Origin: an uncultured virus (IMG/VR IMGVR_UViG_3300004805_000005)
Taxonomy: Duplodnaviria; Heunggongvirae; Uroviricota; Caudoviricetes
Reading direction: 5' to 3' (one strand)
Length of the DNA: 20,000 nt
Virus record (IMG/VR): IMGVR_UViG_3300004805_000005
In this document: positions 1 to 20,000 of the stretch, piece by piece
How positions within the stretch are numbered: the stretch's first letter is position 1
How the letters are laid out: each line of letters starts with the position of its first letter
Position numbers and translations under genes: made by a program
Notes under the pieces: model-generated
What the model was told of the DNA's origin: nothing
The model's database searches: none
Seen by the model: only the letters and a program-made list of their open reading frames with translations

Positions 1-1665
1 ACAGTAGGTACTAGCTCCAGTCATCTTATCGAAGATGACTTTAGCGATACCATGTGGTTCCGCAGGAGAAGATCCGATAACATCTGTGGTAAAAGATCCA
101 AGAACATTTCTTTCTCCGCATACAACGCGAACATACTTGAGAGGGTCTTGGGTCTGAGCATCGTACCAACGTCCGCTGAACTGCGAGATGTAGGGATTTA
201 CAAATACCTTCATAGCATTTGAAACCTTATTCACCTTCTCTTCAAGGAAGAAGTTCAGGGGAGCACCACCAGCTTGATTCTGAATTGTGCGGGTTGCATC
301 AAACGAACCGAGATAAGCTTCATATAGAACCTTATCAAGAACACGCTCGTTGTCATTATAGACGGAAGGACGAACTTTGAATACTGCTAGAGCAATGCTA
401 TCACCAAACCCACCCTTGCCAACATTAGCAAAATCGAAATCGGGAAGACTCTCTACGATTTCAGATACACTACCAGAATGTTGATAATATGAACCAGTCA
501 TGGAAAATGCCAGCGACTGTGGATTTAATGTCATCCATTCATTGTTATCAGAGGTCTGATTAAATGTCTTGGCTTTTGCAATTGAATCGAAGTTCGACCC
601 CTTGTCCATCTTACTATTATCAGCGATTGCGACATAGTAACCAGCGAATCTCTCATCAATTGTACTCTTCAACTCGTTTACCACAATCATGGCACCATAA
701 CCAACACCACCAGCGGCTGTTATCATATTAGTATTCAATGTAGTAGGAACAGTAGACTTCCACTGAATTCCACCCTGTAACCACTGCATATATGTATCTT
801 CATCGATTGTTATATGGGTAGGTTCACCAAGATAAAAGTTAGTTGCGTTAGAAGTACTAGCTCCCGTAATAGCAGAACCATTTATTCCACAAGTCCGAAG
901 TTCACCACTTAAAATACCAGCACCAAACGTAACACCAACATTGCTAGAACTCAATAGAGCGTAATATACTGGGCCTAATACATTTTCATCATAAGTAGTA
1001 ACGGCCTTTAATTCACCATAGAAGTTGGTTGCGGTTATTGGTGCGCCAGAAAGCGTAGTACTTCCAGCAAACACACCTAATCCAGCAACAATTCCGCCGG
1101 TTATCGGAAAGCTGATTGAAACCTTCGTACCAGATATTACTCCGTTGTATGAAAACTGAGTAAAAGCAGAAACCGCTAACTTGGCACTATTGAATCCAGA
1201 TGTACCGCTAAGGACAGCAAAATCATTAGTTGTAGTAACCTGTAATCCAGTCTCAGATGCGACTAAAGTATAAAACTTTTCAGTGGATAGATATAAACCA
1301 CTAGTAGTACCGTAAGTTGTGCAAGGAGAATTCATATCTACGGGGATATAAGGATATATCAAAGCACTATACTTGGTTGTATAACCTTCGCCATCGCCAG
1401 AACCATAAGGCACACGGGTAACCAAAAGATTACCGTTTACATTTAGAATCTGACGAGCCGTCTGATACATATATCGTTCAGCGGCGTTTTCGGGCATACC
1501 GTAAATCTGCTCCAGTTCTTCGGCACTCGTAACGTTTAACAGTTCGTCAGTTGGGCCTTGCTTTGCATAGCCAATAACTAACGAAGTGGTGCCATTTGGC
1601 AGTTCGGTGTTAAAACTTAAATCTACTTCACGTATTTCTACGCCGGGACTTTCAATTGTACGCAT
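1..1665 (-). CDS. Tail sheath protein (T4 gp18-like), N-terminal 555 codons; continues beyond the window edge
   Basis: Not in the ORF track because no stop lies inside the window. Manual translation from ATG at 1665: MRTIESPGVEIREVDLSFNTELPNGTTSLVIGYAKQGPTDELLNVTSAEELEQIYGMP...; SPGVEIRExD and GP...FG/YG-P are typical of sheath N-termini. AAGGAG SD and TATAAATA lie upstream. Confidence 0.92.
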   Translation of the reverse strand, partial: MRTIESPGVEIREVDLSFNTELPNGTTSLVIGYAKQGPTDELLNVTSAEELEQIYGMPENAAERYMYQTARQILNVNGNLLVTRVPYGSGDGEGYTTKYSALIYPYIPVDMNSPCTTYGTTSGLYLSTEKFYTLVASETGLQVTTTNDFAVLSGTSGFNSAKLAVSAFTQFSYNGVISGTKVSISFPITGGIVAGLGVFAGSTTLSGAPITATNFYGELKAVTTYDENVLGPVYYALLSSSNVGVTFGAGILSGELRTCGINGSAITGASTSNATNFYLGEPTHITIDEDTYMQWLQGGIQWKSTVPTTLNTNMITAAGGVGYGAMIVVNELKSTIDERFAGYYVAIADNSKMDKGSNFDSIAKAKTFNQTSDNNEWMTLNPQSLAFSMTGSYYQHSGSVSEIVESLPDFDFANVGKGGFGDSIALAVFKVRPSVYNDNERVLDKVLYEAYLGSFDATRTIQNQAGGAPLNFFLEEKVNKVSNAMKVFVNPYISQFSGRWYDAQTQDPLKYVRVVCGERNVLGSFTTDVIGSSPAEPHGIAKVIFDKMTGASTYC

Positions 1666-1693
1666 AATGTTCTCCTTAAGATAAATCTATATC

Positions 1694-1707
1694 TATAACT
1701 ATTTATA
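1694..1707 (-). promoter_or_regulatory. T4-type late promoter TATAAATA(GTTATA) for the tail sheath gene
   Basis: Exact T4 late consensus TATAAATA on the minus strand at 1700-1707, intergenic, upstream of the SD and ATG. Confidence 0.8.
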
Positions 1708-1726
1708 GTATTTCAGGTCATTTTTT

Positions 1727-2326
1727 TCAGATCAATTGCATATCTAGCTGATTAAATATAAATTCAAACGAACACTCAATTTCTTCTGGATCTCTGTAAC
1801 TATATTCATAACTTCCAAGTTTTGTGACAAAACAACTGGTAAAAGTAAACTCAACTTTTTTATTGTTATATTCATCTAAGGCAAATACTGTTATAGGTGT
1901 AGTATAGTCATATAACGTCTTTGGCATTTGTTCAGGATATTCACCAGCTTTAAATATATTAGGTCCACCATAGGTGCTTGCTAGTGGATCGTTCAATAGT
2001 TGTAACCATTTCCATATTAACCAATAATTTTTGAATTCATTATCAACGGAGAATTTAACAGTAACTGGTTCATATGCAGGACGATCAAACGAGGTTACAT
2101 TATAATTTTGCCCAGAATAATGTAATTGATTCGCATTTACTTGGATTGTTGGTATATTGATACTGTAAATAGAAAACTGCATACTATCTAAATTTATGAA
2201 TTTGTTTTCTCTGACACTTTTTGAATTTATTGTCTTCAAAATGTTAGGAATCGTAAGGATAAGTTGGAATTTATCCTTACGAGCTTTATTCAGGGATGCT
2301 TGAATTATGTTATTTTGGTCAGACAT
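1727..2326 (-). CDS. Tail tube terminator / tail completion protein (T4 gp3-like)
   Basis: YEPVTVKFSVDNEFKNYWLIWKWL and ITVFALDEYNNKKVEFTFTSCFVTKLGSYEYSY..DPEEIEC resemble T4 gp3 as recalled (YDPLIVRFIVDEELKSW..., ITLYILD...VSDLSEVEFSY); tail-tube fold; adjacent to the sheath gene. Confidence 0.72.
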   Translation of the reverse strand: MSDQNNIIQASLNKARKDKFQLILTIPNILKTINSKSVRENKFINLDSMQFSIYSINIPTIQVNANQLHYSGQNYNVTSFDRPAYEPVTVKFSVDNEFKNYWLIWKWLQLLNDPLASTYGGPNIFKAGEYPEQMPKTLYDYTTPITVFALDEYNNKKVEFTFTSCFVTKLGSYEYSYRDPEEIECSFEFIFNQLDMQLI

Positions 2327-2329
2327 CTG

Positions 2330-2746
2330 TTACCCCAAATCAGTTGGACCTGCGTGTACTTCATCTGTATTATCAGATTCCATGCCATCCATATCTGCCG
2401 ATTCTGGTTCTGCTCCATCGTATTCACTTAAATATTTCTCTAATGCTTGATATAATCCAGTCTCGTCCCCTTCAAGAGTAGACAACAAATCACTAACCGA
2501 CATGCTTAGAATCTGATTACTGAAAGATTCATGATCTTCGGTCACTACCGATTCTTTAATCTTCTTCTTTTTGCCCTTGAGCCAAGGTGGAAGACTCTTC
2601 TTTTTCTTTCCGCCTTTCTTTTCATCCTTCTTGTCTTCGTCCTTGTCTTCTTTCTTATTCTTAAGCCAAGGTGGCAAACCTTTCTTTTTTTCTGTTATAA
2701 GCGATTCCATATACGCACCAAAAATCTTATCTTCGTCAATTCTCAT
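2330..2746 (-). CDS. Hypothetical highly charged protein, probable head-internal/core protein
   Basis: AGGAGA SD; N-terminal AYxxxLxxE leader; duplicated Lys-rich LPPWLK motif; acidic C-terminus. Confidence 0.6.
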   Translation of the reverse strand: MRIDEDKIFGAYMESLITEKKKGLPPWLKNKKEDKDEDKKDEKKGGKKKKSLPPWLKGKKKKIKESVVTEDHESFSNQILSMSVSDLLSTLEGDETGLYQALEKYLSEYDGAEPESADMDGMESDNTDEVHAGPTDLG

Positions 2747-2757
2747 AATGTATTCTC

Positions 2758-3084
2758 CTATTTAAACTGCAATCTTTTCTTTATATTTTCTAATGCAGTA
2801 TTTATTTCAGAATACTTACTAGCATCAAAGTTCATTTTATCTAAATCTTCTTCCAACTCAGTAATATATGAGGTTATATTGTTTTTGAATTGTTCAATCT
2901 TGGTCATTCTATATGTAGTTTTAGTCGCTTGTGCGGTGTCCTTGAGTCCTTTAACGAAAGCCTGGCCACCAGCTTTAGCGGCTTGTCCAGCAGCTTTTAT
3001 ATTATCGAATATTCCTTCATTTACATTCTGTTCTTTAAGTACACTGTAATATGCGTTTTGTAGATCTAGTTTATCGTTATTCAT
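2758..3084 (-). CDS. Hypothetical protein, probable virion-internal protein; paralog of 3084..3785
   Basis: Start overlaps the upstream stop; leader DLQNAYYSVLKE...NEGIFDNIKA. Confidence 0.65.
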   Translation of the reverse strand: MNNDKLDLQNAYYSVLKEQNVNEGIFDNIKAAGQAAKAGGQAFVKGLKDTAQATKTTYRMTKIEQFKNNITSYITELEEDLDKMNFDASKYSEINTALENIKKRLQFK

Positions 3085-3785
3085 TACATTCCTTCTCTTA
3101 TAATTTGAGCGTTAGTTTGTTTACAAAAGTTTTTAAAACTTGAACATGCTTCTGGCAAGTTATCATATGGAGCATCTTTCCTTCTTTTTGATAACATTCT
3201 TTCTTTGATTTTGTCTCTATATCTCTTAGATCTTAATGCCTTTAGTTTCTTTTTTCTATCTTCTTTTCGAAGTTGTTCTCTGGTATTCTTTTTAGGTGCT
3301 GGTGCTGATACTTTAGGTGCTGGTGCTGATACTTTAGGTGCTGGTGCTGGTGCTGATACTTTAGATAATGGTGGAGGTTGAGACATATTTGGTGGTGTAT
3401 TGGCTGATGGTGGAGTTATTTTACGCAAACCACTAATCAACTTATTAAGATTTTGTAGAATATCGGCTATGTTTGGATCTTCTTTAGATGCATTCTGAAG
3501 ATCGTCGGAAATATTGTTCATCTCTGTATTGGCCTTTTCTATGAAATCATTTATTCTAGTAGAAAATGCCTGTGTGTTAGCCGCTTTCCCAACATCACCA
3601 GAACCAGCTACAAAAGTTCCTTTTATACCAGAACTCCCCTTTTCGCCTGACCACATGTTTTTAAATCCGGCCCCTATTTGTTTAGCTCCGGCTTTAAGTC
3701 CTTGGGCATTGGCTTTAAATCGGTCAAACATACCCTCTTCGAGTATTTTTGTATAAATATCTTCAAGATCTTTGTTTTTATTCAT
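3084..3785 (-). CDS. Hypothetical protein with Pro/Ala-rich linker and basic C-terminus, probable virion-internal protein
   Basis: Leader DLEDIYTKILEEGMFDRFKA; KVSAPAP repeats; AGGA SD and late-type motif upstream. Confidence 0.65.
   Translation of the reverse strand: MNKNKDLEDIYTKILEEGMFDRFKANAQGLKAGAKQIGAGFKNMWSGEKGSSGIKGTFVAGSGDVGKAANTQAFSTRINDFIEKANTEMNNISDDLQNASKEDPNIADILQNLNKLISGLRKITPPSANTPPNMSQPPPLSKVSAPAPAPKVSAPAPKVSAPAPKKNTREQLRKEDRKKKLKALRSKRYRDKIKERMLSKRRKDAPYDNLPEACSSFKNFCKQTNAQIIREGM
3291..3364. repeat. Coding tandem repeat, 21-nt unit TTTAGGTGCTGGTGCTGATAC (two exact units, one 27-nt expanded unit, one partial)
   Basis: Read directly; encodes KVSAPAP(AP) repeats on the minus strand. 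Confidence 0.9.
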
Positions 3786-3796
3786 ATTATATATCC

Positions 3797-3808
3797 TACA
3801 ATTATTTA
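3797..3808 (-). promoter_or_regulatory. Late-promoter-like motif TAAATAATTGTA
   Basis: Identical 12-mer to the one upstream of the terminase (12852-12863); intergenic, just upstream of the ATG at 3785. Confidence 0.6.
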
Positions 3809-3818
3809 TGATTTTCTT

Positions 3819-4391
3819 CTATGTTTTTGGCGATCTTGCAATTATAAGATTTCCTTTGCGGATTACATCATTAAAACACCTTTGAATTTCTAGTATATAT
3901 TCTTCCGTTTTCTTATAGTTTTGCCAACCCATAGAAGTTTCTCTGCCTATTCCATCACCAGCAACTTTTCCTTTATTAGTATATCCCTCAAAGATCAAGA
4001 AATATGCTATTCCATCAGATTTTATAGACTTCATTGCTTGTTGAATTACTCTTTCCCTTATACTAGACTCTTTAATTACATTCAAAACATTATTAACCGT
4101 AGCCGTATCTGTTGGATTTTTATCGATATTCTGCTGTGATATTTTATTATGCTCATTAGATCTATTAAATTTATCAATAACAATATTAGTTATACCTATA
4201 CTATTTAAATATTCTGTAGCAATATCATATCTACCTCCACCAATATCAACATTTCGAGTTCCAGATTTAAATAGATTTGGAATCTTGAACACAGAAGCTA
4301 TTTGAGGCCTAGACGTTTTTTCAGAACTATATTCTTGATTTATATTCTCTGTTAGATATATTGATTTTATATTTTCGATATCTGTATTCAT
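3819..4391 (-). CDS. Class I SAM-dependent methyltransferase
   Basis: Motif I NVDIGGGRYD, acidic residue after beta2 (VIDKFN), DTATVNNVLNVI, and LKxxG-like MKSIKSDGIAYF. Substrate unknown. Confidence 0.78.
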   Translation of the reverse strand: MNTDIENIKSIYLTENINQEYSSEKTSRPQIASVFKIPNLFKSGTRNVDIGGGRYDIATEYLNSIGITNIVIDKFNRSNEHNKISQQNIDKNPTDTATVNNVLNVIKESSIRERVIQQAMKSIKSDGIAYFLIFEGYTNKGKVAGDGIGRETSMGWQNYKKTEEYILEIQRCFNDVIRKGNLIIARSPKT

Positions 4392-4393
4392 AT

Positions 4394-4405
4394 TAATAAT
4401 ATTTA
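4394..4405 (-). promoter_or_regulatory. Late-promoter-like motif TAAATATTATTA directly before the methyltransferase ATG
   Basis: Fits TAARTA-N4-TA; only 2 nt separate it from the ATG. Confidence 0.5.
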
Positions 4406-4413
4406 GTTAACTC

Positions 4414-4441
4414 TTGACCTTTTGTATATATATGATATCAT
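4414..4441 (+). promoter_or_regulatory. Sigma70-like promoter TTGACC-16-(TGn)TATCAT
   Basis: -35 and extended -10 match in the divergent intergenic region; same CTTGAC...TGnTA pattern as at 6343 and 17111. Confidence 0.5.
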
Positions 4442-4478
4442 GTTGACATGCATATTAAACCAGATAAATATGGATATT

Positions 4479-4796
4479 ATGAATAAACTACTACAGTTCT
4501 TGTTAAGACTATTCCGAATTGGATTAATATATAGAGGAATGTACGCCATTCATAGTGGAGATAAAATAGGTGCCTTCTTTGTTTATGTAAAAGAAGAAAA
4601 CCAAGGTAATTGTTATGCTATTCTAACAATGCCAAATCCAATGGAAGCTCTATATGTAAAGGTTTCAGAAATAAAATTCGACTTAAAATATGGTAATATA
4701 AAGTTAGTTAGGCGAATTCCGATAGATGTATACGAAGTGTGCAAAGTAAATTTTCAATATTACGCAAAAAAGTCAGGAATATATGTCGGTCGATAA
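4479..4796 (+). CDS. Hypothetical protein; likely start ATG 4479 (or 4470) rather than TTG 4422
   Basis: ORF overlaps the RNase H start; the upstream extension runs through promoter-like sequence; TAAATATGGATA motif at 4465-4476. Confidence 0.65.
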   Translation: MNKLLQFLLRLFRIGLIYRGMYAIHSGDKIGAFFVYVKEENQGNCYAILTMPNPMEALYVKVSEIKFDLKYGNIKLVRRIPIDVYEVCKVNFQYYAKKSGIYVGR

Positions 4797-5685
4797 TTTA
4801 ATAATTGACGGAACAAACCTAGAGTTTAAGGTGTTTTATGTTACTAGATCACCTAATGAGACTACTGAATCAGAACACCCAGATGAACAATATAATTGTA
4901 CCATAAAATATCTACAAATGTTCCATAGACTAGTAGAAAAATTCAATCCTACCAATATCTACGCTTCTTGGGACAAACGACTAAGCTATAATTCAACTAA
5001 TTTCAGAAAAATCATGATGGATGGCCAGTATAAAGCTGGACACTCAAAACCGCCTGAAATTCAAGAAATGTATGATCAAGAAATAAAGCTTATTGAGATA
5101 TTAGAAACGTTGGGCGTTAAGAACATATATCCCAATGTACTAGAAGCAGATGATGTGTGTGCTTGGTTGGCTCATACGTTAACAGGCACAAATATGGTGG
5201 TATCGGGAGATCAAGATCTTCTACAGCTAATAACCCCAAAAACATCTGTATATAACACAAAAGATATAATAACATATGATAACTTTGAAGCTAAGAAAGG
5301 AATCAAACCAGAGAACTTCACATTATTTAAAGCCATTAAAGGAGATACATCAGACAATATAAAGGGGTTAGAAGGATATGGTGAGGTTCGATCCCGAAAA
5401 CTGGCATCAAACTGGAACGAATCAACCCTAACTGAAGAGTATAATAATATTATATTACGAAATATTAAGTTAATGGATTTGAGATATGGTTATAATCATC
5501 AAGAAGGGGAGAGGCAGAAATATGAAGAACAATTTAAATATACTAATACTATAAAGGGAGATTTCAATAAGTTTCTAGCCCTGTGTACTAAATATGAATT
5601 TATGTCTATAATTAAAGATCATTCCAAGTGGAAACGGATAATAAATCGAAATAATATTATAGATTTTATAGCTAAGTTAAGCTAA
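4783..5685 (+). CDS. rnh: RNase H / 5'-3' exonuclease (T4 Rnh, FEN1/PIN family)
   Basis: IIDGTN, WD...NFRK...YKAG, EADD, VSGDQDLLQL, and H3TH motif KAIKGDTSDNIKGLEGYG; AGGAA SD. Confidence 0.9.
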   Translation: MSVDNLIIDGTNLEFKVFYVTRSPNETTESEHPDEQYNCTIKYLQMFHRLVEKFNPTNIYASWDKRLSYNSTNFRKIMMDGQYKAGHSKPPEIQEMYDQEIKLIEILETLGVKNIYPNVLEADDVCAWLAHTLTGTNMVVSGDQDLLQLITPKTSVYNTKDIITYDNFEAKKGIKPENFTLFKAIKGDTSDNIKGLEGYGEVRSRKLASNWNESTLTEEYNNIILRNIKLMDLRYGYNHQEGERQKYEEQFKYTNTIKGDFNKFLALCTKYEFMSIIKDHSKWKRIINRNNIIDFIAKLS

Positions 5686-5694
5686 ATAGTTATA
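5683..5694 (+). promoter_or_regulatory. Late-promoter-like motif TAAATAGTTATA
   Basis: Identical 12-mer to the sheath promoter; followed by AAGGA SD and ATG 5711. Confidence 0.65.
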
Positions 5695-5710
5695 CAACAA
5701 GGAATAATAT

Positions 5711-5911
5711 ATGTCAGATCAAGTTCATCAATTAACTCAATTATCATGTAATATGTGTGGCCAGAGCGGAGTCATTCCTCGCACAGAAACATACTTCGAT
5801 AGGTTCGCACAAGAAACTATCACAGAAGCGGTATGGCAATGCTCTCGCTGTGGCTCACGCTTTAGCTCTGGTATTGTATCTCGCGTAAAAGAAACAAATG
5901 AAAAAGAATAA
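5711..5911 (+). CDS. Small zinc-ribbon protein
   Basis: CNMC...CSRC pairs; good SD. Confidence 0.7.
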   Translation: MSDQVHQLTQLSCNMCGQSGVIPRTETYFDRFAQETITEAVWQCSRCGSRFSSGIVSRVKETNEKE

Positions 5912-6365
5912 ATCCGAAATATTGGATAGTATCATAACCGAAGCTATGGACGCTGGTGGCACCTTATTTGGTGGAGCGGCTTATGGTGGTTCTGGTACAT
6001 TCTCATATTCCCAGCAAGCTGGTGCAAAAACATGGGCACCAAAAAGCTCATCTATGCGATCCACTACAGCTGATCCTCATGGATACAATGTCAAGGATAT
6101 TGGAGATGAAGAACATGAATTTCACCACCAAGCCCCCAAGAAACGTCCATTTCCGCTTGAGACTATTAATGATTTTCTAGCACAAGCTTATATTGATTTG
6201 ACTAATGCCGAAATACAGCTAAGAACATGCAAAAAATATAATGCTATTTTAGATACGAACATGGAAAAGAAAGCGTTACTAAAAAATATACATAAAAAAA
6301 CCATAGCTATGAAAAGAATGATAAGAAGTATGGCGGAAGATCTTGACAGAATATCGTTTTCGTGA
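5898..6365 (+). CDS. Hypothetical protein, possible head-internal protein
   Basis: 155-aa ORF overlapping the upstream gene; leader ILDSIITE followed by a Gly-rich segment and a helical C-terminus. Confidence 0.65.
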   Translation: MKKNKSEILDSIITEAMDAGGTLFGGAAYGGSGTFSYSQQAGAKTWAPKSSSMRSTTADPHGYNVKDIGDEEHEFHHQAPKKRPFPLETINDFLAQAYIDLTNAEIQLRTCKKYNAILDTNMEKKALLKNIHKKTIAMKRMIRSMAEDLDRISFS

Positions 6366-6371
6366 TAAGAT
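6343..6371 (+). promoter_or_regulatory. Sigma70-like promoter TTGACA-17-(TGn)TAAGAT
   Basis: Perfect -35, 17-nt spacer, extended -10; in-frame ATG at 6379 lies 7 nt downstream. Confidence 0.7.
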
Positions 6372-6378
6372 ACTAACT

Positions 6379-6621
6379 ATGGATACTCTAAGAGAAAAGA
6401 AAGAAATACGTGGACTAAATGTTACCTGCTTTAAACAAAGCGGTGTTAATATAATGTGCAAGATAAACATAACCCCCAGCGATGCTGATGAGTTGTGCGA
6501 AAGAACAAAATCAGGACTCTTTAAAAACAAAGAATTCCATGATAGATTCATTAATATGATAGTTACTAGACTAGATACTCTGTTACGAGAAGAAAAGGAA
6601 AAATTAAATGCCACAAAATAA
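6379..6621 (+). CDS. Hypothetical protein; likely start ATG 6379
   Basis: The track's TTG start at 6343 is the -35 hexamer and overlaps the upstream gene; MDTLREKK... is the more plausible start. Confidence 0.6.
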   Translation: MDTLREKKEIRGLNVTCFKQSGVNIMCKINITPSDADELCERTKSGLFKNKEFHDRFINMIVTRLDTLLREEKEKLNATK

Positions 6622-7096
6622 TATGGTGATGATGCTTTTAAAATCTATAACAATAATATTGTTTGTCGCATTGGTAATAGGTAGTGGTGTTGGATTTATT
6701 GTTGGAAGTTTACTATCTGGTATTGTCATGTTTATTATCACTATCGTTGCTCAGTTTGCTGGGAATTCGATAATCATGTCTCTGGCAGATCGTAAAAACA
6801 AAGAAACCGAATTTCTTGCACAACAAGTTCTACAAGAAGCAGCCGAAAGACAACTTCCATATGATTTAAATTGCGCCTACTGTAATAAATTAAATCGTGT
6901 TGGTGTATCATTTGTATACGAGAACTCCTTTACATGTTCTCAATGTAACCAACCTAATAAAGTATATATCCAATTTTCTACTGTAAGAATAACTACTCCC
7001 CTAAACCAGAAAGATACAAACATAATTGATATAGAAGAAGATAGCGGAGTAGTCCAATCAACCATAAATGAACCAATTATAGTTAACCAAAAATGA
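6608..7096 (+). CDS. Membrane protein with two N-terminal TM helices and a zinc ribbon
   Basis: Two hydrophobic stretches in residues ~10-55; CAYC...CSQC. Confidence 0.72.
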   Translation: MPQNNMVMMLLKSITIILFVALVIGSGVGFIVGSLLSGIVMFIITIVAQFAGNSIIMSLADRKNKETEFLAQQVLQEAAERQLPYDLNCAYCNKLNRVGVSFVYENSFTCSQCNQPNKVYIQFSTVRITTPLNQKDTNIIDIEEDSGVVQSTINEPIIVNQK

Positions 7097-7548
7097 ACAA
7101 CGAAGAAACACTAAAAAACGAACTCAAAGAGTTAATGACAGATATACCATCGTCAACTATTCCTTTATCTAAACCAGATATTCCGATTACAGAAATCCCA
7201 ATAGATATAAACGTATATAATCAGCTTATGTGGGAAAATAAATCAAATAGATTATTAACTGATTATAAGTATGGAGAGAATCTTGCTAGATATGGAGAAA
7301 ACAAAATATCAAACAAGGCATTCTTTGATAGATTCGCCAATTCATTCTGTGCGATCATATCTAACGAATTTCAAAAACGCGGAGTTGGTTCTGAAAGTTT
7401 AAAACCACACTATGCCATTTTGGAATCTTGTCTTTCTTTAATAGCAAAAGAAATAGACAAAAATGAGTTGAAAGACCAAGAACCATATGCTATAATATCA
7501 GCGTTACACGGATTCATAACTAACTATAATCAGAAGAAAAGAAATTAA
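7093..7548 (+). CDS. Hypothetical protein
   Basis: ATGA overlap with the upstream gene; 151 aa. Confidence 0.7.
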   Translation: MNNEETLKNELKELMTDIPSSTIPLSKPDIPITEIPIDINVYNQLMWENKSNRLLTDYKYGENLARYGENKISNKAFFDRFANSFCAIISNEFQKRGVGSESLKPHYAILESCLSLIAKEIDKNELKDQEPYAIISALHGFITNYNQKKRN

Positions 7549-7839
7549 ATGGATAGGACATTGATTGACGGAATGACAATATTTGAACAAGCTCGTTGGT
7601 ACTCGCTCATAGAGTGCATTAACATGGTAGCAGACGAATGTGAAAAGAGAAAAAAGAAATTCAAAAAGATGCGGATTTCTCCCATAGATATTAAAGATTA
7701 TATAGAAAGTACTTGTGATATATATGCTAGTAAAATAAAAAAAGAAGTAGAAGATAACAAAGAAAAAGATATATCATTAAACTTATATAATTTATCTATC
7801 AAAGTAGGGGTTCCATCTATTCAAGAAGTCACCGTATGA
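7549..7839 (+). CDS. Hypothetical protein
   Basis: Abuts the upstream stop (TAA ATG); 96 aa. Confidence 0.7.
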   Translation: MDRTLIDGMTIFEQARWYSLIECINMVADECEKRKKKFKKMRISPIDIKDYIESTCDIYASKIKKEVEDNKEKDISLNLYNLSIKVGVPSIQEVTV

Positions 7840-8213
7840 TTTACATAACTGGGCATAAATTCATAGCCAATACTACCCCAAAAGCAGAACCAAAAGTAGT
7901 TTCAGTACAGGAAAAAATTGCACTAGCTAGACGATCTTTATCCCAGCCAAAAATATCTTCATTGTTTGATACTAGGTTTCTTGTTGGAAATACATATGAG
8001 ATATCTAGAATTCAAAAAATAGTAGAGAATAATGAATCCAAGGTAAAATATATGTTTAGAAATATATATAATCAGCTAGAAGATATAGATATAGTATTTC
8101 CTTCAGTACAGGATGCAGAAAATTATATAGCTGCCTTATCTGGTAGAATACAGGAACTCAATGGAGTTCGGGATTCGATTACTGCTTTATACGAAACTTC
8201 TACGGATATCTAA
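7836..8213 (+). CDS. Hypothetical protein
   Basis: ATGA overlap with the upstream gene; 125 aa; convergent 4-nt overlap with the neck gene. Confidence 0.7.
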   Translation: MIYITGHKFIANTTPKAEPKVVSVQEKIALARRSLSQPKISSLFDTRFLVGNTYEISRIQKIVENNESKVKYMFRNIYNQLEDIDIVFPSVQDAENYIAALSGRIQELNGVRDSITALYETSTDI

Positions 8214-9100
8214 TATTTTCCATAAATCGATGTATTGCTATCAGAGTGCTTTTCATAATCCCAGATACGATCTGATTCTTTTTCAACATTCTGATCATAT
8301 TTCTTTAGATTTTCTGGAAAGTTGGTTCCAGCGGAAAGTTTACCATACATCGTTTCGTCAGATACTTGATAGCTTCCTGGTTCTCGTGGAGCATCTGGTT
8401 GATAACTATAGTCGAATCTCTTAGCATGTAGAATCCATACATAATGGCCCTGTAACATATTGAAGTTCATAGTCATATTTTCGTCACGTTTTTCTGTTAT
8501 CTCATATATAGATGCACCACGTACTAATTTTTCAAAAGTAGCTACATCATTATAAGATGAATAGAAATTAGTATCTGTCTTGCAATTAAAGGTACTCACA
8601 CCCGCAACTAATCCATCATCACATATCATTTTTAGAGGATCATTAGCAGCTAATCCAGAACAAGTGCTAGTTTCACTTACTAATAGATTTAAATCATCAA
8701 CACTTCCCGGACGATCCCAGCCTAGTTCTGTTAAACGAACTAGATCACCTGCTTTTGGTTCTACTGTATTGCTATTGAATGCAGCCCTAAATGCCAATAT
8801 TGGAACGATAAATGTTACGTCAGCATCAGTACGAATTCCAAACTTTGCCAACAGAAGAGAATCATTATTGAACTGAGCCATCATAAGCATTGGTTTAGGC
8901 CCAACGAAAGGAGCTAATGGCTGTTCCCCATAAAAGGAATCATGAGCACTAAGACTATAATCATACACATAATAATCAATATATGTACCATATAATTGAT
9001 TTAACTCGTTCCACCAACTCTGAAACAATCTTCTTTCATTTTCATTAGTTGATTTACGATTAAGTCTTAATCCTGTAGGTGTTCCGGTTCCGCACTTCAT
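8210..9100 (-). CDS. Neck protein (T4 gp14-like)
   Basis: ELNQLYGTYIDYY...DSFYGEQP...F, LAKFGIRTDADVTF, EPKAGDLV, YEI...KRFDYS resemble gp14 as recalled (DLIFGED..., SNFG...DEVT, EPKEGDLI, FEI...KFIYS). Confidence 0.78.
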   Translation of the reverse strand: MKCGTGTPTGLRLNRKSTNENERRLFQSWWNELNQLYGTYIDYYVYDYSLSAHDSFYGEQPLAPFVGPKPMLMMAQFNNDSLLLAKFGIRTDADVTFIVPILAFRAAFNSNTVEPKAGDLVRLTELGWDRPGSVDDLNLLVSETSTCSGLAANDPLKMICDDGLVAGVSTFNCKTDTNFYSSYNDVATFEKLVRGASIYEITEKRDENMTMNFNMLQGHYVWILHAKRFDYSYQPDAPREPGSYQVSDETMYGKLSAGTNFPENLKKYDQNVEKESDRIWDYEKHSDSNTSIYGKY

Positions 9101-9573
9101 CTTCCTTGTATTCCTTTTATGATTTTAGCATGACCTCTGCCAAATGGACTTCTCTTCTTGTATTTTTGTTTTCCACGATGGGGTTTAAACAAATAAAACA
9201 TTCCTGGTTTGTATCGAATCATTTGAATTCCGGTTGATCCTAAGTGCTTCATGGGTTTAGCGTCATTTGGTATAATAAACTTATACTTCTTGGCAATATC
9301 TAGAATTTCTTTCTTAGATAATCTCCAAACTCCCATAGGGGCTTTCTTAGCAATATCAACGGTTCGGCTACTCATGTCCATTCCCTTGATCATATTAGCC
9401 AATCCAGCAGGTATCATGTTGGTTTTTTGTACCTTATGAACATCTGGCACTTGATGCAAATTTTTACGATTTAATCCTCTATTCTTGAATCTATGAGAAT
9501 TCATCGTATCTCTTACTTTGATCTTTCCTAATTTTTTTGCATCTTCCCTAATAAAATCTAAGAAGTTTTCCAT
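9097..9573 (-). CDS. Very basic hypothetical protein with a capsid-targeting-like N-terminus
   Basis: MENFLDFIRE resembles the T4 internal-protein leader MKTYQEFIAE; GGAG SD; Lys/Arg-rich. Confidence 0.65.
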   Translation of the reverse strand: MENFLDFIREDAKKLGKIKVRDTMNSHRFKNRGLNRKNLHQVPDVHKVQKTNMIPAGLANMIKGMDMSSRTVDIAKKAPMGVWRLSKKEILDIAKKYKFIIPNDAKPMKHLGSTGIQMIRYKPGMFYLFKPHRGKQKYKKRSPFGRGHAKIIKGIQGR

Positions 9574-10451
9574 AAGTCTCCCATCACTTTATTAATCTTC
9601 GGAACATCAGATAATTCTAATTCTCCCTTATCATCTAAAATAGATTCTAGTTTCTTTATAAATCTGATATAATAATATTTTTCTAATAATTTATATAAAA
9701 TATTTTCTGGTAATTGATTTTTAGATCCATATATTTGAATCTCTTGTGGGGTCATAAACTTATCAAACGCCATCTTTCTTAATACCTTTACATCACGATA
9801 TGTATTTAAAAGCATCTTTAGATTTTCTTCTAGTTGGGCTAATTTTTCTTTCATTAGAATTTTAAGTCTTTTCATGTGTCTAGTATCAAGAGACTTTAAT
9901 TCCTCTATATCTATCAAATCTCGTCTTATTTCTCCGGTGGCAATATCAATACTACTCATAGTATCTGAAAATTTTACATTCCATTTTTCTATATCTGGTT
10001 CGTGTTCTTTAGGAGTCTTTATCCACTTATCATTAACAACATCATATATGGCATCTGCATTTACCTCATCATATTCATATGGTATAATATAATAATTAAT
10101 TGGATGGGTAGTATCTCCCGCCAAATGTCCATTAAGATATTTTAACAAATGCATAACTTCAGCAGTAGATATCGTATCAACCAGCTCTTCGTCAACCTGA
10201 ACACTAACATCGATATCAGTATCGTGTTTATAATTCTTAGTCAAAATACTACCAATCAATATAAATTTAACTACCGGAAGAACCATTCTAATCTGGTCAA
10301 TATCTTTCAATATCTGAACTCGTATAGCTTCTCTTAAAATAGGAACACCTAGCTCATTAAATCTAAATACAGACGAGTCTAGTTCATCCTTAGTAAGTGT
10401 TAACATAGATTCAGCCAATGTATTGTATATTATGTGATCGAATTTATTCAT
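9558..10451 (-). CDS. Nucleotidyltransferase, DNA polymerase beta superfamily
   Basis: hGS-x9-DID motif (LIGSILTKNYKHDTDIDV), HPINYY strand, YDVVNDKW, helical C-terminal domain; AAGGA SD. Confidence 0.78.
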   Translation of the reverse strand: MNKFDHIIYNTLAESMLTLTKDELDSSVFRFNELGVPILREAIRVQILKDIDQIRMVLPVVKFILIGSILTKNYKHDTDIDVSVQVDEELVDTISTAEVMHLLKYLNGHLAGDTTHPINYYIIPYEYDEVNADAIYDVVNDKWIKTPKEHEPDIEKWNVKFSDTMSSIDIATGEIRRDLIDIEELKSLDTRHMKRLKILMKEKLAQLEENLKMLLNTYRDVKVLRKMAFDKFMTPQEIQIYGSKNQLPENILYKLLEKYYYIRFIKKLESILDDKGELELSDVPKINKVMGDLWKTS

Positions 10452-10499
10452 AATTCCTTTGTTACATTATCATCTAATATTGTTAGATGATTATGCTTC

Positions 10500-10513
10500 T
10501 ATTAATATTTATA
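10500..10513 (-). promoter_or_regulatory. T4-type late promoter TATAAATA(TTAATA) for the NTase / basic protein / neck operon
   Basis: Exact TATAAATA on the minus strand at 10506-10513. Confidence 0.7.
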
Positions 10514-10620
10514 TAATTTCCGAAAAAGAAACCACGACATCTTCAGTGTCGTGGATGAATTTTGCTCTGTATATATTTAGAACATTTCAAAATAATACAA
10601 GAAAAATACATCTAGAATAC

Positions 10621-10632
10621 TAAATAGTTATA
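10621..10632 (+). promoter_or_regulatory. Late-promoter-like motif TAAATAGTTATA inside the IS, upstream of tnpB
   Basis: Exact 12-mer match to the motifs at 1694-1705 (-) and 5683-5694 (+). Confidence 0.55.
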
Positions 10633-10718
10633 TAGCAGTAAGAACATCAACTAGTAATCGATGTTCAACCACTAGGGAACTAATGGCTGTCCTGCTAGAG
10701 ATACTTATAGGGAACGTA

Positions 10719-11840
10719 ATGAAATCAATCAAAATAAAGCTCTTAGACCAAAATTCTTCCAAAACCAATAAGCTTCTTTCTATTTTATCTGATCTTGGAT
10801 TGATTTCAAAAGCGTATCTTCCAATAAGACACAAAGAGATTCAAGACAAAACTTATCTACCATTCAAAGAACATTATTCGAACTTTCGTGTCTTATATCC
10901 TTCTATGAACTCTGGCGTTATACAATCCCATCTTCGATCATTGGATTCTTCTATCAAAATCTATATCGGTTGGTGTAAGAAGAAACATAAGCTGGTTTCT
11001 TTTCCTGATCACATTAAAACGTCTATTCCTCTTCGAAACGATATGTTTTCATTTGAATACAACGAAGAAACCAAAACATTTGACGCATGGCTAAAATTCC
11101 TCCGTCTATACTTTCCTCTATCTCTTTGCTCATATCACAAAAAAGCACTACAAGACATGGAATCTATTTCAGATTCTTCCATTATCAAACACAACGGAAC
11201 CTTATATCTTCGATTGGTCTTCAAAACAAAGGAAAAGACTATTTCTACTAACAAATCCATAGGAATAGATATTGGAATAGCCAAACCAATAGTCTGCTCG
11301 GATGGAAAGCAATTCGGCTCTGGTCGATTTATCAAACACAAGAAACTTGAATTTGGTAAAAAGAGAGCCAGAAACCAATCTAAGAAAGAAGCAATTCTAC
11401 AAACACAATCTCGATGGACAAACGATTTGAATCATAAACTCTCCCGTGAGTTGGTCGACTATTGCCTGTCTCAAGACATAGACGTTCTAGGTCTTGAGAA
11501 GTTGGAAGGCACTCAGCTATCAAACAGGAGATTCAGGAAGTACAATTGGGCATTCAAGGACTTACTCAGTAAGATAACCTATAAGGCCGAATTGGCTGGA
11601 CTGAGAGTCATAAGTGTTGACCCCAGAGGAACGAGTCAGACTTGTTCTTGCTGTGGTCTGAAGGATAAGACCAACAGGATTTCTCAAAGCCTATACGTAT
11701 GCTCGTGTGGGTCTGTGATGAATGCTGACATCAATGCGGCTAAAAACATTCAACGCCTTTCGACGTTGAATGGGTCACAAATGAATCTGACCAACGGATG
11801 CCTTGTACCGGAAACCCAGCAATCTTTAGTGGCTGGGTAG
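10719..11840 (+). CDS. tnpB: RNA-guided endonuclease TnpB
   Basis: RuvC-I IGIDIG, RuvC-II GLEKL, zinc finger TSQTCSCCG...CSCG, RuvC-III NADINAAKNI; D/E/D triad intact. Likely start MKSIKIKL at 10719 (AGGGA SD). Confidence 0.92.
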   Translation: MKSIKIKLLDQNSSKTNKLLSILSDLGLISKAYLPIRHKEIQDKTYLPFKEHYSNFRVLYPSMNSGVIQSHLRSLDSSIKIYIGWCKKKHKLVSFPDHIKTSIPLRNDMFSFEYNEETKTFDAWLKFLRLYFPLSLCSYHKKALQDMESISDSSIIKHNGTLYLRLVFKTKEKTISTNKSIGIDIGIAKPIVCSDGKQFGSGRFIKHKKLEFGKKRARNQSKKEAILQTQSRWTNDLNHKLSRELVDYCLSQDIDVLGLEKLEGTQLSNRRFRKYNWAFKDLLSKITYKAELAGLRVISVDPRGTSQTCSCCGLKDKTNRISQSLYVCSCGSVMNADINAAKNIQRLSTLNGSQMNLTNGCLVPETQQSLVAG

Positions 11841-11865
11841 TTCATATAAATTATTCAAAAATAAA
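11740..11865 (+). ncRNA. Putative TnpB omegaRNA/reRNA: right-end scaffold plus ~20-nt guide; 5' boundary unknown
   Basis: Established for IS200/IS605 TnpB that the guide RNA overlaps the tnpB 3' end/right end and extends into the flank. Predicted guide ATAAATTATTCAAAAATAAA (11846-11865). Start coordinate is approximate. Confidence 0.5.
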
Positions 11866-11888
11866 GGCGCATAGTTTCCTATGCGCCT
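11857..11888 (-). terminator. Intrinsic terminator for 11917..12762
   Basis: Minus strand: AGGCGCATAG-GAAA-CTATGCGCCT, a perfect 10-bp stem with GNRA loop, followed by TTATTTTT. Confidence 0.88.
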
Positions 11889-11916
11889 GAACTTATTGAA
11901 TATGGTCTATTTCGGT

Positions 11917-12762
11917 CTACACATTATCGAATACACCAGCACCGGGTTTCCCCATCGTGCCCTTGACATCAGCCTTTTGACTCATCTTAGGACCAAGATT
12001 TGTCTTCCTAGCTGCACTTAACTTGCCATCTGCGGCACCCTTTCCGGGACCACCAGTAGCACTAGCCTTCTTACCAGAAGCCTTAAATGCAGACTGAACC
12101 TTATTGTTCTTGGCTTGCATCTTCTTTACTGTATTCTTGAAAGGCTTCATCTTAGCCTGAACCGACTCGTGGGTCAGTGCAGCGGGGGGCATCTCTTGTC
12201 CACCTTCTTCACCAGCTTCTTCACCAGCTTCTCCACCCATCTCTTCGCCTTCTTCGCCTTCTTCGCCTTCTTCCGACTCGGCGTCTGCATCGTATGCGCC
12301 TAACTTATCAGCAATCTCAGTCAACGAATCGATAACCATACGGAGTTCTGTAGCAATATCAACTTCATCAGAAGTCTCGTCTCCACCATCACCATCCGAA
12401 GGAAAGTCACCACTCTCGTCATCGAACTCGGTATCCCCAGTCTTCTCAAGGGGACTTTCATCACTGGCCATTTCCGACCCATCCTCTTCTTCTACAATCT
12501 GTTTCTTAAATAAACTATCAAACTTACTTTTTGGTAACATATTAGATAACTCCCTTGATTCTGTTTTGATCTTTCCGTGACCGGGATTGATCTTAGTATC
12601 GCCTTCGGCTGGTTTCTTGATTCCAGCCTTCTCGGGTCCACCCTGAGATGCTTTCTTTAGTTCACCCATAGCAGCGGTGCCGGGCTTGAGGTTGGTCTTT
12701 ACAGTACCTTCCTTTGATTCTGAAATAACTTGTGCATATGCCAATTCTAAACCATCTTTCAT
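11917..12762 (-). CDS. Low-complexity basic/acidic/basic protein, probable prohead core/scaffold or internal protein
   Basis: Own late-type promoter, AAGGAG SD and terminator; leader LELAYAQVISE; very acidic centre; several I/L-x-E sites; GC-richer than neighbouring genes. Confidence 0.6.
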   Translation of the reverse strand: MKDGLELAYAQVISESKEGTVKTNLKPGTAAMGELKKASQGGPEKAGIKKPAEGDTKINPGHGKIKTESRELSNMLPKSKFDSLFKKQIVEEEDGSEMASDESPLEKTGDTEFDDESGDFPSDGDGGDETSDEVDIATELRMVIDSLTEIADKLGAYDADAESEEGEEGEEGEEMGGEAGEEAGEEGGQEMPPAALTHESVQAKMKPFKNTVKKMQAKNNKVQSAFKASGKKASATGGPGKGAADGKLSAARKTNLGPKMSQKADVKGTMGKPGAGVFDNV

Positions 12763-12776
12763 AAGTTCTCCTTTTC

Positions 12777-12788
12777 TATAATTATTTA
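12777..12788 (-). promoter_or_regulatory. Late-promoter-like motif TAAATAATTATA
   Basis: Directly upstream of the AAGGAG SD of the ORF starting at 12762. Confidence 0.6.
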
Positions 12789-12849
12789 TGCAATTGATAC
12801 ACTTTTTTTAGTGGGTAAATCATTAAATGTATATTTTTATTCATTATTA

Positions 12850-12863
12850 TATAAATAATTGTA
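12850..12863 (+). promoter_or_regulatory. T4-type late promoter TATAAATA(ATTGTA) for terminase fragment 1
   Basis: Exact TATAAATA at 12850-12857; ATG at 12867. Confidence 0.72.
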
Positions 12864-12866
12864 TAT

Positions 12867-13523
12867 ATGAAAAAACAAATAACGGCTGGAATTAACAACG
12901 ATGATCTCGATTATGACCAAACATATCTAAGAAATAAGCGTCTACCTAAGGCAGACGTAGAGTTTACATGGACACCAGAAATGGTGGCAGAGATCAAGAA
13001 ATGTACGGAAGACGTACAATATTTTGCAAGTAATTATTTCTATATCGTAACAAGTGATGATGGTAAACAAAAAATTAAATTGTATACTGTACAGAAACGT
13101 GCGTTAAAAGCCCTGCAAAAATATAGATTTAATATCATAAATGCATCCCGACAAACTGGAAAAACAACGCTAATGACAATTTATGCTCTTTGGATGACTT
13201 GTTTCGAGGAATATAAACGTGTTGTTATTGTCGCTAACAAGGAAAATACCGCTATTATGATTCTAAGGCGTATTGCCTTGGCCTATGAAGAGCTTCCAAA
13301 CTGGCTAAAACCCGGAGCAGTTCAGTATGGAAAGAAAGAAATCATATTCGGAAATCATTCAAGTATAGGTATTAGTACAACTACTGGATCGGCTGTAAGA
13401 GGAGACACGGTAAATTGTGTCGATGGAACAGGTATGGTCAACATAATAGATAACACTGGAATTATATATAATATACCATTAGAACTTCTTTCTCAAGTCG
13501 AAACCGTGAATATAAATGTGTAA
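12867..13523 (+). CDS. terL: Large terminase (gp17-like) fragment 1: N-terminal ATPase part (183 aa) plus split-intein IntN1 (35 aa, from 13416)
   Basis: Q motif LYTVQ, Walker A SRQTGKTT, ANK...YEELPNWL, AVRG; then CVDGTGMVNI...IPLELL, an intein block-A-like tail. Confidence 0.93.
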   Translation: MKKQITAGINNDDLDYDQTYLRNKRLPKADVEFTWTPEMVAEIKKCTEDVQYFASNYFYIVTSDDGKQKIKLYTVQKRALKALQKYRFNIINASRQTGKTTLMTIYALWMTCFEEYKRVVIVANKENTAIMILRRIALAYEELPNWLKPGAVQYGKKEIIFGNHSSIGISTTTGSAVRGDTVNCVDGTGMVNIIDNTGIIYNIPLELLSQVETVNINV

Positions 13524-13529
13524 TTTATA

Positions 13530-13541
13530 TAAGTATATGTA
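13530..13541 (+). promoter_or_regulatory. Late-promoter-like motif TAAGTATATGTA followed by AGAGG SD for terminase fragment 2
   Basis: Fits TAARTA-N4-TA in the 27-nt gap between fragments 1 and 2. Confidence 0.5.
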
Positions 13542-13550
13542 GAGGTTAAT

Positions 13551-15188
13551 ATGTTAGCAGATATAATAAATAATTCAAACAATCATAGTATAATTGCGTT
13601 TATAAAACATAATAAAGAATTGCAAAATGAATTAATAGACAAAACAAAATATTTAAACAATTTCTATGTTTATAGAGACATAACACAAAGATTATATCAT
13701 TATATGAATGATATTAAAATCATACCCAGAGATAAACATGGATGGTATAAAAAATTTGAATCTTTAGATAATGGGTACGGAGAAAAGTTACAGCCAGTTA
13801 GACTCGGAGAATTTAGCAAACTATCTGTACAGGATATAACAAATTATATATGTAGTGTGGAAAGCATTCCATCAGATACATATTTGATAGAATTTATTAA
13901 AAATAAAACCAATTTCCTAGATCCATACAATCCATCGATTCCATTAAGATTATCATATATAAAAGAAAATATCAATCATCCTATATTTACTACCGAAAAA
14001 CACACCACATTACTAAAACCAACAAGAAAACCTAAAAAATATATTATAGATAATTATAGACAATATCTAGCAGAAGATAATAAAATATTGTTCGTAAAAA
14101 AATGGTTGTTGTCTACTGGATCACACCGAAAAAGAATAACAAAATCAATAAAAGCTATCCCTATGATATGTGATTATATCAACGCATTTGCAATAGAACA
14201 TAAATTAGATATTACAGACTATTTTCAAATATCATATCATATGGTATATAATATAACTACATATCCAAATTGTTCTTGCTGTGGAAAGAGTATCGATAAG
14301 AAAAGGTTTAATTCACACTATTGTGCATATCCAAAAACATGTTCTATGTACTGTAATAATATATTAAGAGAAAACATACAGAAAAGACTCATAGCCAATA
14401 AAACCAACAGCGGTAATTTTAATACCAATATTGGGAAAAACGAAGAATATCTATTGAGACTGATATCTAAACTTAAGAAATTAAATATAACAAAAACCCA
14501 TAGAATTGGATCGTATTTCGTAGATGGCATAGATATAGATAAACATATATGCATCGAAGTACAGGAAAAATATCATCTATATAAAAATAGGTTTGAAAAG
14601 GATAAAACAAAATTTGAACACATTATTATAAATGGATATAATATTTTATGTGTATTTGATCTAACTGGCATCAATGAAAAGGGATTAACATACCTAAAAT
14701 ATATAGAATATTTTAAAAATAAATATAATGAAAAGATTACATTTATTAGTATTCTACCATCCAAAACAAAAATATTAACACAGAACGGTTGGAGTATATT
14801 CTGTGGTATAAAAAAATCAAACATACCACAAAATACAATAACAATACAAAGCAAAAACAATCAAATAACATGTACACCAAAACATTTACTTTTATGTAAT
14901 GAAAAGTTCATATCCGCAAAGGATATTAAGGTAGGGGACGTACTAGATTCCTTCGATGACATTAATAAAAATAAAATAATTAATATCCATAATACAACCG
15001 AAAGAATAGTTTATGATGTTATAGAAACTGAAGACAATACTTTTATTTATAATAATTTAATAATTCATAACTGTATAATTATTGATGAATGTCTTGGTGG
15101 AAGTGAAACTATAGATATCAAAAACAAACAAACCGGAGAAATACGAACTATACCAATAGAACATCTTCTCTTGGAAGAATATAAATAA
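13551..15188 (+). CDS. terL: Terminase fragment 2: putative homing endonuclease (~400 aa), IntC1, 6-aa extein CIIIDE (Walker B, 15072-15089), IntN2 (32 aa)
   Basis: Zn finger CSCC...CSMYC and nuclease-like YFVDG...IEVQEKYH; KILTQNGW, block B TCTPKH, KVGD, block F VYDV, block G IHN|C; CIIIDE; then CLGGSETIDI...IPIEHL. Confidence 0.88.
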   Translation: MLADIINNSNNHSIIAFIKHNKELQNELIDKTKYLNNFYVYRDITQRLYHYMNDIKIIPRDKHGWYKKFESLDNGYGEKLQPVRLGEFSKLSVQDITNYICSVESIPSDTYLIEFIKNKTNFLDPYNPSIPLRLSYIKENINHPIFTTEKHTTLLKPTRKPKKYIIDNYRQYLAEDNKILFVKKWLLSTGSHRKRITKSIKAIPMICDYINAFAIEHKLDITDYFQISYHMVYNITTYPNCSCCGKSIDKKRFNSHYCAYPKTCSMYCNNILRENIQKRLIANKTNSGNFNTNIGKNEEYLLRLISKLKKLNITKTHRIGSYFVDGIDIDKHICIEVQEKYHLYKNRFEKDKTKFEHIIINGYNILCVFDLTGINEKGLTYLKYIEYFKNKYNEKITFISILPSKTKILTQNGWSIFCGIKKSNIPQNTITIQSKNNQITCTPKHLLLCNEKFISAKDIKVGDVLDSFDDINKNKIINIHNTTERIVYDVIETEDNTFIYNNLIIHNCIIIDECLGGSETIDIKNKQTGEIRTIPIEHLLLEEYK

Positions 15189-15189
15189 C

Positions 15190-15921
15190 ATGAAAACCAC
15201 AAAAAAAATAAACGAGTGGCAAATATTAACCCCAATAGGATGGTCAGATTTTGGTGGTGTAAAACAATCTAAACGAACAGATACCATTAAATTGATATTT
15301 TCTGATAACCGATCATTAGTTTGTACACCAGAACATAAAATAAAAAATATTAATGATATATTCATATCTGCCAAAGATTCACTAAACCAAAAAATATTAA
15401 CACAGAACGGAGAAACTACAATAGTTGATATAATCTATATGACAGATGATTTATTAGTATATGATATATTAAACGTAGACAAGCAAAATGAATTCTATAG
15501 CAGTAATATAGTGAGTCATAACTGTGCCCATATCGAAGACCATCTGATGAAAGATTTCTGGGCATCCGTTATTCCTACTATTTCATCATCCAAGAAAAGA
15601 ACAACAAAGATTTTCATGGTATCTACACCTAAAGGAACTGGAAATATATTCTATAAGATATTTCAAAAGGCTCTCAAAGAAGAATCCGACGAAAACATGA
15701 AATGGCATGCCGAAGAAATTCATTGGTATGATATTCCCGGAAGAGGAAAATTATGGAAAGCTGACATGGTAGAAGCTTTACATGGGGATAAGTTGCTTTT
15801 CGAACAAGAATTTAATTGTTGTTGTGCCTCTGGATGTACCGTTACTATATTAGATACTTTAACAAACCAACAAAAACAAGTTACATTAGATGAATTATAT
15901 AGAAAAATCCAAGAAAATTAA
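15190..15921 (+). CDS. terL: Terminase fragment 3: IntC2 (111 aa), extein (99 aa, 15523-15819), IntN3 (33 aa)
   Basis: ILTPIGW, CTPEH, VYDI, VSHN|C; extein CAHI...IPTISS...STPKG (coupling motif)...HWYDIPGR...FEQEFNC; then CCASGCTVTI...VTLDELY. Confidence 0.92.
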   Translation: MKTTKKINEWQILTPIGWSDFGGVKQSKRTDTIKLIFSDNRSLVCTPEHKIKNINDIFISAKDSLNQKILTQNGETTIVDIIYMTDDLLVYDILNVDKQNEFYSSNIVSHNCAHIEDHLMKDFWASVIPTISSSKKRTTKIFMVSTPKGTGNIFYKIFQKALKEESDENMKWHAEEIHWYDIPGRGKLWKADMVEALHGDKLLFEQEFNCCCASGCTVTILDTLTNQQKQVTLDELYRKIQEN

Positions 15922-15932
15922 ACGGAACCCAA

Positions 15933-17108
15933 ATGAATAATAGATATAAAATTCTCACCCCCACAGGATTTCAACATTTTACAGGTATTCGTAAATTATC
16001 TGGAGAGTTGTATGAATTAAAAACTAATACTTGTACTATAAGCGCAACGAAATATCATCCATTTATGTGCAATGGAAACAAAACCCCCCTAGCTGCACTA
16101 TATTCTGGAGATGTTATAGATACTATCAATGGAACAGAAAACATCATTTCAATAACAAAACTACATAAGACAGATAATGTATATGATATTATTGGTGTTG
16201 AAAATGGTGAGATGTATTATTGTAATGATATTCTATCACATAATTGCTTTCTAGAAACAGGCGATTCAGCCATTGATATAGATCTGTTAAATGAATTAAC
16301 AGAAAAGTGTCGAGAACCTGAACATATATTCGAAGATGGTCACTATAAGGTATGGAGAGAGCCACAAGGAAACCATATCTATGGAATAGGCGTAGATGTA
16401 GGAGAAGGTATAGGAAAGGCCGCTTCGGTGGTACAAGTACTAGATTTTACAGACTTAACAGACATTCATCAAGTAGCTATGTACTCTGATCGGTATATTC
16501 ATCCTACTAGATTTGCTGGAATTATCAATCGAATCGCGCATCACTTTGGATGCCCACCCGTTTTAATCGAAAGAAATAACATAGGAAGCGAAGTTATTGC
16601 CATATTGAATGAAATTCATCATTATGATAATATTGTTGCCTGTAATCCAGAGTCTTTAGCCTATGGAGATATCAGGCCCGGAATCTTATCACATACTAAT
16701 ACTAAATTAAGCGGTGTGATGAACCTAAGATATTGGTTGAATATATCCAGAGTCGTTAATCTATATGATGCCGGAACGGTTCAGGAATTGAAAACCTTCG
16801 TCAGATATCCAAACGGATCTTGGAAGAAGAAACAAGGCGAAGATGTATTTGATGATAGAGTTATGGCTCTTGTATGGACACTATTTTTATTAGAGCCTGA
16901 TGTAGCTGAACGATATTATGATATTGTTGAGACGGATGATAATGGAAAACCACTAAAGATGGCGGCATATGTTATTCAACAAAATACTATGTTTAAATTA
17001 GATCCATTCTTCCAACAGACACCAAATGCTCCTATGCCTTCTTTCTTTAGTATGTCCCCTTCAGAAGATTTTGATGATCTGAGAAGAGAAGGATGGACAA
17101 GAGCATAG
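15933..17108 (+). CDS. terL: Terminase fragment 4: IntC3 (104 aa) plus nuclease domain (287 aa, from 16245)
   Basis: KILTPTGF, ATKYH, SGD, VYDI, LSHN|C; RNase H-like nuclease motifs IGVDVGEG, IERNN, DDRVMAL. Confidence 0.93.
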   Translation: MNNRYKILTPTGFQHFTGIRKLSGELYELKTNTCTISATKYHPFMCNGNKTPLAALYSGDVIDTINGTENIISITKLHKTDNVYDIIGVENGEMYYCNDILSHNCFLETGDSAIDIDLLNELTEKCREPEHIFEDGHYKVWREPQGNHIYGIGVDVGEGIGKAASVVQVLDFTDLTDIHQVAMYSDRYIHPTRFAGIINRIAHHFGCPPVLIERNNIGSEVIAILNEIHHYDNIVACNPESLAYGDIRPGILSHTNTKLSGVMNLRYWLNISRVVNLYDAGTVQELKTFVRYPNGSWKKKQGEDVFDDRVMALVWTLFLLEPDVAERYYDIVETDDNGKPLKMAAYVIQQNTMFKLDPFFQQTPNAPMPSFFSMSPSEDFDDLRREGWTRA

Positions 17109-17110
17109 TC

Positions 17111-17138
17111 TTGACTTTTATTAGAAGTATGTTAAGAT
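17111..17138 (+). promoter_or_regulatory. Sigma70-like promoter TTGACT-16-(TGn)TAAGAT
   Basis: Same -10 hexamer as at 6366; ATG 17145 follows 6 nt later. Confidence 0.6.
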
Positions 17139-17144
17139 ATTGAA

Positions 17145-17396
17145 ATGAACGAAGAACAAAAACCAATCGAATATCACCACGAGCTAACTGCAACCTTCAA
17201 GAGCAATATGGCCCCTCTTTGGCTCGTATTCAATAACAATATTTTCAACACACAAAACATTACTAATATCGAACGAATGCCAAACGGTGTGTTTATATAT
17301 ACAATTGATAGAAAAATACATACAGTAGAAGTAACAGATGTTAAAACTGTGTGGGAATCTCTACAGAAGGTGTTCTCTGAAGGTGTTACGGGTTAA
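17145..17396 (+). CDS. Hypothetical protein (83 aa)
   Basis: Fills the gap between terL and the convergent kamA; has its own promoter; stops overlap as TTAA. Confidence 0.65.
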   Translation: MNEEQKPIEYHHELTATFKSNMAPLWLVFNNNIFNTQNITNIERMPNGVFIYTIDRKIHTVEVTDVKTVWESLQKVFSEGVTG

Positions 17397-19732
17397 TTCA
17401 CTCTAGGATACTCGCTTATTCCACCAAATAGATTTTGGAAAATAACAGTATCCTTTTTTATTTCCTTTATATAGTTAGGAAGAAGCGGTATTTTTCCCTT
17501 TCCATCCTGTAGATCAACAATAAAAGACGGAACGCCTAATCCACTTATGTGCTTTCTTAAATAATCCATGACTTCTAATCCCTTTTCGATTGAAGTTTGG
17601 AAGTGATTCGTGCCTGTTACCTTGTCACAGCTAAAGATATAGTAAGGTCTAACCCTGAACGTCAGAAGTTTCCTGCATAATTCAGCCATCACTACAGGAT
17701 CATCGTTGATTCCTTTAAGCAATACACTTTGATTGTTAACTGGAATTCCCTTTTCTATCATCTTCAAACAGGCTTTCTTAGATTCTTCTGTTAGTTCATT
17801 AGGATGATTGAAGTGTGTATTCACGAATATAGGATGATATTTGTTTATCATGTTGACTAACTCACTGGTAATCCTTTGTGGCATGACAACCGGAGTACGA
17901 GTTCCAATACGAATGATCTCAACAGATTTAACAGATCGGATCTTGGAGATTATCTTCTCCAATTTAGAAGTAGACATGGTAAAAGCATCTCCACCAGAGA
18001 TGATAACATCTTTAATTTCGCTATGTAGGGTTAGATATTCTACTATTTTTTCTAATTGGCAATCTGTTAAATGATAATCTTTAGAACCGGCTACTCTTTT
18101 TCTAGTGCAATTATGGACAGACGCAAATTCTGCAAGATAGCTTTCGTCGCCTGTAACAGAAAGATCATAGAAAATTTCTTTGACGAATGGTTTTCTTTTT
18201 AAAATGTCTGATACTCTGCAAAAAATATAGCCATTATGTATAAAGGATTCGGATTTTGAAGAAATGGTATCTTTTTGTATACCAAGCCATTTATTGTAAC
18301 CATTTTCATCAAGTATTCTTATTTTATGCATTATTTTTAGGTTGTTTAGTTTTCTTCCATTAATACATACATCTGTTCTATTTTCTTCTTGGTGATAAAT
18401 AGAAGGCATATATCCAAGAGAAACCAACAACATAAAAATTTGACTAGAAAGATTTTCAGAAACAGTATTAAATTCAATAGATTTTGCTTTTGTATGAATT
18501 TTATGTTTATTAGAGAAATATCCATCTCCATCCAGCATTCCGTCAAGTAATTTCTTCTTAAAGCCATCTGTTGCAAAATTTATGATGCTTTCCGATATTG
18601 TTTTTTTATCAGAATATCTGCCGAACAAACTTTCAATTTCTTTGGCTAAGTCTGCATTATAAATCCTTACACAACAATTTGATTTGTTTTTATTTGTCTT
18701 TATTGTTATTTTACCAAGTTTTTGTCGTTTTACTATAATTTCAATTTTTCTTGCCAGTGTTTTTTCTTCTGTTTTGTTTAGCGAAAATCTAATGCATATT
18801 GGTTTGCCATTTTTTCTTTTTGGGATATCTCCTTCTGCTACATATAGTCCAAATAAATACGCCATCTCTTCGTTTTCGTATAGTTTATAATTTTGTAATG
18901 GCAAATTGTTTGTTTTTGGAATTGGAATACAAACATAGTCTCCTATTTCTATTTCGGAAGCATTTATAAAATTAGGTTTGAACTCTGTAACTCTATTAGG
19001 ATGTCTTTTCGCACATTGTTTTCTATTTGGCTTACAGACGCATTTTTCTCCACAATTACATAGAATATCTTTTCTTTTTAAGATTAAGAATGGATGCTCC
19101 TGTGTTGTTTCTATTTTTTGACTTCTTGATGTTTTTAATATTAAAACATCTTTCTTATATGTCCTATTAAACACATCATATACAGTACCAATTCCACCAG
19201 TATGTGTAATAACTGTATCGCCAATAATTATATCTTTAATATCCTTTTGTGTAAAATTGGACATTGTTATTTTTGTTTTGTCGCATAGAGAATGCCTACA
19301 ATACATGCTACATTGGCTCGTAGAGACAATTAACGCCCTGTCTGGGTATCTATGCACCAATCCATCCATAACAGTATCCTCTTCCTCGTGAAGGGGATCG
19401 TTGGATAAGAAGCTAGGATTATCTAATTCCAGAGGATTAGGAATGCATTGGCTGAAAATAGGATCACTATAATCAAACTTTCTTATCAGAGAGAAATAGT
19501 AAGGAGTTATTGCCAAGGGAAAACTCTGTTCGGTTTTTGATATTTCTTCAGAAAGAGAGAAGTGTTCCTTGCTCAATAGATTTTTCAGCCCATCAGAAGA
19601 CTTTATTCGGTTCTTAAGTTGCCATCTCCAGTCGCCCCAACCTTTCGATTGAGGCTTTCTACTACCGGGTTCTTCCGGTTCATTAATGTTGTCTATATTA
19701 GTTAAATTCGGCGTATCAATTTTGTGTATCAT
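17393..19732 (-). CDS. kamA: KamA-family radical SAM enzyme (lysine 2,3-aminomutase-like), intein-containing; ~385 aa after splicing
   Basis: WxDWRWQLKNRI, ITPYY, DPLxEE, GLVHRYPDR, CSMYCRH|CTRKR, ISGGD, RIGTRTPVVMPQRI, THFNHP, NQSVLLKGIND, PYY, and GKIP (PLP lysine); AAGGAG SD. Confidence 0.92.
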   Translation of the reverse strand: MIHKIDTPNLTNIDNINEPEEPGSRKPQSKGWGDWRWQLKNRIKSSDGLKNLLSKEHFSLSEEISKTEQSFPLAITPYYFSLIRKFDYSDPIFSQCIPNPLELDNPSFLSNDPLHEEEDTVMDGLVHRYPDRALIVSTSQCSMYCRHSLCDKTKITMSNFTQKDIKDIIIGDTVITHTGGIGTVYDVFNRTYKKDVLILKTSRSQKIETTQEHPFLILKRKDILCNCGEKCVCKPNRKQCAKRHPNRVTEFKPNFINASEIEIGDYVCIPIPKTNNLPLQNYKLYENEEMAYLFGLYVAEGDIPKRKNGKPICIRFSLNKTEEKTLARKIEIIVKRQKLGKITIKTNKNKSNCCVRIYNADLAKEIESLFGRYSDKKTISESIINFATDGFKKKLLDGMLDGDGYFSNKHKIHTKAKSIEFNTVSENLSSQIFMLLVSLGYMPSIYHQEENRTDVCINGRKLNNLKIMHKIRILDENGYNKWLGIQKDTISSKSESFIHNGYIFCRVSDILKRKPFVKEIFYDLSVTGDESYLAEFASVHNCTRKRVAGSKDYHLTDCQLEKIVEYLTLHSEIKDVIISGGDAFTMSTSKLEKIISKIRSVKSVEIIRIGTRTPVVMPQRITSELVNMINKYHPIFVNTHFNHPNELTEESKKACLKMIEKGIPVNNQSVLLKGINDDPVVMAELCRKLLTFRVRPYYIFSCDKVTGTNHFQTSIEKGLEVMDYLRKHISGLGVPSFIVDLQDGKGKIPLLPNYIKEIKKDTVIFQNLFGGISEYPRVN
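18110..19291 (-). mobile_element. Contiguous intein (394 aa) with LAGLIDADG homing endonuclease
   Basis: Begins SLCDKTKI (Ser1); IGDTVITHTG; block B TTQEHPF; LAGLIDADG motifs LFGLYVAEG and LLDGMLDGDG; block F FYDLSV; ends VHN|C. Confidence 0.93.
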
Positions 19733-19988
19733 GAGTCTCCTATCATCTATTTATGTTAAGTGTGTTGATTTGATATACCTTAGTGGAGATCATCTAAGGT
19801 ATTCATAATGATTGGAGAAGATTCCAGATAGGGAAAAGATCTTTCTATGTTATAATTATAGTATCTTTATCTGGTACATGGAATCATGAAAAGTCATGAA
19901 GAAATATACCAATTTATCCACTAGAAAGAAGCATAACATGGCGTAAAAATAAATCAAGGCTTTTATTGGATTTTGTGCATATAAACAC

Positions 19989-20000
19989 TAAGTAGTTATA
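19989..20000 (+). promoter_or_regulatory. Late-promoter-like motif TAAGTAGTTATA, predicting a plus-strand gene just beyond the window
   Basis: One mismatch from TAAATAGTTATA, which occurs three times elsewhere in the window. Confidence 0.45.

Follow-up and report, generated by a model that had tools for sequence, protein, structure and literature searches.

The original work on AceL-TerL, GOS-TerL, and Cat, the atypically split inteins of phage large terminases (TerL), is reportedly that of Thiel 2014, Bachmann & Mootz 2015, and Stevens 2018. Tandem protein trans-splicing is likewise said to have been engineered by Shi & Muir 2005. According to the excerpted text of a published account (PMC11766414), atypically split TerL inteins have an N-terminal piece (IntN) of 25 to 37 aa and a C-terminal piece (IntC) of 104 to 115 aa, and GOS-TerL accepts the IntN of AceL-TerL. 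Single inteins of this kind in phage terminases are published, as the preliminary description of the DNA analyzed here had stated. Fractured genes (Dassa, London, Stoddard, Schueler-Furman, and Pietrokovski 2009, PMC2677866) include a 'Terminase' locus with an unusual split and a 122-residue C part; in the excerpted text, the sole further intein mentioned is one in DnaE-1, of which a C-terminal part lies in frame, and the Vsr-like endonuclease family is defined there. In I-Bth0305I (Taylor et al. 2011, PMC3239194; PDB 3R3P), the excerpt describes an N-terminal DNA-binding region followed by a Vsr-like nuclease domain. Contiguous inteins are found in the TerL of mycobacteriophages (Kelley et al. 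2016, PMC5050341), where, in the portion of the article consulted, they concentrate around the P-loop, Walker B, and C-motif of the ATPase domain and splice. Finally, in engineered tandem trans-splicing (Khoo et al. 2020, PMC7210297, in excerpt), a central IntC(A)-peptide-IntN(B) is inserted by two orthogonal split inteins.

Here, we describe the terL of an uncultured freshwater T4-like phage, located in a window of 20,000 nt (the whole stretch of DNA that was analyzed) on a contig whose recorded length is at most 87,960 bp. The gene consists of four adjacent plus-strand open reading frames (ORFs; F1 to F4) and is broken at three points. Each break separates a Cys-initiated IntN of 32 to 35 aa from an IntC of 104 to 112 aa ending in HN/C. 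With AceL-TerL, GOS-TerL, and Cat (PDB 6DSL), the locus shares the TerL host and the atypical split point, and the Cys1/Cys+1 chemistry of its inteins matches that of AceL-TerL and Cat. Those systems have one intein per terminase, whereas the window has three, with sites a and b flanking Walker B. Given that CatC ends ...SH-A-C-E in the printed alignment and that a relative, P0015, reads SHN/CEFLGS, the insertion site there is apparently one residue upstream of site c of the window (NC/CFLE).

As in the fractured genes of PMC2677866, an endonuclease separates the two halves of an intein that interrupts a phage gene, although the excerpted text gives one break per locus and the window has three. 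The endonuclease of a fractured gene is free-standing, whereas that of the window is fused in frame to IntC1, and breaks 2 and 3 are without one. Strictly defined by a free-standing endonuclease gene between the halves, a fractured gene is not what we found; the locus appears to work like one in a variant layout. Engineered tandem trans-splicing has exactly the design seen in the last 150 aa of F2, but the engineered system is man-made, with unrelated intein pairs and two reactions, whereas the locus is natural, with three related inteins and a predicted three reactions. As in mycobacteriophages (PMC5050341), the intein host in the window is TerL, a preferred one, yet the inteins of that study are contiguous and one per protein, in Terminase_1/6 proteins of actinophages, and 'split' occurs 0 times in the excerpted text. 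Fractured genes, like TerL inteins that occur singly with an atypical split, are known already. Literature searches returned no natural protein assembled by two or more split inteins.

A terminase gene with three breaks

ORF calling placed the four plus-strand frames where the preliminary description had put them (Table 1). F3 begins in a different frame from F2, and a TnpB-like transposase gene lies 1 kb upstream of the locus.

Table 1. Features of the split terL locus (positions in the window)
Feature	Position	Strand	Description	Match or comparison
ORF F1	12867..13523	+	218 aa; E1-IntN1	phrog_5989 terminase large subunit, E 1.1e-44, residues 18-183
E1	12867..13415	+	TerL N-extein, 183 aa; ATPase N-part, Walker A SRQTGKTT, C-end ...GDTVN	80% identity vs L003
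IntN1	13416..13520	+	35 aa, first residue Cys; site a, immediately before Walker B
ORF F2	13551..15188	+	545 aa; homing endonuclease-IntC1-E2-IntN2 (adaptor protein)	P0002 (549 aa, 51% identity), same architecture
F2 endonuclease	13551..14735	+	N-terminal ~395 aa, putative Vsr-like/EDxHD-type	profile match 3r3p_A
F2 nuclease core	14418..14660	+	~aa 290-370
IntC1	14736..15071	+	~107-112 aa, C-end IHN	profile A1 IntC region vs 6dsl_B CatC, E 5.6e-7
E2	15072..15089	+	6 aa, CIIIDE = Walker B motif	CIIIDE at same place in uninterrupted L003 gene
IntN2	15090..15185	+	32 aa, first residue Cys; site b, immediately after Walker B	48% identity to P0002 tail
ORF F3	15190..15921	+	243 aa; IntC2-E3-IntN3; start 1 nt past F2 stop	architecture common to six other 50%-clusters
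IntC2	15190..15522	+	111 aa, C-end SHN	6dsl_B CatC, E 4.6e-7
E3	15523..15819	+	99 aa; ATPase C-part, STP coupling motif, C-end ...FEQEFNC	phrog_2 terminase large subunit, E 5.7e-8
IntN3	15820..15918	+	33 aa, CCASGC...; site c, ATPase/nuclease linker	68% identity to P0007 tail
ORF F4	15933..17108	+	391 aa; IntC3-E4; start 11 nt past F3 stop
IntC3	15933..16244	+	104 aa, C-end SHN	6dsl_B CatC, E 7.2e-5; 37% identity to P0015
E4	16245..17105	+	287 aa; RNase H-like nuclease/translocation domain, N-end CFLETG	3c6a (RB49 TerL nuclease domain), E 2.6e-8

An argument can be made that the breaks are artefacts of assembly or sequencing, that is, contiguous mini-inteins in which the stops and frameshifts are errors. 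The frame changes at junctions 2 and 3 could be mimicked by an indel of 1 to 2 nt, and cis mini-inteins do occur in relatives, at site c in L016 and at site b in P0044. Nevertheless, the junctions are reproduced with 0 differences in independent Logan contigs that come from different samples and studies: junctions 1 and 3 lie on a contig of X2, a run of a different sample and study, and junction 2 lies on a contig of X4. Confirmation of the stops in raw reads had been proposed; the contigs match all three junctions, but they are low-depth assemblies (2-13x) and not raw reads. Furthermore, two stops lie in frame at junction 1, along with a 27-nt spacer that carries a ribosome-binding site (RBS), and each C-piece frame opens with its own ATG where homologous stand-alone fragments begin. 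An artefact is, in our view, highly improbable.

The joined exteins as a T4-type terminase

When the exteins E1 to E4 were joined by script at the junction coordinates, the result was a protein of 575 aa (183 + 6 + 99 + 287, the same figure as in the preliminary description), compared with 577 aa for the intact TerL of the closest relative, L003. The joined sequence is 74% identical to L003 TerL over 556 aa with 0 gaps, and 35% identical to gp17 of Synechococcus phage S-BM3 (E 2e-83); no gap falls at any junction in either alignment, which bears out the proposed colinearity with gp17. The motifs are likewise intact, as had been claimed, with Walker A in E1, Walker B as E2, the STP C-motif in E3, and the nuclease domain as E4, which also matched the T4 gp17 structure 3ezk (E 1.3e-5) and is 71% identical to L003. 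The colinear ATPase and RNase H-like nuclease of a T4-type large terminase emerge only after the exteins are joined. Alone, F1 scored 20.4 bits for Terminase_6N, just below the cut-off of 22, and its tblastn matches to the TerL of T4-like phages end at about residue 185.

The predicted ligation products read ...TVN-CIIIDE-CAHIE... and ...EFNC-CFLE.... In the intein-free allele of L003, the corresponding stretches are ...LN CIIIDE AAHIED... and EFNC AFLETG, and EFNCCFLETG is found free of an intein in L012 and P0008. Intein-free alleles, which the preliminary description had suggested looking for, thus exist among relatives, and the junctions in L003, L012, and P0008 are exactly as predicted.

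The same comparisons bear on whether the locus is a decaying copy of terL, with packaging carried out by an intact terL elsewhere, or part of a defective or satellite element. Our search covered the window, so that a second, intact terL may lie elsewhere in the genome, and the TnpB-like gene points to mobile DNA active nearby, both of which speak for such a copy. However, there is no frame disruption in any extein or intein piece, the catalytic motifs are all intact, and the exteins are 71 to 80% identical to L003. The gene neighborhood also matches that of the single, intact terL in relatives, with a gene for an acidic protein upstream on the opposite strand in the window and in L003, L007, L012, and L015. 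Finally, the split points are kept in other genomes at 30 to 68% identity, and decay would not preserve them. We consider a decaying copy very unlikely.

Splicing residues and a proposed mechanism

The three inteins carry the residues of class 1 splicing. Cys is the first residue of IntN1, IntN2, and IntN3; block B aligns as TPKH in IntC1, TPEH in IntC2, and TKYH in IntC3; and block G with Cys+1 reads IHN/C, SHN/C, and SHN/C, respectively. The motifs listed in the preliminary description (ILTxxG[WF], TxxH, VYD, and HN/C) were all recovered by alignment in 3 of 3 C-pieces, and the block B His is invariant across seven F3-type proteins. In phmmer and hmmsearch comparisons, IntC1 to IntC3 are homologous to CatC (6dsl_B), a solved atypically split TerL intein, and in all three inteins the break follows block A, leaving block B on the long IntC. 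The cut-off of 35.8 for Pfam Intein_splicing (PF14890) was not reached by F2 (20.2 bits) or F4 (16.7 bits), and F3 gave no match. Pairwise identity among the three is 28 to 32% for IntC and 18 to 31% for IntN. These patterns suggest that three diverged members of a single atypically split class 1 intein family colonized terL, each at its own site, an explanation that we judge, as a whole, to be likely.

We propose that F1 (E1-IntN1), F2 (endonuclease-IntC1-CIIIDE-IntN2), F3 (IntC2-E3-IntN3), and F4 (IntC3-E4) would be produced from one closely packed gene row. Each IntN would dock on its cognate IntC and complete the HINT fold, and Cys1, the TxxH block, the terminal HN, and Cys+1 would perform standard four-step splicing in trans. 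In whatever order they occur, three of these reactions would join E1, E2, E3, and E4 into a 575-residue TerL, to which F2 would contribute only the six residues of Walker B, with the remainder, including the endonuclease, becoming a by-product. On F2, only six residues separate two HINT folds that would have to be assembled. Because the three inteins are homologous and the family can be promiscuous, mispairing could conceivably leave out Walker B or E3; the three pairs are presumably orthogonal.

Alternatively, the four proteins could assemble without being joined at one or more of the breaks, the intein halves serving only as tight dimerization modules, or only some of the inteins could still splice. 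Aeh1 NrdA provides a precedent, since, in the excerpted text of its description (PMC3045599), this endonuclease-fractured phage enzyme works as a noncovalent assembly. In addition, IntN1 departs from its family in block A, reading CVDGTGMV where relatives have CVDGDTIV or CVGGNTIV. Yet the residues that serve only the chemistry (Cys1, TxxH, HN, and Cys+1) are kept in 3 of 3 inteins and in diverged relatives, and a six-residue Walker B strand left unspliced between two complete HINT domains would be difficult to accommodate in the core of an ATPase. A noncovalent or partly spliced terminase is therefore unlikely. Instead, four polypeptides are probably converted into one T4-type TerL by three trans-splicing reactions, a reading that the sequence supports and in which the expression, specific pairing, and splicing of F1 to F4 are predicted.

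Split terminases in relatives

Of the 150 best database representatives, 29 are fragments from the interior of TerL that are flanked on either side by an intein piece. The layouts vary: P0002 is arranged as homing endonuclease (HEN)-IntC-CIILDE-IntN, with a tail that terminates at a position similar to the end of IntN2, and P0007 as IntC(a)-E2E3-IntN(c). The IntC(b)-E3-IntN(c) layout of F3 is found in six clusters at 30 to 38% identity, with the catalytic residues invariant. At site a, a homologous IntN closes the TerL-N ORF in L007 and L012. The positions of the splits are conserved even among diverged relatives.

Alleles with fewer inteins had also been suggested as a check and were recovered, namely the intein-free L003 and the two-split L015 and L016. 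In L016, one ORF comprises HEN-IntC(a), an 11-aa extein, and an IntN, and the next ORF begins with an IntC. L015 has a free-standing endonuclease gene at each of its two splits. Metagenomic data frequently contain multiply split TerL genes, so the locus is less singular than the preliminary description implied.

A putative homing endonuclease fused to IntC1

The second fragment had been described as the carrier of an intein C-piece. IntC1 is present, but the putative Vsr-like endonuclease upstream of it in the same frame (about 395 aa) had been missed. F2 residues 366 to 430 contain no ATG, GTG, or TTG, and IntC1 has no start codon of its own, being fused in frame to the endonuclease. A profile built from F2 and its homologues (A1) matched the catalytic domain of I-Bth0305I (PDB 3r3p_A, E 2.3e-4), and Pfam DUF559 matched 5 of 5 members (best E 8.9e-5), with the window copy at 15.4 bits, under the cut-off of 20.6. 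Homologues are named 'very-short-patch-repair endonuclease' by JGI. A Cys cluster occupies residues 241 to 268, and E298, D325, H342, and D351 are invariant in five sequences, although their assignment as EDxHD is a reading rather than the outcome of aligning structures. Folded from one sequence, the protein reaches a pLDDT of only 32.

An N-terminal region followed by a C-terminal Vsr-like nuclease is the arrangement of I-Bth0305I, as given in the excerpt of PMC3239194. I-Bth0305I is intron-encoded and free-standing, whereas the putative F2 endonuclease is translationally fused to a split-intein C-piece. The F2 protein would be expected to have endonuclease activity, and it probably spreads intein 1 by homing to terL alleles that lack inteins.

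Expression context and composition

The gaps between F1 and F2, F2 and F3, and F3 and F4 are 27, 1, and 11 nt, and no plus-strand terminator-like site was found within 13019-17108. Both features fit coexpression of F1 to F4. A clear Shine-Dalgarno-like sequence (AGAGG) is present only upstream of F2, and none of the sequencing runs containing the stretch is an RNA run. The G+C content is 36.6% in extein DNA and 26.8% in intein and endonuclease DNA, and the lower value fits inserted mobile DNA.

A terminase gene in four fragments

The large terminase gene (terL) of this T4-like phage is distributed over four tightly spaced open reading frames, F1 to F4, with 27, 1, and 11 nt between them. We set the borders of extein parts (E1 to E4) and of the N- and C-pieces of three split inteins (IntN and IntC) by the position of the junction motifs. 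In this way, the fragment and piece lengths proposed in the preliminary description, including those of the three N-pieces, were reproduced. The extein DNA has a G+C content of 36.6%, whereas that of intein and endonuclease DNA is 26.8%, as expected of inserted mobile DNA. A promoter and terminator scan returned 43 promoter-like sites against 31.6 expected, a count that is uninformative because the DNA is so A+T-rich.

Fragments of the split terL and neighboring genes in the window
Feature	Coordinates	Strand	Length (aa)	Pieces
TnpB-like gene	10683-11840	+		
Acidic protein	11917-12762	-	281	
F1	12867-13523	+	218	E1 (183 aa), IntN1 (35 aa)
F2	13551-15188	+	545	long N-terminal part with IntC1, E2 (6 aa, CIIIDE), IntN2 (32 aa)
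F3	15190-15921	+	243	IntC2 (111 aa), E3 (99 aa), IntN3 (33 aa)
F4	15933-17108	+	391	IntC3 (104 aa), E4 (287 aa)
Radical SAM protein	17393-19732	-	779	

The interrupted protein is a T4-type TerL. Residues 18-183 of F1 match phrog_5989 (terminase large subunit; E 1.1e-44), terminase PHROGs are also matched by F3 and F4, and residues 133-317 of F4 resemble the nuclease domains of RB49 TerL (3c6a, E 2.6e-8) and T4 gp17. In tblastn searches, alignments of F1 to the TerL of T4-like cyanophages and others break off near residue 185, where E1 meets IntN1. F1 matched 2566 records of phage genomes, every one at less than 60% identity, and the locus was without a blastn match among 50,697 phage records. 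Pfam matches were weak, with Terminase_6N and Intein_splicing below their gathering scores.

When the four extein translations were concatenated by coordinates in a script, the 575-aa product could be aligned over 518 residues, gap-free at the junctions, to the uninterrupted gp17 of Synechococcus phage S-BM3 (E 2e-83, 35% identity). The closest relative found, an intact 577-aa TerL on the IMG/VR contig L003, is 74% identical over 556 residues with 0 gaps. Both alignments bear out the earlier view that the spliced protein would be colinear with gp17. The junctions can also be compared with intein-free alleles. L003 reads ...LN CIIIDE AAHIED... and ...EFNC AFLETG... without inteins. Furthermore, contig L012 and database protein P0008 have an intein-free EFNCCFLETG, exactly what ligation at site c, in the linker between ATPase and nuclease, is predicted to give, so that the CCC run at junction 3 can be read in one way only. 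Shifting the intein start by one Cys in either direction was rejected: only FEQEFNC plus CFLETG fits the intein-free length and sequence (L012, P0008, L003) and keeps the register of the IntN of another representative, P0007. Among nine loci found with E4, seven have E1, the six codons, E3, and E4 contiguous (L003-L006, L009-L011, with L010 ending early within E4); the other two, the near-identical L007 and L008, are split at site a, just before Walker B.

The DNA at these breaks is real. In low-depth contigs, as distinct from raw reads, all three junctions, stops included, matched with 0 differences. Specifically, 12931-17200 is spanned by a contig of sequencing run X1 (Logan; possibly the source sample). 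Run X2 comes from a different sample and study, and its contigs reach across junction 1 (12944-13698) and junction 3 (15872-17200). Junction 2 lies in a contig (15095-15252) of X4, a run of a third study. No RNA run was among those listed as containing the stretch, which is uninformative on expression.

Three atypically split inteins

By sequence, the inserts in terL belong to the atypically split inteins of class 1. Both IntC2 and IntC3 match 6dsl_B, the "Consensus engineered intein CatC" (E 4.6e-7 and 7.2e-5), as does the IntC1 region of A1, a profile built from F2 with its four homologues (E 5.6e-7); the profile also matches the NrdJ-1, gp41-1, and VidaL inteins. All three C-pieces keep ILTxxG, TxxH, VYD, and a terminal HN followed by Cys, and Cys is the first residue of all three N-pieces. 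In addition, the piece lengths agree with those of published atypical TerL inteins, whose IntN/IntC lengths are 25/104 (AceL-TerL), 37/115 (GOS-TerL), and 30/104 (Cat) (PMC11766414).

Although related, the three inteins are old: mutual identity is 28-32% for the C-pieces and 18-31% for the N-pieces, and inteins of other genomes are at least as close. The idea that one intein was recently duplicated inside terL was rejected on these grounds, with 18-32% identity and a mutual likeness no greater than that to inteins of other genomes. A complex prediction for the F1 tail, IntC1-E2-IntN2, and IntC2 scored 0.53-0.55 against 0.38 for a control, which is evidence neither way.

The ends of the C-pieces vary elsewhere. 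HQ instead of HN precedes the Cys in several site-a C-pieces (P0002, P0007, and L012), and the C-piece of L007 ends in KN, not HN, before the Cys. Inteins seldom use a terminal Gln to resolve the branched intermediate. The TerL N-fragment at L007:3214-4404, also present in L008, has a contiguous, Ala-initiated mini-intein at the Walker A lysine (GK/ALALDT...TSN/T) that may be of class 2/3 type. An IntN at site a belongs to this fragment as well, and the next gene is a free-standing GIY-YIG gene.

A putative endonuclease fused to the second fragment

The IntC-E2-IntN parts that the preliminary description had assigned to fragment 2 stand, but it overlooked an extension of ~395 residues, a putative endonuclease, that precedes IntC1 in frame. 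There is no ATG, GTG, or TTG at F2 residues 366-430, so IntC1 would be translated as part of a fusion protein. Four homologues of the extension were found. P0002 (549 aa, 51% identical to F2) keeps the layout, including a six-residue CIILDE extein and then IntN, while P0003-P0005 (902-941 aa) carry an F2-type extension and IntC followed by the entire remaining TerL. Two homologues are named "very-short-patch-repair endonuclease" by JGI, and the Pfam family DUF559 was found in all five members (best E 8.9e-5), the window copy lying under the cut-off. The A1 profile also matches 3r3p_A (E 2.3e-4), the catalytic domain of I-Bth0305I, which is described as the prototype Vsr-like "EDxHD" homing endonuclease (PMC3239194); the family was first predicted in fractured genes by Dassa et al. 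(PMC2677866). All five sequences share E298, D325, H342, and D351 as well as a cluster of four Cys.

Given the homology of the extension and the in-frame IntC1, F2 starts with a putative endonuclease, followed by IntC1, Walker B, and IntN2. Of its 545 residues, just six would enter the terminase. As a layout, such a fusion is intermediate between fractured genes, where the endonuclease stands free, and classical inteins, where it is nested. An AlphaFold2 model of F2 from the single sequence, without an alignment, reached a pLDDT of 32, too low for use. No relatives were found among 19 pattern matches to F2 in viral contigs or 221 pattern matches to the A1 alignment in metagenome contigs.

Multiply split terL in other phages

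A full HMMER search with F3 returned 1801 representatives at E <= 0.001, and we classified the best 150 by C-piece HMM and by blastp of the extein parts. In this set, 29 proteins (the window's own included) have an IntC-type start within the first 30 residues and stop 20-70 residues past E3 with no E4. This marks them as internal fragments of a TerL that carries two or more split inteins, although the representatives are metagenome gene calls seen apart from their contigs and some may be truncated. The rest comprise 14 with such an end only, 76 with an IntC-type start and no tail, and 31 with neither. Matches to the intein splicing domain (HINT) numbered none in 3 of the best 150, one in 104, two in 34, and three in 9. 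Read at the junctions, the layout of F3, with IntC at site b (just after Walker B), E3, and IntN at site c, recurs in six other clusters (P0020, P0022, P0034, P0040, P0077, P0094) at 30-38% identity and with invariant catalytic residues; further representatives pair site a or the P-loop with site c.

Two IMG/VR contigs show several splits in one locus. In L015, an N-terminal TerL fragment ends in an IntN five residues past site b and is followed by a free ORF, an IntC-E3-IntN fragment, a free Vsr-like ORF, and an IntC. In L016 (L016:2-4106), whose first piece is cut by the contig start, intein pieces lie at four terL sites: the P-loop (IntC-type), a, b', and c. Site a is split, with an endonuclease fused to IntC and an 11-residue extein (CICLDEAAFIE) plus IntN in the same ORF, and the following ORF has IntC at its start and a cis intein at site c. 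Searched with F3, metagenome contigs gave L013 as the sole relative, single-split like L012. At least one HINT match was present in 12 of 91 related loci and absent from 79, with 80 of the 91 being the best of ~600 or more pattern matches. Where the preliminary description had proposed a search for alleles with zero to three inteins, intein-free (L003), one-split, and multi-split loci were all found, and those with several splits show that the layout is not singular.

Taken together, the window locus, the 29 internal fragments among the best 150, L015, and L016 suggest that terL is an intein "hot spot" in freshwater and marine T4-like phages. Our results also suggest that at least four terL sites (P-loop, a, b/b', and c) alternate between empty, cis, and split states, and that the window locus is one member of a sizeable unpublished class.

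Three IntC-type HINT matches each occur in single TerL fragments of P0036 (616 aa), P0052 (832 aa), and P0018 (1043 aa). P0036 additionally has an IntC start and an IntN tail, implying what would be four inteins in one terL.

Proposed assembly and significance

It is likely that the four proteins would be co-expressed, that each IntN would dock on its cognate IntC, and that three trans-splicing reactions of the class 1 type would yield, whatever their order, the 575-residue TerL, with F2 and F3 acting as bivalent pieces. Intein 1 probably homes by means of the endonuclease part of F2, while inteins 2 and 3, which have no endonuclease, look fixed. We infer expression, pairing specificity, splicing, and nuclease activity. 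The main risks to the mechanism are cross-reaction among the three related inteins, the tight six-residue spacing on F2, and a possible second terL in the genome outside the window.

Parts of this arrangement have precedents. Single atypically split TerL inteins (PMC11766414), Vsr-like homing endonucleases (PMC3239194), and cis inteins at TerL ATPase motifs (PMC5050341) have been published, as have fractured genes, one terminase locus among them (PMC2677866). For further inteins, Dassa et al. mention only part of a single one, in frame. In its last 150 residues, F2 is laid out like the cassettes engineered for tandem trans-splicing (PMC7210297). In freely readable full texts, we found no natural protein that two or more split inteins assemble; ligation with several inteins is described there as engineering only, and natural cases appear as single splits.

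The split terL locus is real, striking, and useful. If the proposed assembly is true, a natural protein essential to the phage exists only after three separate trans-splicing reactions. Protein engineers need orthogonal sets of split inteins with a short IntN for multi-fragment ligation and internal labelling, a need that nature appears to have met three-fold inside one intein family. The six-residue middle extein bears on how little spacing two HINT domains may require. With such alternating site states, terL would lend itself to work on the fracturing of genes by homing endonucleases and on how the resulting pieces reach fixation.

The broadest reading, to which we give an even chance, is that three mutually orthogonal, co-evolved atypically split inteins would work in one cell, including a natural tandem trans-splicing cassette that places a six-residue Walker B between larger fragments; that assembly of the packaging ATPase would need an adaptor that is itself a homing endonuclease, which would tie the output of active terminase to expression of a selfish element; and that multi-split TerL would be a large unpublished class in environmental T4-like phages.

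Neighboring genes

A second intein-bearing gene of the phage adjoins terL. It encodes a lysine-2,3-aminomutase-like radical SAM protein whose sequence is interrupted by one complete intein that includes a LAGLIDADG endonuclease (Pfam LAM_C, Radical_SAM, LAGLIDADG_3, and Intein_splicing). The TnpB-like gene, 1 kb upstream of terL and within the phage structural and packaging region, matches OrfB_IS605, a Cas12f1-like TNB domain, and the transposase phrog_506 (E 2.2e-44). On the 238.8-kb phage contig L012, a 520-aa protein with ~ten tandem "NQLTSLQGAPQTV.G.F.C" repeats (L012:1779-3341) lies directly upstream of the split terL; it has no counterpart within the window. Finally, the strongly acidic protein encoded upstream of terL has no family match, and a similar gene keeps its place and orientation in L003, L007, L012, and L015, which makes it a conserved neighbor of terL.

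What the first reader, a model, noticed from the sequence alone, without database searches (positions are those of the whole stretch)
13416..16244. Natural set of three split inteins that must be mutually orthogonal (biotechnology candidate)
Inference: all six intein halves coexist in one cell. Cross-pairing (IntN1 with IntC2 or IntC3, IntN2 with IntC3) would delete Walker B and/or the coupling motif, so selection should favour specificity. Seen: IntC1 and IntC2 share CTPxH and FISAKD and look related, while the three IntN pieces differ in charge (IntN1 has no Lys or Arg). IntN pieces of 32-35 aa are short enough for chemical synthesis, so the set could suit ordered multi-fragment ligation. 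Partial cross-talk would instead give a form of alternative protein splicing.
Basis: inference. Interest (0 to 1): 0.85.

Follow-up and report, generated by a model that had tools for sequence, protein, structure and literature searches.

The report
Four-piece phage terminase, three split inteins
An uncultured freshwater phage encodes its DNA-packaging motor as four separate proteins that three different two-part self-splicing elements (split inteins) most likely stitch together, so each half must find its own partner; the layout is real and recurs in wild phages, but partner specificity has never been tested.

Summary
Four adjacent + strand genes (12867-17108) encode a T4-type large terminase (TerL) cut at three sites by atypically split class-1 inteins. 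The N halves are 32-35 aa and the C halves 104-111 aa. All catalytic residues are intact, and the exteins tile an uninterrupted 577-aa homologue without gaps. The three junctions are identical in contigs of other sequencing runs.

The inteins belong to the known AceL-TerL/GOS-TerL/Cat family and are 34-40% (C halves) and 19-38% (N halves) identical to each other. IntC1 is fused to a Vsr/DUF559-like endonuclease. Walker B (CIIIDE) is a 6-aa extein between IntC1 and IntN2.

"Must be mutually orthogonal" is a sound inference but is not shown:
- One complex prediction favours cognate IntN1 over cis-tethered IntN2 on IntC1.
- Two single-chain folds were weak or inconclusive.
- Published engineered atypical inteins cross-react at 40-50% IntN identity.

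The set is not unique. Among the 150 best database relatives, 19 other clusters are "middle fragments" carrying an IntC in front and an IntN at the end. Earlier notes of this scan report three-piece terminases and a four-piece DnaE on other DNA. I found no published description of a natural gene with more than one split intein. Verdict: a new variant of a known kind, of moderate interest.

The parts
12867..13415 (+). Extein 1 (183 aa): TerL N-terminal ATPase part with Walker A (SRQTGKTT)
   Evidence: PHROG terminase large subunit phrog_5989, E 1.1e-44. 81% identical to the TerL of L003. Aligns to residues 10-186 of the intein-free TerL of L006.
13416..13520 (+). IntN1 (35 aa), starts with Cys1; followed by TAA at 13521-13523
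   Evidence: IntN profile E 9e-14. Predicted to dock on IntC1.
13524..13550 (+). 27-nt spacer between ORF1 and ORF2. Same frame, with two in-frame TAA and a GAGG 5 nt before the ATG.
   Evidence: Identical in a contig of a second run, X2 13300-13698, 0 differences.
13551..14759 (+). N-terminal 403 aa of ORF2: putative homing endonuclease. A Cys-rich segment is followed by a DUF559/Vsr-like nuclease core at aa 290-366 (nt 14418-14648). It is fused in frame to IntC1.
   Evidence: DUF559: E 0.013-0.018 here, below Pfam's cut-off, but matched in 4 of 5 aligned homologues with best E 8.9e-5. Homologue P0015 is named 'very-short-patch-repair endonuclease' by JGI. The fusion is kept in P0014-P0016.
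14760..15071 (+). IntC1 (about 104 aa): block B TPKH, block F VYD, ends HN. The N-terminal boundary is approximate.
   Evidence: Best PDB match 6dsl_B (CatC), E 7.6e-5.
15072..15089 (+). Extein 2 (6 aa, CIIIDE): Walker B, with the Cys+1 of intein 1
   Evidence: Aligns to residues 184-190 of the L006 TerL. Intein-free relatives read ...TVNCIIIDEAAHIE....
15090..15185 (+). IntN2 (32 aa); TAA at 15186-15188, then 1 nt before the ATG of ORF3
   Evidence: 43% identical to the IntN of cultured Campylobacter phage CPX at the same site.
15190..15522 (+). IntC2 (111 aa): TPEH, VYD, SHN
   Evidence: 6dsl_B, E 1.9e-6. The junction 15095-15252 is identical in run X4.
15523..15819 (+). Extein 3 (99 aa; 100 if IntN3 starts at 15823). 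Starts with the Cys+1 of intein 2 and holds the VSTPKGTG stretch.
   Evidence: 84% identical to L003/L004. PHROG TerL phrog_2. Aligns to L006 TerL 186-289.
15820..15918 (+). IntN3 (33 aa, CCASGC...). The start is ambiguous among the Cys codons 15817-15825. TAA at 15919-15921.
   Evidence: (64% identical to IntN3 of P0006).
15933..16244 (+). IntC3 (104 aa): TKYH, VYD, SHN
   Evidence: 6dsl_B, E 1.5e-4. The junction 15872-16400 is identical in run X2.
16245..17108 (+). Extein 4 (287 aa + stop). Starts with the Cys+1 of intein 3. TerL C-terminal (nuclease) part.
   Evidence: 75% identical to L003. Aligns to L006 TerL 288-574. PHROG terminase phrog_24361.

Best explanation
The window holds the large terminase gene of an uncultured freshwater T4-type (probably jumbo) phage. 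Three atypically split class-1 inteins break it into four co-oriented, almost abutting genes.

Proposed course of events:
1. The four proteins are made together (inferred).
2. Each short IntN (32-35 aa) docks onto its own pre-formed IntC (104-111 aa) and completes a HINT fold.
3. Each pair then runs the standard reaction: Cys1 N-S shift, transfer to Cys+1, cyclisation of the terminal Asn, S-N shift.
4. This joins E1-E2-E3-E4 into a TerL of about 575 aa.

The by-products are three IntN peptides, IntC2, IntC3 and a 507-aa Vsr-like endonuclease-IntC1 protein. That last protein probably serves homing of intein 1.

ORF2 and ORF3 each carry an IntC in front and a non-cognate IntN behind. Productive assembly therefore needs cognate pairing to win over six possible wrong pairings, two of them intramolecular. 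I think the preference is mostly built into the diverged halves.

Shown: the anatomy, the intact catalytic residues, extein collinearity and the recurrence in nature. Inferred: expression, splicing and specificity.
For: Anatomy and frames.

TerL identity of the exteins.

The exteins tile an intein-free 577-aa TerL:
- ORF1 9-185 -> 10-186
- ORF2 507-513 -> 184-190
- ORF3 107-210 -> 186-289
- ORF4 104-389 -> 288-574

The exteins are 75-84% identical to a relative that has only one of the three inteins.

Catalytic residues are invariant in all three: T and H of block B, VYD of block F, terminal HN, Cys1 and Cys+1.

All three IntC have as best solved match 6dsl_B, 'Consensus engineered intein CatC' (E 1.9e-6 to 1.5e-4).

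The junctions are not assembly errors. Other runs' contigs bridge ORF1/ORF2 and ORF3/ORF4 (X2) and ORF2/ORF3 (X4, 2022) with 0 differences.

Single split inteins of the same kind sit in the only TerL of cultured phages:
- Aeromonas phage PX29 gp17A/17B, near site 3, with a 33-aa IntN and a GIY-YIG domain fused to IntC.
- Campylobacter phage CPX at site 2, with a 31-aa IntN and halves about 22 kb apart.

The ORF2 architecture (endonuclease-IntC1-6 aa-IntN2) is kept at 51% identity in P0014.

Middle fragments recur: 19 other clusters among the 150 best relatives.

Cognate preference comes from one complex prediction. IntC1-CIIIDE-IntN2 was folded with the E1 tail plus IntN1:
- Score 0.66 against a best control of 0.34 (3 controls).
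- That mark was reached by 116 of 157 solved complexes and 2 of 215 mismatched pairs.
- The runs agree in at least 70% of contacts, and the partner's pLDDT is at least 64.
- My own alignments were used, so those counts hold only roughly.
- The interface lies on residues 2-105 (IntC1 and Cys+1), with none in the tethered IntN2.
- A like complex (Cat, 6DSL) is solved, so the pass may reflect likeness only.

Folded alone, the same chain leaves IntN2 at pLDDT 33-63 against 74-94 for IntC1.
Against: - No expression or protein data. No RNA run holds the stretch, which is no evidence either way.
- Specificity is untested.
- The three IntN share one hydrophobic core pattern.
- The docking strand pairs with IntC mainly as beta-sheet (contacts), which discriminates poorly.
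- An engineered atypical IntC spliced with IntN only 40-50% identical (PMC3443213, passages).
- In a 24 x 24 matrix, cross-talk was mostly seen with atypical splits (PMC7090010, passages).
- GOS-TerL accepts the AceL-TerL IntN (review PMC11766414, passages).
- In the ORF3 fold, IntN3 is the best-defined part (pLDDT 73-85). The output does not say whether it sits on IntC2.
- The complex tool itself warns that close cousins of a true partner also pass.
- The whole genome is not held, so a second, intact TerL elsewhere in the phage cannot be excluded.
Confidence: 0.75

Rival explanations
1. The halves are only partly specific. Enough correct TerL is made because of kinetics and geometry: translational coupling of neighbouring genes, high local concentration, different splicing rates or an obligatory order. 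Wrong products (E1-E3.., E1-E4, cyclised extein 2 or 3) are tolerated as waste or even used.
For: - Shared IntN core motif.
- Published cross-reactivity of atypical splits (PMC3443213, PMC7090010, PMC11766414; passages).
- 1-nt and 11-nt gaps between ORF2/ORF3 and ORF3/ORF4.
- No + strand terminator-like site inside the four genes downstream of 13018.
- IntN3 is well defined in the ORF3 model.
Against: - The cis pairings would be kinetically favoured over the trans cognate ones. Any real affinity would therefore drain ORF2 and ORF3, yet middle fragments persist in many lineages.
- IntN identities of 19-38% lie below the 40-50% at which cross-reaction was reported.
- One search places IntN1, not the tethered IntN2, on IntC1.
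Confidence: 0.18
2. One or more of the inteins no longer splices. The pieces would then work as a non-covalent complex, or this TerL copy is dead and another gene packages the DNA.
For: - Broken phage genes that work without splicing are cited in the introduction of PMC2677866 (gp43, NrdA).
- The whole genome is not available.
- The relative P0014 has Q in place of the block B His and ends in HQ.
Against: - All catalytic residues are intact in all three window inteins.
- The exteins are conserved at 75-84% with no frameshift.
- A 6-aa Walker B piece hanging between two intein halves on a 545-aa protein could hardly be placed into an ATPase fold without ligation.
- The same DNA is present in runs of 2017 and 2022.
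Confidence: 0.05
3. Artefact or recoding: these are contiguous inteins, and the stops come from assembly errors, read-through or frameshifting.
For: ORF1 and ORF2 are in the same frame.
Against: - Two in-frame TAA codons and a GAGG precede the ORF2 ATG.
- ORF3 and ORF4 are in other frames with their own ATG.
- All three junctions are identical in contigs of other runs.
- The same split point, 30-44 aa after Cys1, is found in L003, L010, L011, L020, L021, P0006, P0012, PX29 and CPX.
Confidence: 0.02

Closest known systems
AceL-TerL, GOS-TerL and their consensus Cat-TerL (PDB 6DSL): naturally, atypically split inteins of phage terminases
   Same: - Same host protein.
- Short IntN and long IntC that contains block B. 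Sizes in the review PMC11766414 (passages/table) are 25+104, 37+115 and 30+104 aa; here they are 32-35 + 104-111.
- Cys1/Cys+1 class-1 chemistry.
- CatC is the best solved match of all three IntC.
   Different: - Each of those was described as a single intein in a gene cut in two. Here three diverged members (34-40% IntC identity) sit in one gene.
- One is fused to an endonuclease.
- Two are only 6 residues apart.
- Their insertion sites were not on hand, so allelism is untested.
- The original papers (Thiel 2014, Bachmann & Mootz 2015, Stevens 2018) are recalled, not read.
Fractured genes of Dassa, London, Stoddard, Schueler-Furman & Pietrokovski 2009 (PMC2677866; section 10 and passages read)
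   Same: - Phage-type genes broken by split inteins on one strand.
- GIY-YIG or Vsr-like endonucleases between the halves.
- One terminase locus had an unusually long (122 aa) C part.
   Different: - There, each locus is fractured in two and the endonuclease is a free-standing gene.
- Here there are three fractures.
- The Vsr-like endonuclease is fused in frame to IntC1.
- Inteins 2 and 3 have no endonuclease.
Split TerL of cultured phages: Aeromonas phage PX29 gp17A/17B; Campylobacter phage CPX
   Same: - Atypical split with a 31-33-aa IntN.
- In PX29 the endonuclease is fused to the C-intein, as annotated in GU396103.
- CPX uses the same site as intein 2, directly after Walker B.
   Different: - Only one split intein per gene.
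- The PX29 site lies 2 residues from site 3.
- The CPX halves lie about 22 kb apart on opposite strands.
Engineered tandem protein trans-splicing with orthogonal split inteins (PMC7090010; PMC12707363; passages)
   Same: Several fragments are joined in a fixed order by different split inteins. Middle fragments carry IntC in front and IntN behind.
   Different: - Those sets were assembled by people from unrelated inteins and tested in matrices.
- This is a natural, related trio whose specificity is untested.
SICLOPPS (IntC-extein-IntN constructs for peptide cyclisation; recalled, not read)
   Same: The topology of ORF2's C-terminal 142 aa (IntC1-CIIIDE-IntN2) and of ORF3.
   Different: The two halves on each polypeptide come from different inteins, so cyclisation would be a side reaction, not the purpose.

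Membership tests
Class-1 intein (HINT domain), split form | Cys/Ser at intein position 1 and Cys/Ser/Thr at +1 | tested here: met
   Cys1 and Cys+1 at all three sites.
Class-1 intein (HINT domain), split form | Block B TxxH, block F, penultimate His and terminal Asn | tested here: met
   TPKH/TPEH/TKYH, VYD and HN are invariant columns of alignment A1.
Class-1 intein (HINT domain), split form | The halves lie on separate ORFs, and the exteins are collinear with an uninterrupted homologue | tested here: met
   Stops and starts. Tiling of the L006 TerL. Empty sites in L005-L007 and 15 metagenome loci.
Class-1 intein (HINT domain), split form | Protein trans-splicing activity | not testable with these tools
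   Needs expression. Only a complex prediction for pair 1 is available.
Atypically split TerL inteins (AceL-TerL/GOS-TerL/Cat) | Short IntN (about 25-37 aa) and IntC of about 104-115 aa that includes block B | tested here: met
   32-35 aa and 104-111 aa. Reference sizes come from PMC11766414 (passages).
Atypically split TerL inteins (AceL-TerL/GOS-TerL/Cat) | Sequence relatedness to a family member | tested here: met
   6dsl_B CatC, E 1.9e-6, 7.6e-5 and 1.5e-4 over nearly the full length.
Atypically split TerL inteins (AceL-TerL/GOS-TerL/Cat) | Same insertion site as AceL-TerL/GOS-TerL | not tested
Fractured gene sensu Dassa 2009 | Free-standing endonuclease gene between IntN and IntC genes | tested here: not met
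   - Intein 1: the endonuclease is fused in frame to IntC1 (one 545-aa ORF; fusion kept in P0014-P0016).
- Inteins 2 and 3: gaps of 1 and 11 nt, with no endonuclease.
Vsr-like/DUF559 homing endonuclease | Match to the DUF559/Vsr nuclease core | tested here: inconclusive
   E 0.013-0.018, below Pfam's cut-off, for the window protein. 4 of 5 homologues match, best E 8.9e-5. JGI's name for P0015 agrees. No fold or activity test was done.
Mutually orthogonal split-intein set | No splicing in any non-cognate IntN/IntC combination | not testable with these tools
   Indirect only: 19-38% IntN identity. One search was inconclusive.

The most novel reading that the evidence does not exclude
The three pairs are a naturally co-selected, strictly orthogonal trio of closely similar architecture. 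Partner choice would be written entirely in 32-35-aa peptides and be strong enough to beat intramolecular competition on ORF2 and ORF3. That would make this and the many related multi-split terminases a ready-made library for ordered four-fragment, semisynthetic protein assembly, and a natural experiment on how short IntN peptides encode specificity. A bolder side reading is that a small amount of cis cross-talk on ORF2 makes a natural cyclic hexapeptide, cyclo(CIIIDE).
Probability: 0.35. Interest if true: 0.75.

Novelty: new variant of a known kind. Interest (0 to 1): 0.55.

Why it matters
Split inteins with short, synthesisable N halves are prized tools. Only a few natural ones have been characterised, and engineered ones tend to cross-react. 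A natural gene that can only work if three related pairs sort themselves correctly, two of them against a tethered competitor, gives a direct test bed for how such specificity is encoded. It also offers candidate parts for ordered multi-fragment ligation.

Biologically, it shows how far selfish elements can fragment an essential phage gene: four genes, and a 6-residue Walker B extein between two inteins. The database census shows this is a widespread, apparently undescribed state of terminase genes in wild phages.

Tried and rejected
- Nucleotide search of 50,697 phage records: no match.
- Whole genome not held, so a second TerL or further intein halves outside the window could not be sought.
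- The search for related loci with P0014 in viral contigs: none. The neighbours of that second ORF2-like protein therefore stay unknown.
- Search for longer proteins carrying an IntC2-like front: none among 96 candidates. The tool rates this as weak evidence.
- No RNA holder listed for the stretch.
- AF2 fold of ORF3: poor model (mean pLDDT 56.5, pTM 0.48). IntN3 is locally confident, but its position relative to IntC2 is not reported, so the result is inconclusive.
- AF2 fold of IntC1-CIIIDE-IntN2: suggests IntN2 is not docked. However, its alignment had no rows over IntN2 and there is no cis-cognate positive control.
- Charge complementarity as a pairing code: rejected.
- Promoter/terminator scan: 43 promoter-like sites against 31.3 +/- 5.4 expected in AT-rich DNA. 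Not informative beyond the absence of + strand terminator-like sites downstream of 13018 within the four genes.
- 'One mobile cassette' idea (a single endonuclease moving all three inteins). For it: the 1+2 architecture recurs in P0014. Against it: intein 3's lineage also occurs with a different intein 1 (P0006), and intein 1 occurs alone (P0015, P0016). Left open.
- Rows dropped: L008 as identical to L003, and L010_C1, which was mis-parsed to one residue. Its '100' cells are an artefact.
- My site classifier left 78 of 241 domains as 'other', so I use it only qualitatively.
- The apparent full-length match of ORF3 to Campylobacter phages is IntC + extein only. The overlap with IntN3 is a spurious extension.

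Full report
**What is there**

Four consecutive + strand ORFs (12867-13523, 13551-15188, 15190-15921, 15933-17108) are separated by 27, 1 and 11 nt, and each ends in TAA. PHROG profiles identify terminase large subunit segments in three of them:
- ORF1: phrog_5989, E 1.1e-44
- ORF3: phrog_2, E 5.7e-8
- ORF4: phrog_24361, E 1.8e-6

Pfam gives weak Terminase_6N and Intein_splicing hits.

Dissection:
- E1: 183 aa, with Walker A
- IntN1: 35 aa
- ORF2 = a 403-aa N-terminal domain + IntC1 (104 aa) + the hexapeptide CIIIDE (Walker B) + IntN2 (32 aa)
- ORF3 = IntC2 (111 aa) + E3 (99-100 aa) + IntN3 (32-33 aa)
- ORF4 = IntC3 (104 aa) + E4 (287 aa)

The finding's coordinates, 13416-16244, are exactly Cys1 of IntN1 to the terminal Asn of IntC3.

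**Are they real inteins?**

All three have Cys1, block B TxxH, the VYD of block F, a terminal His-Asn and Cys+1. The best solved match of each IntC is 6dsl_B, 'Consensus engineered intein CatC', over nearly its full length (E 1.9e-6, 7.6e-5, 1.5e-4). That places them in the atypically split TerL intein family.

Profiles of IntC and IntN find three copies each in the window and nothing else (next best E 0.18). The window copies were part of the profiles.

**Are the exteins one gene?**

Against an intein-free 577-aa TerL from a related contig (L006), the four ORFs tile residues 10-186, 184-190, 186-289 and 288-574 in order. A 238.8-kb viral contig (L003/L004) has exteins 81, 84 and 75% identical. 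It carries only a split intein at site 1, with sites 2 and 3 empty (CIIIDEAAHIEE; FEQEFNCCFLETG).

The collinearity, together with P0006 (FNC|CSASVC...), suggests that IntN3 begins at 15820 (33 aa) rather than 15823. The three Cys codons at 15817-15825 leave this ambiguous.

**Is it an artefact?**

- ORF1 and ORF2 share a frame, but they are separated by two TAA codons and a GAGG-ATG start. The other junctions change frame.
- Contigs of other public runs bridge each junction with 0 differences: X2 (another freshwater sample) covers 13300-13698 and 15872-16400, and X4 (2022) covers 15095-15252.
- X1, which spans everything, may be the source of this DNA.
- The 2017 runs may belong to one campaign.

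**Relations among the three inteins**

Pairwise identity is 34-40% for IntC and 19-38% for IntN. That is about as far apart as any two lineages of the family.

Each is nearest to inteins at its own class of site:
- IntC1 to Walker-B-site inteins (38-40%).
- IntC2 to inteins followed by CA[FH]I.. and to Campylobacter phage CPX (37% for IntC, 43% for IntN).
- IntC3 to inteins followed by C.F.GSS (38-41%).

The window's intein 1 is not the common site-1 allele of its closest relatives. That allele has an IntC starting MADL and ending HQ, a 43-44-aa IntN, and a free-standing GIY-YIG gene or none; its members are 52-70% identical among themselves and 31-40% to IntC1.

Intein 1 instead belongs to a lineage whose IntC is fused to a Cys-rich, DUF559/Vsr-like endonuclease:
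- P0014 (549 aa, 51% identical) has the same endonuclease-IntC1-CIILDE-IntN2 layout.
- P0015 and P0016 (936/941 aa) carry the endonuclease-IntC1 followed by the rest of TerL without inteins 2 and 3.
- DUF559 is matched in 4 of 5 members (best E 8.9e-5), and JGI names P0015 a very-short-patch-repair endonuclease.

**How common is this?**

*Metagenome loci.* In 23 loci found with an extein-3 profile, the Walker B junction was readable in 15. Of those, 5 had a split intein at site 1 and 0 had one at site 2. The site-3 junction was readable in 19 and was empty in all. Four loci had a contiguous intein in the P-loop.

*ORF3-like proteins.* A search with ORF3 in 5.8 billion clusters found the IntC2-E3-IntN3 layout only in the window's own protein. 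It also found:
- P0006, with inteins 1 and 3
- P0012, with intein 3 only
- P0010, with an IntC2-like front

*Family-wide profile search.* A profile of seven IntC against 1.84 billion representatives gave 4434 hits at E <= 1e-3 and 1014 at E <= 1e-10. Among the 150 best:
- 140 have a full IntC-type domain, 82 have two or more, and 12 have three or more.
- 17 carry an N-terminal IntC together with a C-terminal IntN.
- 4 more carry an internal IntC plus a C-terminal IntN.
- Two of these 21 are the window's own proteins, which leaves 19 other 'middle fragments'. This is an undercount, since P0018 and P0053 were missed.

Examples:
- P0037: 160 aa, IntC - 11 aa - IntN.
- P0028 and P0089: IntC1 - 8 aa - contiguous intein - E3 - IntN3.
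- P0064 and P0072: P-loop IntC - extein - contiguous site-1 intein - 6 aa - IntN2.
- P0022: five inteins.

So the window is an extreme combination within a widespread state of TerL genes, not a singular case. Earlier notes of this scan also report three-piece terminases, a SICLOPPS-like middle piece and a four-piece DnaE on other DNA. I used them as leads only.

**Evidence that such inteins work in vivo**

This is inferred from cultured phages whose only TerL is split in the same way:
- PX29 gp17A ends ...QQEH|C + 32 aa, and gp17B is GIY-YIG + IntC.
- In CPX, a 238-aa N fragment ends ...LIFIDE|C + 30 aa. The IntC-bearing C fragment lies about 22 kb away on the other strand.

**Orthogonality**

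The logic is right and can be sharpened. There are six non-cognate pairings. Two of them (IntC1/IntN2 on ORF2, IntC2/IntN3 on ORF3) are intramolecular and would cyclise the extein, so they should be under the strongest counter-selection.

Direct evidence is thin:
1. Complex prediction of IntC1-CIIIDE-IntN2 with the E1 tail + IntN1:
   - Score 0.66 against a best control of 0.34. That mark was reached by 116 of 157 solved complexes and 2 of 215 mismatches.
   - The runs share at least 70% of contacts, and the partner's pLDDT is at least 64.
   - My own alignments were used, so those counts hold only roughly.
   - The interface is confined to IntC1 and Cys+1, so the trans cognate peptide, not the tethered IntN2, fills the groove.
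   - Because the Cat complex is solved and cousins of a true partner can pass, this shows likeness rather than specificity.
2. The same chain alone: IntC1 at pLDDT 74-94 and IntN2 at 33-63. The alignment had no rows over IntN2, and there was no positive control.
3. ORF3 alone: a poor model in which IntN3 is locally confident (73-85). Inconclusive.

Against strict orthogonality:
- The IntN share a common core pattern.
- Charges give no pairing code.
- The literature reports cross-reaction of an engineered atypical IntC with IntN 40-50% identical (PMC3443213).
- In a 24 x 24 matrix, cross-talk came mostly from atypical splits (PMC7090010).
- GOS-TerL and AceL-TerL IntN are interchangeable (PMC11766414).
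- For all three papers I read passages only.

My estimates: cognate products dominate in vivo, about 0.75; all six off-diagonal pairs are essentially silent in vitro, about 0.5.

**Literature**

Dassa et al. 2009 (PMC2677866; section 10 and passages) describe loci fractured in two, including one terminase with a 122-aa C part. Searches turned up only engineered uses of two or more split inteins. None described a natural gene with several.

The library lacks many subscription papers. The original AceL-TerL, GOS-TerL, Cat and VidaL papers are recalled, not read, so a mention there cannot be excluded. Passages were also read from 10.1101/2025.01.02.630785, PMC10189870 and PMC12707363.

**Verdict**

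- The object is a new variant (a multi-split, four-piece form) of a known kind of element.
- It is of moderate interest, mainly as a testable natural case of split-intein partner choice.

Noticed in passing
window 17393-19732 (-): A 779-aa lysine-2,3-aminomutase-like radical SAM protein (LAM_C E 3.7e-11, Radical_SAM E 1.8e-6) carries a contiguous intein with a LAGLIDADG domain (E 4.4e-10). By eye the intein sits inside the CxxxCxxC cluster motif (CSMYCRH | S...VHN | CTRKR), so the third cluster Cys would be the +1 nucleophile and the intein would start with Ser.
   Followed up: no
window 10683-11840 (+): A TnpB/IS605 OrfB-like gene (Cas12f1-like TNB domain E 2.7e-22; phrog_506 transposase E 2.2e-44) lies about 1 kb upstream of the terminase operon.
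   Followed up: no
window 11917-12762 (-) and L003 921-1715 (-): An acidic, Glu/Gly-rich 281-aa protein with no family hit is conserved in the same position (upstream, divergent from TerL) in the related 238.8-kb contig. That contig has an extra 520-aa repeat protein inserted between it and TerL.
   Followed up: no
P0075 (database protein), residues 233-375: A contiguous site-1 intein ends ...ISHN and is followed directly by C-I-T-G-D-N..., an IntN, with no extein residues between. This resembles the 'extein-less IntC-IntN' layout noted earlier in this scan.
   Followed up: partly
L002 (Vibrio phage VP-1) 1822-5164: TerL has a contiguous intein in the P-loop. At ...FDQEYD|C a GIY-YIG domain is fused behind the N part, and the next gene starts with only about 61 aa of intein C part that lacks a recognisable block B. 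This is a different split geometry, or a decayed intein.
   Followed up: no
P0014 (database protein), IntC1 part: The closest relative of ORF2 reads CTHEQ where block B TxxH is expected, and ends in HQ instead of HN. It may be a variant or weakened intein 1.
   Followed up: no
L031/L032 (Campylobacter phage CPX): The terminase of this cultured phage is in two genes about 22 kb apart on opposite strands, joined by an atypically split intein directly after Walker B. The record annotates only the C fragment as terminase.
   Followed up: partly

Follow-up and report, generated by a model that had tools for sequence, protein, structure and literature searches.

Split inteins of the GOS-TerL, AceL-TerL and Cat kind have, in the available portions of the reports, an N-half of 25-37 aa, a C-half of about 104-115 aa, a Cys1 and a +1 Cys (PMC11766414; Dassa 2009). 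They interrupt T4-type large terminases (TerL), are split after block A, have CatC-like C-halves (Cat, PDB 6DSL) and are described, in those portions, as single breaks. The fractured genes of Dassa, London, Stoddard, Schueler-Furman and Pietrokovski (2009, PMC2677866) lie on one strand of phage-like DNA in the order N-extein-IntN, spacer of 27-51 nt, Vsr-like endonuclease and IntC-C-extein. As described in the parts of that paper at hand, the endonuclease is free-standing and the loci are broken once, save for one extra intein piece in DnaE-1. Mycobacteriophage terminases also carry inteins at ATPase motifs, namely the P-loop, Walker B (TerL1-e) and the C-motif, and splicing of the TerL was judged necessary for function (Kelley et al. 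2016, PMC5050341); in the available text of that paper the inteins are contiguous and at single sites, and the word "split" has 0 occurrences. Finally, engineered tandem trans-splicing, or "protein transposition", places a short peptide between two other chains, as outlined in the accessible parts of the reports (PMC11185735; 10.1101/2020.01.31.925495; PMC12707363).

Here, we describe a TerL locus from a freshwater, T4-like phage, found in a 20,000-nucleotide stretch of DNA (the window) from an uncultured virus. Like GOS-TerL, AceL-TerL and Cat, it combines a T4-type TerL host, a post-block A split and CatC-like C-halves, but it holds three paralogous pairs at three sites in one gene, and it adds a six-residue extein and an endonuclease fused in frame to one C-half. 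It shares the order, the single strand, the phage-like DNA and a spacer of 27 nt with the fractured genes, and their one terminase locus, as far as the source describes it, is also split at an unusual early point; in contrast to these genes, its endonuclease is fused to IntC1 and the gene is broken three times. Whereas the terminase inteins of mycobacteriophages are contiguous, those of the window are split. The C-terminal 145 residues of its second ORF have the same layout (CatC-short insert-second IntN) as engineered IntA(C)-insert-IntB(N) cassettes, in so far as these are laid out in the source (PMC11185735), yet the window arrangement is natural, both inteins are atypically split, the insert supplies an essential enzyme with a catalytic motif, and the recipients are two separate chains, with a third junction besides. 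We found no naturally multi-split terminase and no micro-extein between two split inteins in the literature searched, which did not include the primary reports on AceL-TerL, GOS-TerL and Cat or the supplements of Dassa 2009. The parts are of known kinds, and their combined layout was not found in that literature.

Layout of the terminase locus

Parsing of the ORFs in the window placed TerL on four co-directional ORFs (12867-17108) interrupted by three split inteins (Table 1). Extein 1 matched the PHROG family phrog_5989 (terminase large subunit, E = 1.1e-44), and extein 3 matched phrog_2, also terminase large subunit. Residues 19-182 of ORF1 aligned to residues 86-249 of T4 gp17 (3ezk, E = 9e-30 to 1.8e-29), and a profile search gave an E value of 1.2e-25, indicating a T4-type large terminase. 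The tblastn matches of extein 4 were annotated terminase large subunits of T4-like cyanophages, and the best protein matches of the nuclease domain in the phage collection were only about 31% identical. A megablast search of the locus against the phage collection returned zero matches, and the nearest record, a 7-kb fragment (G001), had no match to the locus. The GC content was 0.25-0.30 in the endonuclease and C-halves versus 0.36-0.38 in the exteins.

Table 1. Parts of the four-ORF terminase locus in window coordinates
Feature	Position	Strand	Remarks
TerL extein 1, 183 aa	12867-13415	+	N-terminal ATPase part; Walker A SRQTGKT; C-terminal end ...GDTVN
IntN1, 35 aa	13416-13520	+	CVDGTGMVNIID...; short N-half of split intein 1
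27-nt spacer, ORF1/ORF2	13524-13550	+	GAGG at 13542-13545, five bases 5' of ORF2 ATG
Putative homing-endonuclease part, ORF2 residues 1-403	13551-14759	+	Vsr-like
IntC1, ORF2 residues 404-507 (104 aa)	14760-15071	+	Split intein 1, long C-half; in-frame fusion with endonuclease; block B T442-PK-H445; terminal H506-N507
CIIIDE, six-residue extein	15072-15089	+	Walker B; +1 Cys of intein 1, hydrophobic strand, Asp, Glu
IntN2, 32 aa	15090-15185	+	CLGGSETIDIKNKQTGEIRTIP...; N-half of split intein 2; stop 15186-15188
IntC2, ORF3 residues 1-111 (111 aa)	15190-15522	+	ATG 1 nt 3' of ORF2 stop; block B T46-PE-H49; terminal H110-N111
TerL extein 3, 99 aa	15523-15819	+	CAHIEDHLMK...MVSTPKG (coupling motif)...EQEFNC
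IntN3, 33 aa	15820-15918	+	CCASGCTVTILD...; N-half of split intein 3; stop 15919-15921
IntC3, ORF4 residues 1-104 (104 aa)	15933-16244	+	Block B T39-KY-H42; terminal H103-N104
TerL extein 4, 287 aa + stop	16245-17108	+	CFLETGDS..., nuclease/translocase domain

ORF2 (13551-15188, 545 aa) encodes, in order, the endonuclease, IntC1, CIIIDE and IntN2. ORF1 ends in a TAA at 13521-13523 and is followed by a second in-frame TAA at 13530; the spacers between the four ORFs are 27, 1 and 11 nt long. That ORF1 and ORF2 share one frame might point to sequencing or assembly errors within inteins that are truly contiguous. We find this explanation scarcely credible, given that two in-frame TAA codons, a ribosome site and an ATG lie between these ORFs, that ORF3 is in a different frame and that 25 proteins end at the same place, 30-42 aa past the intein Cys1. 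Furthermore, contigs from an independent freshwater run (X2) were identical over 14923-15091 and over the ORF1/ORF2 and ORF3/ORF4 junctions, the ORF2/ORF3 junction being outside their coverage. Read-through of the ORF1 stop was rejected on account of the same two TAA codons. There is no Rfam family anywhere in the 20-kb window, and no tRNA either; no intron model applies there, and an intron reading was rejected.

Three atypically split inteins

The intein halves lie on separate ORFs with their own start codons. Each intein is split at an atypical point, after block A, and the C-half carries blocks B, F and G. Residues 404-508 of ORF2 matched the C-fragment of Cat (PDB 6dsl_B, E = 1.7e-4), with the +1 Cys at chain position 113, and IntC2 and IntC3 matched CatC with E values of 4.6e-7 and 1.4e-5, respectively; all three C-halves align end to end with CatC, with the +1 Cys in register. 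The 32-residue tail of ORF2 (IntN2) gave a gap-free alignment with the N-halves of 11 further atypically split inteins, and alone it had no match in the PDB, the fragment being too short. The IntN3 boundary was placed by a gap-free IntN alignment and by collinearity with a relative (L001, see below). Cys1 is C184 in ORF1, C514 in ORF2 and C211 in ORF3, and the HN|C junctions are at 506-508, 110-112 and 103-105. The class 1 residues (Cys1, block B TxxH, terminal HN and +1 Cys) are intact in all three inteins. Across the 13 IntC-extein-IntN units that were aligned, all 13 keep the block B His and the two flanking Cys unchanged. The structure model of ORF2 had fold matches to the VidaL, gp41-1 and Cat inteins, and Pfam Intein_splicing on the window's own ORFs scored below the curated cut-off. 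Judged by their sequences, the three breaks are atypically split class-1 inteins of the AceL/GOS/Cat-TerL kind.

It is also conceivable that the terminase is a non-covalent complex of four chains, in which the intein halves serve as docking domains only. A precedent is the fragmented ribonucleotide reductase of phage Aeh1, a gene broken by a mobile element whose product, according to the available part of the report, assembles without splicing (PMC3045599); moreover, with only six residues separating two intein active sites, the chemistry could be impeded. Nevertheless, we judge such an assembly very unlikely. The retention of Cys1, TxxH, HN and the +1 Cys in all three inteins and in the aligned units is unexpected for docking alone, and the ATPase core is unlikely to have room for a Walker B strand that bears two bulky HINT domains. 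In addition, when intein sites were mapped on the TerL pentamer, complexes apparently could not form with the intein present, as stated in the accessible text (PMC5050341).

The reading that we prefer, and consider probable, is a four-piece TerL joined by three trans-splicing reactions with inteins that were acquired separately. The C-halves of the paralogous window inteins are 34-40% identical and the N-halves 21-38%. Among the ten closest kin of each intein, 7, 7 and 5 occupy the matching insertion site in other phages, whereas the other two window inteins ranked only 58th-170th. This pattern is consistent with three inteins that would have been gained separately by site-specific homing, not by intragenic duplication. 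Close homologues within the GOS-TerL/AceL-TerL family can exchange N-halves, as reported in the text available (PMC11766414), and as members of a single family the window inteins run a real risk of mis-pairing; orthogonality of the three pairs is assumed here. In a predicted complex of the ORF1 tail, IntC1-CIIIDE-IntN2 and IntC2, one control came within 0.20 of the score, and the prediction was given no weight.

The six-residue Walker B extein

The 18 nucleotides between IntC1 and IntN2, TGT ATA ATT ATT GAT GAA in the ORF2 frame, encode CIIIDE, with ...NNLIIHN before it and CLGGSETIDIKNKQTGEIRTIPIEHLLLEEYK and the stop after it. The sequence-only reading of this DNA had proposed that they are an extein between two intein halves, which agrees with the CatC match on the 5' side and the gap-free IntN alignment on the 3' side. 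It had further taken the hexapeptide for the Walker B strand with its Mg-binding Asp and catalytic Glu. A profile of ORF2 homologues aligned to gp17 252-IYIDECAFIPN from the residue after the +1 Cys; together, the two gp17 alignments place C508-E513 on gp17 residues 251-256 without a gap, so that the hhhhDE pattern of the T4-type TerL ATPase falls on CIIIDE. In gp17, the Asp of Walker B is D255 and the Glu that acts in catalysis is E256, per the portion of the source available (PMC5737356), which bears out the residue roles proposed for the hexapeptide. 

In the relative L001, the same hexapeptide is uninterrupted (...LSHQ|CIIIDEAAHIEE...) and contiguous with the rest of TerL. The codons of the two hexapeptides differ at 4 of 18 bases, with 4 synonymous and 0 non-synonymous changes. 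The earlier estimate that about 1% of ORF2 ends up in the mature enzyme also holds on the predicted boundaries (6/545 residues, 1.1%), and the doubly spliced peptide that would result, GDTVNCIIIDECAHIEDHLMK, agrees with the junctions and with the L001 sequence. Two active HINT folds would have to act on junctions that are only six residues apart.

The putative endonuclease of ORF2

The N-terminal part of ORF2 consists of a helical N-terminal module, a four-Cys motif and a Vsr-like PD-(D/E)xK core with the motif FVDGxD...IEVQEKYH...KD...D and a predicted order of alpha-beta-beta-beta-alpha-beta-alpha. Residues D325, D328, E336, E339, K340 and H342 are invariant in the ORF2 family. The ORF2-family profile matched I-Bth0305I (3r3p) with an E value of 7.9e-5, and the ORF2 model matched RAP/Vsr-type folds (9i05_Xl, E = 2.6e-5; 1cw0_A at rank 48). 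The Pfam family DUF559 was below its cut-off in the window ORF2 (E = 0.018; 15.4 bits versus 20.6); at the family level, four of six members had E <= 0.01, with a best value of 1e-5. The motif in the window reads E-V-Q-E-K-x-H, whereas the Vsr-like family of I-Bth0305I goes by the name EDxHD. I-Bth0305I is intron-encoded (PDB 3R3P; PMC3239194), in contrast to the window endonuclease, which is fused to an intein half. We infer that ORF2 has endonuclease activity.

The endonuclease and IntC1 form one reading frame with no stop or start between them, and this fusion is common to all six family members; inteins 2 and 3 are without an endonuclease, with spacers of 1 and 11 nt. It had been suggested that this arrangement leaves the endonuclease locked into the genome. 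We found 13 representative ORFs of 134-162 aa with IntC, micro-extein and IntN and no endonuclease domain, which contradicts this claim, and it is further weakened by L001, where a free-standing GIY-YIG gene occupies the same site. Together these suggest that the endonuclease can be parted from the intein halves, which themselves are not readily lost.

Relatives, selection and recurrence

Extein 1 is 76% identical to L001, extein 3 is 84% identical to L001 residues 121-219, and extein 4 is 75% identical to residues 220-503, the latter two with no gaps. The exteins run collinearly with gp17 and with L001; against L001, none of the three junctions shows an indel and the ORF1/IntN1 junction lies at the same place, and their pN of 0.11-0.16 and pS of about 0.8 indicate purifying selection. 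With three mobile elements in one gene, and with TerL surveyed in the 20-kb window, so that a second intact terminase may lie elsewhere in the genome, one could suppose that this terminase is decaying and non-functional, overrun by selfish elements, and that another gene packages the DNA or the genome is defective. This seems highly improbable to us: all four ORFs are open, selection on the exteins is strong, the junctions are free of indels, the locus sequence occurs in at least two freshwater runs from different studies, and the architecture is also present in diverged relatives.

Among these, one protein has the same ORF2 architecture at 49% identity with the hexapeptide CIILDE (P0002), another has this architecture with an extein of 11 aa (P0003), and in three (P0004-P0006) the endonuclease-IntC fusion runs on into the rest of TerL. 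An IntC, an extein of <=14 aa and an IntN were found in 35 of 156 parsed sequences (25 split, 8 contiguous and 2 unresolved), which were drawn from matches ranked by similarity to an IntC-extein-IntN query and do not give an unbiased frequency; 31 of the 35 have hhhhDE. By sequence, the layout recurs in many metagenomic phages and is not unique to the window. Searches of viral contigs with ORF2 and with P0002 yielded no related locus. In metagenome contigs, alignment A1 as the query yielded nothing more than a short match (L003) and L002, in which a paralogue of the N-terminal module of the endonuclease is free-standing. A further protein (P0051) was rejected as a lead to related loci, as the locus reached was a clamp-loader, not TerL.

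Expression of ORF2

The sequence-only reading had also given ORF2 its own Shine-Dalgarno sequence, which is present (GAGG, Table 1), and its own promoter. For the latter, no exact late-promoter element TATAAATA was found before ORF2, and the 6 occurrences of this element in the window compare with 5.09 expected. At the end of ORF1, ATATAAATG (13511-13518) is a 7/8 match to the element, and a hairpin predicted in the ORF1/ORF2 spacer (-9.4 kcal/mol) pairs part of the ribosome site. In the available text of Dassa et al., 15 of 16 endonuclease genes had such a hairpin ahead of them, ten of these with TATAAATA (PMC2677866). Along with the GAGG five bases 5' of the ATG, these features would favor separate control of ORF2 through a late promoter and a hairpin-masked ribosome site, by which, as the same reading suggested, supply of the Walker B fragment would time or limit ATPase activation. 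We nonetheless regard such control as improbable, as the spacer hairpin is no better than shuffles (z -1.27, not significant; 24 of 200 fold as well), exact copies of TATAAATA show no enrichment in the window, no + strand terminator-like site was found between the four ORFs, and ORF3 starts 1 nt past the ORF2 stop, which fits coupled translation. In addition, the 13 endonuclease-less mini-ORFs elsewhere carry the fragment without endonuclease-type control. The short spacers and the lack of a + strand terminator fit one transcript. Sigma-70-like sites showed a modest excess (43 versus a shuffle mean of 31.3, sd 5.4) and, in AT-rich DNA, were given no weight.

Proposed assembly

We infer that TerL is made as four polypeptides from adjacent ORFs and would be assembled post-translationally via three protein trans-splicing reactions. 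IntC1 of ORF2 would pair with IntN1 of ORF1, and IntN2 of ORF2 with IntC2 of ORF3, such that two splices would keep only the hexapeptide of ORF2 (...GDTVN-CIIIDE-CAHIEDH...). With the third intein joining the nuclease domain and the ATPase part, TerL would be 575 aa long (183+6+99+287). Walker A, Walker B, the coupling motif and the nuclease are on four separate chains, and because the first three of these are on three polypeptides, there would be no ATPase site before the first two ligations. The Vsr-like endonuclease would be the mobility function of intein 1, translated together with an essential fragment.

Significance

A bolder interpretation, which we hold to be rather unlikely as a whole, is that IntC-micro-extein-IntN units are natural and widespread "peptide-inserting cassettes" that represent the selfish capture of an essential ATPase strand, with an in-frame endonuclease that escapes decay, control elements of its own that time ATPase formation, and three orthogonal inteins. 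A fused endonuclease that cannot be silenced without loss of the terminase would bypass the phase of decay that normally belongs to the homing cycle. If this interpretation were true, three mutually orthogonal split inteins with short N-halves would already be working on a six-residue insert.

If the trans-splicing proposed above takes place, the locus would exemplify tandem protein trans-splicing in nature, with an entire gene product serving to deliver six residues, and two intein active sites would be able to work six residues apart. Three presumably orthogonal split inteins with synthesizable N-halves of 32-35 aa are of the type wanted for ligating multiple fragments and for inserting peptides internally. 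The endonuclease-IntC fusion is at the unusual split site, which is not the usual endonuclease insertion point, and bears on the origin of split inteins and their endonucleases. Finally, for phage biology, the locus shows the extent to which selfish elements can dismantle an essential gene that is still under purifying selection.

A six-residue extein carries the Walker B motif

Coding capacity for the large terminase (TerL) is split over four co-directional ORFs in the window (see table), with spacers of 27, 1 and 11 nt in order from ORF1 to ORF4. ORF1 and ORF2 lie in one frame, with two TAA codons, GAGG and ATG between them. Cys1, the block B TxxH, the terminal His-Asn and the +1 Cys were found in all three inteins, and IntC2 (E 4.6e-7) and IntC3 (E 1.4e-5) matched CatC, the C-fragment of the consensus atypically split intein Cat (PDB 6DSL). 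Functioning by trans-splicing is strongly implied, with a predicted spliced TerL of 575 aa.

Features of the terminase locus and of other genes in the window
Feature	Position	Strand	Content
TnpB / Cas12f-like gene	10683-11840	+	OrfB_IS605 + TNB domain, E 2.7e-22
Exact TATAAATA	12850-12857	+	nine bases ahead of ORF1 start
ORF1	12867-13523	+	extein 1 (183 aa, Walker A), IntN1 (35 aa)
X2 identical stretch	12944-13698		ORF1/ORF2 junction
ORF2 (545 codons)	13551-15188	+	endonuclease part 1-403, IntC1 404-507, CIIIDE, IntN2 (32 aa)
X2 identical stretch	14923-15091		IntC1 end and hexapeptide
Hexapeptide extein	15072-15089	+	CIIIDE (TGT ATA ATT ATT GAT GAA), in frame of ORF2
Exact TATAAATA	15180-15187		overlaps ORF2 stop, two bases ahead of ORF3 ATG
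ORF3	15190-15921	+	IntC2 1-111, extein 3 (99 aa, MVSTPKG coupling motif), IntN3 (33 aa)
X2 identical stretch	15872-17150		ORF3/ORF4 junction
ORF4	15933-17108	+	IntC3 1-104, extein 4 (287 aa, nuclease domain)
Radical SAM gene	17393-19732	-	lysine-2,3-aminomutase-like, with LAGLIDADG intein

Directly 5' of CIIIDE, ORF2 reads ...IVYDVIETEDNTFIYNNLIIHN, and directly 3' it reads CLGGSETIDIKNKQTGEIRTIPIEHLLLEEYK, followed by the stop. CatC (PDB 6dsl_B) aligned with ORF2 404-508 as far as the chain end (E 1.7e-4), which puts the Cys after HN at the +1 position, and the 32-residue tail gave a gap-free alignment with eleven further N-halves from inteins of the same kind; the 18 bases are therefore an extein between the end of intein 1 and the start of intein 2, as the sequence-only reading had proposed. 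Its estimate that about 1% of ORF2 ends up in the mature enzyme stands, as does its predicted doubly spliced peptide.

ORF1 residues 19-182 matched residues 86-249 of gp17, the T4 large terminase (PDB 3ezk; E 1.8e-29), in which SRQLGKT occupies 161-167 of the chain, so that chain numbering is native gp17 numbering. When ORF2 and its five homologues were combined in a profile, this aligned with gp17 252-IYIDECAFIPN, starting after the +1 Cys (E 1.2e-25). N183 falls on gp17 250 and C508 on 251, continuing without gap to I509-E513 on 252-256. In gp17, D255 is described as the Walker B aspartate and E256 as the catalytic glutamate, after which a hydrophobic residue is needed (PMC5737356); that residue is C257 in T4 and, in the window, the +1 Cys of intein 2. 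This alignment over residues 251-256 bears out the proposal that CIIIDE is a Walker B strand with the Mg-binding Asp and catalytic Glu and, judged by it, the core reading, a six-residue extein that bears Walker B, is correct.

Comparison with a relative and with independent reads

L001, a close relative locus on a 238-kb viral contig, has TerL exteins ~75-84% identical to the window's. Its TerL is interrupted at the first site only (...GDTVN / IntN, a free-standing GIY-YIG gene, IntC...LSHQ / CIIIDEAAHIEEHLMK) and beyond CIIIDEAAHIEEHLMK is uninterrupted, through ...EQEFNCCFLETGDSA... Exteins 1, 3 and 4 aligned with L001 with zero indels. What remains between the point where L001's intein ends and the first residue matched by extein 3 is CIIIDE, six residues and no more, and the same alignment makes CCASG the beginning of intein 3. 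Between the two phages, the synonymous sites of the exteins were saturated (pS ~0.8) with pN at 0.11-0.16, and 4 of the 18 bases in the six CIIIDE codons differed, all synonymously. This pattern indicates that purifying selection is acting on the exteins, the hexapeptide included.

Over L001 3344-6494, the first-site intein allele differs from that of the window, and the other two sites are intein-free. Just upstream of TerL (1779-3341), L001 encodes a 520-aa protein with ~15 tandem NQLTSLQGAPQTV repeats; the window has no such protein.

Parts of the locus were present in four freshwater or metagenome runs, of which X1 is possibly the window's own source. X2, from a different study, held contigs with 0 differences over three stretches; these rule out an assembly artefact there, X2 coverage excluding the ORF2/ORF3 junction.

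Endonuclease part and control of ORF2

Five ORF2 homologues (30-49% identity) begin with the same 400-residue part and run in frame from it into an intein C-half. The architecture of P0002 is identical, with the hexapeptide CIILDE; P0003 has an 11-residue extein (CILIDEASHIE) and then a second N-half, and in P0004-P0006 the fusion runs on into the remaining TerL. Two homologues carry the source annotation very-short-patch-repair endonuclease, DUF559 was found in 4 of 6 family members (best E 1e-5), and the family profile matched the homing endonuclease I-Bth0305I (3r3p; E 7.9e-5); ORF2's own DUF559 match, at E 0.018, does not reach the threshold (15.4 bits vs a cut-off of 20.6). The AlphaFold model of ORF2 averages a pLDDT of 67.8, with higher values over the endonuclease part. 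In it, residues 296-395 form an alpha-beta-beta-beta-alpha-beta-alpha core, and by structure comparison the model resembles RAP/Vsr-type folds and inteins. The nuclease core is the protein's best-kept part (40-54% identity in the family vs 20-39% for IntC1), and D325, D328, E336, E339, K340 and H342 are invariant, which fits an active enzyme. No start codon was found inside ORF2 ahead of IntC1. The endonuclease's N-terminal module (QRLYH region) also occurs at another locus, L002 (3950-5686), in a free-standing 578-aa gene adjoining a major-capsid-like gene on a 319-kb contig.

The sequence-only reading had the endonuclease attached to this ORF locked into the genome. Being locked in holds for the intein halves, because they can be lost only if deleted precisely or replaced by an allele that has no intein, but not for the endonuclease, which 13 units recovered below lack and which L001 has as a free-standing gene. 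Of the Shine-Dalgarno site and promoter proposed for ORF2, the ribosome site is present, but the T4-type late promoter element TATAAATA occurs at chance level (6 exact copies in the window vs 5.09 expected), with no exact copy ahead of ORF2. Upstream of ORF2 lie one site matching TATAAATA at 7 of 8 positions and one weak hairpin (z -1.27); they recall control elements described upstream of endonuclease genes by Dassa et al. (PMC2677866), but are not significant. No terminator-like sites were found on the + strand between the four ORFs. Gating of ATPase activation by ORF2 supply is speculation.

Origin of the inteins and other window genes

Among themselves, the window's inteins are 34-40% identical in their C-halves and 21-38% in their N-halves. 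With insertion sites labelled by regular expressions applied to the downstream extein, same-site inteins of other phages filled seven of the top ten places for the pre-Walker B intein, seven for the post-DE intein and five for the nuclease-site intein, and the window's other two ranked 58th to 170th in each similarity ranking. The endonuclease and the C-halves are poorer in GC (0.25-0.30) than the exteins (0.36-0.38). These data agree better with three independent gains through homing than with intragenic duplication.

The intein of the radical SAM gene appears to lie inside the CxxxCxxC iron-sulfur motif (...CSMYCRH / SLCDKT...ASVHN / CTRKRV...), so that the third cluster cysteine would be its +1 nucleophile; GC dips to ~0.28 across the insert. 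The TnpB-like gene, in the late region of a T4-like phage, precedes the terminase by ~1 kb; its GC is 0.43-0.45 vs 0.34 for the window.

Known systems and recurrence of the layout

Split inteins and the logic of fractured genes are already known. Dassa et al. (2009) described one terminase 'fractured gene' with an unusual early split, in which the endonuclease is free-standing (PMC2677866), whereas that of the window is fused in frame to IntC1. AceL-TerL, GOS-TerL and Cat are characterised inteins of that kind (reviewed in PMC11766414). Kelley et al. (2016) described contiguous mycobacteriophage terminase inteins at the P-loop, Walker B and C-motif (PMC5050341), and according to Gosselin et al. 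(2025), Vsr-like endonucleases with inteins were reported only in the Dassa split-intein context, besides their own antisense-encoded ones. Engineered IntC-insert-IntN donor cassettes, CatC included, serve 'protein transposition' (PMC11185735) and tandem trans-splicing (bioRxiv 10.1101/2020.01.31.925495; PMC12707363). Our literature search found no account of three split inteins interrupting one natural gene, of two split-intein halves with a micro-extein between them, or of an endonuclease fused in frame to an IntC; all three appear undescribed so far.

IntC1-CIIIDE-IntN2 (145 aa), used as the query of a full HMMER search, yielded 530 representative proteins (E <=0.001). The best 150 of these, the ORF2 homologues and the other window ORFs (156 sequences) were parsed with local HMMs of the two intein halves. 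In this set, 35/156 had an N-half starting no more than 14 residues after the end of a C-half; as the HMMER list is ordered by query likeness, unit counts are not frequencies. Extein lengths were 0 (1 unit), 3 (1), 4 (1), 6 (14), 8 (11), 9 (1), 11 (5) and 14 (1), and 31/35 included hhhhDE. Split forms, with the chain end 30-42 residues past Cys1, made up 25/35, among them 13 ORFs of 134-162 aa with the C-half at the very start. The second intein continued in the same chain in 8 (e.g. P0021, P0041), and 2 were assigned to neither form by this parse, including P0097, with a TnsA-like nuclease domain after its N-half. P0007 (CVFVDE) looks contiguous by eye, yet is outside the parsed 35. These sequences show the layout recurring across many diverged lineages.

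Further micro-exteins were seen in P0151, P0133, P0060 and P0097: the 3-aa CGK, which is apparently the P-loop, one of length zero, and CIVLSTPRG (coupling motif). The metagenomic terminases P0007, P0011, P0012 and P0021 have four or more inteins each and mix split and contiguous forms at the P-loop, pre-Walker B, post-DE, coupling motif and nuclease sites; a large insert in P0021 also includes LAGLIDADG-like sequence. At locus L004 (3857-6434), a clamp-loader-like AAA+ gene is split in its P-loop (GPGSGK / C) by a short-N-half intein of the same kind, with a 374-aa endonuclease-like ORF between the halves, then IntC...LSHN / TSSAKV. This kind of split intein is therefore not limited to terminase.

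Follow-up and report, generated by a model that had tools for sequence, protein, structure and literature searches.

A terminase gene interrupted by three atypically split inteins, with a six-residue Walker B extein between two intein halves

A SICLOPPS cassette, the engineered layout used to make head-to-tail cyclic peptides, contains both halves of one intein. The method reportedly uses the order of IntC, peptide and IntN and inserts of six residues (Scott 1999; Tavassoli and Benkovic 2007). Among natural systems, the accessible part of the work on fractured genes by Dassa, London, Stoddard, Schueler-Furman and Pietrokovski (2009; PMC2677866) describes a phage enzyme gene that is broken by a split intein, and includes one terminase locus with an unusually long (122 aa) IntC. 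In atypically split inteins, the IntN spans 25 to 37 aa, according to the table in the available excerpt of a review (PMC11766414). The same excerpt states that the IntN of AceL-TerL is accepted by GOS-TerL. In addition, engineered atypically split inteins cross-react at 40 to 50% IntN identity, and an isolated atypical IC undergoes spontaneous C-cleavage that is suppressed by IN, both as given in the accessible sections of PMC3443213. A matrix of 16 inteins showed cross-talk mostly from atypical splits, and the short-IntN atypical family is the most prone to cross-talk in the engineered sets, as far as the available text of that paper goes (PMC7090010).

Here, we analyzed the large terminase (TerL) locus in a stretch of 20,000 nucleotides from an uncultured virus (IMG/VR record IMGVR_UViG_3300004805_000005), which is referred to below as the window. 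The window is AT-rich tailed phage DNA, and its sequence occurs in freshwater metagenomes. Its other genes include those for tail tube, head-closure, exonuclease and TnpB-like proteins. TerL itself is encoded in four close-packed ORFs on the plus strand (12867-17108), separated by gaps of 27, 1 and 11 nt (fragments 1/2, 2/3 and 3/4, respectively), and an AGAGG Shine-Dalgarno sequence is present for fragment 2. Fragments 1, 3 and 4 match phrog_5989 (E 1.1e-44), phrog_2 (E 5.7e-8) and phrog_24361 (E 1.8e-6), respectively, and the Pfam matches of the TerL pieces fall short of the cut-off. A preliminary description of this DNA proposed that fragment 2 ends in IntC1-CIIIDE-IntN2 and that fragment 3 consists of IntC2, 99 aa and IntN3. 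The former arrangement was recovered with the exact coordinates 14760-15188, base 14760 being the first codon of IntC1 (residue 404 of P0002) and CIIIDE the sole extein residues supplied by fragment 2. The latter agrees with the tiling of the pieces onto L001, described below. The four fragments and their parts are as follows.

12867-13523, plus strand: fragment 1, extein 1 and IntN1
12867..13415, plus strand: extein 1, N-terminal part of TerL with Walker A (SRQTGKTT), ending in GDTVN; phrog_5989 terminase large subunit; 81% identity to the N-part of L001 TerL
13416..13520 (stop 13521-13523), plus strand: IntN1, 35 aa (CVDGTG...), short N half of split intein 1; weak match to CatN (6dsl_A)
13551-15188, plus strand: fragment 2, nuclease domain, IntC1, CIIIDE and IntN2
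13551..14759, plus strand: Vsr-like/DUF559 (PD-(D/E)XK) nuclease-core domain, about 400 aa, in frame with IntC1; DUF559 match sub-threshold
14760..15071, plus strand: IntC1, 104 aa, ending in IIHN, long C half of split intein 1; matches CatC (6dsl_B) by sequence and fold
15072..15089, plus strand: extein 2, CIIIDE, Walker B strand of TerL (Asp-Glu); identical in L001 (residues 115-120, 100% identity), L005 and L006
15090..15185 (stop 15186-15188), plus strand: IntN2, 32 aa (CLGGSE...EEYK), N half of split intein 2; family HMM score 35.1 bits, IntN2 itself being in the training set of that HMM
15190-15921, plus strand: fragment 3, IntC2, the 99-aa extein 3 and IntN3
15190..15522, plus strand: IntC2, 111 aa, ending in VSHN; 1 nt past the stop of fragment 2, in another frame
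15523..15819, plus strand: extein 3, 99 aa (CAHIEDH...EQEFNC), middle of the ATPase domain; 85% identity to L001 (residues 121-219); phrog_2 TerL
15820..15918 (stop 15919-15921), plus strand: IntN3, 33 aa (CCASGC...); start placed by tiling
15933-17108, plus strand: fragment 4, IntC3 and extein 4
15933..16244, plus strand: IntC3, 104 aa, ending in LSHN
16245..17105, plus strand: extein 4, 287 aa (CFLETGDSAID...), C-terminal (nuclease) part of TerL; 75% identity to L001 (residues 220-503); phrog_24361

The start of IntN3 could shift by one residue (to 15823) if the spliced product holds one extra Cys. No additional intein came up when the window was scanned with HMMs in all six frames, no phage record gave a DNA match to 12800-17200, and no RNA dataset is listed as containing the stretch.

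The three terL inteins are atypically split, each with a short IntN and a long IntC. Like other atypically split TerL-type inteins, they combine a long IntC, which in the case of IntC1 has the HINT fold, and a short IntN with class-1 catalytic residues. Cys1, the block-B T..H (TPKH, TPEH and TKYH), the terminal HN and Cys+1 are kept in all three, and IntN1, IntN2 and IntN3 (35, 32 and 33 aa) each stand at the end of the upstream ORF, directly before its stop. IntC1 matches CatC (6dsl_B), of the consensus atypical intein, in sequence well above chance level (E 6e-5), and its AF2 model aligns with the 6dsl_B fold (VIA) over 104 of 118 residues (Z 12.4, rmsd 1.6 Å). For IntN1, the sole PDB match is CatN (6dsl_A), which is weak (E 0.67) with a gapless alignment, and the PDB sequence search returned no match for IntN2. 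The three inteins are paralogues, with pairwise identities of 28 to 33% for the IntCs and 29 to 35% for the IntNs; IntN1 and IntN2 share 35% identity, and IntC1 and IntC2 share 33%. On a FastTree of 209 IntCs, which is weak, with 103 columns and deep divergence, corrected labels for the insertion site cluster (40 changes versus 117.4 ± 3.4 in 500 shuffles) and sites 1, 2 and 3 are interleaved. On that tree, IntC1 to IntC3 of the window are neither sisters nor unusually far apart (2.4 to 2.7, compared to a random median of 3.08). Mean identity, computed with first-pass site labels of which some were wrong, barely separates the sites. Net charge gave no clear pairing rule (-4, -2 and -1 for IntN1 to IntN3; +1, -1 and -1 for IntC1 to IntC3).

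The placement of the inteins in TerL follows from comparison with relatives. L001 is a jumbo-phage relative whose TerL is broken at site 1 only, and exteins 1 to 4 of the window tile its TerL exactly, with zero residues missing or doubled; the length of 99 aa for extein 3 derives from this tiling. The site-1 intein halves of the window and L001 are 31 to 34% identical. Seven of ten related TerL loci (L005-L008 and L011-L013) are intein-free and run uninterrupted through ..N-CIIIDE-AAH.. and ..EQEFNC-AFLETG... Since these loci read through CIIIDE, this peptide is a native strand of the enzyme, which we take to be Walker B from its hhhhDE form and from general knowledge of TerL ATPases. L009 and L010 carry a P-loop intein together with a site-1 split intein. 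The same sites are occupied in other combinations elsewhere, namely, sites 1 and 3 in P0005, site 3 alone in P0011 and site 1 alone in L001.

The breaks between the ORFs are genuine and not read-through artefacts. The frame changes between fragments 2 and 3 and again between fragments 3 and 4, and two in-frame stops part fragments 1 and 2. All junctions recur without differences in contigs of other samples. Contig X2 spans the junction of fragments 1 and 2, the nuclease-IntC1 junction, IntC1-CIIIDE and the junction of fragments 3 and 4, and contig X4 spans CIIIDE, IntN2, its stop and the start of fragment 3. This check was made on Logan contigs, not raw reads, and the window itself may derive from a further contig, X1.

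The 403 aa at the start of fragment 2 share the reading frame of IntC1, with no stop and no ATG, GTG or TTG start in between. This N-terminal domain resembles DUF559 (Vsr-like) at E values of 0.013 to 0.018, which is below the cut-off. P0033, a full-length homologue of fragment 2 (E 4e-95, 36% identity across 551 aa), does exceed the DUF559 cut-off, scoring 25.8 versus 20.6 bits, and is built of a nuclease, an IntC, an 11-aa extein and an IntN. As the fusion of nuclease and IntC1 is also found in P0033, it is conserved and not an assembly error. The domain is probably the homing endonuclease of intein 1. A PDB sequence search with the N-terminal 403 aa returned no match, and a BLASTP comparison with the free-standing nuclease of L002 was not significant. 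At sites 2 and 3, where the gaps measure 1 and 11 nt, there is no endonuclease. A free-standing homing-endonuclease gene between IntN and IntC is absent from all three sites of the window; L001 has one at site 1, a free GIY-YIG-type ORF between its TerL halves.

The layout of the fragment 2 tail is not unique and is in fact widespread. With the 148-aa tail as query, an exhaustive library-wide HMMER scan brought up 526 proteins at E ≤ 1e-3. The 150 listed among them were annotated with family HMMs built for IntN and IntC. An IntC followed by an extein of at most 14 aa and an IntN was found in 38 of the 150 matches listed, counting the window's own; these listed matches are enriched for that layout because the query held both halves. 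Among them, the mini-extein measures 6 aa in 13 proteins (C-hhh-DE), 8 aa in 12, 11 aa in 8, and 0, 3, 4, 9 and 14 aa in one each. Asp-Glu stands at the end of all 26 listed mini-exteins of 4, 6 or 8 aa and, in seven of the eight listed with 11 aa, five residues before the end. The listed mini-extein of P0150 carries the Gly-Lys of a P-loop. Free-standing cassettes of 134 to 162 aa make up 13 of the 38 among the matches listed (P0021, P0023, P0029, P0036, P0048, P0054, P0058, P0066, P0067, P0086, P0111, P0134 and P0150), all from ENA/Logan contigs, and P0033 and P0045 join a long N-terminal domain to the cassette, as in fragment 2. The flanking exteins of the listed matches point to at least seven TerL insertion points, four of which surround Walker B in a span of about 12 residues. 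A pattern scan of viral contigs gave no match for the cassette and short partial matches for P0058 and P0036. When the cassette region was used in a word-index search of proteins, the query alone was recovered among 469 candidates; P0033 and hundreds of others were missed for reasons of sensitivity. In our literature search, which was not exhaustive, we came across no published account of a gene carrying three split inteins or of a natural protein made up of an IntC, a mini-extein and an IntN.

Taken as a whole, the locus makes it probable, in our judgment, that the fragment 2 tail acts as a double-ended trans-splicing adaptor that puts the Walker B peptide CIIIDE into one continuous TerL, and that its layout is no ring-making device. 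A single message would carry the four ORFs, as their gaps of 27, 1 and 11 nt suggest. IntN1 of fragment 1 would complete IntC1 in trans, joining extein 1 to CIIIDE; IntN2 would complete IntC2 of fragment 3 in trans, joining CIIIDE to extein 3; and IntN3 would complete IntC3, adding the nuclease part of TerL. CIIIDE would thereby end up between the Walker A part and the remainder of the ATPase. With Walker A, Walker B and the remaining parts on separate pieces, an ATPase site would exist only once both junction 1 and junction 2 have been spliced. Splicing at junction 1 would leave behind IntN1 bound to nuclease-IntC1, a reassembled intein that includes its endonuclease. We infer that the three inteins splice, that they are orthogonal and that no ring is formed. 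For trans-splicing by IntN1 and IntC1, the support lies in their modelled pairing, described below.

The preliminary description likened this arrangement to a natural SICLOPPS cassette. The likeness holds for the topology and the formal order and finds no support as a function; by position, the two halves belong to different inteins, and CIIIDE is set by TerL. The SICLOPPS-like order arises because two related, non-cognate split inteins flank Walker B, 6 residues apart. CIIIDE is, letter for letter, the Walker B of intein-free relatives, so it is constrained by TerL function and not by a peptide product. Productive assembly would need orthogonal inteins, or cognate pairing that beats the tethered non-cognate half. 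The cognate pair may get a head start, since fragment 1 is made first and IntC1 leaves the ribosome before IntN2.

The same description reasoned that self-pairing of IntN2 and IntC1 must be either disfavoured or used. That logic stands, and the AF2 closure, the 35% IntN identity, the nearly shared IntN consensus and the published cross-reaction speak for self-pairing as a real topological risk. The AF2 model of the cassette alone (alignment A3) is one confident domain (mean pLDDT 87.4, pTM 0.77) in which IntN2 is ordered as a hairpin and a helix (blocks at 86, 90 and 78) and the linker is lower (68); docking of IntN2 was read here from confidence values, not from coordinates or contacts. In the AF2 model of fragment 3, IntN3 is likewise ordered (83, 93, 89 and 79), with extein 3 at 44 to 77. 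AF2 closes fragment 3 too, so closure looks like the HINT fold being completed in a generic way and is not specific evidence.

For a competition fold, the fragment 1 tail (IntN1) was offered as partner to the cassette, which kept its own IntN2. IntN1 scored 0.62 and the best of three controls 0.00. Of 157 solved complexes, 116 attain the mark of IntN1, as do 2 of 215 mismatched pairs. Contact agreement between runs was at least 70%, the pLDDT of the partner was at least 62, and every confident contact on the cassette fell within residues 8 to 110, which correspond to IntC1. In this model, the cognate IntN1 and not the tethered IntN2 is predicted to occupy the IntC1 groove, the score being a measure of likeness and not of binding. 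The pass may reflect memory, because a like complex (6DSL) is solved. The cassette has a pLDDT of 66 to 67 in the complex model with IntN1, and the drop from the value of AF2 alone is only suggestive because a different program was used.

The IntN consensus is nearly identical at sites 1, 2 and 3. One hairpin residue is absent in 10 of 20 site-1 IntNs, including IntN1 (and likewise in CatN), and is present in 38 of 40 site-2 IntNs, including IntN2. This one-residue difference in the hairpin is a possible discriminator between site-1 and site-2 IntNs. Inteins that share one protein are not unusually diverged and are, if anything, more alike: the identity between site-1 and site-2 IntCs averages 0.340 within the same protein (n = 12) and 0.295 across proteins (n = 3028; P = 0.016, on pairs that are non-independent).

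Three other readings of the locus were weighed against the adaptor. If IntN2 and IntC1 cross-spliced in cis, fragment 2 would be a true natural SICLOPPS, releasing free cyclo-CIIIDE, which would be either a sizeable by-product or a product put to use. The order of IntC, Cys-peptide and IntN and the length of six residues fit the engineered method, and the accessible sections of PMC3443213 and PMC7090010 report that atypically split inteins cross-react. However, the same peptide is present in the intein-free L005 and L006, the conserved placement of Asp-Glu in mini-exteins is unlike a free peptide product, and the partners of both halves lie on neighbouring ORFs. In addition, each ring would waste one Walker B donor of an essential enzyme, many lineages of this essential gene show the layout, and the competition fold is predicted to put the cognate IntN1 in the groove instead of the tethered IntN2. 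Cyclization on any meaningful scale strikes us as very improbable. A milder form of self-pairing would be a reversible closed state, in which IntN2 sits in the IntC1 groove, splicing never or rarely, until IntN1 displaces it. Such a state would shield the half-folded IntC1, limit premature C-terminal cleavage and order junction 1 before junction 2. It is consistent with the ordering of IntN2 in the AF2 model of the cassette alone (pLDDT 78 to 90), with the lower cassette pLDDT (66 to 67) when IntN1 is present, albeit in another program, and with the suppression by IN of spontaneous C-cleavage of the isolated atypical IC, as far as the excerpt of PMC3443213 describes it. Nevertheless, the docking is read from AF2 confidence values only, AF2 closes fragment 3 alike, so that closure looks generic, and the listed cassettes include some with exteins of 0, 3 and 4 aa, in which closure in cis would be strained. 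We consider this state unlikely, if conceivable.

The remaining reading is that terL is decaying and non-functional, overrun by selfish elements, with pieces that are never joined. Three inteins in one gene are extreme, seven of ten related loci lack any, and a second terL may exist outside the window. Against decay, the exteins are 75 to 100% identical to intact homologues, the catalytic residues of every intein are retained, and the ORFs follow one another closely on a single strand, 27, 1 and 11 nt apart. Moreover, the identical sequence occurs in contigs of several samples, and the architecture is kept in P0033 at 36% identity. This makes a dead gene hardly credible, and the trans-splicing adaptor remains our preferred explanation.

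TerL is essential, and the phage therefore stakes its packaging motor on the correct sorting of three sister inteins. There are nine possible IntN/IntC pairings, and in one non-cognate pair the two halves are tethered with 6 residues between them, which makes the window a natural experiment in split-intein orthogonality inside one family. If the pairs are clean, the locus would supply orthogonal inteins with a short IntN that can be used as they are, and would prove that exteins as short as 3 to 6 residues are tolerated on both sides. If they are not, it would be the first natural context for studying intein-driven peptide cyclization or self-capping. TerL Walker B also emerges as a hot spot for inteins: at least four of their insertion points fall in a stretch of about 12 residues. 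A more sweeping conjecture, to which we attach little confidence as a whole, is that phages have evolved widespread tiny adaptors (IntC, 0 to 14 extein residues, IntN) that deliver single catalytic motifs into ATPases, Walker B here and the P-loop Gly-Lys in P0150. The tethered non-cognate IntN might then transiently cap the neighbouring IntC, and the single residue by which hairpin lengths differ might combine with other variable positions into a natural orthogonality code, allowing as many as three sister inteins or more to function within one gene and setting the order of assembly.

Compared to the closest known systems, the inteins of the window share their host gene, TerL, with AceL-TerL, GOS-TerL and the consensus intein Cat (PDB 6DSL). 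These also have a short IntN, similar to the 32 to 35 aa in the window, and an IntC of about 104 aa with all splicing motifs except the first. The described cases consist of one intein in a two-piece gene, whereas the window has three in one gene, two of them 6 residues apart. With regard to Cat, IntC1 matches CatC by sequence and fold, whereas IntN2 is without a detectable PDB match. SICLOPPS constructs place IntC, a Cys-first peptide and IntN in one polypeptide, the same as in fragment 2. In contrast to SICLOPPS, the halves in fragment 2 come from two inteins and have their partners elsewhere, which would lead to linear ligation on both sides. The window also agrees with the fractured genes, as presented in the available part of PMC2677866, in that a split intein interrupts a conserved enzyme gene whose parts all lie on one strand, with a Vsr-like nuclease at the break. 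There (PMC2677866, same part), a single break has a free-standing endonuclease gene between the halves, whereas the window has three breaks and a nuclease fused to IntC1. Engineered tandem trans-splicing (Pinto 2020; PMC7090010), as set out in the accessible text, similarly uses a middle piece with the IntC and IntN of different inteins and needs orthogonality. Its sets are unrelated inteins according to that text (PMC7090010), whereas the window holds three of one family at 28 to 35% identity. The locus thus belongs with the known atypically split TerL inteins and the fractured genes, and what is unusual here are the three sister split inteins in one gene, the six-residue extein adaptor, which is widespread, and the nuclease fused to an IntC.

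A word-index homologue search of the cassette region (IntC1-CIIIDE-IntN2, at the tail of fragment 2) returned the query alone. This blank by itself would have given a false impression of cassette uniqueness: an exhaustive HMMER scan with the 148-aa tail of fragment 2 recovered 526 relatives (E ≤ 1e-3), one of which is a full-length homologue at 36% identity. Upstream of the cassette, fragment 2 carries the following domain.

13551-14759, +, Vsr-like/DUF559 nuclease domain, fused in frame to IntC1

Because the nuclease domain is in frame with IntC1, intein 1 is split as IntN versus a nuclease-plus-IntC polypeptide. This build is kept in the scan relative P0033 (36% identity), and it seems to be present as well in P0045, P0051, P0024, and P0127, in which N-terminal parts of 420 to 450 aa precede an IntC.

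According to family HMM annotation, the mini-extein between IntC and IntN can be shorter still among the relatives. It is reduced to four residues (CLDE) in P0025 and to three in P0150, a free-standing protein of 155 aa with the layout IntC-CGK-IntN, whose CGK apparently corresponds to the P-loop Gly-Lys. In P0121, the mini-extein is 0 aa long, and the terminal HN of IntC abuts the Cys of the next IntN.

At the start of site 3, fragment 3 reads ..EFN-C-C-C-ASGC... (15817-15825). Tiling of the window exteins onto the TerL of a relative places the first residue of IntN3 at the second Cys (CCASGC), the counterpart of which is CSASVC in P0005, a relative with inteins at sites 1 and 3. Intein-free relatives carry Ala, Met, Val, Thr, or Gln at the +1 position of sites 2 and 3, and the window has Cys there.

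Two further ORFs lie near terL.

10683-11840, ORF for a transposase-like protein of 385 aa, matching phrog_506 at E 2.2e-44
17393-19732, -, 779-aa ORF a short way downstream of terL, with a weak endonuclease-family match (phrog_4645, E 8.8e-8)

The transposase-like ORF lies approximately 1 kb upstream of terL and is called TnpB-like from its family name only; the interval between the two contains a divergent ORF (281 aa) that belongs to no known family. In the 779-aa ORF, the phrog_4645 match spans residues 284 to 428, and a HINT-like HMM match falls below significance.

The same short-IntN family as the window inteins is also represented outside terL, on viral contig L002 (3857-6434), where the P-loop of a clamp-loader-like AAA+ gene is the point of interruption (the product reads ..GSGK and continues into IntN). 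The two halves are separated by a free-standing ORF of 374 aa, which gives weak DUF559/REase matches. Within the protein set of the exhaustive scan, site-1 and site-2 IntCs are slightly more alike within one protein (0.340, n = 12) than between proteins (0.295; p 0.016, from pairs that are not independent). This sequence likeness hints that inteins spread between adjacent sites inside a lineage, rather than diverging for orthogonality.
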